From positions 1 through 46,046 of the IMG/VR virus record IMGVR_UViG_3300017780_005735: a DNA stretch of 46,046 nt; one strand, given 5' to 3'. Shown in pieces: positions 1 through 46,046 of the stretch (within the stretch, counting starts at the first letter, position 1; each line of letters starts with the position of its first letter). The notes beneath the pieces were generated by a model that saw only the letters and a list, made by a program, of their open reading frames with translations, had not been told where the DNA came from and did no database searches. The translations under genes and the position numbers were made by a program. This DNA comes from a virus. Taxonomy: Duplodnaviria; Caudoviricetes.

Positions 1-123
1 AGCGTCTGCAGGCCGCGCATCTGCGCCTGCCGCTTGGCAGTGTCGATCTCGTTCTGCCGGGCGCGGGCAGCGTCAGCGATCGCCAGATCGTCGGCTTTCA
101 CGCCGCGGTTGTAAGTGTCGTCG
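1..123. repeat. 123-bp direct repeat identical to 45924-46046 (circular assembly overlap)
   Basis: agcgtctgcagg...gtaagtgtcgtcg occurs at both ends, and an ORF reads in frame across the junction. Confidence 0.95.
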
Positions 124-248
124 GCGCGCTGATCGAGGATCGGCTGGCGCTTCAGCTTCATGTCGTTGGCTTGGCGCTCCTGCTCGGTGAGCGCGCGGTC
201 TTGGTCGAACTTGACCCGACCTTGGAATGCTGCGTCGTACGCGTTCAT
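1..248 (-). CDS. 5' part of a putative DNA ejection/internal virion protein that continues at the right end to stop at 44930 (about 413 aa in total)
   Basis: ATG at 248 overlaps the TGA of the upstream gene; MNAYDAAFQGRVKFDQ...TYNRGVKADDLAIAD joins the 44930..46024 ORF in frame. Confidence 0.75.
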   Translation of the reverse strand, partial: MNAYDAAFQGRVKFDQDRALTEQERQANDMKLKRQPILDQRADDTYNRGVKADDLAIADAARARQNEIDTAKRQAQMRGLQT

Positions 249-820
249 CAGCCGCCCCAGATATTGGACCACGGGTTGCCGCCGGGACCGGACACGGCGC
301 CAGCAGCGTCACCGATGCCGCTGAACACGCTGTCCGTACGCGCGGCGCGAGCCTCGCCCATGCCGGTGTACTGCTTCCACTTGGCGTCAGCCTTGCCGCC
401 GGTGACGAACTCGTCGGCGCGCTGGCCTGCGTCGGACTGCTCGCCGAGCTGGTTGAAGTAGTTGTTGAAATACTGCTGGCCGAGACCGGAGCCGAAGCGC
501 ATCCGCGCCTTGTCGGCCGCGCCGCTTTTCTGCCCATAGGTGACGGCCATGCGGCTGTCGATCGCGTCGTTGCCGCTGTCCAGCGCCGCGCGGTAGCCCG
601 TCGAGTTCAGGTAGTTCTGGAACGCACCTTGTCCCGCCTCGGCATCGCCGAGACCCAGCAGGTTCTGCCGCATGGAGAAGGCGGATGCGCCGCCAGGCGC
701 GTAGGTTGAGTTCGCCTTGGACGCGTCAAGTACCGCCGTCGCTTGGTTGCCGGCGTTCTTGTAGCCTTTGACCTTGTCGCCACCTGAGAGATAGCCGCCG
801 ATTGCGCCGAGTATAGACAT
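248..820 (-). CDS. Putative DNA ejection protein (P22 gp7-like position and composition)
   Basis: MSILGAIGGYLSGG start, Gly/Ala/Gln-rich; first of three consecutive ejection-like genes. Confidence 0.6.
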   Translation of the reverse strand: MSILGAIGGYLSGGDKVKGYKNAGNQATAVLDASKANSTYAPGGASAFSMRQNLLGLGDAEAGQGAFQNYLNSTGYRAALDSGNDAIDSRMAVTYGQKSGAADKARMRFGSGLGQQYFNNYFNQLGEQSDAGQRADEFVTGGKADAKWKQYTGMGEARAARTDSVFSGIGDAAGAVSGPGGNPWSNIWGG

Positions 821-892
821 GGGTTCGCCGTGTTGACGTTGACATGGGAGCAACCATAAGGCGCGCGGGAACCGCGAGGAGTTCTATGCGTA

Positions 893-926
893 TAACAAAA
901 CACCCCGCCTTTGCAAGCGGGGTGTT
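893..926 (-). terminator. Probable intrinsic terminator after the tail/holin genes
   Basis: AACACCCCGC/GCGGGGTGTT 10-bp stem whose 3' end runs into TTTTGTT on the minus strand. Confidence 0.6.
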
Positions 927-969
927 CAACCATTGGAGCAGCCAACCGGGTCTACGGTAGTGGCGTCTG

Positions 970-1242
970 TCAGGTTTTCTTTCCGACCGGCGCCTTGGTC
1001 ACAAGGCGGAGGGCGATGTTGACCAGCGCGTAGGCGGCGAGGACACCTGCCGATACGGCGCCCGCTTCGGACACGTTGTCGGCGGCGTTGGCGATGGCTT
1101 CGGCATGGTCGGCGACCGCAACGGCGGTGGCCGGCTCAAGCGGGTTCGGGACGATGCCGAACGCGGCGAGGACGGCGAAAACGCCGACCAGCCCGTTAAC
1201 GAGCAGGGTCCTGTACCCTTGCAACTTGGCCAAAATAGACAA
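970..1242 (-). CDS. Holin-like small membrane protein
   Basis: 90 aa, two hydrophobic segments, LQGYRT start and basic C-terminus (LRLVTKAPVGKKT). Confidence 0.55.
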   Translation of the reverse strand: MSILAKLQGYRTLLVNGLVGVFAVLAAFGIVPNPLEPATAVAVADHAEAIANAADNVSEAGAVSAGVLAAYALVNIALRLVTKAPVGKKT

Positions 1243-1246
1243 TGGA

Positions 1247-1765
1247 TCACCTGCCTTTCGCTCGACTTTCCAGATACTCCGCAGCTCGTCTGAGCAGGGC
1301 TGGGTCGTCCTTCATCTGACCAAGGCCGGCGTTGCATGTCAAGCACAGAAGTCCTCGCACGTGCCCGTGCGTGTGGCAGTGGTCGATGTGCGGTGTCTTA
1401 GCGAATGGGTGACGGCATATGGCGCAGGCGTTGCCTTGCGCAGACACGAGCTCCCCTAGCTCCACGTCGGTGACCCCGTATTTGTAGCGCGCATTGTTAA
1501 CATAGGTCTGTCTGCCCCTTTTCCGACAGACCTTACACCGCTCCCGCAGACGTAGTTTCGCCGTCAACCCAAAGTCCTCGGCTGCCCGAGTCTCCTTACA
1601 GCCTCCACACGTCTTTGTTGAAGGTAGTCCGGCGTACAGTTCGCCGGTGGCGCATTTTATAGAGCAGCACTCGGTTAGTGTAGGAAGTCGCCGCTCAGTC
1701 TTACGGGGTCTGCGCCAGAAGTTTTTACCGCACTTTTTACAGGCGGCTTTGACATACTTGGTCAC
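1247..1765 (-). CDS. Endonuclease VII-like (His-Me finger) homing-type endonuclease
   Basis: CAIC...HIDHCHTHGHVRGLLCLTCNAGLG..KDD..LL..AAEYL; N-terminal CxxC motifs; codon usage differs from neighbours. Confidence 0.85.
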   Translation of the reverse strand: MTKYVKAACKKCGKNFWRRPRKTERRLPTLTECCSIKCATGELYAGLPSTKTCGGCKETRAAEDFGLTAKLRLRERCKVCRKRGRQTYVNNARYKYGVTDVELGELVSAQGNACAICRHPFAKTPHIDHCHTHGHVRGLLCLTCNAGLGQMKDDPALLRRAAEYLESRAKGR

Positions 1766-2250
1766 GCCGCGCCGAACATCTTGCGGATCAAGCGGGGTAC
1801 GCGCTCGAGTTTGACCTCGCTGTCGCGCGCGTTGTCCAGCGCGACGTCGCGCTCTGCTCTCAACTGCATCTTGTGACCCTTCTCCTCCTTGTGGAGTGCG
1901 GCAAAGTTGTCACGGGCTCCGAGGGCGTCCTTGAGCTCCGCCTGCGCCTTGCCCGCGAGCGCCGAAAGGGTGTCGGCGTCATGCGCCGCTTTCTTCATGG
2001 CCTCCGCTGCGACAGCCGCCGTCTCCAGAGCCTTCGTGGCGGCTACGCCGATGACGTCGTTAAGGAATTTCTTGCCGGCGGGGTCCATGTTGTGCACGGG
2101 GTATTCTCGCGCAACCGGCTTGCCTTCCCAGCCTTGTAGGTCGGTGTCCCACGCGCCCTCCTGAAACAGGGCGTCGCCGGTGACGTAGACACCGTCCTCG
2201 TCGAACGTGAGGTGGACTTGGTGAAGTCGTGAACGTTTCTGCAGGGCCAT
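1762..2250 (-). CDS. Hypothetical protein with C-terminal coiled coil (possible tail fibre assembly factor)
   Basis: ATG preceded by GAGGAGAG; downstream of the fibre gene. Confidence 0.55.
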   Translation of the reverse strand: MALQKRSRLHQVHLTFDEDGVYVTGDALFQEGAWDTDLQGWEGKPVAREYPVHNMDPAGKKFLNDVIGVAATKALETAAVAAEAMKKAAHDADTLSALAGKAQAELKDALGARDNFAALHKEEKGHKMQLRAERDVALDNARDSEVKLERVPRLIRKMFGAA

Positions 2251-2260
2251 GGGTCTCTCC

Positions 2261-2782
2261 TCAACCAGTGAATACGGCGCCGACGCGGGACAGGAAGCTC
2301 TTGGGCTCCTTCGCGGCAGCAAGGGCGTCTTGCGCTAAGCTGAGCTCTGCCACCAGAGAAGCCTTGGCGGCTCTCTCTGTCTGGATTTCTTCGACAAAGT
2401 TGGCGGCTACGCGCTCGGCGGCGGCTTTGGCCTCAACAGCCATCGCGGCCAGTTTCTCGGCGGCGGCTTTGGCCTCGACAGCTACAGCCGCCTCCGCGCG
2501 GGATTTCTCTCGCTCGGTATCGGCTTTCTCGGCGCGGCTGACTGCTGCGTCACGATCCAGCAGCGCCTGCTTGGTAAGCTGGTCGAGAATCGTGGGAAGG
2601 TCGAACCCTTGTTCGACAAGTTTAGCGGGCGTGAACGGGCCTTCCTCCGGCATGGGCACGGCGTTGCCTGCGCGGTCAACTACCCACTCTTGCAGGGTGC
2701 AACAGAAGTCCGTCTCACGTCCTTTCTCATGCACCGGGTGGCGCATACGAACAACCATTGAGCTTGCGATTACGTCGGCCAC
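2261..2782 (-). CDS. Hypothetical protein with Ala/Glu/Lys coiled coil (possible tail fibre assembly factor)
   Basis: SD AGGAG; AVEAKAAAE repeated twice. Confidence 0.55.
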   Translation of the reverse strand: MADVIASSMVVRMRHPVHEKGRETDFCCTLQEWVVDRAGNAVPMPEEGPFTPAKLVEQGFDLPTILDQLTKQALLDRDAAVSRAEKADTEREKSRAEAAVAVEAKAAAEKLAAMAVEAKAAAERVAANFVEEIQTERAAKASLVAELSLAQDALAAAKEPKSFLSRVGAVFTG

Positions 2783-2791
2783 TTGTATCTC

Positions 2792-4048
2792 CTATCCCAC
2801 AATCCAGGCGGGGGTGTTGTCGCCATATACCGGAACCGATACCGCCCCACCAGCGGCTACAGCGACGCCAAACGCGGGCGCGAGCGCGTCTGTCACGTGA
2901 GCCTTTGCACCCTGTACCGCAGCAGGAAGCGTGCCAACTGTGAGCACGCGAGCGCGCAGCAAGCCGTTTGTATCGGCGACAACGTTTCCGTTGGCATAAT
3001 AACTTGTTGCGTTAAATGTTCCTACGCCGGTATCTCCCCCCGTTGCGGTTGCCGTGTAAACGCCCGCGCCGATACTCAATCTAAACGCCGTAGTTCCAGC
3101 AACCGTTGTGTTGAAGTTAAAAAATCCCGACTCATTACCGGAAGTTGGATCAGTTATGACCGTACGCAATCCGGCGTAAAGTTGAAGGTTGCCTGCCGAG
3201 TCTTTACCTAGAAAATTGGCGATGCCCACAATATCGTTTGCGGCGGGTGACGAGCTATCGTGGAGAAACCATAGAAACGGACCTGTAGAGCCGTTGTCGA
3301 TTGTTGTTAGCGTAAGATTTATTGAGCCGGAAGCGGCTTGAATTGTTTGACCAGCAGCCGCAGTAAAAACATTTGCGCCAGCGAGCGCCGCGTAAATCGT
3401 GTTGATGTTCACGCCGTCGTCGAAGTAGTTGACGGCGTTGATGGTGCCTGCTCCCGTGTCAGTTCCCAGTGCTCCGGTCATGTAAAGGCCGTTTCCGACC
3501 AGCACGCGCGTTGAGGTCGTTCCGGCCTGTCGTGTGACAAGCGTAAGCGTCGTAGCCTCGGCTCCGCTGGTTGGGTCGTTCAAAGTGATATTTATGCCGC
3601 CGCTCGGAACCGCGCTACCGAGGGTGTTGTTGAAGTAAGCGCGAGCAATACGAATCACGTCGTTGGCGGCGGGTGATGGCGAGTTGTGCCAGAACAGTCC
3701 GGTCGGGCCGTCCGTCCCGGCGTTCGTTGACACAACGCGGAGAGGCGCGTCCGTGTTTGTCACCCCGGTTCCGCTGTAGTTGATTTCCAGCGGACCCGTC
3801 ATCGTGTCGCCGGCCTTCAGCACGTAAAGGCCGTTAGTCGGGGCTCCCCACTCCAGCGCCGTACCGGCCGCGTTCACACGCAGCACGTCGAGCGGTGTCG
3901 TGCCTTGAAGGTCCTGCGGCGACGCGCTGGCGTTAGTCGCGTTGACCTTGACGGTACGCGGGTCCATGTTTGCAAGCTCGGCGTTCGTAATCGACCCCGG
4001 AGGGACGACGCCAGGCTGCGGGTCGTACTGGAACAGGCCGCTTCTCAT
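2792..4048 (-). CDS. Tail fibre / receptor-binding protein
   Basis: YVLKAGDTMTGPL fibre motif; Thr/Gly/Ala-rich; two internal repeats of about 90-140 aa. Confidence 0.75.
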   Translation of the reverse strand: MRSGLFQYDPQPGVVPPGSITNAELANMDPRTVKVNATNASASPQDLQGTTPLDVLRVNAAGTALEWGAPTNGLYVLKAGDTMTGPLEINYSGTGVTNTDAPLRVVSTNAGTDGPTGLFWHNSPSPAANDVIRIARAYFNNTLGSAVPSGGINITLNDPTSGAEATTLTLVTRQAGTTSTRVLVGNGLYMTGALGTDTGAGTINAVNYFDDGVNINTIYAALAGANVFTAAAGQTIQAASGSINLTLTTIDNGSTGPFLWFLHDSSSPAANDIVGIANFLGKDSAGNLQLYAGLRTVITDPTSGNESGFFNFNTTVAGTTAFRLSIGAGVYTATATGGDTGVGTFNATSYYANGNVVADTNGLLRARVLTVGTLPAAVQGAKAHVTDALAPAFGVAVAAGGAVSVPVYGDNTPAWIVG

Positions 4049-4365
4049 GCTGATTTCACGTAAACTGCGGTGGTGGCCGGGTGGATGAAGCAGGCATAGG
4101 AAGTCTGCCCGCTGGTCGGCGCTGGGACGCGCGTGGGCACGAGACCGGCGGTGGCACTGTCCTCGTTGGCGCTTGTTTGCAGGATGTCGATCGCGGCGTC
4201 TGTGACGACAGACAGGAGCCTCTTAGCCCCCAGCTCAAACGTCATGACGGCCGCGCCGTACGTGCCGGCAGGCGTGATGCCGTTGGCGACGGCCTCGGGG
4301 TTGCCCACCAGAAGGCCCTCTTTTGTGAAGTCGCCAGGCCGCGAGGCCATGAGGTAGGCGGTCAT
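4045..4365 (-). CDS. Hypothetical structural protein
   Basis: ATG start; ATGA overlap with the fibre gene. Confidence 0.6.
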   Translation of the reverse strand: MTAYLMASRPGDFTKEGLLVGNPEAVANGITPAGTYGAAVMTFELGAKRLLSVVTDAAIDILQTSANEDSATAGLVPTRVPAPTSGQTSYACFIHPATTAVYVKSA

Positions 4366-4380
4366 GGCGGTAAGCCCTTG

Positions 4381-4650
4381 TTAGAGGCCCGAAACCGGGC
4401 TAAGTCCCGACGTCGCAACGATGTTCCAGCCCGCCGGAAGGGCTTCAACAACGTAGTCGTCGTGTGCCTCGTTGCTGATAGCAACACCGATGGGTTCAAC
4501 CTCGTCGCCGGTGAACACGGCCAAGCAGGCTTTCAGAGTGTAGTCTGGCCCTCCTATACCTGTATACACAAGGCCGTACGTGGGGCGGATAACCGCAACC
4601 AGAACAGAGCCGTCGACGGGGAGCTGGTTGGGGTGTGAGACCACTTTCAT
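4381..4650 (-). CDS. Hypothetical protein
   Basis: Fills the gap in the minus-strand operon. Confidence 0.5.
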   Translation of the reverse strand: MKVVSHPNQLPVDGSVLVAVIRPTYGLVYTGIGGPDYTLKACLAVFTGDEVEPIGVAISNEAHDDYVVEALPAGWNIVATSGLSPVSGL

Positions 4651-4688
4651 TGCGGGCAGCCTTTCATGCTACAAACTGCGTACCACAG

Positions 4689-5546
4689 CTACAGGGTGCC
4701 CTCAAGGGCGACGCCATGCTTGACGGTGGCCGAGCTGGCGCTGGGCGACTGCCCATTGCTGAGTCCTATGGTGTTGTAGTCGTGGGAGTTCCACGAGAAC
4801 TCTCCGGGGCAGTTCAAGTCCCATTGGGTGTTGCCCGCTTGCGCGATGTCTTGTAGACGCAGCGCGGTCGTTCCTGTTCCCGTCGTCAAGACGACGGCCA
4901 ACAAATACGGCGTACCTGCCGTTAGCTGGACGGGCGTGGCAAAGTTAAACCGCATCCGCTCCATATTTGTCGTCAGAGACGAGACATTCGACGACACGGC
5001 CGGCGCAGCAGCAATGACGCCGGCTGCTGCGGTGTTTACAGGGGCGATCTCCGCGCGGTGCGCCTGACCCGCCGACGCTGCGTCAACATAGCCCCACAGA
5101 TAGTCGACAGTCATGTCGACGGACGGGGTGAATACTGTACCTTTTGTGGCGAAGGCCGTAACAGACGCGTTCCCCGCGCCGCTGGCGGTGGCCCCGGCAA
5201 ACGGTCCTCCACTGCCTCCCGATATAGGAACGTCCGCGGCCAGAGTGATGTGGCCGAACTCGTCAATCGTGATCTGTGGGACGTTGGTGGCGTCGCCGTA
5301 GGTGCCCGGCGTGACGCCGCTAACGTCGTGGCTGATAGGCTCCAGCGCCGTCAGCGGGCCACCGCCGAGGATCGGAGCCAACGTGGCGATGTCGATGCCG
5401 GACAGCGTGGCGACCTGGCGGACAAGCGCCTGCATCAGGTTCCACTGCTGAATGAAGTGGGTCGTGGCCGTGCCGTTCTCGTTGATGATCTTGTCGCGAT
5501 CGCCGAGCCGGTCAACCTGATATGCGCGCGGGGGAGTTACCATCAC
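4689..5546 (-). CDS. Tail-associated protein with fibre-like motif and C-terminal beta-sandwich
   Basis: SGVTPGTYGDATNVPQITIDEFGHITLA fibre motif; directly follows the gp10-like C-terminal gene. Confidence 0.6.
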   Translation of the reverse strand: MMVTPPRAYQVDRLGDRDKIINENGTATTHFIQQWNLMQALVRQVATLSGIDIATLAPILGGGPLTALEPISHDVSGVTPGTYGDATNVPQITIDEFGHITLAADVPISGGSGGPFAGATASGAGNASVTAFATKGTVFTPSVDMTVDYLWGYVDAASAGQAHRAEIAPVNTAAAGVIAAAPAVSSNVSSLTTNMERMRFNFATPVQLTAGTPYLLAVVLTTGTGTTALRLQDIAQAGNTQWDLNCPGEFSWNSHDYNTIGLSNGQSPSASSATVKHGVALEGTL

Positions 5547-6364
5547 TCACCCCACGGATCGCCGCCGGAGAACTCTCCGTCGATGTCAGACAGGCGCATG
5601 GAGCCGCCCTCGTCCGTCACCTCGATAATGCGGCCGGGCTGGCCGAAGGTGCCGAGGGAGCCGAACTGAAGGTTCTGGTCAAACGCGCCAGCTTCGAACG
5701 TGACGGGGTCGAGCTCAAACCACGTCACGCCGTTGTCGTCGCTGAAGCGCAGCCGCAGCTCAGCGCCGTCCACAGACGGGTAGCCAGCGGCTGCGTTGAT
5801 GCTGAACATGCCGACGGAGACCGTCTTGCGGCCGCGCGCGGGGATGTTCACCGTCGCAGTGCGAACGATGGCCTTGCCGTCGTCCTCGTCGTTCTCGGCT
5901 TCCGGGTTGATAACCCACAGGATCGGGTTCTGGTTGTCGCCGGCGATGATGCGGTTCTCCCACATGCAGCCGAGGATGGCGTTCCACGGCTCCATCCCCT
6001 GCGTCTCCCACTTCGACCACTGGTTGCCTTGCGTGATGTTGCACACGTAGGTTCCCAGCGAGCCGAGATGCAAAACGTAGAATGTGTTGCCGTCAAGCAC
6101 GAACGACCACGCATTCAGCGTGTTATCCTCGCGAGCGCCCTCGTTGTAGACGTAGAGGAACGGAGCCTGCGACGTGCGCGTGACGCCCGTGTCCTCCAGC
6201 ACAGCCAGCAGGTACGCCTGTGGCGTCTGCGTTATGCGCGCGTCGATCGTCTCGTCGAGAACGACGAGCAGTGCCGCCTGCGACGTGCTGGACGCGCTCG
6301 ACACAGCGCCGTCCTCTAGGACGACGAGTATCGGAGCCTGCGGGGTCCGTGAGTAGTTGGTCAC
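5543..6364 (-). CDS. C-terminal half of a P22 gp10-like tail hub/DNA stabilization protein, with four N-terminal repeats
   Basis: DGNTFYVLHL...W and LRFSDDNGVTW...GSLG resemble the gp10-family C-terminus. Confidence 0.65.
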   Translation of the reverse strand: MTNYSRTPQAPILVVLEDGAVSSASSTSQAALLVVLDETIDARITQTPQAYLLAVLEDTGVTRTSQAPFLYVYNEGAREDNTLNAWSFVLDGNTFYVLHLGSLGTYVCNITQGNQWSKWETQGMEPWNAILGCMWENRIIAGDNQNPILWVINPEAENDEDDGKAIVRTATVNIPARGRKTVSVGMFSINAAAGYPSVDGAELRLRFSDDNGVTWFELDPVTFEAGAFDQNLQFGSLGTFGQPGRIIEVTDEGGSMRLSDIDGEFSGGDPWGE

Positions 6365-6373
6365 GGCTTACTC

Positions 6374-8485
6374 CTAGGCCGTGCGCTCGAGCTGCACGCT
6401 TCCAGTGTTGATGGACGTCGGGGTCAGCGCGCCGGCTGTGTTCGGGTCCTCCTCGATCACGTCGAAGTAGTAGGTCGGCGTGGTCGTGAGAGCGTTGTCG
6501 GCGCCAGCGGCGTCCGCGCCGTTCACCTGGAACGTGGCCTGCAGCGAGCCTGCGCCGCCGCTCGTGAAGGAGCGGTTGCGCATCTCGATCCAGCGAATGC
6601 CTGTTACGGTGGCGGGGAGCGTCTGTAGGCCGAACCGTGACGCGGCGGGGATTTCGGCGCCGCCCGCGAGCGTGGCTGCCGACCATGCCCCGCCCGTGAC
6701 GGTTTCGGTGGAGGCGATAGAGTTCCCGGCGGTGCCTGGCGTGATTGCGGTGGCGGTGAGCTGTACGTCAGTGGGTGCAGCTTCGGCCGTGGCGGAGGCG
6801 TTGGGAGTCGTACCAGTGCCGTACAGAGTTCCCTCACCAGCGTCGCCATTGATGGCCGCCACAAGGTTCGCAATGCACGCCTCCTCATCTGCCCCGATCA
6901 GGATGGAGTTCGCTCCACCGAGAACGGTGTTGAACGTATAGGTCTTGGCGCCCAGCGTCACGGTCTGCGTGTTGCCGGGAACCGCCGTCAGCGTCAGAAC
7001 GCCGGTGGCTGAAACGAGGGCGGCTTCAAGATAACGATCGTCGAGTGGGGCTGTGGGGTCGATGGTCTGGTACGCTGCATCCCCATCAGCGGGGACGAGA
7101 CGCGCAGCAGAGCCTCGTACTGTGAGGGTTTGGCCAACTGACGACTCGTCCTCGACGCTCTCGTCGAACCCCGCCAGCAGAACAACAGAAGCGAAATTGG
7201 GATCGCTCGGAGCGGAGCGAGGATACGGGACGGTCGTGGGCGTGTAGTTGGCGCTGTAGCGTGCGACACCGGGCGTGATCCTCACTTCGTCGATGATGGC
7301 GTTGACCGAGGAGTTCGCGAGAACCGTCGTGGCGACACCGGACATCTCGCCGCCGACAGTGAACTTCGCGTTCGTGCTGGCGTTGAAGTACGTGTAGGCG
7401 TCCGCAGCGTCGAGGCCGACCTGCGTACCGTTGATGTAGATGCGCGTCAGGTCGCTCTCGCGCTCGACCGCGATCGCGTAGGTGTGGCCGACTTCGAACG
7501 GGTATGTGATGCTCAGGATGGTCTGAAGCGTCGCCAGTGTGCCGTCCGTGGTGATCTGCCACTCGAGCGTGCCGTCGTTCAGCGACGGGCCGTTCTGGAC
7601 CAGGCGATAGCTGCGGTTCGACGTACTCGCCGACCACTTGCCGAGGATGGTGCCGAAGTTGGAGCCGGTGACGTCCTCGACAGGGCGGTAGAAGCACTCC
7701 ACCGTGAAGTCGGCGGTGCCGAGGTTGTAGGTGCTCGAGGCCCCGCAATCCAGCACGGAGCCGTCGCCAGGGACGATAAGGACGCCTGCGTCGATGATCT
7801 GGCGCGGGCGCGGCGTCATACCATCGTCGACCGTGTCGGCGTCAGGGTAGACCGTGCCGACGCCGGTGATCGCCGGCCAGTCGTCGTTGTAGGTGCCCGT
7901 GAGGGAGTAGACGGCGACGTCCTTGAAGTAGGTCGGTGCGCGGCTGCCGCCGTCGGTGCCCACGCCGAGGACCACGAGGTTCCCCGTGCCGGCCAAGACG
8001 AGGTTCGTGGCGTTGATGACCACGGTGTCGTCGACGCGCACTTCGGCGGTGCCGGTCGTCGCGTGGAACCCGAACTGGGCCTGAATCTTGTGGAGCGTAC
8101 CCGCCGAGATAACGGGGGCGGATGACGATGCAACGGTCGTGCCAGCGGAGTTGACGACGAGCAGCGTGCCGTCAGGCTGGACGCGAAGCTGCACAACAGC
8201 GGCATTCGAGCCGTCGTGGAACGAGCCGACGTAGCAGCGGTTCGCCGCCGACGGCAGGTTCGGGATGTAGAAGCGTGCCCACAGACCGACAGCCGTGAGG
8301 GCAGAGCCCGTGGCGCGGCGGATGTAGCCGTTGGCGTCACCGCACAGCAGCCAGTACCGGCCCTCGGTGTCGAAGCTGGGAGTCTCGAGCGACGCGCCAG
8401 AGCCGCGCGCGGCCCACAGGCCCTCGAGCGCCAGGTCGATGTCGTCGCCGTACGTTTCGAAGTTGTCTGCGACGAGTCCCGTCAT
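6374..8485 (-). CDS. Multi-domain virion protein with ConA/LamG-like domains
   Basis: LGTADFTVECF, HTYAIAVER..LTRIYINGTQ and IDEVRITPGVARYSANYTP match a LamG-type domain; also carries the shared ~115-aa module. Confidence 0.75.
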   Translation of the reverse strand: MTGLVADNFETYGDDIDLALEGLWAARGSGASLETPSFDTEGRYWLLCGDANGYIRRATGSALTAVGLWARFYIPNLPSAANRCYVGSFHDGSNAAVVQLRVQPDGTLLVVNSAGTTVASSSAPVISAGTLHKIQAQFGFHATTGTAEVRVDDTVVINATNLVLAGTGNLVVLGVGTDGGSRAPTYFKDVAVYSLTGTYNDDWPAITGVGTVYPDADTVDDGMTPRPRQIIDAGVLIVPGDGSVLDCGASSTYNLGTADFTVECFYRPVEDVTGSNFGTILGKWSASTSNRSYRLVQNGPSLNDGTLEWQITTDGTLATLQTILSITYPFEVGHTYAIAVERESDLTRIYINGTQVGLDAADAYTYFNASTNAKFTVGGEMSGVATTVLANSSVNAIIDEVRITPGVARYSANYTPTTVPYPRSAPSDPNFASVVLLAGFDESVEDESSVGQTLTVRGSAARLVPADGDAAYQTIDPTAPLDDRYLEAALVSATGVLTLTAVPGNTQTVTLGAKTYTFNTVLGGANSILIGADEEACIANLVAAINGDAGEGTLYGTGTTPNASATAEAAPTDVQLTATAITPGTAGNSIASTETVTGGAWSAATLAGGAEIPAASRFGLQTLPATVTGIRWIEMRNRSFTSGGAGSLQATFQVNGADAAGADNALTTTPTYYFDVIEEDPNTAGALTPTSINTGSVQLERTA

Positions 8486-9693
8486 GGGTTCAGCCTTTCA
8501 ATCTCGCGTGCTCGCCGGATCAGCTCCTCGATACCGTTATTCGAGATGCGCTGCGGGGTTCCAGACATGATGTACACGACGCCGTCGCTCCCGACAATAA
8601 CCGGGGAACCAGAAGGCGTTCGGGTGGCGGTGCCAGCGATGCTGCCAATCTGAACGCTGCGGCCGCGGATGGGGGCGACAACGTTCTCACTCCCGTCGAG
8701 GTAGAAATACTGCGTGCTGTCGGCCCCGAGCGCGAGCATCTGGTCGCCGTCCAGCAGCAGGGAGATGATCTGATCGGGGGTGTCCTCGGCCGCGATCCGG
8801 TTAATCGGGTCGATCGTGATGGCTCCCGGCTCGATCCAATAGATGATCTCGCTCTGGGAAGCCGCGCAGAAGGTGTAGCCGCCGAACACGCAGACAGATA
8901 CGATACCGACGTCGTCAGGGGTGGGTACGCCGGACAGGGCGTTGAGAGCCCCGCCGGACAGCGTCGCGCCGCCCCACGACAGCTGCCCAGACGTCTCGGT
9001 GGTGGTGTAGGCGTTGCCTGCCGTGCCGCCCACCTTGGCGCGCACCACCAGCGTCAGCGCCGCAGGAAGGCTGCTGTAGACGTACGGGTTGACCACAGTG
9101 GCCGATGCGAACTTGATACCGGCGAACTCGTCGACACGGTCGATCGCGTAGTACAGGTTCACCAGCGAGTCGTTGGCCGACGTGCCGATAAGGACTTCGT
9201 TGGCGACCGGCGTAAGGGACGTCTTGAAGGTGTAGACGACACCGTTGATCGTCACCGTGTCGTTGTTGGCCACGTTGGTCCCGGTGGACGTCAGCGTGCC
9301 CGTCGCGCGGCTTCCACCCTCCTGGTAGAACTGGAGGCTGGCGCCGTCGGCTACCCAGAGTGTGGTTTCCGTCGCGTCCATACTCACAACGCCATCGCCA
9401 AGCACGACACCGTCGATCGGGGTGCGTGTGCCGTCGGTGTCGAGGCGCTGCAGCTTGTTGGCGGACACAGTGAACAGGGCGTCGTCGAACGCCCCGATCA
9501 GGTTGAAGTTGCCGCGCACCGGGCCGTTTGCGCCGGACGGCGCAAGGTACGTCGTGCCCGGCCTCGAGAACAGCGAGACGCCATTGACGCGGTTGGTGGG
9601 GTCAGATTCGAAGAAACGGTTGACGAGACGCACCGGCGGCGTCTTGCCGTACCGGCGGTCATATGCGCCAAGCCCGAGCGGAACGCCGGTCAA
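8482..9693 (-). CDS. N-terminal part of a P22 gp10-like tail hub/DNA stabilization protein
   Basis: TTG start overlapping the upstream TGA; RPGT, AEDTPDQI, ALGADSTQYF and QRISNNGIEELI resemble gp10-family motifs; follows the gp4-like gene. Confidence 0.7.
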   Translation of the reverse strand: MTGVPLGLGAYDRRYGKTPPVRLVNRFFESDPTNRVNGVSLFSRPGTTYLAPSGANGPVRGNFNLIGAFDDALFTVSANKLQRLDTDGTRTPIDGVVLGDGVVSMDATETTLWVADGASLQFYQEGGSRATGTLTSTGTNVANNDTVTINGVVYTFKTSLTPVANEVLIGTSANDSLVNLYYAIDRVDEFAGIKFASATVVNPYVYSSLPAALTLVVRAKVGGTAGNAYTTTETSGQLSWGGATLSGGALNALSGVPTPDDVGIVSVCVFGGYTFCAASQSEIIYWIEPGAITIDPINRIAAEDTPDQIISLLLDGDQMLALGADSTQYFYLDGSENVVAPIRGRSVQIGSIAGTATRTPSGSPVIVGSDGVVYIMSGTPQRISNNGIEELIRRAREIERLNP

Positions 9694-10445
9694 TACTGAA
9701 CCCCCCAGCCGGGAAGTGCGAAGCTCTGGAACGGCATCGACCACAGGTTTTCCGGGTCGGTGGCGGCCGGCATCTCCTGCGCGTAGCGGCCAACGCCATA
9801 GGCCATGCCGTCCTTGAACGTCTGGACGGTCATCGCCTGCGGGTTCTTGCCGTACATGGGGCATAGCGCCATCGCGACCGCGCAGCGCCAGAAGTCGTCG
9901 AAGTCGGACGGCAGGGGGCTCTCGCTGGCGTCGGTGAGCGTTGTGACGCGGCGCCAGTCGCCTAGGTCCTGGCGAAAGAACCAGAACAGCGGGCCGGTCA
10001 GGGCCGCGCTGAGCGTGAGGGATGTCGCGCCGTCGATCAGGAAGCCGTTGCCGTCGATCGTCAGCGGGTTCGTGGCAAACGACGTGCCGATGTTGACGAG
10101 ACCCATGCGGGCGCCGTCAGACGGCAGCTGTTTGAGGTAGATCGTCGTGGCTCCGTCAACCGCAACCTGCAGCATGGAGTTCTGCTGCGGGTACGGCCAG
10201 GCCCCGTTAGGGATGTTGGCGTTGCGCGGCAGCAGAGGCCAGTCGCGCGCCTCGTTGACCGTCGGGTTCGGCGGGACAGGCCACAGCAGCAGCTTCTCGC
10301 CGAATTTGCGGCCGAACAGCCCTTGCCAGATGGAGTTGAACCTCGAAACGCCTTCGGCCAGCTGCGCTGTACTGAGCGGCTGGCCGACTGCTACAAGGTT
10401 TTCCTGGCGGTAAGCCGCGCGGACAAGATCACCGACCGTTGCCAT
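9690..10445 (-). CDS. Head-to-tail adaptor (P22 gp4-like)
   Basis: MATVGDLVRAAYR..LVAVGQ..EG..FNSIW and C-terminal AVAMALCPMYG; position after the coat region. Confidence 0.65.
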   Translation of the reverse strand: MATVGDLVRAAYRQENLVAVGQPLSTAQLAEGVSRFNSIWQGLFGRKFGEKLLLWPVPPNPTVNEARDWPLLPRNANIPNGAWPYPQQNSMLQVAVDGATTIYLKQLPSDGARMGLVNIGTSFATNPLTIDGNGFLIDGATSLTLSAALTGPLFWFFRQDLGDWRRVTTLTDASESPLPSDFDDFWRCAVAMALCPMYGKNPQAMTVQTFKDGMAYGVGRYAQEMPAATDPENLWSMPFQSFALPGWGVQY

Positions 10446-10851
10446 TGAGGGCCTTCACTGCGTCGAGAGCCGCAGCTTCGCCGCCGAGACCCTCGATCAG
10501 CTCGGCAAGCGAGGCGTTGGCAGGGACGGCCACGTCGCCAAACCTGGCTTGGGCCGCGGCGAGATACTGCAGGCGCTGCTCCTCGGCGGCTTCCGCCTTG
10601 GTGGCTTTCTTGGGGGCAGCGGCCTTGGGCTCCGAGCCAGCCGACTTGTTGTCGACGGACTTCGTGACCATGCCGGATACGTTCAGTTTCGACGGGTGGT
10701 CGACCCAGCCTGCCGGGACTTCATCCTGCGAGTTGAACACCCGGGCGAACTCAGTCGGCTCCGCCTCGCCGTGGGCCGGCGCAACATAGCCCGGACCATA
10801 GAACCATTTCGGCCAGAATTTCTTCGGGCCTTTGGGTTTTTCTTTAGACAT
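10429..10851 (-). CDS. Hypothetical protein (head region)
   Basis: ATG with SD; FWPKWFYGP..VF....EVPAGWVDHPSKL. Confidence 0.6.
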   Translation of the reverse strand: MSKEKPKGPKKFWPKWFYGPGYVAPAHGEAEPTEFARVFNSQDEVPAGWVDHPSKLNVSGMVTKSVDNKSAGSEPKAAAPKKATKAEAAEEQRLQYLAAAQARFGDVAVPANASLAELIEGLGGEAAALDAVKALNGNGR

Positions 10852-12322
10852 TTGCCTCTCTCGTGCCGATAATCTCAGTATTCAGTAGCGTTCCAGCGAT
10901 CATGACTTCGCCGGCGGCCGGCGTCAACGCCGTCTTGATCGTGTAGACGACCGACCCGACAGTAACGGTGTTGTTGTTTACGAACACGCCGGACATGGTC
11001 AGCGTGCCGGTGGCGGCGACCGCCTCCGCGCCGCTGGTGAGCGTCGCAGCGCCCCAAGCCACGTTGGACGCGGTCTCGGTCGTGGCGATTGCGTTACCGG
11101 CCGTTCCGGCCGTGACAGCCGTGACGTCGATCTCGTCGGTGCTGACGGCCACCGCAGTGACGAGCGCGTTAGCCTCGAGGTCGGCGTCATACGTGACACC
11201 TGCGCCAGTTGCGCCGGTGAGTGTGCCTGCGCCGAACGACAGCGATGCGCTGTCCTCGGTCGTGATGATGTAGTTCGCCTCGACGCCGCTGTAGCGCGAG
11301 GACAGATCGATCGTATCGCCGGCTCCGGCCGCAGCCGAGACGTCGGGGTTCTTCGGCGTGTTGTAGCCATAGGTCGTGCCGCCGCCCGCCGCCGAGTTGA
11401 TAGCCGCGATCAGGTTGTCGAGGGTGTTGGTCGCGGCAGCGCCGCGGACCACTTCGAACGGAGCGTCCGCCGACGTCAGAGCGGTGACGATGGTGTAGTA
11501 GTAGTTGCCGATGCGAACGATGCCGCCGGCAGCCGGGTTGGCCGAGGCCGTCAGGACACCCGTGGCGACCGTACCGTCGCCTTGGATGGCGTCGAGCAGG
11601 TTGTTGCGGGTTGCCTCTGCGCTGGCGCCGATCAGGACTTCCCCGGCAGCGCCGGTGAGGGCGGCGACGAAGGTGTAGACGTCGGTGCCGAGCGTGACCG
11701 TCTGGGCAGCGGTGGGCTGGCCTGAGAAGGTGAGCGTACCCGTCGCAGCGACAGCGTCCGCTCCGCCGGCAAGCGTTGCCGCGCCGAAGGCGCCGTTGGT
11801 GAGGGTCTCAGTCGTGGCAATGGAGTTGCCAGCCGCGCCAGCCGTAGCGGCCGTGAGCAGCATGGTCGTTGCGGTCGGCGTCGTGGCGACGACGAGAGGC
11901 TGCGGGACCGTGGAGGCGGCGAAGCCCCAGTAGTCGGGCGCCCAGCCGTTGATGGCCGCGGCGAGCGAGTCGAGCGTGCGCTCCGTGACGGAGTTGGCAG
12001 GACCGAAGGTGGCGGCGTTGGCCAGGCGGAACCACGCCGGAGCGGCGTTCTGGTAGCTGGCAGTGACGCCGACGGTGGATGCGTTGCCGGTCGCCGTGGC
12101 GACCTGGGTGGTGTTGGGCGTGCCGGACGGGTCGACCGTTGAGCGTTGGAGGTTCAGCGTCGCAGCGTCGACAGGCCCCGTGGCCTGGAACTGCACATCG
12201 CCTATACCGAAAAGGGTCCAGTCTGAGACATCCGCTTGGGCGCTGAAAGTGGCCTTCGCGACGACGCGCGCCAGCGCCTGACTGATGGGGGTGACTTCGA
12301 CAGATTCAAACGTGACGGTCAC
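10844..12322 (-). CDS. Putative capsid decoration/spike protein containing three nested copies of the ~115-aa module
   Basis: Immediately downstream of the coat gene; Ala/Thr/Gly-rich; repeated ATGxLT...EV.IG...LxxAIN...TTET...ATL.GG. Confidence 0.65.
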   Translation of the reverse strand: MTVTFESVEVTPISQALARVVAKATFSAQADVSDWTLFGIGDVQFQATGPVDAATLNLQRSTVDPSGTPNTTQVATATGNASTVGVTASYQNAAPAWFRLANAATFGPANSVTERTLDSLAAAINGWAPDYWGFAASTVPQPLVVATTPTATTMLLTAATAGAAGNSIATTETLTNGAFGAATLAGGADAVAATGTLTFSGQPTAAQTVTLGTDVYTFVAALTGAAGEVLIGASAEATRNNLLDAIQGDGTVATGVLTASANPAAGGIVRIGNYYYTIVTALTSADAPFEVVRGAAATNTLDNLIAAINSAAGGGTTYGYNTPKNPDVSAAAGAGDTIDLSSRYSGVEANYIITTEDSASLSFGAGTLTGATGAGVTYDADLEANALVTAVAVSTDEIDVTAVTAGTAGNAIATTETASNVAWGAATLTSGAEAVAATGTLTMSGVFVNNNTVTVGSVVYTIKTALTPAAGEVMIAGTLLNTEIIGTREANV

Positions 12323-12357
12323 ATGGCGCTCCCTTGCGCGACTTCAATACACGAGTT

Positions 12358-12384
12358 GCTCCCCAGCCTCAATAGCTGGGGAGC
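12358..12384 (-). terminator. GC-rich hairpin after the coat gene (no U-tract; possible partial terminator or mRNA stabiliser)
   Basis: GCTCCCCAGC-N7-GCTGGGGAGC perfect 10-bp stem. Confidence 0.45.
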
Positions 12385-12401
12385 GTAGTCGTGTCGGCGG
12401 C

Positions 12402-13721
12402 TTAGGCAGTACCGGAGAACCGGGTGCCGAGCATGGGCTGGACGCACTGACCGCCGTAGATCATGTCCCAACGGTGGCCGTGGGTGGCGTTCGTGAAGTC
12501 CGACCCGCGCCAGTAGCGGATGGAGAGGCCCGATTCCGGGTCGCTGGCGAACGCGCTGATGCCGTTGAACGGCGTAATCAGGCGAGCGCCAACCAGCTGG
12601 ATCGCGGTCTTGTGGAAGCCCGCGCGCTGCGTGAACGTGCTGGAGGCGTTGCCGGCCCAGGTGACGTTCGCGCTGTCCGCCGGAATGGCCGAAGCCGTGG
12701 CGAACGCGGTGTTTTCCCACTTCACCTCGGTCACAGCACCGGTCGCGTCCGTGTACGGGACGATGATCGGGGGCGAGATGGTGACGTCCTCGGTCGTGCC
12801 CGTGACGGTCACGGCGTCGAGCACCGTGAACTGCTGCAGGTAGGTGAGGACGCGGATGTTGGCGCCGGTGTCGGACGTCTGGCGCGGGTTGACCGCGTAG
12901 ACGCCGGCGATCGTGAACACTTCGCCCGCGGCAATCGTGTTGCCGTTGGTGAGACCCTTCAGCGACAGCGTCTGCGAGAAGCGCGCCGTGTCCTTGACGT
13001 CGCGGTAGTTGACGTTCTCCGTCGCGCCGTCGACCTGGGCAGCGCCGGAAGTCGTGCGCGTGCCGGTCGTGACGATGCCGACGTTCTGGGTCTCAAAGCC
13101 CTTGATGTTGGACAGCATCGGAATGCGGCCCCGCTCCAAGGCGGTCTGAGCGACGCCGCTCATGTACTTGTCGATCAACGAGCCCTGGATGCCGGCGCTG
13201 TCCTCGAGCGAGAGGACCGCTTGGCGATCAGAGTTCGGGACGGCCATGTTGCCGAGGCGCGTGGCGACCGGAATGAACTGCTGCGGCGTGGCGAGGGCGT
13301 AGTCGGTGCCCGTCGCGCCAGGCGCGTTCACCCAGCTCGGGAACCGCTGGAGGAAGCCCTGCAGGTAGGTGTCGACACCCTGCGCCAGCGTGGACGCGGC
13401 CGACTTCATGGTCTCGGACAGCATCAGCTGGTTCATCGACTGCACGTACTGCAGGTCGGTGATGTTGAGGTGGACGTTCTTGTACTGCGTGACTTCGACC
13501 TCGGTACGGCCAGTCGCGATGTTCTGCGGCTGGAACGTCGGGCCGGACGTCTGGATGAAGCGCGGGGGACGCTTCACGAAGATTTTCAGCCCGTTCTCGT
13601 CGGTGACGTCGGGCAGGAAGGTCTTGGAGACAAGACGACCCATGACCAGCTCGTTCTTGACGAGCAGGAGCATGGTGTTCGCATAGTCCACCGCGTTCAG
13701 GAACTGGTTGTCAACGGCCAC
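12402..13721 (-). CDS. Major capsid protein (P22 gp5-like coat family)
   Basis: 439 aa; LLLVKNELVM, KRPPRF, FHKTAIQL..A.L, RWDMIYG; strong codon bias; follows the scaffold gene. Confidence 0.9.
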   Translation of the reverse strand: MAVDNQFLNAVDYANTMLLLVKNELVMGRLVSKTFLPDVTDENGLKIFVKRPPRFIQTSGPTFQPQNIATGRTEVEVTQYKNVHLNITDLQYVQSMNQLMLSETMKSAASTLAQGVDTYLQGFLQRFPSWVNAPGATGTDYALATPQQFIPVATRLGNMAVPNSDRQAVLSLEDSAGIQGSLIDKYMSGVAQTALERGRIPMLSNIKGFETQNVGIVTTGTRTTSGAAQVDGATENVNYRDVKDTARFSQTLSLKGLTNGNTIAAGEVFTIAGVYAVNPRQTSDTGANIRVLTYLQQFTVLDAVTVTGTTEDVTISPPIIVPYTDATGAVTEVKWENTAFATASAIPADSANVTWAGNASSTFTQRAGFHKTAIQLVGARLITPFNGISAFASDPESGLSIRYWRGSDFTNATHGHRWDMIYGGQCVQPMLGTRFSGTA

Positions 13722-13769
13722 TTGGGGGCGCCTTTCATAATGCTCGGCGCCCCGTATGTGGTGGCGCGG

Positions 13770-14783
13770 TTAACGTTGGGAATCCAGCACAGGCTGGAAC
13801 TTGGCTTCGAAGTCTTTGAAGTTCGTAGGCGTGCCACTGTACTGACCGTTGGAGCCTCGCGCTTGCGGAGCCGGCGGGTCTGCACTGGGGAGTTTGACGG
13901 TTTTTCCGGGGGTCGGCTTCGGGGCAGCCTGCAGGGTCGCTTCCAGCCGGCCAAAAGCACGAGCCCGCTCAAGGGGGTCCGTGATGTTGTCCAGCGCCAC
14001 CGCTTCTCTCAGGTTTGTCGCGAGGTGATAGGCGATTTTCGCGCCGACCTCGGAATCCCTGATAAGGGCGCCAACTTCCCGGCTGCAAGGCCACGAGCCG
14101 GCGGTTGCGCCGTCAAGAACCTTTTCCACGAAGTCAGGATGCTCAGCTGCGACCGTCTCGAGTTGATCGGCCCACGCTTGTTCAGCTTCTTCGGCTTGCG
14201 CCGCTGCGGCCTGCTGCTGCCGTTGCTCATCCCGTGTGCGTTGTTCTTCACGGACGATCTGACGAGCTTCGTGCCTAGCTAGGTCCTTGACGTACTGCGT
14301 GTCAAGCTCCCCGAACGCATATTTTTCGGAACCGTCCGCGTTTTTTGCATTCGGGTCTGGCGGCGCGTCGTCGTCGGAGGCTTCGGCGGCCGGCGCACGG
14401 CCGGTCTCGAGGGCCGCAAGACGCTCGCGCATCTCTGCCAGCTCGGCGTCTTTGGCGTCGCGCTCACGCTCGGCGTCCTTGCCGCGGCGCGTCAGCTCGC
14501 GAATCCGCTCCTGCGCGGACTTCTTCGGCGCCTCTGCCTTGGGCTCGTCAACTTTAGGCTCGTCGACCTTGGGAGGGTCGGCTTTCGCCGGCTCGCCAGG
14601 CTTTACGAACAGGTCCGGCACCCCGGCGGCCTCGGCGTCGCGCTGGGCTTGTTCGAACGCGGCAAAAGTGTCGGCGCCCTCAACTTTGGGGCCTTCGACT
14701 ACCTTGGACGGGTCGATGACGTTGTCGACCGACGGGGCGATCTGGACGTCGTTATTTAGCGGGGCTTCGTTTTCCGGCGGCAT
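13770..14783 (-). CDS. Capsid scaffolding protein
   Basis: Between portal and coat; charged helical; QERIRELT and GAKIAYHLATN..EA. Confidence 0.8.
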   Translation of the reverse strand: MPPENEAPLNNDVQIAPSVDNVIDPSKVVEGPKVEGADTFAAFEQAQRDAEAAGVPDLFVKPGEPAKADPPKVDEPKVDEPKAEAPKKSAQERIRELTRRGKDAERERDAKDAELAEMRERLAALETGRAPAAEASDDDAPPDPNAKNADGSEKYAFGELDTQYVKDLARHEARQIVREEQRTRDEQRQQQAAAAQAEEAEQAWADQLETVAAEHPDFVEKVLDGATAGSWPCSREVGALIRDSEVGAKIAYHLATNLREAVALDNITDPLERARAFGRLEATLQAAPKPTPGKTVKLPSADPPAPQARGSNGQYSGTPTNFKDFEAKFQPVLDSQR

Positions 14784-16992
14784 TTTTCGCTTTCTCCTTC
14801 GCCGCCTTAGCGGCCACTTCACGATCTTTCTCGGCGTTCTCGTGGTCCATCGCCTGCTGGCGTACGGTCACAACGTCGTTGATACGGGTCGACTCGATCT
14901 CGGCATCGGCCTGATCGGTCTGCGCGTGCGTGAGTTCGGTGCGGGCCTCGATCTCGCGGGTTTCCGCGGCGATCTTCTCGCGTTCGAACCTGGCGGTTTT
15001 GATGTCCTCAAACATGAGGGCAACCTCGGCCAGGGTCTTTTCGACGCTCTCGGCAGACTGTTGCATTTTCGCCATAGCCTCGTCGGCCTTGGCCTCGGCC
15101 AGCCGCGTCTTGGCGAGCTGTTCGTTGACCTGGGCCTCCATGGCGGCCTTCTCCATGGCCTGCGCTTCCTGCGCGGCCTGCTGGGAAGCCTGCATCGCCT
15201 GTTGTTCCTCTGGCGTCATGTCCTCGACGTCTTGGAACTGCGGCGGCAGGGCGGCGCGGAGGCGCTTGGCCAGCTTCTCGGCGCCCGGCAGGTCCATGTT
15301 GTCGACGATGATGTCGAGGCCGACCGACATGGCTTCCGGCGCGGAGTTGACCAGCGACGTGAGGGTTTCGACCGCCTCGACACGCTTCGTGGCGTAGGAC
15401 GGGCCGGTGGTGATGGTGACGGAGTACTTGCCGACGGTGATGTCGGAGTCGGGGTTGTTGGGGTCGTTGATGAAGGCAAGGTCCTCCTTGCCCTCCTCGC
15501 CGAGGACTTTGACGGTACGCGGGGTGTCGTAGTACTTCGGAATGACCATGTTCATGACACGGCCGGCTTCCTCAATGGCCATGTTCAGGTTGTCGGTGTA
15601 GAGCACCACGCCCATCTCGCCGACGCGCTGGCGAGCGTTGATCGCCTTCCCGCTGACCTCGTTGGAGACCATGCCCAGCGACGCCTCGTGGAGGCCGCTG
15701 ATGTCGCGGAGGTCCTGGCTGAGCTGCTGGCTTTCCTGAATGAGCGCCGGCTCCATCTGGATCGGCGGCACCATTTGAGGCATTTTGTCGGTTTCTTCGT
15801 CGTTCCACAGCAGCAGCGGATCGTCGCTCAGGTGCGCGTTGCGCCACTTGTCCTCGAGCCCGGCAACCGACTTCTTGGTGGCGATGTACTTCGCCTTCGG
15901 TGCCATCATCAGCTTTTCAGCCTGGATGGAGCGCCAGTAGTTCAGCAGGCGCTGCGGGTCCTTCATGAACCGAATCAGGCCGAAACGCTGTTTCGAGCCC
16001 GCGATGTTGATTTCCCACCCCGGAACACGGAACACAGGGATGCGGTCTGCGTACATACGGTACGGGCCAGCAAGGATGTTGGTTGCCGAGCAGAGGTACA
16101 TCTCAGCATATGGGCGCTTCGCTTCACGCACATACGGCTCGCCCGACACCGGGTGGATGGCCACGTTCGGCAGCCACTCCTCTGGGGGCAGGTCCGTGAC
16201 GTCAGAGACGTCGCCATTCTGCATCAGCGCCACGGTTCGGATGTCATGACACATGCGCCAGTAGGAGACGACCCGGACGGTGTCCTGAGTGAACCACTCG
16301 GTGGCGACGAGCTGGGTCATGAGGGTCATGGTGGAGCCGATGTCGGCTGGCTGCGCCCATGGGAAGTCCTTGTAGAACGTCTCTTTCGAGATGCGATCCT
16401 GCACGTAGCACCGCTTCGCGTCCTTGCCTGTCGGGTCCACCAGAAGGCGGTCCCAGACGACGGATGTGAAGTCGGGAAGCGACTCGATACGCAGGTCCTG
16501 CTCAAACGCGTCGTAGCTGGCATAGTCGGCGACGAGTCGGAAGTTCCCGATGCCGCTGGCCACGCACTGCTGGAGGGCGTCGTTGTAGGCCCGGTCGGCG
16601 TTGCTGTTCTTCTCGATCGACCGGATGAGGCCCTGGCGCAGCCTGGCGATGGCCTTCTTTCCGCCGTTGTCGGGCAACACGCGGATGGCGGTCTCGCTCA
16701 GGCGGCGGTTGCCGATGACCAGCGCGAGGAAGGCCGGGAGGCGGTTGAACGTGAGGATGGGTTTTCGATTAGCGGCTCGGCGCTGCTGCGAAATGGTGTC
16801 CCACTGCTGCCCGGCAAGAAACGCGGCGTCCTCGAGACCCGCCTGCATGTTGAGAAAATCCGCCGCCCAATCAAGGTCGAAGTGTTTTCGCATATCTCTG
16901 AGGAACTCTTCCTCAGTCGCGAAACCTTTCGGCAGCTTGAATTTGGGGGCCTTAGCGGTCGGGTTGGAGTCGTTGTAGCCGTCGGCCATCAC
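14752..16992 (-). CDS. Portal protein (P22 gp1-like, with long C-terminal helical barrel)
   Basis: FLAGQQW, LTFNRL, GLIRFMKDPQRLLNY, SNEVSGKAINARQ, YYDTPRTVKVLG, GKYSVTITTGPSYATKR. Confidence 0.92.
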   Translation of the reverse strand: MMADGYNDSNPTAKAPKFKLPKGFATEEEFLRDMRKHFDLDWAADFLNMQAGLEDAAFLAGQQWDTISQQRRAANRKPILTFNRLPAFLALVIGNRRLSETAIRVLPDNGGKKAIARLRQGLIRSIEKNSNADRAYNDALQQCVASGIGNFRLVADYASYDAFEQDLRIESLPDFTSVVWDRLLVDPTGKDAKRCYVQDRISKETFYKDFPWAQPADIGSTMTLMTQLVATEWFTQDTVRVVSYWRMCHDIRTVALMQNGDVSDVTDLPPEEWLPNVAIHPVSGEPYVREAKRPYAEMYLCSATNILAGPYRMYADRIPVFRVPGWEINIAGSKQRFGLIRFMKDPQRLLNYWRSIQAEKLMMAPKAKYIATKKSVAGLEDKWRNAHLSDDPLLLWNDEETDKMPQMVPPIQMEPALIQESQQLSQDLRDISGLHEASLGMVSNEVSGKAINARQRVGEMGVVLYTDNLNMAIEEAGRVMNMVIPKYYDTPRTVKVLGEEGKEDLAFINDPNNPDSDITVGKYSVTITTGPSYATKRVEAVETLTSLVNSAPEAMSVGLDIIVDNMDLPGAEKLAKRLRAALPPQFQDVEDMTPEEQQAMQASQQAAQEAQAMEKAAMEAQVNEQLAKTRLAEAKADEAMAKMQQSAESVEKTLAEVALMFEDIKTARFEREKIAAETREIEARTELTHAQTDQADAEIESTRINDVVTVRQQAMDHENAEKDREVAAKAAKEKAKNAAGKRSPAK

Positions 16993-17486
16993 AGCTTACC
17001 TTCGACATACAGCGCTACGCGCCGGAAAACCTCTGGGTCGGTGCAATTGTTCTTCAACATATTGGCGGTGCGTGAAACCACCCTAATGTTCCCGGGCACA
17101 TACCCTTTAGCGGGGTCAAACCTGTCTATCGACGGGGCGTGAGGGTGATTTTCGCCGAAAACAAAAGGGGTGCCCAAGACGGGGCACACGTCGGGAACTT
17201 TGATGTCGTATTTCGACAAACGAAACTCAATACCCTCAGACTTGGCGCGCCACTTGACCTGCTTGCAGATGTGCGCAGGCCACCCAGTTCGCGAGTTTCT
17301 TTGCGCCTTGCCAACTTCGCGGGCTCTGGCGAGTAGCTTGTCTTTGTTTTCGCTATAGGTTTTTTGGGCGTAGCCTACAAACTTCTCTTTGTTTGTCGCG
17401 TAGTAGTTGCGCATGTAGGCCCGGCGCTTATCGCGCACGGCCGTCTGCTGCATAGTGAGTGTAGCGCCGAACACTAACTCATCCAC
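16989..17486 (-). CDS. HNH homing-type endonuclease between terL and portal
   Basis: CPVLG...PSIDRFDPAKGYVPGNIRVVSRTANMLK; lower GC than neighbours. Confidence 0.8.
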   Translation of the reverse strand: MDELVFGATLTMQQTAVRDKRRAYMRNYYATNKEKFVGYAQKTYSENKDKLLARAREVGKAQRNSRTGWPAHICKQVKWRAKSEGIEFRLSKYDIKVPDVCPVLGTPFVFGENHPHAPSIDRFDPAKGYVPGNIRVVSRTANMLKNNCTDPEVFRRVALYVEGKL

Positions 17487-19093
17487 CCCGTCGAGTGAGT
17501 ACCTGAGAACCCGTCGTAGCCGATTTCCGGCGGGCGATCAAGCAGGGCTTGTTCCATCTCGGATTTTCGCTCGGCATCCGGCGCGTAAACCGTGGAGGCG
17601 AACGTCAGCGCCAAGGCGTCGGCGAAGTCCGGCGATCGGACTTTCTTGGCTTTCAAATCACTCTTACTCGCCAAAAGCAAGTTATTGTTTGTTTCAGGCT
17701 TGGCCTTCACCGCAGTCAAGTCGGCCTGCAGCGCGTCGTCGTCGGGAATTTGGGGCGGCTCATCCTGGTTCTCGAGCCAGTTTTTCATCCGCTGCCACAT
17801 TTCGGCCCGGCGGTTCACCGGGCCGGCGCGTTTCTTGTTGGCCATCTTGGCCTGACTGGTCGCGCCGAAGTTCACGGAGTGCACGACCGCGTCGTATTTC
17901 GGTCCTCGGTTCCGCAAGAAGGCGATAAGCGGGGCGCCGAGGCCGCCGCTGTCGATGAAAACCGCCGCCGGCTTGTAGGTGTCGATCTCCTCCTGCATCC
18001 ATTCGACCGCCTCGACGTAACCGACGTTACGCGCCTTGATCTGGACGCATTTCGACCCGATTCGGTGCGCGATCGTGAACCTGTCGCCATCCGGGCCGGC
18101 AGGGTCAACGCCGAGAATCAGCGGGCCAGCCGTCTCGACCTTGCGTTTCCGGGCCATCATGACCGGCTTGGCCGGGATGAACGACCCCTTGTTGGCGCTC
18201 TGGAACGCCTCGGCCGCGGTGGCCGGGTATTCCTGCTTGAAGCTGTCGAGGCCCTCGTCGAGAACCTTGTTCCGGCGCCACGCCATCTGCTCGAGGTCGC
18301 AGCCATAGGCCGAAGCGTACTCAGCCTCGGTCAGCTCGTCATTGTCGGGGTCCAGCCCCTGTGCCGGCGACGTCGTCGACAGCACAAAATCCGCCTCGAC
18401 AGGGCGGCGATACTCCGCCTGCCAGAACCACGGGATGAACACGCCCTCATAGTCGCCGATTCCGGCCTCGGCGTTCTGCCAGCGACGGTAAAACTCGCCG
18501 TCAACGCCGTTGGCGGTCGACTCGAGGATGACCCAGGTGCCGGGCAGTAGGGCGATGGAGTTGACGGACGCCTTGAAGTGGCCAGGCGCGTTCTCCCAGA
18601 ACGCCACTTCCGACCCGTGAAAGAACTGGCGCGTACCGCCGCGGCCGACTTCCTTCGACCCGGCCGTCTGGACCTCGTAGGAGCTGTTGAGCCGCGCGAA
18701 CGACAGCTCGCGGGCGTTGGAAGCGCCGGTTTTTGGCGCAGCCGGGTTGTTTTTGTGGTAGGTTTCCGTGATGGCGAAGATGTTTTCGGACGTGTCGCCA
18801 TGGTGCGACAGCACGAACGCGCTCTGGTTCTGCCAGAGGGACGTCTTGTGGTAGGCGCGGGCCTGCGACCACGTCGAAATGCCCTGCTGACGGCCTTTCA
18901 GGACCACGAATCGGACATAGCCCTTGCGCCTGAGCATGTCCTCGGCGCGCGCGTTGATATACTGCTGCGCCGTGTTCATCACGAACGGGACGAGGTGGCC
19001 GCCCTTGTCGACGATTTTCAGGCATGTGCGCGCGAAGAAATCAAAGTCGTCACGCATTTTCTTCGCGACGGCGATCTGCTCGGGAGAAACCAC
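17474..19093 (-). CDS. terL: Terminase large subunit
   Basis: KGRQQGIST (Walker A), FFHGSEVAFW (Walker B), ESTANG, GVDPA and SPDFADALA nuclease motifs. Confidence 0.93.
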   Translation of the reverse strand: MVSPEQIAVAKKMRDDFDFFARTCLKIVDKGGHLVPFVMNTAQQYINARAEDMLRRKGYVRFVVLKGRQQGISTWSQARAYHKTSLWQNQSAFVLSHHGDTSENIFAITETYHKNNPAAPKTGASNARELSFARLNSSYEVQTAGSKEVGRGGTRQFFHGSEVAFWENAPGHFKASVNSIALLPGTWVILESTANGVDGEFYRRWQNAEAGIGDYEGVFIPWFWQAEYRRPVEADFVLSTTSPAQGLDPDNDELTEAEYASAYGCDLEQMAWRRNKVLDEGLDSFKQEYPATAAEAFQSANKGSFIPAKPVMMARKRKVETAGPLILGVDPAGPDGDRFTIAHRIGSKCVQIKARNVGYVEAVEWMQEEIDTYKPAAVFIDSGGLGAPLIAFLRNRGPKYDAVVHSVNFGATSQAKMANKKRAGPVNRRAEMWQRMKNWLENQDEPPQIPDDDALQADLTAVKAKPETNNNLLLASKSDLKAKKVRSPDFADALALTFASTVYAPDAERKSEMEQALLDRPPEIGYDGFSGTHSTGWMS

Positions 19094-19180
19094 GGTCAGG
19101 AGCCCTCAAACGCAGCGGAGGAGGACACCGCGCGAGGGCTCCCTACACCGTACAGCGGACCAGCGACTGTGCCCGGCATA

Positions 19181-19570
19181 TCACCCTTGCCCGTCCTCGT
19201 CGGTCTCGTCAAGCGACCCTACGACAATTCCGCCAGCAAAGGCGTCGAAGCTCGAAAAATCCTGCGTCACCGCCGGCGCCGGGTTGTCGACGACCGTGAA
19301 GTCGCCGTCGATCGCCGCCAACACGTCCTCAATGGACCGCTGGTCGTTGATCTCGACGTCCTTCTGGATCGTCTTGGTGAAGATTTTCGTGTAGAAATCG
19401 GCCTCGTTCTGTGCGGATTTCTTGGCCCACTCCTTGAGCCCGTTGGCCCCGCCCATCATGTTGAACACCGTCAGCACAGCGTTCTTCGCGTACTTGCCGG
19501 CGTGCGCCATCACCGCGCCGTCGCTTCCGACGGCCGGGACGTACATGGGAGGGACGATCATCTCGCTCAT
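19181..19570 (-). CDS. Putative terminase small subunit
   Basis: Directly upstream of terL; VFNMMGGANGLKEWAK..FY..FTK helical core; ATGA-coupled start. Confidence 0.55.
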   Translation of the reverse strand: MSEMIVPPMYVPAVGSDGAVMAHAGKYAKNAVLTVFNMMGGANGLKEWAKKSAQNEADFYTKIFTKTIQKDVEINDQRSIEDVLAAIDGDFTVVDNPAPAVTQDFSSFDAFAGGIVVGSLDETDEDGQG

Positions 19571-19896
19571 GGCTCGAGTGTATACTTCGGCCTGTTGTTC
19601 CGCAACCACATGTAGAGGGCCTGGTAGCTGAGCCCCAGCCGCTTGGCGGCAATCTTGGTCCCCAGCCTGTCGCTCAGGTACAGCCGGCGGTTCCGCTCTT
19701 TCAGCGGCAGCATCCGCTTCATGTCGTTGGGCTGCGCCAGCCGCGCGCGAAGCGCCTCCTGCTTATGCCGCTTGAGGAAATGCCACAGCGTGGACGGCAG
19801 CATGTCGAGCTCGTGCGCGGCGTCCTGCAGATAGCCGCCCTGATCTGCGACGCGCTTGCACACGGTGATCCGGGCCTTCACCTGCCCTAGCGACAT
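19567..19896 (-). CDS. Tandem HTH DNA-binding protein
   Basis: DAAHELDMLPSTLWHFL and AAKRLGLSYQALYMWL. Confidence 0.65.
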   Translation of the reverse strand: MSLGQVKARITVCKRVADQGGYLQDAAHELDMLPSTLWHFLKRHKQEALRARLAQPNDMKRMLPLKERNRRLYLSDRLGTKIAAKRLGLSYQALYMWLRNNRPKYTLEP

Positions 19897-20043
19897 GGCG
19901 CTGGCAGGACGGGTAGTCCCAGGTCTCGTACTCGTCGGTGTCTCGGTCGTCATGGTCGGGGTGATAGCCTATGTCCTTGTCGTCGGGCGCCTCAGACCCG
20001 CCGTCTGGGTCAAACGGGTCGTCGAACGGCGAGGCGTCCTCGA

Positions 20044-20148
20044 CTAGGGACGCCCGCGGTATCTCAGGATGAGCGCGATTCCGATGCATACCAGAACATA
20101 CGCCCCGAGGCTGGCAAGCGCAACGACCCCGACCATTTCCGGCTCCAT
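20044..20148 (-). CDS. 34-aa single-TM peptide
   Basis: TGATG-coupled start; MEPEMVGVVALASLGAYVLVCIGIALILRYRGRP. Confidence 0.45.
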   Translation of the reverse strand: MEPEMVGVVALASLGAYVLVCIGIALILRYRGRP

Positions 20149-20438
20149 CAATGCACCGTGAAAAGTGTGAACTTGCCGTCAGCGTCCTGCTCGGCAATCC
20201 CCGGCAGTATGCGGCTTTTCCACCCTGTCACAAGGTGAACCTGGTGAATCTCGTCGGCCCCCTGCCGGCGCGTGGCAAAGCCGTTGGCGTACCAGTCGCG
20301 GAACCGCAGGTCGTAATCCTCGTCCTCGGGGTCAAACGGGACCAGTCGCTCGAGCTCGACGCTGTACTGCGCCTGCACGACGTAGCCCGGAATCGTGTTC
20401 GGCTTCGGCGCCGGTGGCGGCACGGTCAGCGTGAACAT
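20148..20438 (-). CDS. Hypothetical protein
   Basis: ATG overlaps the groES stop. Confidence 0.55.
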   Translation of the reverse strand: MFTLTVPPPAPKPNTIPGYVVQAQYSVELERLVPFDPEDEDYDLRFRDWYANGFATRRQGADEIHQVHLVTGWKSRILPGIAEQDADGKFTLFTVH

Positions 20439-20821
20439 CAGCCCTGCTCGATCCAGAGGATGTCGTTCTCGCGCATCATCAGCAGCTCCTCGAGCCCCTT
20501 GCCGATGTCCACTTTCACAACGTTCTCGTTGTGCGCCCACTTGCCGAACCGCACGCGGTCGCCGGCCTTCACCTCGGTTTTCACGAAGATACCGTTGACG
20601 TGGGTGCCTGGCCCGATGGCCACAACCTCGCCCAGACAGGACTTCTCGGCCGCGCCGTCGGGGATGATGATGTTGCCCACCTTCACAGCCTCGGCGCGCA
20701 CCAGCGCATAGTCGTGCAGCATCCGCTTGGGCTTGGCCTTCGGCTCAACCTTCGTGGTCTTGCCAGACCTCATGCCGTCGAACTCAAACTCGTCGAGAGG
20801 TTCTCGGTACGTGGCCATCAC
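20438..20821 (-). CDS. groES: GroES/Cpn10-like co-chaperonin with N-terminal extension
   Basis: LHDYALVR..GNIIIPD.A.EK...GEVVAIGPG...VKAGDRVRFGKW...LLMMRENDIL. Confidence 0.9.
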   Translation of the reverse strand: MMATYREPLDEFEFDGMRSGKTTKVEPKAKPKRMLHDYALVRAEAVKVGNIIIPDGAAEKSCLGEVVAIGPGTHVNGIFVKTEVKAGDRVRFGKWAHNENVVKVDIGKGLEELLMMRENDILWIEQG

Positions 20822-21012
20822 GGCTCCTTCGACAGGTCGTGGAACAACTGGATCGACACCTGAACACCCATCACGCGGGCGATCTCGGTGAGCATGGCGA
20901 CCTTCGAAGCCGGCGAGAAATCCTTGCTGGCCGAGTACGCGTCGACGCCCTTGTGGGTCGTGTAGCGCAGGACGTGGTCCGCGTCCGGTACGGTTTTCGC
21001 CGTGACGATCAT
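20818..21012 (-). CDS. Hypothetical protein
   Basis: ATG with GAGGAGG SD. Confidence 0.5.
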   Translation of the reverse strand: MIVTAKTVPDADHVLRYTTHKGVDAYSASKDFSPASKVAMLTEIARVMGVQVSIQLFHDLSKEP

Positions 21013-21031
21013 TCCGCCCTCCTCAGAGCGT

Positions 21032-21214
21032 TCAGCGTTTCTTGAGGTACTGCTCGCTGCGTTTCCGCGCAGCCTCAACCGCGGCCATCATCTTCGGGTC
21101 CTTGCTCGGACCCTTCGTCACCGGATCGACCTTCACGCCAGGCGGCTTTGGCGGCTTGGCCCGCGTCGGGACCTTGCTGTCGATCTTGTCCGAGAGGATG
21201 TTGAAAAACGGCAT
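21032..21214 (-). CDS. Small basic hypothetical protein (first gene of the leftward operon)
   Basis: 60-aa Lys/Pro-rich ORF. Confidence 0.5.
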   Translation of the reverse strand: MPFFNILSDKIDSKVPTRAKPPKPPGVKVDPVTKGPSKDPKMMAAVEAARKRSEQYLKKR

Positions 21215-21320
21215 CTGCGAAATCCATTGCCCCGGGCGCTTAGCTCGCTGAGCCAGAGACGCTACCGGGGCTTACCGCAGCTTCGTCGCATGGCTCGCGT
21301 GGCGGGTCAAGCGGGAATTT

Positions 21321-21427
21321 TGGAGGCGGGGCAGGATTCGAACCTGCGGTCTCCGGTGTGCGCCTTTTCAGGTTCCAGAGATACCCACTGCCGTCGGGCG
21401 ACCTCAACCACTCGGTCCACCCGCCTC
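21321..21427 (-). ncRNA. tRNA-like RNA with atypical anticodon arm and 35-nt extra arm
   Basis: Acceptor (G)AGGCGGG/CCCGCCT(C); D-arm GACC-GAGTGGTTGA-GGTC; T-arm GCAGG-TTCGAAT-CCTGC; ends in CCA. Confidence 0.75.
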
Positions 21428-21490
21428 TCAGGGTCTTGGTCGCATAGTCGCGCGAAAAAATCCAGAAAATTTTACTGGCTAAGTTACGGA

Positions 21491-21838
21491 TGTAACATGG
21501 CTTGCAAGGGTCTGGGAAATCTCAGGAATTCGGTGTCGGGGTGATACCGCCCCCTTCCCGCCCCAACCACGAACCACCGCCCCCGGGGTCCGAGCCGGGC
21601 GTTAACCCTAACGCGGGGTTAGCTATGCGGCCTTGGCCCCTTGGCCCCTGTGCCAGCCTGGCACACTGAGCTGGCATGGGGTTTGGCCCCTGTGTAACAT
21701 GGTGTGCAAGGTGACTATGTAACATGGCTTGCATGGGGTGGGAGCGGGCTGGGTTGCGGGGTGAGGGGCGCCCTTTGGCACAGTGGGCAAGGTGTGTGTA
21801 ATACACCTTACAAATCTAGACTGCCTCGTGTTACATGG
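21491..21838. promoter_or_regulatory. Divergent non-coding control region with TGTAACATGG repeats, palindromes and G/C-run tracts (candidate packaging/origin region)
   Basis: TGTAACATGG at 21491, 21693 and 21718; TGTTACATGG at 21829; TTGGCCCCT three times; strand switch point. Confidence 0.55.
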
Positions 21839-21954
21839 TCCAGAGCGATGTAAGACAATAGAAATAATAACCGTTACGTTTCATCCTTCTGCACCAAGTT
21901 TTTTTGAGGGTCCAACTCTTGCAATATCTGTTAATCGATAAATAGGAGCCTGTT

Positions 21955-22137
21955 ATGCGTTTCCAACTAAGCCAACTCACGCGCGACGCGATTGACCAAG
22001 CCATGCGCTTAGCCCTTGCCGAGATCGCAGCGACCACGCGAGACAAGCAAACCATGCGCAGTGCAGTAATGGGCGCTATGTCGCAGTACTCACAAAACAA
22101 CGTTGACCGCCTGATTTCAGACGTCCTGCGCAAATAA
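21955..22137 (+). CDS. Early hypothetical protein
   Basis: AGGAG SD; first rightward ORF. Confidence 0.6.
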   Translation: MRFQLSQLTRDAIDQAMRLALAEIAATTRDKQTMRSAVMGAMSQYSQNNVDRLISDVLRK

Positions 22138-22224
22138 AGCGACATAGCGGCGAATTATCTTCCCGCGTTATTGCCTGCGTAACACTTCTCGCATAGTATC
22201 TTACATAACAAGGGAGCTAGATCA

Positions 22225-22404
22225 GTGACAATCTCATACGATCCGCGCGCAATGGAAGCCAAGCGCCAACGCGTTGACCTAGGCGCCGTTATCAATGCCG
22301 CGCCGACGCGCAAAGGCCCTGCGCTGTGGGAGTGTGCCGGCCTGGCCCTCATCGGATTCGCCTGTGGCGTGGTCGCTGCAGCGCTCCTTATCAACGGAGT
22401 CTGA
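22225..22404 (+). CDS. Small early protein with C-terminal TM segment
   Basis: GGGAG SD, GTG start; LALIGFACGVVAAALLI. Confidence 0.45.
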   Translation: MTISYDPRAMEAKRQRVDLGAVINAAPTRKGPALWECAGLALIGFACGVVAAALLINGV

Positions 22405-22407
22405 GTC

Positions 22408-22593
22408 ATGCACGGGTTCAAGTGCTTCTATAACGGCCGCGAGTGGGAGACCCACGCGGAGTCACTGTATGCCGCGAAACTTGCGGCCGTGGCGTATTTC
22501 AAAGCGCCTAAGTCGAAGTCCCATATGGTCTCTGTTGTGCTTTGCGAGCGGCCGGACGGGTCGACCGTCACCCACTCAACGGCCGGAGTCTGA
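22408..22593 (+). CDS. Early hypothetical protein
   Basis: GGAG SD; MHGFKCFYNGREWETHAESLYAAK. Confidence 0.7.
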   Translation: MHGFKCFYNGREWETHAESLYAAKLAAVAYFKAPKSKSHMVSVVLCERPDGSTVTHSTAGV

Positions 22594-22596
22594 GTC

Positions 22597-22797
22597 ATGT
22601 TCGTAGTTTTCTGGACCGATCGCGGACCGAACGGCGGCGCCGATGGAAGCGTGGACCATTTCGAAATGGTGGAGACGCGGGCCAAAGCCGGGCGCCGTTA
22701 TTCCGAATTGCTTAATCTGGCGTCGACATATTGCGCCGGGTTCGGGCCATGCACGCGCGGGACTGAGCCGCATTGGACAGAGAAACAGGGGAGCTAA
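22597..22797 (+). CDS. Early hypothetical protein
   Basis: Same GGAGTCTGAGTCATG junction as the previous gene. Confidence 0.6.
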   Translation: MFVVFWTDRGPNGGADGSVDHFEMVETRAKAGRRYSELLNLASTYCAGFGPCTRGTEPHWTEKQGS

Positions 22798-22932
22798 CAG
22801 TGACCAATTATTTCCGCCGGATGCCGCGCGCAAAGCCGTGGCGGGTTTACCTTATCTTGAGGAATTGACGGCATACGAAAACGAGCAAGCCGCGATAGCC
22901 GCGGCCGCTGCAAACCAAGGGGAGCTTTTCTA

Positions 22933-23214
22933 GTGGGCGAGACAGTATCAGGGAGCGCCTTGGCGCCGGACGTTCAACGCCAAGCCCTTGCGCGCTTCGT
23001 GCACCGGTTCACACGCACGCACCGGCCGCAATGGGCGCGGTCCAATCCCAACTATATGCCGCAATTCGCCGACGACTCCGATTGGCTTGCCAATACCCGG
23101 TTTTACGTCACCAAGGCAGGCAAGCTGGACGGGCGTCACCGCTACTGCATTTCCACCCCGACCTGGCCCGATGGGAAAGGCATATGGGGCGAGAAGGGGA
23201 GGGACTGGCAATGA
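22933..23214 (+). CDS. Early hypothetical protein
   Basis: GGGGAG SD, GTG start; ALARFVHRFT..H.PQW..PQFADDSDWLANTRF. Confidence 0.7.
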   Translation: MGETVSGSALAPDVQRQALARFVHRFTRTHRPQWARSNPNYMPQFADDSDWLANTRFYVTKAGKLDGRHRYCISTPTWPDGKGIWGEKGRDWQ

Positions 23215-23366
23215 CATGGGGCGAGGCATTCGAGGACGCGCAAGGCGCGCCTGTGGCCACTGCGGCCGAGGTAAGCGCGGCATGGTTCTCGCTACTGGAT
23301 GACGTGCTAAACGAGCTTGCCATGGCGGCACGCTCCCAATGGGAAGGCCTGGCCGATGACGTTTGA
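23211..23366 (+). CDS. Small acidic early protein
   Basis: ATGA overlap and GGGGAGG SD. Confidence 0.5.
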   Translation: MTWGEAFEDAQGAPVATAAEVSAAWFSLLDDVLNELAMAARSQWEGLADDV

Positions 23367-23643
23367 TCCGACTCCGAAAGTGAATTGCCAGTATGGCGCG
23401 CCGATGGGGCGCCGCGGCAACGGTACGCCAGCGCATGTCGACGGGGAGAAGCTGTATTTGCGACGCGTCCCTCTTGATAGCGGTGGCTATGACAGCGGCG
23501 GCGCCTATTGGGGTCTCGGCCAAAGGCTTTACGCGTGGTCGAATATTGAGGGCGACCGATCGGGATACTTGCGCGCGAGAGACCGCGACGCAGCGAAAGC
23601 CGAGATACGCAAGGATGCACCCGGCGCGAGGTTTTTCCTATGA
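23356..23643 (+). CDS. Conserved-looking phage early protein
   Basis: YGAPMGRR..LRRVPLDSGGYDSGGAYWG. Confidence 0.7.
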   Translation: MTFDPTPKVNCQYGAPMGRRGNGTPAHVDGEKLYLRRVPLDSGGYDSGGAYWGLGQRLYAWSNIEGDRSGYLRARDRDAAKAEIRKDAPGARFFL

Positions 23644-23990
23644 CACTGCACAGAGTCGGCGCCTTCAACGTGCGCCTAGTCCGCGAGGGCGAGCGATACG
23701 GGCGCCGCGACAGCCTCACGCATGACAGCGCGCGGACCATGATAGAGTTTTACGACACGCGACACGCGGACCCGGATTTCCCCGAGCGGGGACAGTTTGT
23801 GAGCCGCTACTATCTCTCGACGTTGGCGAGCGACGCGCGCCGGCGCGGCATAGACCATGGCCTGGACATGCACGGCGGCGTCCCGAGCTGGAAACTGACA
23901 GCGGAGGAGCTGGGCGCGGCGCTCAACTGGGCGGCCGAGGAGGAGCGGAACGCCGCTTGCACGGCCGACAATGACAAGGGAGAGACCTGA
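23640..23990 (+). CDS. Early hypothetical protein
   Basis: ATGA overlap; IEFYDTR..RGQFVSRYY..GLDMHGGVPSW. Confidence 0.7.
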   Translation: MTLHRVGAFNVRLVREGERYGRRDSLTHDSARTMIEFYDTRHADPDFPERGQFVSRYYLSTLASDARRRGIDHGLDMHGGVPSWKLTAEELGAALNWAAEEERNAACTADNDKGET

Positions 23991-23991
23991 T

Positions 23992-24201
23992 ATGTCGAGC
24001 ACAGTTTATTTCAAGGCGGCGGTGAACGAAAACGGGGAGCTGCACTCAATCGGCAGTGACCTGCAGGGTAAAGCCACGCTTTCCGAATGTGCTTTCACCT
24101 ATGCCGAGGCCGAGAACCTGGAAGCCATGGGTTGCCGGCCGGTCGTGGTGTCAGTGGTCCGCGCGTTCAAGACGCGTCAGGACGTTGTGGAGGACTGCTA
24201 A
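23992..24201 (+). CDS. Early hypothetical protein
   Basis: SD plus ATG after the previous stop. Confidence 0.5.
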   Translation: MSSTVYFKAAVNENGELHSIGSDLQGKATLSECAFTYAEAENLEAMGCRPVVVSVVRAFKTRQDVVEDC

Positions 24202-24435
24202 ATGAGCGTGCGAGATAACCAGATCAAAATGGCGGCCGATATTCTGGCCGGCATTGTTGGCCCTAGCGGGTTGACTGTGCGAGAGCTGGGCGAGGCGTTG
24301 CGCTACATGTGTCGCCGCAACCAGAAAGCCACGGTGTGCCAAGAGGACGGGACAGCGGAGGCGTGGGACGCGCTCGCCCGCTCCGCCGTCCAGTTTATGG
24401 ACGTCGCCGACACGCACAGGGATTTAGTGAATTGA
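24202..24435 (+). CDS. Early hypothetical protein
   Basis: GGAGGA SD; abuts the previous stop. Confidence 0.55.
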   Translation: MSVRDNQIKMAADILAGIVGPSGLTVRELGEALRYMCRRNQKATVCQEDGTAEAWDALARSAVQFMDVADTHRDLVN

Positions 24436-24626
24436 GCTAAGGCGGCGCCCCAACCCTGGCCGCAGACATAACAGGGGCTCGAACCCGTGAGGGACATAGC
24501 AAAGGCGAGGCATAGTCATTAAGGACGAAAACACGGGGCCGCCAATTGTCATTGTTAGCCCGTGATGCCTCGCCAGTCTGCACAAGTTTAACGCGCCTTG
24601 GATGGCGCAATTTTGGAGGTCTACAT

Positions 24627-25412
24627 ATGAAAGCGTTTAAAAAAGTCGTGCGCCCGTGCTCCGTTATGGAGTGGTCGCGCGTCGGGCATGAGACACCCGC
24701 CAAGGTATTCTGCACGATCGAGCTGCGCGAGGGCGGCGAGCTGTCTATAACGGGTGTTGTCGGCCCTACGTCCAACGGAGACGCGCGAGGCAGTTGCGGG
24801 CAGATTAACGAGACGCTTCAGAAGGCGGTCGATGCCGGCAAGGTGGAGAGCTACGCCGACGGCTGGGACCAGGACAAGCTGGCACAACTGCTTGGTATCT
24901 GGGACCGCTGGCATCTCAACCACATGAGCGCGGCAGATCACGCCATGCGCCGCGACGGGTGGCTTGCCCAGCGCGAGGAGGCGGTATGGGTTCACAAGTA
25001 CACGCTGAGCCGCGAGGCGATGAAGCAGAAAACAGACGCCGAGGACGCAGCAAAAAAGGCGCTGAAGAAAGGCGAGACGTTCGGCTATACCCCCGAGCAG
25101 CTGGAGGCGGTCAACCGGCCTTACAGCACGCAACGCATCACCGAGACAGCGACGCCGCCGGCGACGCCGGACCACTACAGCCCCGCCGATCGATACCTTC
25201 CGGGCGGCGGCAAGGTCGCCGAAGGTCCCGAGCGCAAAACGATGGGGTGGCTGCGCCCTGATGAGCACCCGCGCGGCCTGCTGGGCAAGAAACACCCCGA
25301 GACGGGCAACGGTTACGGCTCCGCCTGGTATCGCGAGGATGTCCCCGAGGACGTGCTGCAGTGGTTGGCCGACCTGCCGGCCGCAGACGTTCGCCACCCG
25401 TGGGGGTCGTGA
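24627..25412 (+). CDS. Hypothetical protein
   Basis: GGAGGT SD; ELSITGVVG..SCGQI..WDRWHLNHM..YGSAWYREDVP. Confidence 0.75.
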   Translation: MKAFKKVVRPCSVMEWSRVGHETPAKVFCTIELREGGELSITGVVGPTSNGDARGSCGQINETLQKAVDAGKVESYADGWDQDKLAQLLGIWDRWHLNHMSAADHAMRRDGWLAQREEAVWVHKYTLSREAMKQKTDAEDAAKKALKKGETFGYTPEQLEAVNRPYSTQRITETATPPATPDHYSPADRYLPGGGKVAEGPERKTMGWLRPDEHPRGLLGKKHPETGNGYGSAWYREDVPEDVLQWLADLPAADVRHPWGS

Positions 25413-25708
25413 TGGGTGTCCCTATTGACGTGCAAAGCGCAATTCTGCGCATCGCCGACGCTCTCGAAAAGATCGCCAGCACGCCGCACAAGGCCGAGGC
25501 GCAGCCGCTGTCTGATACCTCCTATGCGATGAAGGTGGCGCGGCCGGCGCATGAGCTCGGCGACGCGCTGCAGGCGTGGATGCTGGCCGACGGGCTGGGC
25601 CACTCTGGCGCGCTAGTGCTGCGCGACGCCATCCAGCAGGCCACCAAGCCAGAAACGATCGAGTGGCTGGCCGCGATCGCCGAGCGTTACGGGTTTAACC
25701 GGCCGTGA
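25412..25708 (+). CDS. Hypothetical protein
   Basis: TGATG coupling. Confidence 0.55.
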   Translation: MGVPIDVQSAILRIADALEKIASTPHKAEAQPLSDTSYAMKVARPAHELGDALQAWMLADGLGHSGALVLRDAIQQATKPETIEWLAAIAERYGFNRP

Positions 25709-25838
25709 GGCTGATACTCGCCTTCGCGCTATGCGTGGCGCTGTATAGCGTCCTGGCGATCGCTGTGGGCGGCTATCTTGAGCGACAGGCCGTCGCGCTG
25801 TATGACTATGTAAACGAAGCGTTAGAGGATGCGCAGAG

Positions 25839-26198
25839 ATGAGAAAAAGCCCCCGGACCTGGCACCGATTCTTTAAGGTGTGGAACAAGTACCGCGACCG
25901 CATGGCCGCGAAGAAAGCCCAGAAGCGGCGCCACACCCGCACGATGGAACGCCGCCGCACGCGCCCCAGCAAGGGCCAGGCGAGGTATCGCTACCAGTGC
26001 AAGGCCATGGCCTTCAACATGAGCACGCGCGCCGGCGCCGTGGCTGGCCTGCAGTGGGTCGCCCTTCGCGATACGGTGGCCGCCCAGAAGGGTTTCACCA
26101 CCAAGGCGCTGCAGGGCCTGCGCCGGTCGTGGGTGGCTATGGAGCGCGACCCGGAGCGGCTTACGTGGGTTGAGTTTCTGAAGGCTAACCGGGCATGA
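25839..26198 (+). CDS. Highly basic hypothetical protein
   Basis: Arg/Lys-rich 119 aa; stop overlaps the next ATG. Confidence 0.55.
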   Translation: MRKSPRTWHRFFKVWNKYRDRMAAKKAQKRRHTRTMERRRTRPSKGQARYRYQCKAMAFNMSTRAGAVAGLQWVALRDTVAAQKGFTTKALQGLRRSWVAMERDPERLTWVEFLKANRA

Positions 26199-26476
26199 CG
26201 CGCCAGGAAGCCGCCGAGCTGCTGGACCTTGGCCACGCCCTGCCGGCGCCGACCGCCGAGATGGTGCGCGCCAGGTTTGCGGCGAAGGTGAAGGGTCTAC
26301 ACCCCGACAGCATGAAGCTCGGCGAGAAGCTGACAGACGCAGCTGACCGTATCAGGGCGCTGAAGGCCGCCCGCGACGTTCTCCTAGCCAACGCGCCGAC
26401 GGACTGTCCGAATTGCCGAGGGTCGGGGTGGGTGGCCGAGGGGTTCCGCAAGCTGCGTTGCCCCAAGGGCTGTTGA
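26195..26476 (+). CDS. Minimal J-domain (DnaJ-like) protein with Zn-finger tail
   Basis: MTRQEAAELLDL...VRARFAAKVKGLHPD...IRALKAARDVL then CPNCRGSG...CPKGC. Confidence 0.75.
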   Translation: MTRQEAAELLDLGHALPAPTAEMVRARFAAKVKGLHPDSMKLGEKLTDAADRIRALKAARDVLLANAPTDCPNCRGSGWVAEGFRKLRCPKGC

Positions 26477-26523
26477 CAGCCGCCCCGCTTCCGACGCACT
26501 AAAGCCAGAGAGGAGTCTACGCC

Positions 26524-27018
26524 GTGCCGTTTTCCGCCGACCTCATGTCCAGAATCAAGCAGGAAGCGACGGCCTTGGGCCTGCGCTCTGCGTCGTCAAT
26601 CTCCGTTGCGCTGCGCGAGCAGCTGGTCGGAGAGAAAACGGGCGACATGGACGGACGTTCCCGAGTTTATTGGGCGGCTGCGCGCGTCGTCAACAAAGGC
26701 TGGGCAACCCCGCTTCCGGGCGCTGCGCGTCTCGACGGGCTGGACGCGCTCAGCGCGCTTGCCTCCAGCGCGTCTATGTATGTCCAACGCCTACAGTCGC
26801 CGAACGCCGACCCGCTGCAGGCTAACTGCGCAAAGGACAGCGTTCCTGCCGCGCGAGTGGCCCTGACCCGCAACGGTCACGCACACGTAGTCGTCGTGCT
26901 GCCCACGTCACGCCAGGCCCCCGAGACACCGGACTCGTGGGTGGACCTATACGTCTACAAGACCGAAGCCGACGCGGCCGGCAAGGCCGCCTCCCTCACA
27001 GCGGGCAAGGTGTTCTAG
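26524..27018 (+). CDS. Hypothetical protein
   Basis: GAGGAG SD, GTG start. Confidence 0.6.
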   Translation: MPFSADLMSRIKQEATALGLRSASSISVALREQLVGEKTGDMDGRSRVYWAAARVVNKGWATPLPGAARLDGLDALSALASSASMYVQRLQSPNADPLQANCAKDSVPAARVALTRNGHAHVVVVLPTSRQAPETPDSWVDLYVYKTEADAAGKAASLTAGKVF

Positions 27019-27021
27019 CCA

Positions 27022-29175
27022 GTGTACGACCTCGCGACGGCAGACCTCGCACGCTCGGGAATTCTGCCCGAGGAAGCGCAACGGGCCGGCATCGGCGTCG
27101 TTGACAATGCGCGCATGGTCTACATCGGGTTCGCCCGGGTGCCTGCGCTTGTGCTGCCCTACATGGACCCCCGCACACGCCAGCCCATGACCTATGGGGA
27201 CGGCCGGGTGTTCAACCGGGTCCGCTACCTCGCCGACGTGCACAATGACGAGGGCAAGCTCGTCCGCTACAGCCAGCCGCGCGACAGCGGCGTGCACGCA
27301 TACTTCGCGCCCGTCATCGACTGGGCGCCGATCCTCGACAACCCCGCCATCCCGATCGTGTTCACCGAGGGCGAGAAGAAAGCCCTGAGCGCCTGCCTGC
27401 ACGGCGTCCCGACCATCGGCCTGGGCGGCGTCTATAACTGGCGCGAGAATAACACACTGATTTCCGAGCTCGCCCTGATCGACTGGCGCGGCCGGCAGGT
27501 GATCGTCTGCTATGACAGCGACGCGGTGGACAACCCGCAGGTGCGTCAGGCTGAGCTGGCCCTGTGCGCCGAGCTGCAGCGCCGCGGGGCTGATGTGCGC
27601 CTGGCGAGGCTGGAGCACACGCCAGACGGCAAGAAACAGGGAATGGACGACTACATCGCCGCCGGCCGCATGGACGTGCTGATGAAGCTCCTTACGTCGG
27701 CTGAGTGGGTCTCGACCCTTGAGCTGGACGTGATGGCCCTGAACGCCGAGATTGCCTACATTGAAGATCAGGACTGCGTGTATGTCCCCGCCGAGAATCT
27801 GAAGCTGTCGCGCTCGGCGTTCATGATGGGCTCGCGCTTCTCGGCGCTTGAGACGTCGATCGTCCGCACCATCAAAGGCAAGCCTGTGGAGAGCAAGGTG
27901 AAGCTGGCCCCGCTGTGGCTGGTCCATCCCGGCGCGCGGCGCTACGCGGGCACTGTGTTCGACCCGGGCACGTCCGCAAACGAGGTGCACACCGATCGCG
28001 GCATCCTCCTCAACAAGTGGCGCGGGTTCACAACCGAGGACGGCGCCGTGGACGAGTTCGTTGAGCTGACGGACTACCTGTTCTCCCGCAGCGAGGAAGG
28101 CGTGCAGGAGATCGTCATGAACCTGCTGGCCTACAAGGCGCAGAACCCGGCCATAAAAATCCCGCTGGCCGTCGCCATGATCGGGCCGCAGGGCTGCGGG
28201 AAGTCCATGTGGGCCAGGATCGTGGGCAACGCGTTCTCGCCCTACTATTACGCCGTGCCTTCGAAGGCGCTCAAGGCCGACTTCCAGCCCTTTATCGAGG
28301 ACAGCCTCATGGTCGTGATCGACGAGGCACAGGCCGTGCACGTCGAGGGCGCCCGCGACAAGCTGAAGAACCTGATTTCCGAATCGAAGCAGGAGCTGAA
28401 CAAGAAACATGTCAGCCAGGTTCAGATCACAACTTATTGCCAGTTCATCCTTACGTCCAACGACCGCCGCGTCGGCGCCTTCGAACGAGATGACCGGCGC
28501 CACATTGTCGTTGACTGCCCGAGGAAGCGCGAAGATTCGTTTTATGATCGCCTCGGAAAATGGGAAGCCGCCGGCGGCGCTGCGCGGCTCATACATTATC
28601 TCCTGAACCTCGACCTCAAGGGCTGGCAGCCGCCGAAGATGGCGCCCATGACGGCCGAGAAGCACATGAGCTACATGGAGGCTCTGAAGCCTATCGAGAA
28701 GGTCGCCGAGGAGATGCAGAGTGCCGACTACAACGTTGTGGCCATGTGGATCGACGGCGCACTGGCATGGGCACGCGTCGCCGAGCTGGGCAACAACGCA
28801 CAGGACGCAGCCAAGGCGCGCGAGATCACGCAGGTTCTCGGCTCGGCACAGGTCCGCCCGTTCTACACGCCGGAGGAGCTCGCCCTGATGTTCCCGTCCA
28901 TCGTGGCGCAGCTGTACGGTAACAAGAAAATGGAGACGACGCCGAGCGGAGAGATCAGCCGCCAGCTCCGCAACAACGGCATCCCCTACCTGAAATGCCT
29001 CGACAATCCGCAGGGCTTCCGTTGGCGCGGCCGGCTTGCCCAGTTCCTTATTATCGCCGATCAGGACACCTGGCGTAACGGCATCACGCAGGCCCAATTC
29101 GAGACGGAAATGGCCCGGTTTCCGACCTACGCGCAGGCACAGAACTTGCGAAACCAGCGTCAACGTGCTTCATAG
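27022..29175 (+). CDS. Primase-helicase (DUF3854-type TOPRIM plus C-terminal P-loop NTPase)
   Basis: RYSQP, FTEGEKKA, CYDSD, GMDDY; GPQGCGKS Walker A, VVIDEA Walker B, ILTSN, DDRR. Confidence 0.9.
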   Translation: MYDLATADLARSGILPEEAQRAGIGVVDNARMVYIGFARVPALVLPYMDPRTRQPMTYGDGRVFNRVRYLADVHNDEGKLVRYSQPRDSGVHAYFAPVIDWAPILDNPAIPIVFTEGEKKALSACLHGVPTIGLGGVYNWRENNTLISELALIDWRGRQVIVCYDSDAVDNPQVRQAELALCAELQRRGADVRLARLEHTPDGKKQGMDDYIAAGRMDVLMKLLTSAEWVSTLELDVMALNAEIAYIEDQDCVYVPAENLKLSRSAFMMGSRFSALETSIVRTIKGKPVESKVKLAPLWLVHPGARRYAGTVFDPGTSANEVHTDRGILLNKWRGFTTEDGAVDEFVELTDYLFSRSEEGVQEIVMNLLAYKAQNPAIKIPLAVAMIGPQGCGKSMWARIVGNAFSPYYYAVPSKALKADFQPFIEDSLMVVIDEAQAVHVEGARDKLKNLISESKQELNKKHVSQVQITTYCQFILTSNDRRVGAFERDDRRHIVVDCPRKREDSFYDRLGKWEAAGGAARLIHYLLNLDLKGWQPPKMAPMTAEKHMSYMEALKPIEKVAEEMQSADYNVVAMWIDGALAWARVAELGNNAQDAAKAREITQVLGSAQVRPFYTPEELALMFPSIVAQLYGNKKMETTPSGEISRQLRNNGIPYLKCLDNPQGFRWRGRLAQFLIIADQDTWRNGITQAQFETEMARFPTYAQAQNLRNQRQRAS

Positions 29176-29195
29176 CGCCCTGAGAGAGGACACCC

Positions 29196-29597
29196 ATGGC
29201 TGAGTTTAACCTGCCGCCCCTGCACGAGTGCCCGGACGAGTTCAAGCGCGTCCAAGGCATCCGCCTTGCCATGCAGAAAGAAGTCGAGCGCGTCGAGGCA
29301 TATGAGAAAGCCATCGAGCAGCACATGATCGCCAACATCCCGAAGGGCCAGGCGGGCGTGTTTGGTCTGCAATACAAGGCACAGGTTGTCACGAAGCCGA
29401 CCATTCGCGTCTCCGAAGGCGGCTGGCCGCAGCTTCTCAACTGGGTCCGCCAGACGGGCCGGTTCGACATCCTGCAAAAACGGGTCAACACGGCGCCGCT
29501 TCTCGAGCTGTGGGATGGCGACCCGCAGACGCAACCCGTGCAAATCCCCGGCACCGAGCGCGCCAACGACGTGAAACTCTCAGTTACGAAGGTTTAA
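29196..29597 (+). CDS. Conserved phage replication-module hypothetical protein
   Basis: GAGAGGA SD; W..L..WVRQTGRFDILQKRVN..IPG. Confidence 0.7.
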   Translation: MAEFNLPPLHECPDEFKRVQGIRLAMQKEVERVEAYEKAIEQHMIANIPKGQAGVFGLQYKAQVVTKPTIRVSEGGWPQLLNWVRQTGRFDILQKRVNTAPLLELWDGDPQTQPVQIPGTERANDVKLSVTKV

Positions 29598-29600
29598 GAG

Positions 29601-30467
29601 ATGACCGGCACAGACCTCACCAACTATGACGCCGAGTGGGCCGCCTACGCCCAGCAGTTTGCCACGCAGGTCCCCGTGACCACAGCCGGCAAGTCGCTGT
29701 CGATCAAGGGCGGCGTGTTCAGCCAAGGCGACCAGCAGCTGGGCACCATGCTCTGCGCCATCATCCTCGACAGCGTCGCGCTCAACAAATACTACGAGGG
29801 CGACTATGTGGAGGGCGCCAAGAGCACGCCGAAGTGCTACGCCTACGGCTTCCCGCCCGAGGAGATGAAGCCGCACGTCGAGTCGATGCAGCTCCACATG
29901 GATACGTTCTATCCGCAAACGCTGAACCCCGCGACGGGCGAGATCGGACCCTGTAGCAAGTGCAAGTGGAACGAGTTCGGCAGCGCCTCGCGAGGCCAGG
30001 GCAAGGCGTGCAAGAACGTCGATCGTCTGGCGCTCATCCCGGCCGGCATGTTCGTGCAGCAGCGCGGAGGCTTCGGCTATGACCTCAAACTGTTCACCGA
30101 CCCGCAGCACTTCGCCACGACCGAGCTCAACAAGATGGACCTTCCGGTTACGTCTGTGGTCAACTACCGCAAATTCGCGAACAACTGCATCAAGGAGACG
30201 CAGCGGCCACCGTGGGGCGTCATCGCCGTGATCGAGCTGGCGCCGCATCCGAAGTTCCAGACCGAGGTGAAGTTCCACATTCAGGAGCTGGTTGACCCGG
30301 CGCTGTTCCCGATCATCCGCGACCGCCACCAGGCAGCTCACGCCGGCATGATCGAGCCCTTCTCGCCGCCGCGTGACGAGGCCCCGACAGCGCCGGCGCA
30401 CGCTCAGCCTGTGGCGACGCCGCGTCCTGCGTTCGTGCCGCAGACGGCTCAGGGGCTGCGCCGCTGA
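29601..30467 (+). CDS. Putative ssDNA-binding/annealing protein
   Basis: YYEG.Y..PKCYA..CSKCKWNEFGS..GKACKN..RLALIP; located between primase and polymerase; function inferred. Confidence 0.55.
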   Translation: MTGTDLTNYDAEWAAYAQQFATQVPVTTAGKSLSIKGGVFSQGDQQLGTMLCAIILDSVALNKYYEGDYVEGAKSTPKCYAYGFPPEEMKPHVESMQLHMDTFYPQTLNPATGEIGPCSKCKWNEFGSASRGQGKACKNVDRLALIPAGMFVQQRGGFGYDLKLFTDPQHFATTELNKMDLPVTSVVNYRKFANNCIKETQRPPWGVIAVIELAPHPKFQTEVKFHIQELVDPALFPIIRDRHQAAHAGMIEPFSPPRDEAPTAPAHAQPVATPRPAFVPQTAQGLRR

Positions 30468-30949
30468 TGCTACCCCTTCGTTTCTTCGTTCAAGAATCCA
30501 TGGCGATCGAGAACATCAACGACCCCGTGTCGCTGCTGAACGACATCGCGCAGCACGACAAGTGGCTCAAACTCGAGAACCTCACGGTCGAGGAGATCAG
30601 TGGCTTCTCCCGCGCCATCGACCCCAAGGCCGATTTCATCAAGTCGCCGCAGCACACCGAGCAGCTCAAGGCGATGCTCGAGAACGCCATGGTCGGCGCC
30701 GCTGCGATCAAGCGCGAGGAGACGGAGACCCGCAAGCCGCAGCCTGAGCGTCGTGCGTGGCTGGCCTACGTCACACACCGCGCCTTCCACGAGATCGCAC
30801 CGTTCGTGGTGTCGCCGATGAACGGTATCGTGAGCCGTGCAATCTGGCTGTGGATCATGGGCGGCAAGATCGACAGCCTGTTCTCTCACGCATGGTACAG
30901 ACACACGCTCCGCTACGGCGGGACGCCGGAGATCAAGGAGAAGAAATGA
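30467..30949 (+). CDS. Degenerate Fic/Doc-like protein
   Basis: FVQESMAIENI and HRAFHEIAPFVVSPMNGIVSRAIW compared with canonical H..F..IHPF.DGNGR..R. Confidence 0.55.
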   Translation: MLPLRFFVQESMAIENINDPVSLLNDIAQHDKWLKLENLTVEEISGFSRAIDPKADFIKSPQHTEQLKAMLENAMVGAAAIKREETETRKPQPERRAWLAYVTHRAFHEIAPFVVSPMNGIVSRAIWLWIMGGKIDSLFSHAWYRHTLRYGGTPEIKEKK

Positions 30950-31329
30950 CGGACGTTCGCGAATACGCAGCCATCAAAGGCATCACGACCGAGGAGGCCG
31001 CCCGCGAGCTGGGCGAGCAGTACCAGACGGAGCCTGCTGGCTTCGGCCACAACTCCGGTATGCAGGTTGCCAGCCCCGACGCCTCGGCGCTCACCAAGGC
31101 CGCCAAGGAAAAGCTGCGCCACATCGTCGCCAAGGTGAACGCCCTCGACGAGGAGCGCAAGGAAGTCGCCGGCCAGATCAAGGACGTCTACGCCGAAGCC
31201 AAGTCGATGGGCTACGACACGAAGGCGCTCCGCAAGGTCATCCGCGAGATGAACATGGACCGCCAGGAGCGCGAGGAGATGGAGGCGATCATGGACGTCT
31301 ACCGGATCGCGCTGGAAATGAAGGACTGA
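30946..31329 (+). CDS. gapR: GapR/DUF2312 family DNA-binding protein
   Basis: GHNS..LRHIVAKVNALDEERKEVAGQIKDVYAEAKSMGYDTKALRKVIR..ERE..EAIMDVYRIAL. Confidence 0.88.
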   Translation: MTDVREYAAIKGITTEEAARELGEQYQTEPAGFGHNSGMQVASPDASALTKAAKEKLRHIVAKVNALDEERKEVAGQIKDVYAEAKSMGYDTKALRKVIREMNMDRQEREEMEAIMDVYRIALEMKD

Positions 31330-31330
31330 C

Positions 31331-31801
31331 GTGGCGAAGAGGGGAGAGGTCAGAGCATTCGTTGACGGGCTTCTGTTGACGGACACACAGGAGTGCATCC
31401 TGTGGCCGTACTCAGTTGGCTCGCACGGATATGGCGACTTTAAGCGCGACGGCAAGCACAGCCTGGCGCATCGCTGGGTTTGCGAACAAGCGCACGGCCC
31501 GGCTCCGCTCTCCAACATGGACGCCGCACATTCTTGCGGGCGGGACCTTTGCGTAAACCGGAAGCACTTGTCTTGGAAATCTCACGCAGACAACTGTGCT
31601 GACAAACTCCTGCACGGAACCCAGCCGCAGGGGGAGTCTGTCCACCTTGCGGTGCTGACGGAGACGGAGGCCGCGAAAATACTGGCGACGCCGAAAGTTC
31701 GTGGCAGCGGCATAGCTCTTGCTGAGTTGTACGGGGTGTCGCAGGCCACTGTTAGCATGATTCGTAGCGACAAAACGTGGAAGCATCTATGCCGCACATA
31801 G
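31331..31801 (+). CDS. HNH homing-type endonuclease with C-terminal HTH
   Basis: CILWP..GYG..AHRWVC..HGP..AHSCG..CVN.KHL.W..N..D..HGT; LAELYGVSQATVS.IR..KTW. Confidence 0.85.
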   Translation: MAKRGEVRAFVDGLLLTDTQECILWPYSVGSHGYGDFKRDGKHSLAHRWVCEQAHGPAPLSNMDAAHSCGRDLCVNRKHLSWKSHADNCADKLLHGTQPQGESVHLAVLTETEAAKILATPKVRGSGIALAELYGVSQATVSMIRSDKTWKHLCRT

Positions 31802-33705
31802 TCGTTCTGGATTGGGAAACGCTACCCATTGAGCAACGCCCGGCATATCCGCCCAAGCCCGTGGGTCTGGCAGTCTTGGGCGCTCAGCACATCCCCGGCG
31901 GACCGTGGTGTGACGGCTATTACGCCTTTGGCCACCCCTCTGGTAACAATTGCTTAGTCGAGGATGTCCGCGCGCTGTTGACATCTCTGTGGGTCGAGGC
32001 CGCCGCCGGCCGTGTAGAGATTCTGGGCTTCAACTCAAAATTCGATATGTCCGTCTGCTACGAGGGGCTCGGCCTCCCGACCCTTCCGTGGTGGGCCGTG
32101 CATGACGCGATGTACCTCGCCTTCCTCGCCAATCCACACGCCAAGAACCTCGACCTCAAGAGCCTTGCGGAGAACCTTTTCAACTGGCCGCCAGAGCAGC
32201 GCGACGCCATCAACGACTGGGTCGTCGAGAATGTGGAGGAGCTGCGCAAACAGTACGCCCCTGAGAAGATCACGATCACGAAGGGCAAGGTCGCGAATCT
32301 GTGGCGCTGGTATGCCCGCGTGGATGGCCAGCTGGCCGGCTCCTACGCCAACGGCGACACGGCGCGCACGAAGGCCCTGTTCGATCACCTGTATCCAAAG
32401 ATCGTCCAGAGCGGGATGCTCGAGGCGTACAACCGACTCCGCCAGATCACGCCCATCTTCATGGAAAACGAGCGCCTGGGGATGCGCGTCGACCTCGAGC
32501 TGCTGAAGCAGGACGTGCAGAAGTACAGCGCCGCCTTGAGCAAGGTCGAGGCAGCGATCCGCCAGTATCTGCGTGCGCCCGACCTGAACCTCGACGCCGA
32601 CATCGACATGGCCAATGCGCTGGACGCAGTGGGCGCCGTGACGCAGTGGGTCCTGACCGAGAGCGGCGAGAAGTCCGTCAGCAAGGTCAACCTCAAACCC
32701 CACCACTTCCGTGACCCGGAACTCGCCAGCGCGCTCGGCTACCGCAACCGCCTAGTGACGGCGCTGAACACGTTCATGATACCGTGGCTCGAGCAGGCCC
32801 AGAAAACCGGCGGCACGATCCACACCAACTGGAACATCACCCGCGGCGACGCCGGCGGCACGCGCACCGGCCGGCCGTCGACGTCGAACCACAACTTCCT
32901 GAACCTCGCCAAAGATTTCGAGACGAAGAAAGACGGCTATGTCCATCCTGACTTTCTTGACCTCCCCGCGCTACCTCTTGTCCGCCGCTATGTCCTGCCT
33001 GATGCTGGCCATGTTTTTCTTCACCGTGATTTCAGCGGCCAAGAGCTGCGCGTGTTTGCTCACTTCGAAGCCGGAGAGCTCAACGCCGCCTACAACGAAA
33101 ACCCGAACCTGGACCCTCATGACGAGTGGGTCCGCCCTCTCATGGAGCGAGCGTCCGGCAAGACCTACGACCGCACCAAAATCAAGACGCTGAACTTCCA
33201 AGGTATCTACGGCGGCGGCGCGCCGGCCCTGGCGAAGGCGCTCGAGATAACAGTGCAGGAAGCCAAGGCGCTCAAGGTCGAGCACGACAAGGCGCTCCCG
33301 GGCCGCAAGCTGGTCGCCGACACCATCACCGCCATCTTCAAGCGCGGCGACGCGATCCGCACCTGGGGTGGGCGCCTCTACTATTGCGAGCCGGCCGGGC
33401 ATTCGAAGAAACACGGCAAGTGGATGTCCTATGAGTACAAGGGCATCAACTACGAGGTGCAGGGCTCCGCCGCCGACCTGACGCTCGAGTCGATCATCGA
33501 CTGGTACAACGACCCCGAGCGCGATCCGCGCACGCGCCTTCTGGTCACGGTCTACGACGAGATCAACATCTCCTGCCCGCCGGAGATCGAGGCACAGCAG
33601 ATGCAGGTGCTCAAGCGGAACATGGAGAAGCAGCGCCTGTCTGTCCCGATGCTGAGCGACGGGAAGCGCGGTCTGAGCTGGGGAGCGTTGGAGAAATGCG
33701 CCTAG
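31789..33705 (+). CDS. Family A DNA polymerase with 3'-5' exonuclease
   Basis: DWET, FNSKFD, YANGD; TRTGRPS; motif A DFSGQELRV, motif B KTLNFQGIYG, QGSAAD, motif C VYDE. Confidence 0.93.
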   Translation: MPHIVVLDWETLPIEQRPAYPPKPVGLAVLGAQHIPGGPWCDGYYAFGHPSGNNCLVEDVRALLTSLWVEAAAGRVEILGFNSKFDMSVCYEGLGLPTLPWWAVHDAMYLAFLANPHAKNLDLKSLAENLFNWPPEQRDAINDWVVENVEELRKQYAPEKITITKGKVANLWRWYARVDGQLAGSYANGDTARTKALFDHLYPKIVQSGMLEAYNRLRQITPIFMENERLGMRVDLELLKQDVQKYSAALSKVEAAIRQYLRAPDLNLDADIDMANALDAVGAVTQWVLTESGEKSVSKVNLKPHHFRDPELASALGYRNRLVTALNTFMIPWLEQAQKTGGTIHTNWNITRGDAGGTRTGRPSTSNHNFLNLAKDFETKKDGYVHPDFLDLPALPLVRRYVLPDAGHVFLHRDFSGQELRVFAHFEAGELNAAYNENPNLDPHDEWVRPLMERASGKTYDRTKIKTLNFQGIYGGGAPALAKALEITVQEAKALKVEHDKALPGRKLVADTITAIFKRGDAIRTWGGRLYYCEPAGHSKKHGKWMSYEYKGINYEVQGSAADLTLESIIDWYNDPERDPRTRLLVTVYDEINISCPPEIEAQQMQVLKRNMEKQRLSVPMLSDGKRGLSWGALEKCA

Positions 33706-34580
33706 CCGCGTACTATAACGAGCATGACGAGTTCGCCGCACAGTGGCTGCGCAACCTGATCGCCGCGGGCCACATTGCGCCTGGCGACGTAGACGAGAGA
33801 GACCTGTGGGATGTCAGACCCGATGACCTTGTCGGCTACAGCCAAGTTCACTTCTGCGCCGGAATCGGCATCTGGTCCCTTGCGCTACGAGCCGGGGGTT
33901 GGTGTGATTCACGTCCCGTCTGGACAGGTAGTTTCCCGTGCCAGCCTTTCAGCGCGGCAGGCAAGAGACTTGGGGCTGCTGACGAGCGGCACCTGTGGCC
34001 GGCGGGATACCATCTCATCAGCGTCTGCCGTCCTGACGTTGTCCTTGGCGAGCAGGTTGCAAGCCCTGACGGCCTCGGTTGGCTCGAGGGTCTACAGGCT
34101 GACATGGAAGCTGCGGGCTATGCCGTCGGGGCGGTCGATACCTGCGCTGCGGGCTTTGCGGATCAAGCCACCGGCGAGGAAGGCTTCCACATCAGACAGC
34201 GCCTCTACTGGGGTGCTAAAAGGCTTGGCAACGCCGACGACGCGCGATCACAAGGATGGCGGATCGGCGGGAACGGCGCCGGTCAACGGCCTGCTGGGCC
34301 GGCAGGTGTGGCTCATGGGCTGGGCGACGCCCAAGGCGAGCGACGCAGATGGCGGCCGGACGACGGAAACCAAGGGTGGCGGCAACGTGCACCTGGACAA
34401 GCAGGCGCGGCGGATTGGCTCCGAAACTCCGATGGAGACTGGCAACCAGTTGAACCCGGAACATTCCCGCTGGCTCATGCGAATCCCGCCAGAGTGGGCC
34501 TCATCCGCGCCTACGGAAACGCCCTCGACGCTGCGCAAGCGACGGGCTTCGTAACCGCCTGGATGGAGTGCGCGCCGTGA
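33696..34580 (+). CDS. C5 cytosine DNA methyltransferase, alpha-type polypeptide lacking motif IX
   Basis: HFCAGIG (I), FPCQPFS (IV), EQV (VI), HIRQRLYW (VIII), RAYGNAL (X). Confidence 0.85.
   Translation: MRLAAYYNEHDEFAAQWLRNLIAAGHIAPGDVDERDLWDVRPDDLVGYSQVHFCAGIGIWSLALRAGGWCDSRPVWTGSFPCQPFSAAGKRLGAADERHLWPAGYHLISVCRPDVVLGEQVASPDGLGWLEGLQADMEAAGYAVGAVDTCAAGFADQATGEEGFHIRQRLYWGAKRLGNADDARSQGWRIGGNGAGQRPAGPAGVAHGLGDAQGERRRWRPDDGNQGWRQRAPGQAGAADWLRNSDGDWQPVEPGTFPLAHANPARVGLIRAYGNALDAAQATGFVTAWMECAP
33811..34554 (+). CDS. Nested +1-frame beta-type MTase polypeptide with target-recognition-like and motif IX-like segments (true start uncertain)
   Basis: ATPTTRDHKDG, GWATPKASD and LNPEHSRWLMRIPPEW; same layout as M.EcoHK31I. 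Confidence 0.7.
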   Translation: MSDPMTLSATAKFTSAPESASGPLRYEPGVGVIHVPSGQVVSRASLSARQARDLGLLTSGTCGRRDTISSASAVLTLSLASRLQALTASVGSRVYRLTWKLRAMPSGRSIPALRALRIKPPARKASTSDSASTGVLKGLATPTTRDHKDGGSAGTAPVNGLLGRQVWLMGWATPKASDADGGRTTETKGGGNVHLDKQARRIGSETPMETGNQLNPEHSRWLMRIPPEWASSAPTETPSTLRKRRAS

Positions 34581-34747
34581 CCGAGTTCGAAGCCTTCCAC
34601 CGCTGGGCCATGGAGCAGCTCGACAAGCTCGAGACCTATCCAAGCGGCCCGGTGTTCTCAGACGGTACGGGGATTGCAGGAGCCTCGTGGGACCGTAAGA
34701 TGTCGTTTCTGCTTTACATGTTCACCAAGGGAGTGCCGCCGCCGTGA
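34577..34747 (+). CDS. Small hypothetical protein
   Basis: GTGA overlap; 56 aa. Confidence 0.45.
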   Translation: MTEFEAFHRWAMEQLDKLETYPSGPVFSDGTGIAGASWDRKMSFLLYMFTKGVPPP

Positions 34748-34890
34748 GCACGTTCAGGACTTTCAGACGCGACATCTCTGTTCTCATCTTTCTTTTCCGC
34801 TACCATGTTCCGGGTCCGTGGGCGGTCAGGTGTGGGTGTGACTTTCTGGGAGGGCGTCTGTTGCGCAACATCAAAAGGCCGATGAAATGA
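34744..34890 (+). CDS. Small hypothetical protein
   Basis: GTGA and ATGA overlaps at both ends. Confidence 0.35.
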   Translation: MSTFRTFRRDISVLIFLFRYHVPGPWAVRCGCDFLGGRLLRNIKRPMK

Positions 34891-35084
34891 CCCGCTACCA
34901 AGTCTGGAAAGTTCGTGAACGGGCCAGGTTCCGTGCGGAGGCGGAGTTCGCGCGGTGCCGTCGCCTGCGTGTGCCGCTGCGGCTGGTGTCGAAGCAGGAG
35001 CGCGTCATCAACGCAGTTCTCGCGGAGCATCTCGCCAAGATGGAAGCGTGGAAGCGCAACATACCGGAGCCCTTCCTCGGATGA
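34887..35084 (+). CDS. Small basic hypothetical protein
   Basis: ATGA overlaps at both ends. Confidence 0.5.
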   Translation: MTRYQVWKVRERARFRAEAEFARCRRLRVPLRLVSKQERVINAVLAEHLAKMEAWKRNIPEPFLG

Positions 35085-35818
35085 CCCTCCTCAAGCTCCC
35101 GCCTCCCGGCCAGCGTTACGACGGCAAGCCTGTGAAATGGCCGACCGCGTGGTCGCACAGCGCCGTCACGCTTTTCGAGGACTGCCCGCAGAAGTGGTAC
35201 GCGATCAAGGTGCTCGGCTGGCCTGACCCGCCTGGCCCCGCACTGAAGAAAGGCCGCGCTGTCCACGAGGCTGGCGCCGAGTTCCTGCAGGTCCCCGGCT
35301 CGCCGCTGCCGCGCGCCTACGAGAAGTTCGCGGGCATGATGCAGCAGCTGCGCAGCATCAACCCCTACACCGACCTCAAGATGACGTTCACGCCGTCGTG
35401 GGAGCTGCGCAGCGGCGGCTGGTTCGACAAGGACCCGAACCTGTGGCTCCGCCTCGAGTGGGACGCTGGCAAGGTCTACCAGGATCGCACCGCCGACATC
35501 GTCGACTTCAAGACGGGCAAGCGGTACGACGACAAGAACGATGACCAGATGGACCTCTACGCCCTCTCGGCGTTCATCAAATTCCGTTCGCCGGAGGTGA
35601 CGACGCGGCTCTGGTATCTCGACAGCGGGCTCGAGGTTGTCGGGCCTGGCGGCAGCGGCAAGAAGTACACGATCGAGCAGGCGCCGGCGCTCATGTCGAA
35701 GTGGACGCAGCGCGCGAACGCCATGCTGAAGGCGACGGAGTTTCCGCCGCGGCCGAACAAGTTCTGCGAGCACTGCCCGGTGTCGAGCCGGAAGGGTGGG
35801 CCATGTGCGGAAGGGTGA
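35081..35818 (+). CDS. PD-(D/E)XK (Cas4/RecB-like) exonuclease
   Basis: WSHSAVTLFEDCPQKW, G..VH, IVDFKTGK, QMDLYA, FCEHCPV..C. Confidence 0.85.
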   Translation: MTLLKLPPPGQRYDGKPVKWPTAWSHSAVTLFEDCPQKWYAIKVLGWPDPPGPALKKGRAVHEAGAEFLQVPGSPLPRAYEKFAGMMQQLRSINPYTDLKMTFTPSWELRSGGWFDKDPNLWLRLEWDAGKVYQDRTADIVDFKTGKRYDDKNDDQMDLYALSAFIKFRSPEVTTRLWYLDSGLEVVGPGGSGKKYTIEQAPALMSKWTQRANAMLKATEFPPRPNKFCEHCPVSSRKGGPCAEG

Positions 35819-36468
35819 AATACAACGGAGGTCGGTCGTGGTCTGTCTGGTACGACTTCCCAGACGGCTCTACGTTCCGCTTCTACGACAACCTGCCTGC
35901 GGAGTGGATAGCTGACGTTATGAGAAAGAGGCTGGAGCGCGACGAGGTTAGACCCCTGACGAAGCTGGCAGACAAGCTGGGCGTCGAGTGGGAGCGCAAC
36001 CACAAGGGGGCCGGCGCTAGCAGCGGCTGGCCGGACTTGAAGTTCTACATCTGGGGCGGCCGGCCGTGGCTCGTCGAGATGAAGCGGAAAGGCAAAGAGC
36101 CCACCGCGCTACAGTGGGTGCGTATCAACGCTCTGAGGGACCTGGGATATGACGTGGACTGGTTCGACAATGCTGACGCGGCCTGCGAAGCCCTCACACG
36201 TCGAGTGGATTCCGTCGCCAGGACAAGAGCGCGCCAGAGCAGCATTAATGACCTCCACGCGCTGCGCTTTGTGGGCGGACCCGGGGGCGGGCAAGACGTC
36301 AATCACCTTGGCAGCGTTTTTGGCTCTAAAGAGCTCAAGCCCGAGCTTGCGGATGCTTGTCGTCGCGCCGCTGCGAGTGTGCCAGCTGCAGTGGAGGCAG
36401 GAAGCCCTGCAGTGGACGCAGTTCCGCCACCTCAAGATCAACTTCCTGCACGGCCCAAAGAAAGCTGA
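35803..36468 (+). CDS. VRR-NUC domain nuclease (start may be ATG 35920)
   Basis: GWPDL..LVEMKRKG..PTALQ...LRDLGYDV. Confidence 0.8.
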   Translation: MCGRVKYNGGRSWSVWYDFPDGSTFRFYDNLPAEWIADVMRKRLERDEVRPLTKLADKLGVEWERNHKGAGASSGWPDLKFYIWGGRPWLVEMKRKGKEPTALQWVRINALRDLGYDVDWFDNADAACEALTRRVDSVARTRARQSSINDLHALRFVGGPGGGQDVNHLGSVFGSKELKPELADACRRAAASVPAAVEAGSPAVDAVPPPQDQLPARPKES

Positions 36469-38230
36469 CCTGCTCCGCGAGCAGGCCGACATCTACCTCA
36501 TAAACTTCGACGGCCTTGTGTGGTTGTCCAAGCAGTTCCGCGGCAACCTCCCGTTCGACGTCGTCTGCCTCGACGAGTCGACGAAGATCAAGAACTACAG
36601 CGCCGAGCGGTCGAAGGCGCTGCGCAAATGCACCGCGCACACGCCGATCAAATGGATGCTTACGGGCACGCCGAACCCCAACGGCTACATGGACCTGTTC
36701 GGCCAGTTCCTCTGGCTCGACGGCGGCCAGGCGCTCGGCAGACATGTGACGGCTTTCCGCGACATGTTTTTCCGCAAGGCGTTCAACGGCTTCGACTATG
36801 ATCTGCAGAAAGGCGGCGGGGAGCGTATCGAGCAGCGCATCGCCGGGCTCGTGCACCGCCTGCCGTTCACGGACCTGCCGCCGCTGGTGAACGACGTCCG
36901 CTGGTGCGAGATGTCGCCAGAGGGCCGCAAGTTCTACAAGACGATGGAGAAGGAACAGGTCGTCAAGTTCAGCGACACCTTCACCGTCATCGCCGGCTCC
37001 ACGGGCGCCCACCAGTCGGCGCTCGAGCAGATGGCGAACGGCGCGATCTACACGTCCGCCGGCAGCGAGTCGTTCTGGGGCTTTGACGATGCGAAGCTGG
37101 ACGCGCTCGACGAGCTGATCGAGGAGATGAACGGGCAGCCGCTGCTTGTGGCATTCCAGTTCCACCACGACATCGAACGTATCAAGATGCGCCGCGGCGA
37201 CGGTATCGCGGTTCTGGCCGGCGGCGTCAGCGCCAAGGTCGCCGAGGAAATCCAGCGCGCGTGGAACGCTGGCGAGATCAAGGAACTCTACGTTCACCCA
37301 GCCAGCATCGGTCACGGGCTGAACCTGCAGCGCGGCGGAGCCGCCCATGTCTGCTGGTTCTCGGCCACGTTCGACCTCGAGCTCTGGGAACAGCTTATCC
37401 GGCGCATCTGGCGTCAGGGTAACAAGGCCCCGCGGATCGTGAACCACATCCTAGCGATGAAGGGCACGATTGACGAGGCGAAGCTGGACGCCGTGGTCTA
37501 TAAATCTGTTGACCAGGCACGGCTCTTGCAGTCTATGGAACAACAAGGATCGGCGCTGCCGAGTGAGAAGGAGACCACAATGAGTGAAACACGCCTCGGC
37601 TTCCAAGCCGGTAACGCCCCCGCGCCTGCTGCTGGCTGGGGACCGCCCAACACTGCCGCGTCTGCCGCCGCTCCGGGCTGGGGGCCACCCTCTGCCGCTG
37701 CGCCGGCTCCTGCGGCCGCCCCGGGAGGCTGGGGACCGCCCGCTGCCGCTGCGCCGGCCGCTGCGCCCGCACAGGTCGCCGAGGTCCAGAGCCGCGTCCA
37801 AGGCGGTTGGGGTGGCGGCGCTGCCGCTCCGCAAGCCGAGCCTGCCTACGCTCCGCAGCCCGCCTATGCGCCGCAGCCCGACCAGGATGAGGGCGCCCGC
37901 CACTTCTCCCCGGCGGTTCAGGAAGCCATGGCGACGCTGAACCAGAACGGCAACGCGGCCCACGTCAACTACGCAGCGCCGCCGGCCGCTCCGGCTCCCG
38001 AAGCCGAGAAGCCGAAGCGCACGCGCAAGGCTGGCGCTACGGACGTCAAGATGGATGGCGCACTCACTCAGACCACGGATCAAGTCGACCTGCGCGAGAA
38101 AGTCGGCTATGACGTCGCGGCGAATCTGATCGGCGCCCGCGCGAGCGACTTCTGCAACATCTCCATCAACATCAGCGGCGACCGCGCGATGGTTGCCGCC
38201 GCGATCAGGGCGCTCGCCGGTACCCTGTAG
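36149..38230 (+). CDS. SNF2-family helicase with in-frame Pro/Ala-rich C-terminal extension
   Basis: DPGAGKT, VVAPLRV, CLDEST, LTGTP, GHGLNLQ, QLIRRIWRQG. Confidence 0.9.
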   Translation: MTWTGSTMLTRPAKPSHVEWIPSPGQERARAALMTSTRCALWADPGAGKTSITLAAFLALKSSSPSLRMLVVAPLRVCQLQWRQEALQWTQFRHLKINFLHGPKKADLLREQADIYLINFDGLVWLSKQFRGNLPFDVVCLDESTKIKNYSAERSKALRKCTAHTPIKWMLTGTPNPNGYMDLFGQFLWLDGGQALGRHVTAFRDMFFRKAFNGFDYDLQKGGGERIEQRIAGLVHRLPFTDLPPLVNDVRWCEMSPEGRKFYKTMEKEQVVKFSDTFTVIAGSTGAHQSALEQMANGAIYTSAGSESFWGFDDAKLDALDELIEEMNGQPLLVAFQFHHDIERIKMRRGDGIAVLAGGVSAKVAEEIQRAWNAGEIKELYVHPASIGHGLNLQRGGAAHVCWFSATFDLELWEQLIRRIWRQGNKAPRIVNHILAMKGTIDEAKLDAVVYKSVDQARLLQSMEQQGSALPSEKETTMSETRLGFQAGNAPAPAAGWGPPNTAASAAAPGWGPPSAAAPAPAAAPGGWGPPAAAAPAAAPAQVAEVQSRVQGGWGGGAAAPQAEPAYAPQPAYAPQPDQDEGARHFSPAVQEAMATLNQNGNAAHVNYAAPPAAPAPEAEKPKRTRKAGATDVKMDGALTQTTDQVDLREKVGYDVAANLIGARASDFCNISINISGDRAMVAAAIRALAGTL

Positions 38231-38256
38231 ACAAGCTCCCACCCCCGGAGTAACTT

Positions 38257-38288
38257 GGGCTCTACGGTTCGCCGTGGAGCCCTTTTCT
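38257..38288 (+). terminator. Intrinsic terminator
   Basis: GGGCTCTACGG-TTCG-CCGTGGAGCCC followed by TTTTCTT. Confidence 0.8.
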
Positions 38289-38289
38289 T

Positions 38290-38538
38290 ATGGTCGAAGC
38301 CATCGTCGCAATTTCCATAATGGTCGGGTTCGCCCTGCTGGCCTGGTGGGCCAAGGCGCAAGGCCGCGAGCTACAGCAAGCACTCGACGCGCTCGAGGGC
38401 GCGGCTCAAGAGTCGGAAGTCAAGGAAGCATCCAATGCGCTACGCGAAACTGCTGCTGCCGCTCGTCCTTCTAGTGGCCGTTATTCTGATGACCGGCTGT
38501 CAACAACTCCGCTTCCTGATGCCGACTACCGAGACTGA
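38290..38538 (+). CDS. Putative i-spanin (Rz-like)
   Basis: N-terminal TM followed by a helical domain; overlapped by a lipoprotein ORF. Confidence 0.65.
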   Translation: MVEAIVAISIMVGFALLAWWAKAQGRELQQALDALEGAAQESEVKEASNALRETAAAARPSSGRYSDDRLSTTPLPDADYRD

Positions 38539-38707
38539 GGACGTCGTGTTGCGCCGGGACGTGTGCGACTCGTGGCGTCTGATTCTTGTATCACGAAGCG
38601 ACGTGTTCACCGTCGGCACACAGACCCAAGTAGCCGACAATAACGCCGCAAGGAGAGTGTGGTGTCCAGACGAAAAGCCAGCAGCCAAGAAACCACAGAC
38701 GCCGTAG
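38435..38707 (+). CDS. Putative o-spanin (Rz1-like lipoprotein)
   Basis: Signal peptide with lipobox-like LMTGC; VCDSW..SRSD..T..Q...NN....WC. Confidence 0.7.
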   Translation: MRYAKLLLPLVLLVAVILMTGCQQLRFLMPTTETEDVVLRRDVCDSWRLILVSRSDVFTVGTQTQVADNNAARRVWCPDEKPAAKKPQTP

Positions 38708-39123
38708 TTAAGGGCTGGCTGTACGTTGGCTCAGACTGTCTGCTTTGGCCCCACGGAAGATCCAATGGGTACGGCGCGTCGGTTGTTTTTAACGGGGTAA
38801 GCGCTCGGCCTCATGAGCACGTCTGCGAGCTTGTGAACGGGCCGCGTCCCGCCCATCACGACGCAGCGCACGAGTGCGGCAACGCACTGTGCTACAGCGG
38901 CAGGCACCTGACGTGGAAAGTCCCCGTAGATAACGCCGCCGACATGGAGCGCCACGGTACGTTGTCGTTTGGGGAAGCTCGTCACAACGCCCGGCTAACT
39001 GCCGAGGACGCCAGGCTTGTCAAAACAAGCTACGAATCCGGGGCTGCTCTGGCCCGTCGTTTCGGTGTCCACGTCATGACGATAAGCGACATCCGGCGCG
39101 GTAAGACGTGGCGCCGGGCATAG
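38659..39123 (+). CDS. HNH homing-type endonuclease (paralog of 31331..31801)
   Basis: CLLWP..NGYG..H..VCE..GP.P..DAAHECGN..C..HL.WK..DN.AD..HGT; LARRFGV..TISDIRRGKTW. Confidence 0.8.
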   Translation: MVSRRKASSQETTDAVVKGWLYVGSDCLLWPHGRSNGYGASVVFNGVSARPHEHVCELVNGPRPAHHDAAHECGNALCYSGRHLTWKVPVDNAADMERHGTLSFGEARHNARLTAEDARLVKTSYESGAALARRFGVHVMTISDIRRGKTWRRA

Positions 39124-39200
39124 TCTGTCTTGAAGTGCTAGGAAGCCCTCAAACGCCTGCTGCGCCGACCGCTTTGCCGCCTCGTAACGAGACCTGAGAG

Positions 39201-39425
39201 CTACCACGGGCGCCCCTCTACCCTCGCTTGCCAGCCGTCGGCCTGCTGCTCCAACGCAGATTTCAAAGCTGGGTGGACAAAGAGGGTGTCGCCGAGGCGC
39301 AGTGCTAGTGGCTTCAGCTTGACGCGTCCGCGGATGCCTTTCTTGAGTCTACGTATCGCGCGGCTTGGAGACCGGCACCCGGAAGTGTCGATCTTGAGCG
39401 CCGTGTCTGTCACGATCACGCGCAT
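39201..39425 (-). CDS. Hypothetical protein (last gene of the leftward arm)
   Basis: TGATG coupling; RSPSRAIRRLKKG. Confidence 0.55.
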   Translation of the reverse strand: MRVIVTDTALKIDTSGCRSPSRAIRRLKKGIRGRVKLKPLALRLGDTLFVHPALKSALEQQADGWQARVEGRPW

Positions 39426-40063
39426 CAGAAAAACCGTTTCTCGATGTGGACCTGGAAGTCCCGGGCGGTCGGGAAGTCGTTGAAGATTTCCGCGTCGACG
39501 GAAAGCATGGTCACGAGAGCCTCAGACGAGTGCATCCCAGATACGACAGGCCCCGGATCACGCACCACGCGGAACACCTTGCCGCCCAGCGACTTGATCG
39601 CTTCCACCTCGTTCGGGAACCGCACGTCCGTCACGACGATCCCCGTGCCGTCGCGCATGGCCCGCGACGCGCGCCGCTTGAACGTGTCGATCCACAGGTC
39701 GGGGTGGATCAGGTCGCGGCCCCACTCCGTCCCCAGCGTCTGCATGGCGTGCCGCGCCGTCTTGCCCATGAGCAGGTCGGTGACGTGCTCCTTGCGGTCG
39801 CCGTCGGTGTACTGGGCCGGGTAGGTGCCCTTGGACCCGTCGAGCCGGAACTCGAGCAGCGTGCGCAGCATGGCCTTCAGCGGCTCGGCGAAGCTGAACT
39901 TCTGCCACGCGTGGTCGACGAACACTTGGCCGGCAGTGTCCTTGCCGGATCCGGCCAGGCCGGTGAATCCAATGAGACGGGGGTTCATAACTTCTCCTAC
40001 GGTTGGATACATCCGCTTCGCCTCGGCGAGGCCGATCCAGCGGATAGGTGCGAAAAGGCTCAC
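39425..40063 (-). CDS. Deoxynucleoside monophosphate kinase (alternative start ATG 39988 with AGGAG)
   Basis: IGFTGLAGSGKDT, FAEPLK, RHAMQTLGTEWGR, VTDVRFPNE, HSSE. Confidence 0.9.
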   Translation of the reverse strand: MSLFAPIRWIGLAEAKRMYPTVGEVMNPRLIGFTGLAGSGKDTAGQVFVDHAWQKFSFAEPLKAMLRTLLEFRLDGSKGTYPAQYTDGDRKEHVTDLLMGKTARHAMQTLGTEWGRDLIHPDLWIDTFKRRASRAMRDGTGIVVTDVRFPNEVEAIKSLGGKVFRVVRDPGPVVSGMHSSEALVTMLSVDAEIFNDFPTARDFQVHIEKRFF

Positions 40064-40668
40064 GGTTTAACTTGGTCGAACATGTCGAGGAACCGCCGCC
40101 GGGCCTGGGCGGGCTGCACAGCGTAGCGGTCGATGATGTCCTCGGCACCGGTGTAGGGCGGGAAGTCACGCATAAACTGACCCCACTCCTCCTCGGTCGT
40201 CACTGGCCCGAGCAGTGCCAGCTTCTCCGTCGTGCAGATACGTCCATCGGCGTCCTTCACGAACGGGTGCATTTCGACAGGCACGTCGAACTTCTTGGCG
40301 ATCACTTCCCACAGCCGCTTCTCAGCGGCGCGGTACTCGGGGAACGCCCGCTTGATCGGCGACGGCATGTCGATCAGATAAGCCTCGGTGGCGTCGTGCA
40401 GGAGAGCTTGGCGAATTATCTCGCGCTCCGCCCACGCCGGGTACAGCGTCTCAGTAGCCAGCCGCGTCGCCACAATTCGCGCCACATACACGCTGTGTTC
40501 GGCGACGCTGTAGTGCCGCGACGTGTAGCCGCTGAACCTGCAGGTGTGCGCCAGCGCGTGGGCGATGTCGCCGATTCTGAGGTCGTCGGGGTCCATGTTC
40601 AGCGGGTCGGCGAAATGCCCGTTGAGCGTCTCGATCTTGCTGCTAAGCGTTCTATGCGTGTACAACAT
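40060..40668 (-). CDS. HD-domain 5'-deoxynucleotidase (YfbR/YfdR-like)
   Basis: DIAHALAHTCRFSG..YSVAEHS..ALLHDATEAYLIDMPSPIK. Confidence 0.88.
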   Translation of the reverse strand: MLYTHRTLSSKIETLNGHFADPLNMDPDDLRIGDIAHALAHTCRFSGYTSRHYSVAEHSVYVARIVATRLATETLYPAWAEREIIRQALLHDATEAYLIDMPSPIKRAFPEYRAAEKRLWEVIAKKFDVPVEMHPFVKDADGRICTTEKLALLGPVTTEEEWGQFMRDFPPYTGAEDIIDRYAVQPAQARRRFLDMFDQVKP

Positions 40669-42455
40669 CAGGCCCTCCACCGGCCATTGAACCAAGTCAC
40701 CATCTGGCGCTTCCCGTTCGGGTGCACCACGCAATCAGTATGCGTCCATGAGGATGGGGCTCCCCGAGCATACTCCATGTCGAGCCGGGCGGACACTCCA
40801 ACCTGATAGGCCCCGTTGAAGATACCGGCGGAGTGCGAGTGTCCAATGACGAGCTTCCGCCCAATTCTTGCCAGGTTCCTGATAGAGCCCCGCGCTCCTC
40901 CGGGGCCTTGATCGCCGTGCAGGCCGAGCTCAACACCGCCGCTGCGATCGCGGCACACCACGTAGCTTTCACCTGGCTCAAGGAACTTCACCTTTTTCAC
41001 CGGGCCATTCGTCGTGACGGCCCACTTCAGCGCATGAAATGAGGACCCTGCACGGATCGCGCCAAGGAAAGCCTTCTGGCAGTCGAGGTAGAACTCGGCG
41101 TTCACCGGGTCGCTGCGCCAGTCGGCTTCCTTCAACCACCGCTCGAGATGCCGGTCGTGGTTCGAATCGGCCACGATGACGCGCGAGTGCTGTGTCATTA
41201 TGGTCAGCAGGCGCGAGACGCCCATCACCTCGTCGAGCACGTCCTCCCGTTTCTGGACGTGCAAGGCGAACATCTTGTGCGGGTCGCGTCGGTTGTGGTG
41301 GCTCCTGCTTTCGAAGTCGAGGATGTCGTGCGCCACCTGCAGGTCCGGGCACAGGACTTCCACGAAGCCGCCAGGCCCCCACTTCGCGCCGACCATCTGC
41401 GGGTCGAGCTGGCGCTCATGCAGGTCGCCGTGGACGATCGCTGTCGCGCCGATGGACGGAGCCACCGTGCCGTCCGTCATGACGCACACGTCGAGGTCGT
41501 AGAGCCGGCCCTTGCTGTCGACGTGGAGCTGGCGAGCCCACCAGTTGCCGTCAGAGTTCACCTCGACGATCATGCCGCCATAGACGTGGTCGAACTCAGC
41601 CTTCTGGCCCGCTTTCTTCTGGATGTAGTTCAGCTGCGTGCAGGCGCCGGTCGTGTACTGCAGCTTCGCGTTGCTGTCCGTCATTGTGGGAATGGACGCC
41701 ATCGCCACCTTGGCGTGCGGAAAAATGGAGCTTGCCCGGCCGTTATAGTTCGCCATGCCCGACAGCGGATCGACCGCTGTGGGCAGGATGTTCATGTGTC
41801 CATTGAAGACGAGGGATGGCGCCAGTGCAACCATCTCGTCGCACGCAAACTCCTCGATTCTGGGGTCATACCAATCCGTGCCGGTGTCACCCTTAGCAGA
41901 ACCGCGCTTTGCGCTGCCTTCTTGTCGGTGGGAGTAGGAGAAGGTGGATACAAGGAGAGATGCTCCGTAATATCCGGCGAGGGCGCGGATGGCGTTCCAA
42001 GTTGGTTCATGGAGCTTTGTCCCAGATTGAGCACAGGTGACGATGTAGCGTGCAATTTCCTCGCCCTTCGGCAGAGGCATCTTGCGGGCCTTGAGCGCAG
42101 CGACCGCGCCTTTAGGCTTCCAGTCGGAGCGCCGGACGGCTTCCCGCAGGCGGTTCTGGACCGTAGCCCTGTTGATACCCAGGGCAAGGGCTGCGGCGCT
42201 CTGAGAGCCGTGCACCTCGACGGCTCGTACGGTCTCCGCAATCTGGTCGGCAGACAGCCCCTGCGCGCCGGAGTGCACAAGCGAGTCAGGCACGACCTCG
42301 TCGGGAAGGCGGCGTTTGATCTGAACGATGCGGTCGCGGAGAGTTCTGTCGTGTATGCCGAGCTCTGACGCTACCTTGGCGCGGTGTCCGTTATGCTTGC
42401 GTAGGGCCTTAGCTGTCCTCTTCAGGACGGCCGTCGGCATGGACTTTCCCACCAC
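40668..42455 (-). CDS. T5 A1-like calcineurin-type metallophosphoesterase/nuclease with two N-terminal HTHs
   Basis: GDLH, HDILD, SNHD, HGD, GHSH; TTGACTQLNYIQKKAGQKAEFDH recalled as A1-like. Confidence 0.7.
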   Translation of the reverse strand: MVGKSMPTAVLKRTAKALRKHNGHRAKVASELGIHDRTLRDRIVQIKRRLPDEVVPDSLVHSGAQGLSADQIAETVRAVEVHGSQSAAALALGINRATVQNRLREAVRRSDWKPKGAVAALKARKMPLPKGEEIARYIVTCAQSGTKLHEPTWNAIRALAGYYGASLLVSTFSYSHRQEGSAKRGSAKGDTGTDWYDPRIEEFACDEMVALAPSLVFNGHMNILPTAVDPLSGMANYNGRASSIFPHAKVAMASIPTMTDSNAKLQYTTGACTQLNYIQKKAGQKAEFDHVYGGMIVEVNSDGNWWARQLHVDSKGRLYDLDVCVMTDGTVAPSIGATAIVHGDLHERQLDPQMVGAKWGPGGFVEVLCPDLQVAHDILDFESRSHHNRRDPHKMFALHVQKREDVLDEVMGVSRLLTIMTQHSRVIVADSNHDRHLERWLKEADWRSDPVNAEFYLDCQKAFLGAIRAGSSFHALKWAVTTNGPVKKVKFLEPGESYVVCRDRSGGVELGLHGDQGPGGARGSIRNLARIGRKLVIGHSHSAGIFNGAYQVGVSARLDMEYARGAPSSWTHTDCVVHPNGKRQMVTWFNGRWRA

Positions 42456-42669
42456 GCAGTATCTCCATCTCTACCCGGTGAGCCTCCTCTGCCCGCCGGT
42501 TCTTGTTGATGACATACCAGAGGTTCACAGCCGCGCCAAGCAGTGCCACGATGGCCGTGACGACTGCAGCAATCTCAGGAAGCCCCATCCCCCACACGGT
42601 GATGGTCGCAACCGTACCCCCGTACATCGACACTTGCGATGCAGACTCTATGCCATTGTCCCCGACCAC
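42409..42669 (-). CDS. Holin-like membrane protein
   Basis: GTG overlaps the upstream TAG; hydrophobic core followed by NLWYVINKNRRAEE. Confidence 0.55.
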   Translation of the reverse strand: MVGDNGIESASQVSMYGGTVATITVWGMGLPEIAAVVTAIVALLGAAVNLWYVINKNRRAEEAHRVEMEILRGGKVHADGRPEEDS

Positions 42670-44930
42670 TACTGATTCCCTTCCATCCCTGTCTGGGTTG
42701 CCGCCGCCTGTTGGGCGATGAAGTTCTTCGCCTCCTCCCACGCGCCGATGCGCTGGAGGGTCGCGATCGCGCGCTCTGCCTGTGCCGGGTCGAACAAGCC
42801 GCGGGCGAGACCCTCTGCCGCGCGCTGGGACATGCCGAGACGCGAGAAGCGTTGCACGAGGGAGTTAACCGTGTTGGCGATGAAGCCCGCACCAGCGCCC
42901 TTGGCCAGCGCGGCAACGTCGCCGACGAGCTGCAGGTCGTTGTTGGGCCGCGTGGCGCGCGGGTTCGGCGCCGGGTTCATGGCATCCAGATTGCGTGCGG
43001 CCTGGCCTTCCAGCCGCCCGACGGTTGCCAGCCGGTCGGCTTCAGCCTGCCCAGACACCTCGGCGACACGCTCACGCAGGCCGGGGCTCTGGAGGTCGTC
43101 CATAGCGCGTCCAGACGAGCCGTAGGAGTTGCCCACGTCCTCGGCCATGCGCGTACGCATACCGATCGCCGCACCCTGCCTGCGGGCCGGCTCGCTGGCT
43201 CCCGTCGGCGTGCTGCGCATGGACTCACGCAGGTCAGCCGTGCTGCCGGAGACAGCCTTGTTGCCGATCTCGATACCCTCTGCGACGTCGCCCAGCCGGC
43301 GGAATGTCTCGAGCTGAGCGCCGTACTCGGGGACCTGTCCTGCTCCGATACGCTCGAGAGTGTCCCGTACCGGGCCAAGCGTGCGGGTCAGGTTCGGGTT
43401 GCGGTCGATCGCCGCGGAGATGGTGTTGCGGACAGCCTCAAGGTCCCGCAGGCGGATCGTCGAGGCCGTGCCGTCGTCCAACGCAGCCATGAAGTTCTGC
43501 AGGATCGCCTGGTCAGCCGGGTCGGTGTTGTCCACCAGCGTACGCAGCTCGGCCCGCACAGCCGGGCGGTCGAAGTAGGCGGGGTTGCTGATCCGCACCG
43601 GCCGCCGCCCGTGCGCGTTCATCATTTCGGTGAAGCTGCGCGTTCGGGAGTTGCGAGGAGCCGCTGCCGGGGCCGTACGCTGGCCGTTGGCGATCTGCTG
43701 CGCGCCGCGCGCCGGACGGGCCAGCTCCGCAGCCGTGTCAGCCGCCTCGGCCGCACGGGCCACGACGGGCTGGGAGTTGATGACGGCCTGCGACCGCTGG
43801 ATGGTCGCGGTGTCCACCACTTCCGCAATGGACGGGGCTTGGCCGCCGCGCACCGCGCGCAGCTCGCGGAACGTCCGCTCGAGGTCGGCCGCGGGAACTC
43901 TGACGATCTGGGACAGCTTCTTGAAACCCGCCGGGAGCGCCCGGCCGGTCAGCACGCGCGCCGACGGCGCTGCGACGTCCAGTGTTTTCTTGACGACCGC
44001 ACCGACCAGCGGAGCCGCGACCGCGCCAGCCGTCGCACGGCGGGACGCCTCGCCAGGGTCCAGTGTGTCGGCCAGCCCCACAGCGCCTTCTGACGCTGCG
44101 CCGGCGGCTGCCGTGCGGATGGTGTTGCCGATGACGCCGTTGGCCGGGGCCACAGCGAGCCCGGGGACCGCCAGCACGCGGTTGGCCACAGCGCCTGCGC
44201 CAGCCAGCTCGCCGGCCACGGCGGCCATGGGGTTGCGCTCGGCAGCCTGTGCCGCGATGTCACGGCGCTCCTGTACGAGGTTCGGGTTGTTCTCGTCGCC
44301 TTCGACGAAGTTGACGATGTTGCCGGCGCCGGCGGCCACGAGGTCAGCGCCGGGCACAGCCTCGGCCGCAGTGGCCACGTTGTCTGCGATCGCGCCGCCG
44401 AGGTCCTGCAGGGACGCTTCGCCGGATGCGAGGCGGGCTGCCCCACGGCCGAAGTTCTCAGCGCCAGACGCCACAGCCCCGGGGATGGCCCCGACCGTGT
44501 TGACGACCGCGCCAACGCCTTCGGCGACCCTGTCGCCCAGGTTCTTCGGCTTCAGCCCGCGGCGCTTGGCGGCGGCCCCGAGGAGGATGATACCCTCCAT
44601 GTCGCCTTCCTTGCCAGCCTTGTCGGCGGCGGCGAACAGCTCGTCGGGCTCGTACTGCATCGGCGACCGTTTACCGGCGGCGTCTGCAGCGTCCATCCAG
44701 TCGTTTGCGAGGTCTACAGCAGCTGCTTGGTCCCCCGCGGACAAGGCGTTGCGCATCATGCGTTGGTAACGCTCTTTGTCGTAGCCTTCTTTCTTCGGCT
44801 GAATGGGCGGCGCTTCCTTGGACTGCTTCATGATGCCGCCCATCTCGGCGCGAAGCTCGTCAGCGGCTGCCGTGTCTCCGGCGGCCTTGGCGTTGGCGAT
44901 CATCCGCTGATAGCGCGCCCACTCGCTCAT
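42669..44930 (-). CDS. Large DNA ejection/internal virion protein
   Basis: 753 aa, Ala/Gly-rich helical; third ejection-like gene; N-terminal A..AGD..AA repeats. Confidence 0.6.
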   Translation of the reverse strand: MSEWARYQRMIANAKAAGDTAAADELRAEMGGIMKQSKEAPPIQPKKEGYDKERYQRMMRNALSAGDQAAAVDLANDWMDAADAAGKRSPMQYEPDELFAAADKAGKEGDMEGIILLGAAAKRRGLKPKNLGDRVAEGVGAVVNTVGAIPGAVASGAENFGRGAARLASGEASLQDLGGAIADNVATAAEAVPGADLVAAGAGNIVNFVEGDENNPNLVQERRDIAAQAAERNPMAAVAGELAGAGAVANRVLAVPGLAVAPANGVIGNTIRTAAAGAASEGAVGLADTLDPGEASRRATAGAVAAPLVGAVVKKTLDVAAPSARVLTGRALPAGFKKLSQIVRVPAADLERTFRELRAVRGGQAPSIAEVVDTATIQRSQAVINSQPVVARAAEAADTAAELARPARGAQQIANGQRTAPAAAPRNSRTRSFTEMMNAHGRRPVRISNPAYFDRPAVRAELRTLVDNTDPADQAILQNFMAALDDGTASTIRLRDLEAVRNTISAAIDRNPNLTRTLGPVRDTLERIGAGQVPEYGAQLETFRRLGDVAEGIEIGNKAVSGSTADLRESMRSTPTGASEPARRQGAAIGMRTRMAEDVGNSYGSSGRAMDDLQSPGLRERVAEVSGQAEADRLATVGRLEGQAARNLDAMNPAPNPRATRPNNDLQLVGDVAALAKGAGAGFIANTVNSLVQRFSRLGMSQRAAEGLARGLFDPAQAERAIATLQRIGAWEEAKNFIAQQAAATQTGMEGNQ

Positions 44931-46046
44931 CAGTAGTCGTACTTTTTGTGGCGGTCCACCGCGCGGCCTGGTGTGCCGATGGCTTGGGGGTCAGGCGCGC
45001 CGCCGCCGGGCTGGCCACCGCCTTGGCCGCCGCCGCCGCGGATCGACGCCGTCTCCCTGTAGATGTCCATGACGCGCTGCCACGAACCCTCCGCCTGCTG
45101 GCGGATGTAGGCCAGCTTCCGCTTGAGCTGGTCCGGGTCCTGTGTCTGAGACAGGTCGGCGATGAGGCCCTGCAGCAGCTCGTGCTCTGCCGTCGTGACC
45201 TGACCCAGCGTGCCGCCGGCGGCCTTCAGCTTCAGAAGCTCGTCGAGGCCGATGTTGGCCTTGATCGTGTTCAGCGTGGACGCCAGGTTGGCTGGCGCGC
45301 CGCCGATGGATTTCAGGTTGCCGATGACGCCGGCTGACGTCCAGTCGGTCTGCGACAGAGCCAGGTCGATGGCGTTCGTGAAGTTGCCGAACTTCTGCTG
45401 GCCGATTCCGATCGCAGCTTTGGCGTCGAGCGCCTGCATCGGGGTCCACGGCTGCGAGTCGACGTCGTTCTCACCAGCGCCTTTACCGGCCGCGGTGCCG
45501 CGCGCCTTGGCGAATGCGCCAGTCTGGACCATGTCGAGGATGTCGGGGTCCTCGGAGTAGGTGTTCGTGGAGCGGTTGTAGGCCACGCCCGGCGCCACCA
45601 TTGTCCACGGCGTCTTGGCGGAGCCCTGCGCGTCGAGCTGCATCTTTCTGACAGTGGCGGCCGACAGCGGGTTGCCGTCAGCGTCGTAGAACTTGTTGCC
45701 GCGGCGCGTGACGCCCGGGAGGCCCGGGGCCGCGTCGTAATCGTTCAGCTTCGTCGGATCGTCCATCAGGCCGGCGATCTGGGCGTCGAGAAAGCGCGGG
45801 TCCTTGGCCTTCTGGGCGAAGGACGCCATGTCGCCGAACGTGTCGCCGAACGCCTTGAGGCCGCCGGGACCGAGGGCCGCAATGGCCTGGCCGGGCTCCA
45901 TGCCGTTGGCAACGGCGGTTTTCAGCGTCTGCAGGCCGCGCATCTGCGCCTGCCGCTTGGCAGTGTCGATCTCGTTCTGCCGGGCGCGGGCAGCGTCAGC
46001 GATCGCCAGATCGTCGGCTTTCACGCCGCGGTTGTAAGTGTCGTCG
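44930..46046 (-). CDS. 3' part of the ejection protein that starts at 248
   Basis: In-frame continuation; LNTIKANIGLDEL..LK..GG.LGQVT..E..LL. Confidence 0.75.
   Translation of the reverse strand, partial: DDTYNRGVKADDLAIADAARARQNEIDTAKRQAQMRGLQTLKTAVANGMEPGQAIAALGPGGLKAFGDTFGDMASFAQKAKDPRFLDAQIAGLMDDPTKLNDYDAAPGLPGVTRRGNKFYDADGNPLSAATVRKMQLDAQGSAKTPWTMVAPGVAYNRSTNTYSEDPDILDMVQTGAFAKARGTAAGKGAGENDVDSQPWTPMQALDAKAAIGIGQQKFGNFTNAIDLALSQTDWTSAGVIGNLKSIGGAPANLASTLNTIKANIGLDELLKLKAAGGTLGQVTTAEHELLQGLIADLSQTQDPDQLKRKLAYIRQQAEGSWQRVMDIYRETASIRGGGGQGGGQPGGGAPDPQAIGTPGRAVDRHKKYDY
45924..46046. repeat. Right copy of the 123-bp end repeat
   Basis: Identical to 1-123. Confidence 0.95.

Follow-up and report, generated by a model that had tools for sequence, protein, structure and literature searches.

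The window analysed here covers a virus record of 46,046 nt that is complete and carries direct terminal repeats. Its gene content is that of a phage: the head genes are P22-like, and it encodes a DNA polymerase of family A, a primase and a helicase. No integrase was found among the family matches of the window ORFs, and no synthetase, tRNA-dependent transferase, ligase or Ro60 among the scanned ORFs, many of which match no family. The leftward late block opens with a 107-nt tRNA-shaped RNA gene (referred to here as the element; Table 1). It precedes the first late ORF, which encodes 60 aa, by 107 nt, and no terminator-like site lies between them. GapR is typical of alphaproteobacteria, and the GapR-like gene hints at an alphaproteobacterial host. 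The GroES-like gene has one close homolog (70%) in the protein collection, recovered without its genomic context.

Table 1. The tRNA-shaped element, its parts and its surroundings in the 46,046-nt window
Feature	Coordinates	Strand	Support or remark
tRNA-shaped RNA gene with class II body and long extra arm, without canonical anticodon loop	21321..21427	-	fold, chance scan, covariance model
Acceptor helix, 5' strand: G-1 (21427) and positions 1-7 (21426-21420)	21420..21427	-	sequence, pair probabilities
U8-G9 linker plus one extra G, 4-pair D stem, Ser-type D loop (G15, G18-G19)	21400..21419	-	
17-nt hairpin where the anticodon arm would be: bulged stem capped by a GGCA tetraloop or by a 7-nt loop lacking U33; predicted non-decoding	21383..21399	-	
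35-nt extra arm: 7-bp helix, 2x6 internal loop, 3-bp helix, GAAA tetraloop, C47/C48	21348..21382	-	
T arm: 5 bp, canonical T loop	21331..21347	-	sole such arm in the window
Acceptor 3' strand (21330-21324), C73 (21323, pairs with G-1), then C and A	21321..21330	-	
Sigma-70-like promoter match (9/12), ~40 nt upstream of the element	21469..21496	-	chance level: 1 found, 0.6 expected
Segment apparently skipped by one related-phage contig: element and ~25-nt leader	21322..21452	-	loose end in run X2
Co-oriented late genes downstream of the element	17474..21214	-	
60-aa ORF	21214-21032	-	
64-aa ORF	21012-20818	-	
GroES-like gene, phage co-chaperonin with N-terminal extension	20821-20438	-	
Three ORFs between the GroES-like gene and the large terminase			one likely small terminase, by position only
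Large terminase	19093-17474	-	element 2.2 kb upstream
GapR-like DNA-binding domain (PF10073)	30757-31329	+	

The gap between the early and late blocks carries three 21-nt direct repeats with a near-palindromic core (21490-21510, 21692-21712 and 21717-21737), one of which overlaps the promoter-like site, and partial copies are present at 21828, 21848-21855 and 22198-22206. The same core is borne by a loose end at 21678 in the public run X2, which contains contigs of related phages; the repeats are possibly regulator sites or a genome end. A GC-rich hairpin (21229-21271) lies just ahead of the 60-aa ORF, and a related-phage contig of run X2 has 21 other letters in place of 21214-21280. Elsewhere in the genome, an HD-domain dNMP phosphatase adjoins a dNMP kinase, and a cytosine methyltransferase-like gene is present (39425-40734 on the minus strand and 33696-34580 on the plus strand); these genes may serve nucleotide-pool control or DNA modification.

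Folding of positions 21321-21427 (minus strand) predicted a class II (Ser/Leu-type) cloverleaf. The sequence and the coordinates given by the initial annotation were reproduced exactly, and the acceptor, D and T arms that it had described as intact agreed with the predicted fold and with the pair probabilities: 0.98-1.0 for the eight acceptor pairs, 0.85 for the four D-stem pairs and 0.97-0.98 for the T stem, with 0.76-0.95 for the extra-arm helices. The acceptor, D and T stems contain no mismatch, and the changes are confined to the anticodon and extra arms. C48, at the end of the extra arm, can pair with G15, and the D loop is of the same type as that of a bacterial Ser-type tRNA (L281). The acceptor had been read either as 7 bp followed by CCA or as 8 bp. 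The 8-bp reading held, its eighth pair being G-1:C73, the signature of bacterial tRNA-His; the encoded CCA is offset by one base from the tRNA register. A Cys-like register (6-bp acceptor, U73 and CCA) was set aside because pairing runs two more pairs at 0.98-1.0.

At the anticodon position, a bulged stem with a GGCA tetraloop (A34-U41, 0.54; C35-G40, 0.81) was favoured over a 7-nt loop (G33-U41, 0.31), and U33 is absent from both alternative folds, as had been noticed. The spacer base described as missing is in fact there: C26 takes this role in the Ser-type numbering, and the extra base falls in the acceptor-D linker. Since the canonical anticodon loop is absent, the element is predicted not to decode. 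This is in keeping with the earlier suggestion that it is probably not a decoding tRNA, as is the absence of a G3-U70 pair to go with the nominal GGC anticodon. The 35-nt extra arm was reproduced as well, and the element measures 103 nt from position 1 to position 72, where 35 ordinary class II tRNAs of phages measure 79-92 nt.

A T arm, a 7/7 acceptor, U8 and the D-loop motif are found together at a single place in the window, and none of 1674 simulated order-2 Markov genomes has such a site (0/1674). A covariance model trained without the element recovered it with 59.1 bits (E ~6e-16) as the sole match in the window. Taken by itself, the fold energy is only slightly better than that of shuffles (z -1.7). 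Note that the centroid fold of the 249-nt leader loses the acceptor helix, so folding within the precursor is not assured. No antisense match of at least 12 nt was found between the element and the remaining genome. Positions 21274-21285 are complementary at 11 of 12 nt to the T arm, which may be chance.

ARAGORN made no call in the whole window at default settings; with the threshold at 80% an unassigned call appeared at the element, among 83 mostly spurious ones. The Rfam scan of the whole window gave no match at the element and no family at threshold, and on the local stretch tRNA-Sec (RF01852) reached 19.8 bits against a cut-off of 47. Neither program thus returned an ordinary tRNA or a known family, outcomes that the initial annotation had named as a refutation. 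From the canonical tRNA (RF00005), the element has the 7-bp acceptor, the D arm with G18-G19 and the T arm with its canonical loop, and the test for a canonical anticodon arm (5-bp stem, 7-nt loop, U33, purine 37) failed on the missing U33 and the favoured tetraloop. It resembles tRNA-Sec in its 13-bp acceptor-T branch (8/5) and long extra arm, and is missing the UCA anticodon, the 6-bp D stem with tetraloop and G73. Instead of the 8/4 or 9/3 branch, Sec-like D arm and G73/U73 of allo-tRNAs and selC*, there is a 5-bp T stem, a Ser-type D loop and C73. Of the bacterial tRNA-His identity, the G-1:C73 pair is present, and the GUG anticodon and a CCA following C73 are both missing.

Neither the permuted tRNA domain, the Ro60-binding stem, the neighbouring Ro60 gene nor the Rfam match of a YrlA was found. 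For tmRNA (G3-U70, stemless D loop, tag reading frame), the element has G3-C70, a D stem and no call. By eye only, no excision of an insert could be drawn that restores a canonical anticodon arm, as an intron-bearing tRNA would have. A resemblance between the extra arm and glycine riboswitch, SRP or kink-turn motifs was dropped, having no Rfam support. The build of the phage T5 RNA1 and RNA2, a phage-encoded cloverleaf with intact acceptor, D and T arms and a remodelled anticodon position, is the one that the element displays. Judged from its sequence, the element is a real tRNA mimic and likely a non-decoding one.

Similar RNAs were collected from the viral collection with a pattern in which a Ser-type D loop and a T loop are separated by a long gap; it uses a single D-loop word. 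In 27 of the 64 parts of the collection this pattern found 119 stretches, with ~290 estimated overall, and an earlier pattern with a shifted CCA had found 18. The 123 matches (loci plus the window) were reduced to 60 distinct RNAs with at least 6/7 acceptor and at least 4/5 T-stem pairs. ARAGORN overlapped one of these 60 (L125), which was removed as a chance match, leaving 59 RNAs, the element included, in 44 lineages. A loose test for a canonical anticodon arm was passed by 8 of the 60. Taken together, the pattern scans yielded some 70 distinct RNAs built in this way in phages, nearly all of them missed by ARAGORN. The class is heterogeneous and possibly includes intron-bearing or odd decoding tRNAs (the L120 group, L127, L150, L212 and L384). 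Decayed copies are excluded by design, because the patterns fix the D and T loops and the filters demand paired stems.

At positions that the pattern does not demand, G9 and C48 are present in all of the 59 RNAs and a 3-bp D stem in 56 of them, while the middle region contains no k-mer or motif shared by the 59. The alignment comprised 37 members, with the element left out and the row of L347 miscut at its 5' end; 96.7% of its cells were paired, and two-sided changes were seen in 14 of 16 pairs. Since the pairing of the acceptor and T stem is partly built in by the filter and that of the D stem is not, note that 98% of the D-stem cells were paired and that each of the 3 pairs showed two-sided changes. 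Within sibling groups of the class, the extra-arm pairs are kept through two-sided changes, and so are the acceptor pairs. The anticodon arm is in many members a ~12-nt unpaired linker. The element itself shows two oddities that are absent from the class, the extra linker G and, in the model alignment, a D loop shorter by one base. The model made from the alignment gave ordinary Ser tRNAs 54-62 bits, level with the element, and thus its match demonstrates a class II body but does not set these RNAs apart as a family of their own. Covariation, proposed as a check among related phages, was obtained for the class, with no sibling of the element found to provide it for the element itself. The proposal of a tRNA mimic is supported at this class level. 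As read from the alignment, selection has acted on the elbow, the D stem and the acceptor helix of the class and has left the anticodon region and the discriminator free; because no sibling was found, these statements concern the class as a whole and do not extend to this copy.

Applied to prokaryotic genomes, this pattern gave 120 matches, of which 58 could be parsed and were mostly archaeal intron tRNAs, plus a handful of bacterial anticodon-free RNAs (for example L220, L242, L255, L334, L336 and L337). On this basis the build appears to be mainly viral. The class members occur in tRNA clusters, many of them among ordinary tRNA genes, or alone, or opposing their neighbours. With a rough ORF call, 12 of the 50 members with long flanks had a same-strand ORF start within 200 nt, and 9 of the 50 were opposite to both flanking long ORFs. 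As in our phage, L100, L103 and L108 are class RNAs upstream of terminase genes. Two class members queried against isolate phages gave no match.

As a reference for the 3' end, 234 distinct ordinary tRNAs were taken from the viral loci that had been retrieved for the class. A pyrimidine at position 73 was found in 22 of 59 class RNAs compared to 1 of 35 ordinary class II tRNAs, bearing in mind that the class members are not independent and that the element and L088 were chosen with C73. An encoded CCA was present in 3/59 class RNAs and 64/234 ordinary tRNAs, and at least two extra acceptor pairs in 13/59 and 8/234, respectively. Among the 228 ordinary non-His tRNAs, C73 was never found and G-1 was found in 9. 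A scan of the whole collection for C73 gave 48 matches, 16 of which failed the stem filter, and 23 distinct RNAs passed; 22 of these 23 have G-1 (12 of the 13 newly found ones), and one of the new C73 RNAs, L384, is called tRNA-Lys by ARAGORN. U73 is paired with A-1 in 8 of 11 class RNAs versus 3 of 33 ordinary tRNAs, and the acceptor helices reach 9-12 pairs (an extension of 2-5 in 10 of the 23 C73 members). Because U73 also pairs with A-1 and the helices extend to 9-12 pairs, the coupling of C73 with G-1 and of U73 with A-1 points to a longer closed helix, and not to histidine identity. The class can be described by a simple rule: a fixed elbow and acceptor helix, a free anticodon, a long paired extra arm and a relaxed discriminator. 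A host tRNA-His was not found in a Sphingomonadales genome with an L083-type RNA.

The closest described RNAs, by build rather than by any evident sequence homology, are T5 RNA1 and RNA2 (NC_005859, T5s03 and T5s06), annotated as 'tRNA-like stable RNA with unknown functions'. Like the element, they are phage-encoded, have intact acceptor, D and T arms, a remodelled anticodon position and an extra arm, and they lack a CCA in register. They differ in length (144 and 125 nt), in the expansion of the anticodon position to a long arm and in their location within a tRNA cluster, whereas the element combines a short arm at the anticodon position with a long extra arm and is a solitary gene. The class model gave RNA2 21.8 bits and did not find RNA1. 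T4 RnaC (species 1 RNA) and RnaD are late RNAs of the phage that are stable, have no known function and are encoded next to tRNA genes (PMC9697503). A T arm is present in RnaC, which reached 21.4 bits over part of its length, but no Ser-type D loop was seen in the annotated RnaC and its arms are laid out differently.

With class II tRNA-Ser/Leu, the element has in common the D-loop type, U8, G9, G15-C48, G18-G19, the T loop and a long variable arm, and it departs from them in the missing U33, C73 instead of G73/A73, its greater length and the CCA out of register. The G-1 'tRNA1' and allo-tRNAs of Mukai et al. (PMC5389517) likewise have a long extra arm, G-1 and a phage or mobile context. However, tRNA1, which is charged and unused in translation, has an anticodon loop and sits in polycistrons, and the allo-tRNAs have an 8/4 or 9/3 branch and a Sec-like D arm, compared to the 5-bp T stem and Ser-type D loop of the element. 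YrlA (PMC4201824) is another non-decoding mimic of the tRNA elbow that occurs in phages, but it is permuted, has a Ro60-binding stem and adjoins a Ro60 gene, none of which is seen at the element.

No description of this phage RNA class was found in the literature searched, most subscription papers lying outside the search. A survey of viral candidate RNAs reports 10,006 candidates, five of them tRNA-like through ARAGORN overlap, and may hold members of the class (PMC10690425). We conclude that the class is a widespread and poorly described group of phage RNAs, of which the element's copy is likely a non-decoding variant. Stable tRNA-like RNAs of unknown function have been annotated in T5 and T4 for decades, and the element leads to about 70 similar ones.

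Searches for a sibling of the element were negative. Blastn against isolate phages returned just T-arm matches to ordinary tRNAs, the exact D arm had 0 matches in viral contigs, a pattern of D arm plus T arm found in metagenome contigs the window's own contig (L216) alone, and a pattern with a short D loop gave three unrelated stretches. The terminase relatives amount to 77 loci with an identity of at most 49%; in these 77, the pattern scan found no RNA of the element's build upstream of the terminase gene, and neither did model R1 in 57 of them. Two odd tRNA-shaped RNAs with a class I-type D arm were seen in terminase-related phages, one of 109 nt with a long insert (L045, 5067-5175, plus strand) and one with a shrunken anticodon arm (L051, 4440-4514, plus strand). 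With the capsid as query, a single relative was recovered (74%, L340), and its contig stops short of the locus; the GroES-alignment query gave no relative, and no homolog of the 64-aa ORF was found. The best match to the middle region of the element is L194, at a marginal 0.31 versus a shuffled maximum of 0.298, and the L194 phage has no terminase match. Downstream of this class member, L194 contains another structured, repeated RNA-like sequence (400-677), which shares a short acceptor-like word with it.

The related phages in run X2 are mostly 80-95% alike, and their contigs leave the element without clear cover and with no tabulated joint across it. Another run, X1, may be where this DNA came from and does not count as independent. 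One contig matches 21281-21321, and positions 2-11 of its next letters correspond to window positions 21453-21462, a 10-mer unique in the genome. This would be a relative without a 131-nt cassette, with its boundary just ahead of the last A of the CCA, and the cassette would be accessory or dispensable; the reading is a weak hint, because it comes from one contig and a 30-letter excerpt.

Our preferred reading, which we hold tentatively, is that the element works in trans as a bait for a host protein that binds class II tRNAs, most plausibly a tRNA-targeting defence or toxin enzyme. The element would likely be transcribed with the late operon. Since RNase P reads the elbow and the acceptor helix (PMC11143913), host RNase P and 3' nucleases would likely cut the RNA out and leave a stable product, for which T5 RNA1 and RNA2, annotated as stable, would be an analogous precedent. 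The released RNA would then likely act in trans, which is favoured by the varied settings of the class members, some within tRNA clusters, some solitary and some on the strand opposite to the genes around them. The presumed target, a guess, would be a host protein that recognises class II tRNAs through the elbow and the long variable arm, with no need of the anticodon. A candidate target class exists, because the PtuAB of Septu and retron-Eco7 cleaves the variable loop of class II tRNA-Tyr, and an extra phage tRNA-Tyr weakens these systems (PMC13096335, PMC12673091). Note that altering the anticodon of a phage tRNA-Tyr abolished the rescue from retron-Eco7 (PMC11555353), so a non-decoding bait failed in that one tested case.

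The initial annotation had suggested a decoy for anticodon nucleases. Since the anticodon region is what changes freely or is lost within the class, this is unlikely, and a decoy for proteins reading the elbow or the variable arm fits better. We consider it doubtful, though conceivable, that unrecognised anticodon-free class II mimics exist across many phage hosts and soak up tRNA-cutting or -modifying defences with their elbow and oversized arm; if this were true, the element would be one member and the T5 orphan stable RNAs would be others. As bait for tRNA-targeting defences, these RNAs would represent an RNA-based counter-defence and would point to host enzymes that read the class II shape. 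If they are merely processing signals or relics, they are still relevant to annotation.

It is unlikely that the element is a relic, namely a Ser-type tRNA gene that has lost its anticodon and is drifting near neutrality, still folded since little time has passed. It is a singleton, it carries the two oddities untypical of the class, and ordinary phage tRNAs are usual upstream of terminase genes (L002, L010, L018, L051 and others); the related phage that may lack the element speaks weakly in the same sense. Drift would, however, have to explain changes restricted to the anticodon and extra arms beside mismatch-free acceptor, D and T stems, a 35-nt extra arm that is a new and well-paired structure, and the fact that 44 or more lineages, their tertiary-core bases fixed, have reached this end state. 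We give a low probability to a role in cis, in which the cloverleaf would direct cleavage by RNase P or form a structured cap at the 5' end and so govern the processing or stability of the late mRNA. A processing signal of the late transcript had been put forward earlier, and the location is suitable: the element begins ~40 nt past a promoter-like site and is followed by the first late ORF, no terminator-like site intervening, the parts read by RNase P (PMC11143913) are the conserved ones, and terminase genes are also found downstream of three other class RNAs (L100, L103 and L108). While this keeps the proposal possible for the element, the class fits it poorly, with the few same-strand ORFs and the members opposing both neighbours in the rough ORF call, and a cleavage signal has no need of a long paired extra arm.

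Also improbable, in our judgement, is an RNA that is charged and not translated: a cut by RNase P at -1 and the addition of CCA would permit loading by HisRS or SerRS, and the product would be a synthetase sink or a non-ribosomal aminoacyl donor. G-1:C73 is present in the element and in 22 of the 23 C73 members; PMC9976931 states that this pair is enough for histidylation of a minihelix and that arm size is the main Ser determinant, and PMC5389517 that G-1 'tRNA1' RNAs are His-charged in vitro with no translation. Minihelix histidylation and these charged, untranslated RNAs keep this explanation in consideration. The pairing of U73 with A-1 and the helices of 9-12 pairs suggest helix extension instead, the CCA is out of register, C73 abolishes leucylation, and the host that GapR hints at is alphaproteobacterial, some of whose HisRS ignore G-1/C73 (both points from PMC9976931); in addition, neither a synthetase nor a tRNA-dependent transferase was hit among the scanned ORFs. 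We regard as very improbable an unusual tRNA that decodes or mis-reads (allo-tRNA-like) GCC or another codon. This reading can point to a drawable 7-nt loop with a nominal GGC, to GCC as the Ala codon that the phage uses most (52-61 per 1000) and to long-armed allo-tRNAs with foreign anticodons, which do translate (PMC5389517), but the element has no U33, favours the tetraloop, carries G3-C70 in place of G3-U70, branches as 7/5 or 8/5 and not as 8/4 or 9/3, and stays far below the tRNA-Sec cut-off. Hardly credible, finally, is a packaging or DNA-level element (pRNA-like or att-like) tied to the terminase genes. The idea of a packaging RNA came from the proximity of the large terminase, 2.2 kb downstream, and the element also lies beside the repeat-bearing intergenic region; it is left unsupported by the spread of class members over many other contexts, by the terminase-related loci, of which 0/77 by scan and 0/57 by model R1 carry such a build upstream of the gene, and by a window with no integrase match.

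Some further RNAs were observed during the scans. Five have Ser-type bodies, long arms and intact foreign anticodon loops: L127 (2491-2589, minus strand; GUC), L267 (2989-3089, plus strand; GAA), L285 (2989-3093, plus strand; GCA), L320 (289-407, plus strand; CCA) and L212 (291-394, minus strand; CUA), and they are candidate mis-reading or suppressor tRNAs. An identical T-arm stretch with no acceptor partner nearby recurs in eight virus records (L079, L084, L087, L090-L093 and L096) and is possibly part of a larger RNA. Finally, L347, with its 8 identical copies and L393, is identical in nine virus records, several of them proviral. Genes for an HNH protein and a small terminase follow this type of RNA, which would be a tractable model given a host strain.
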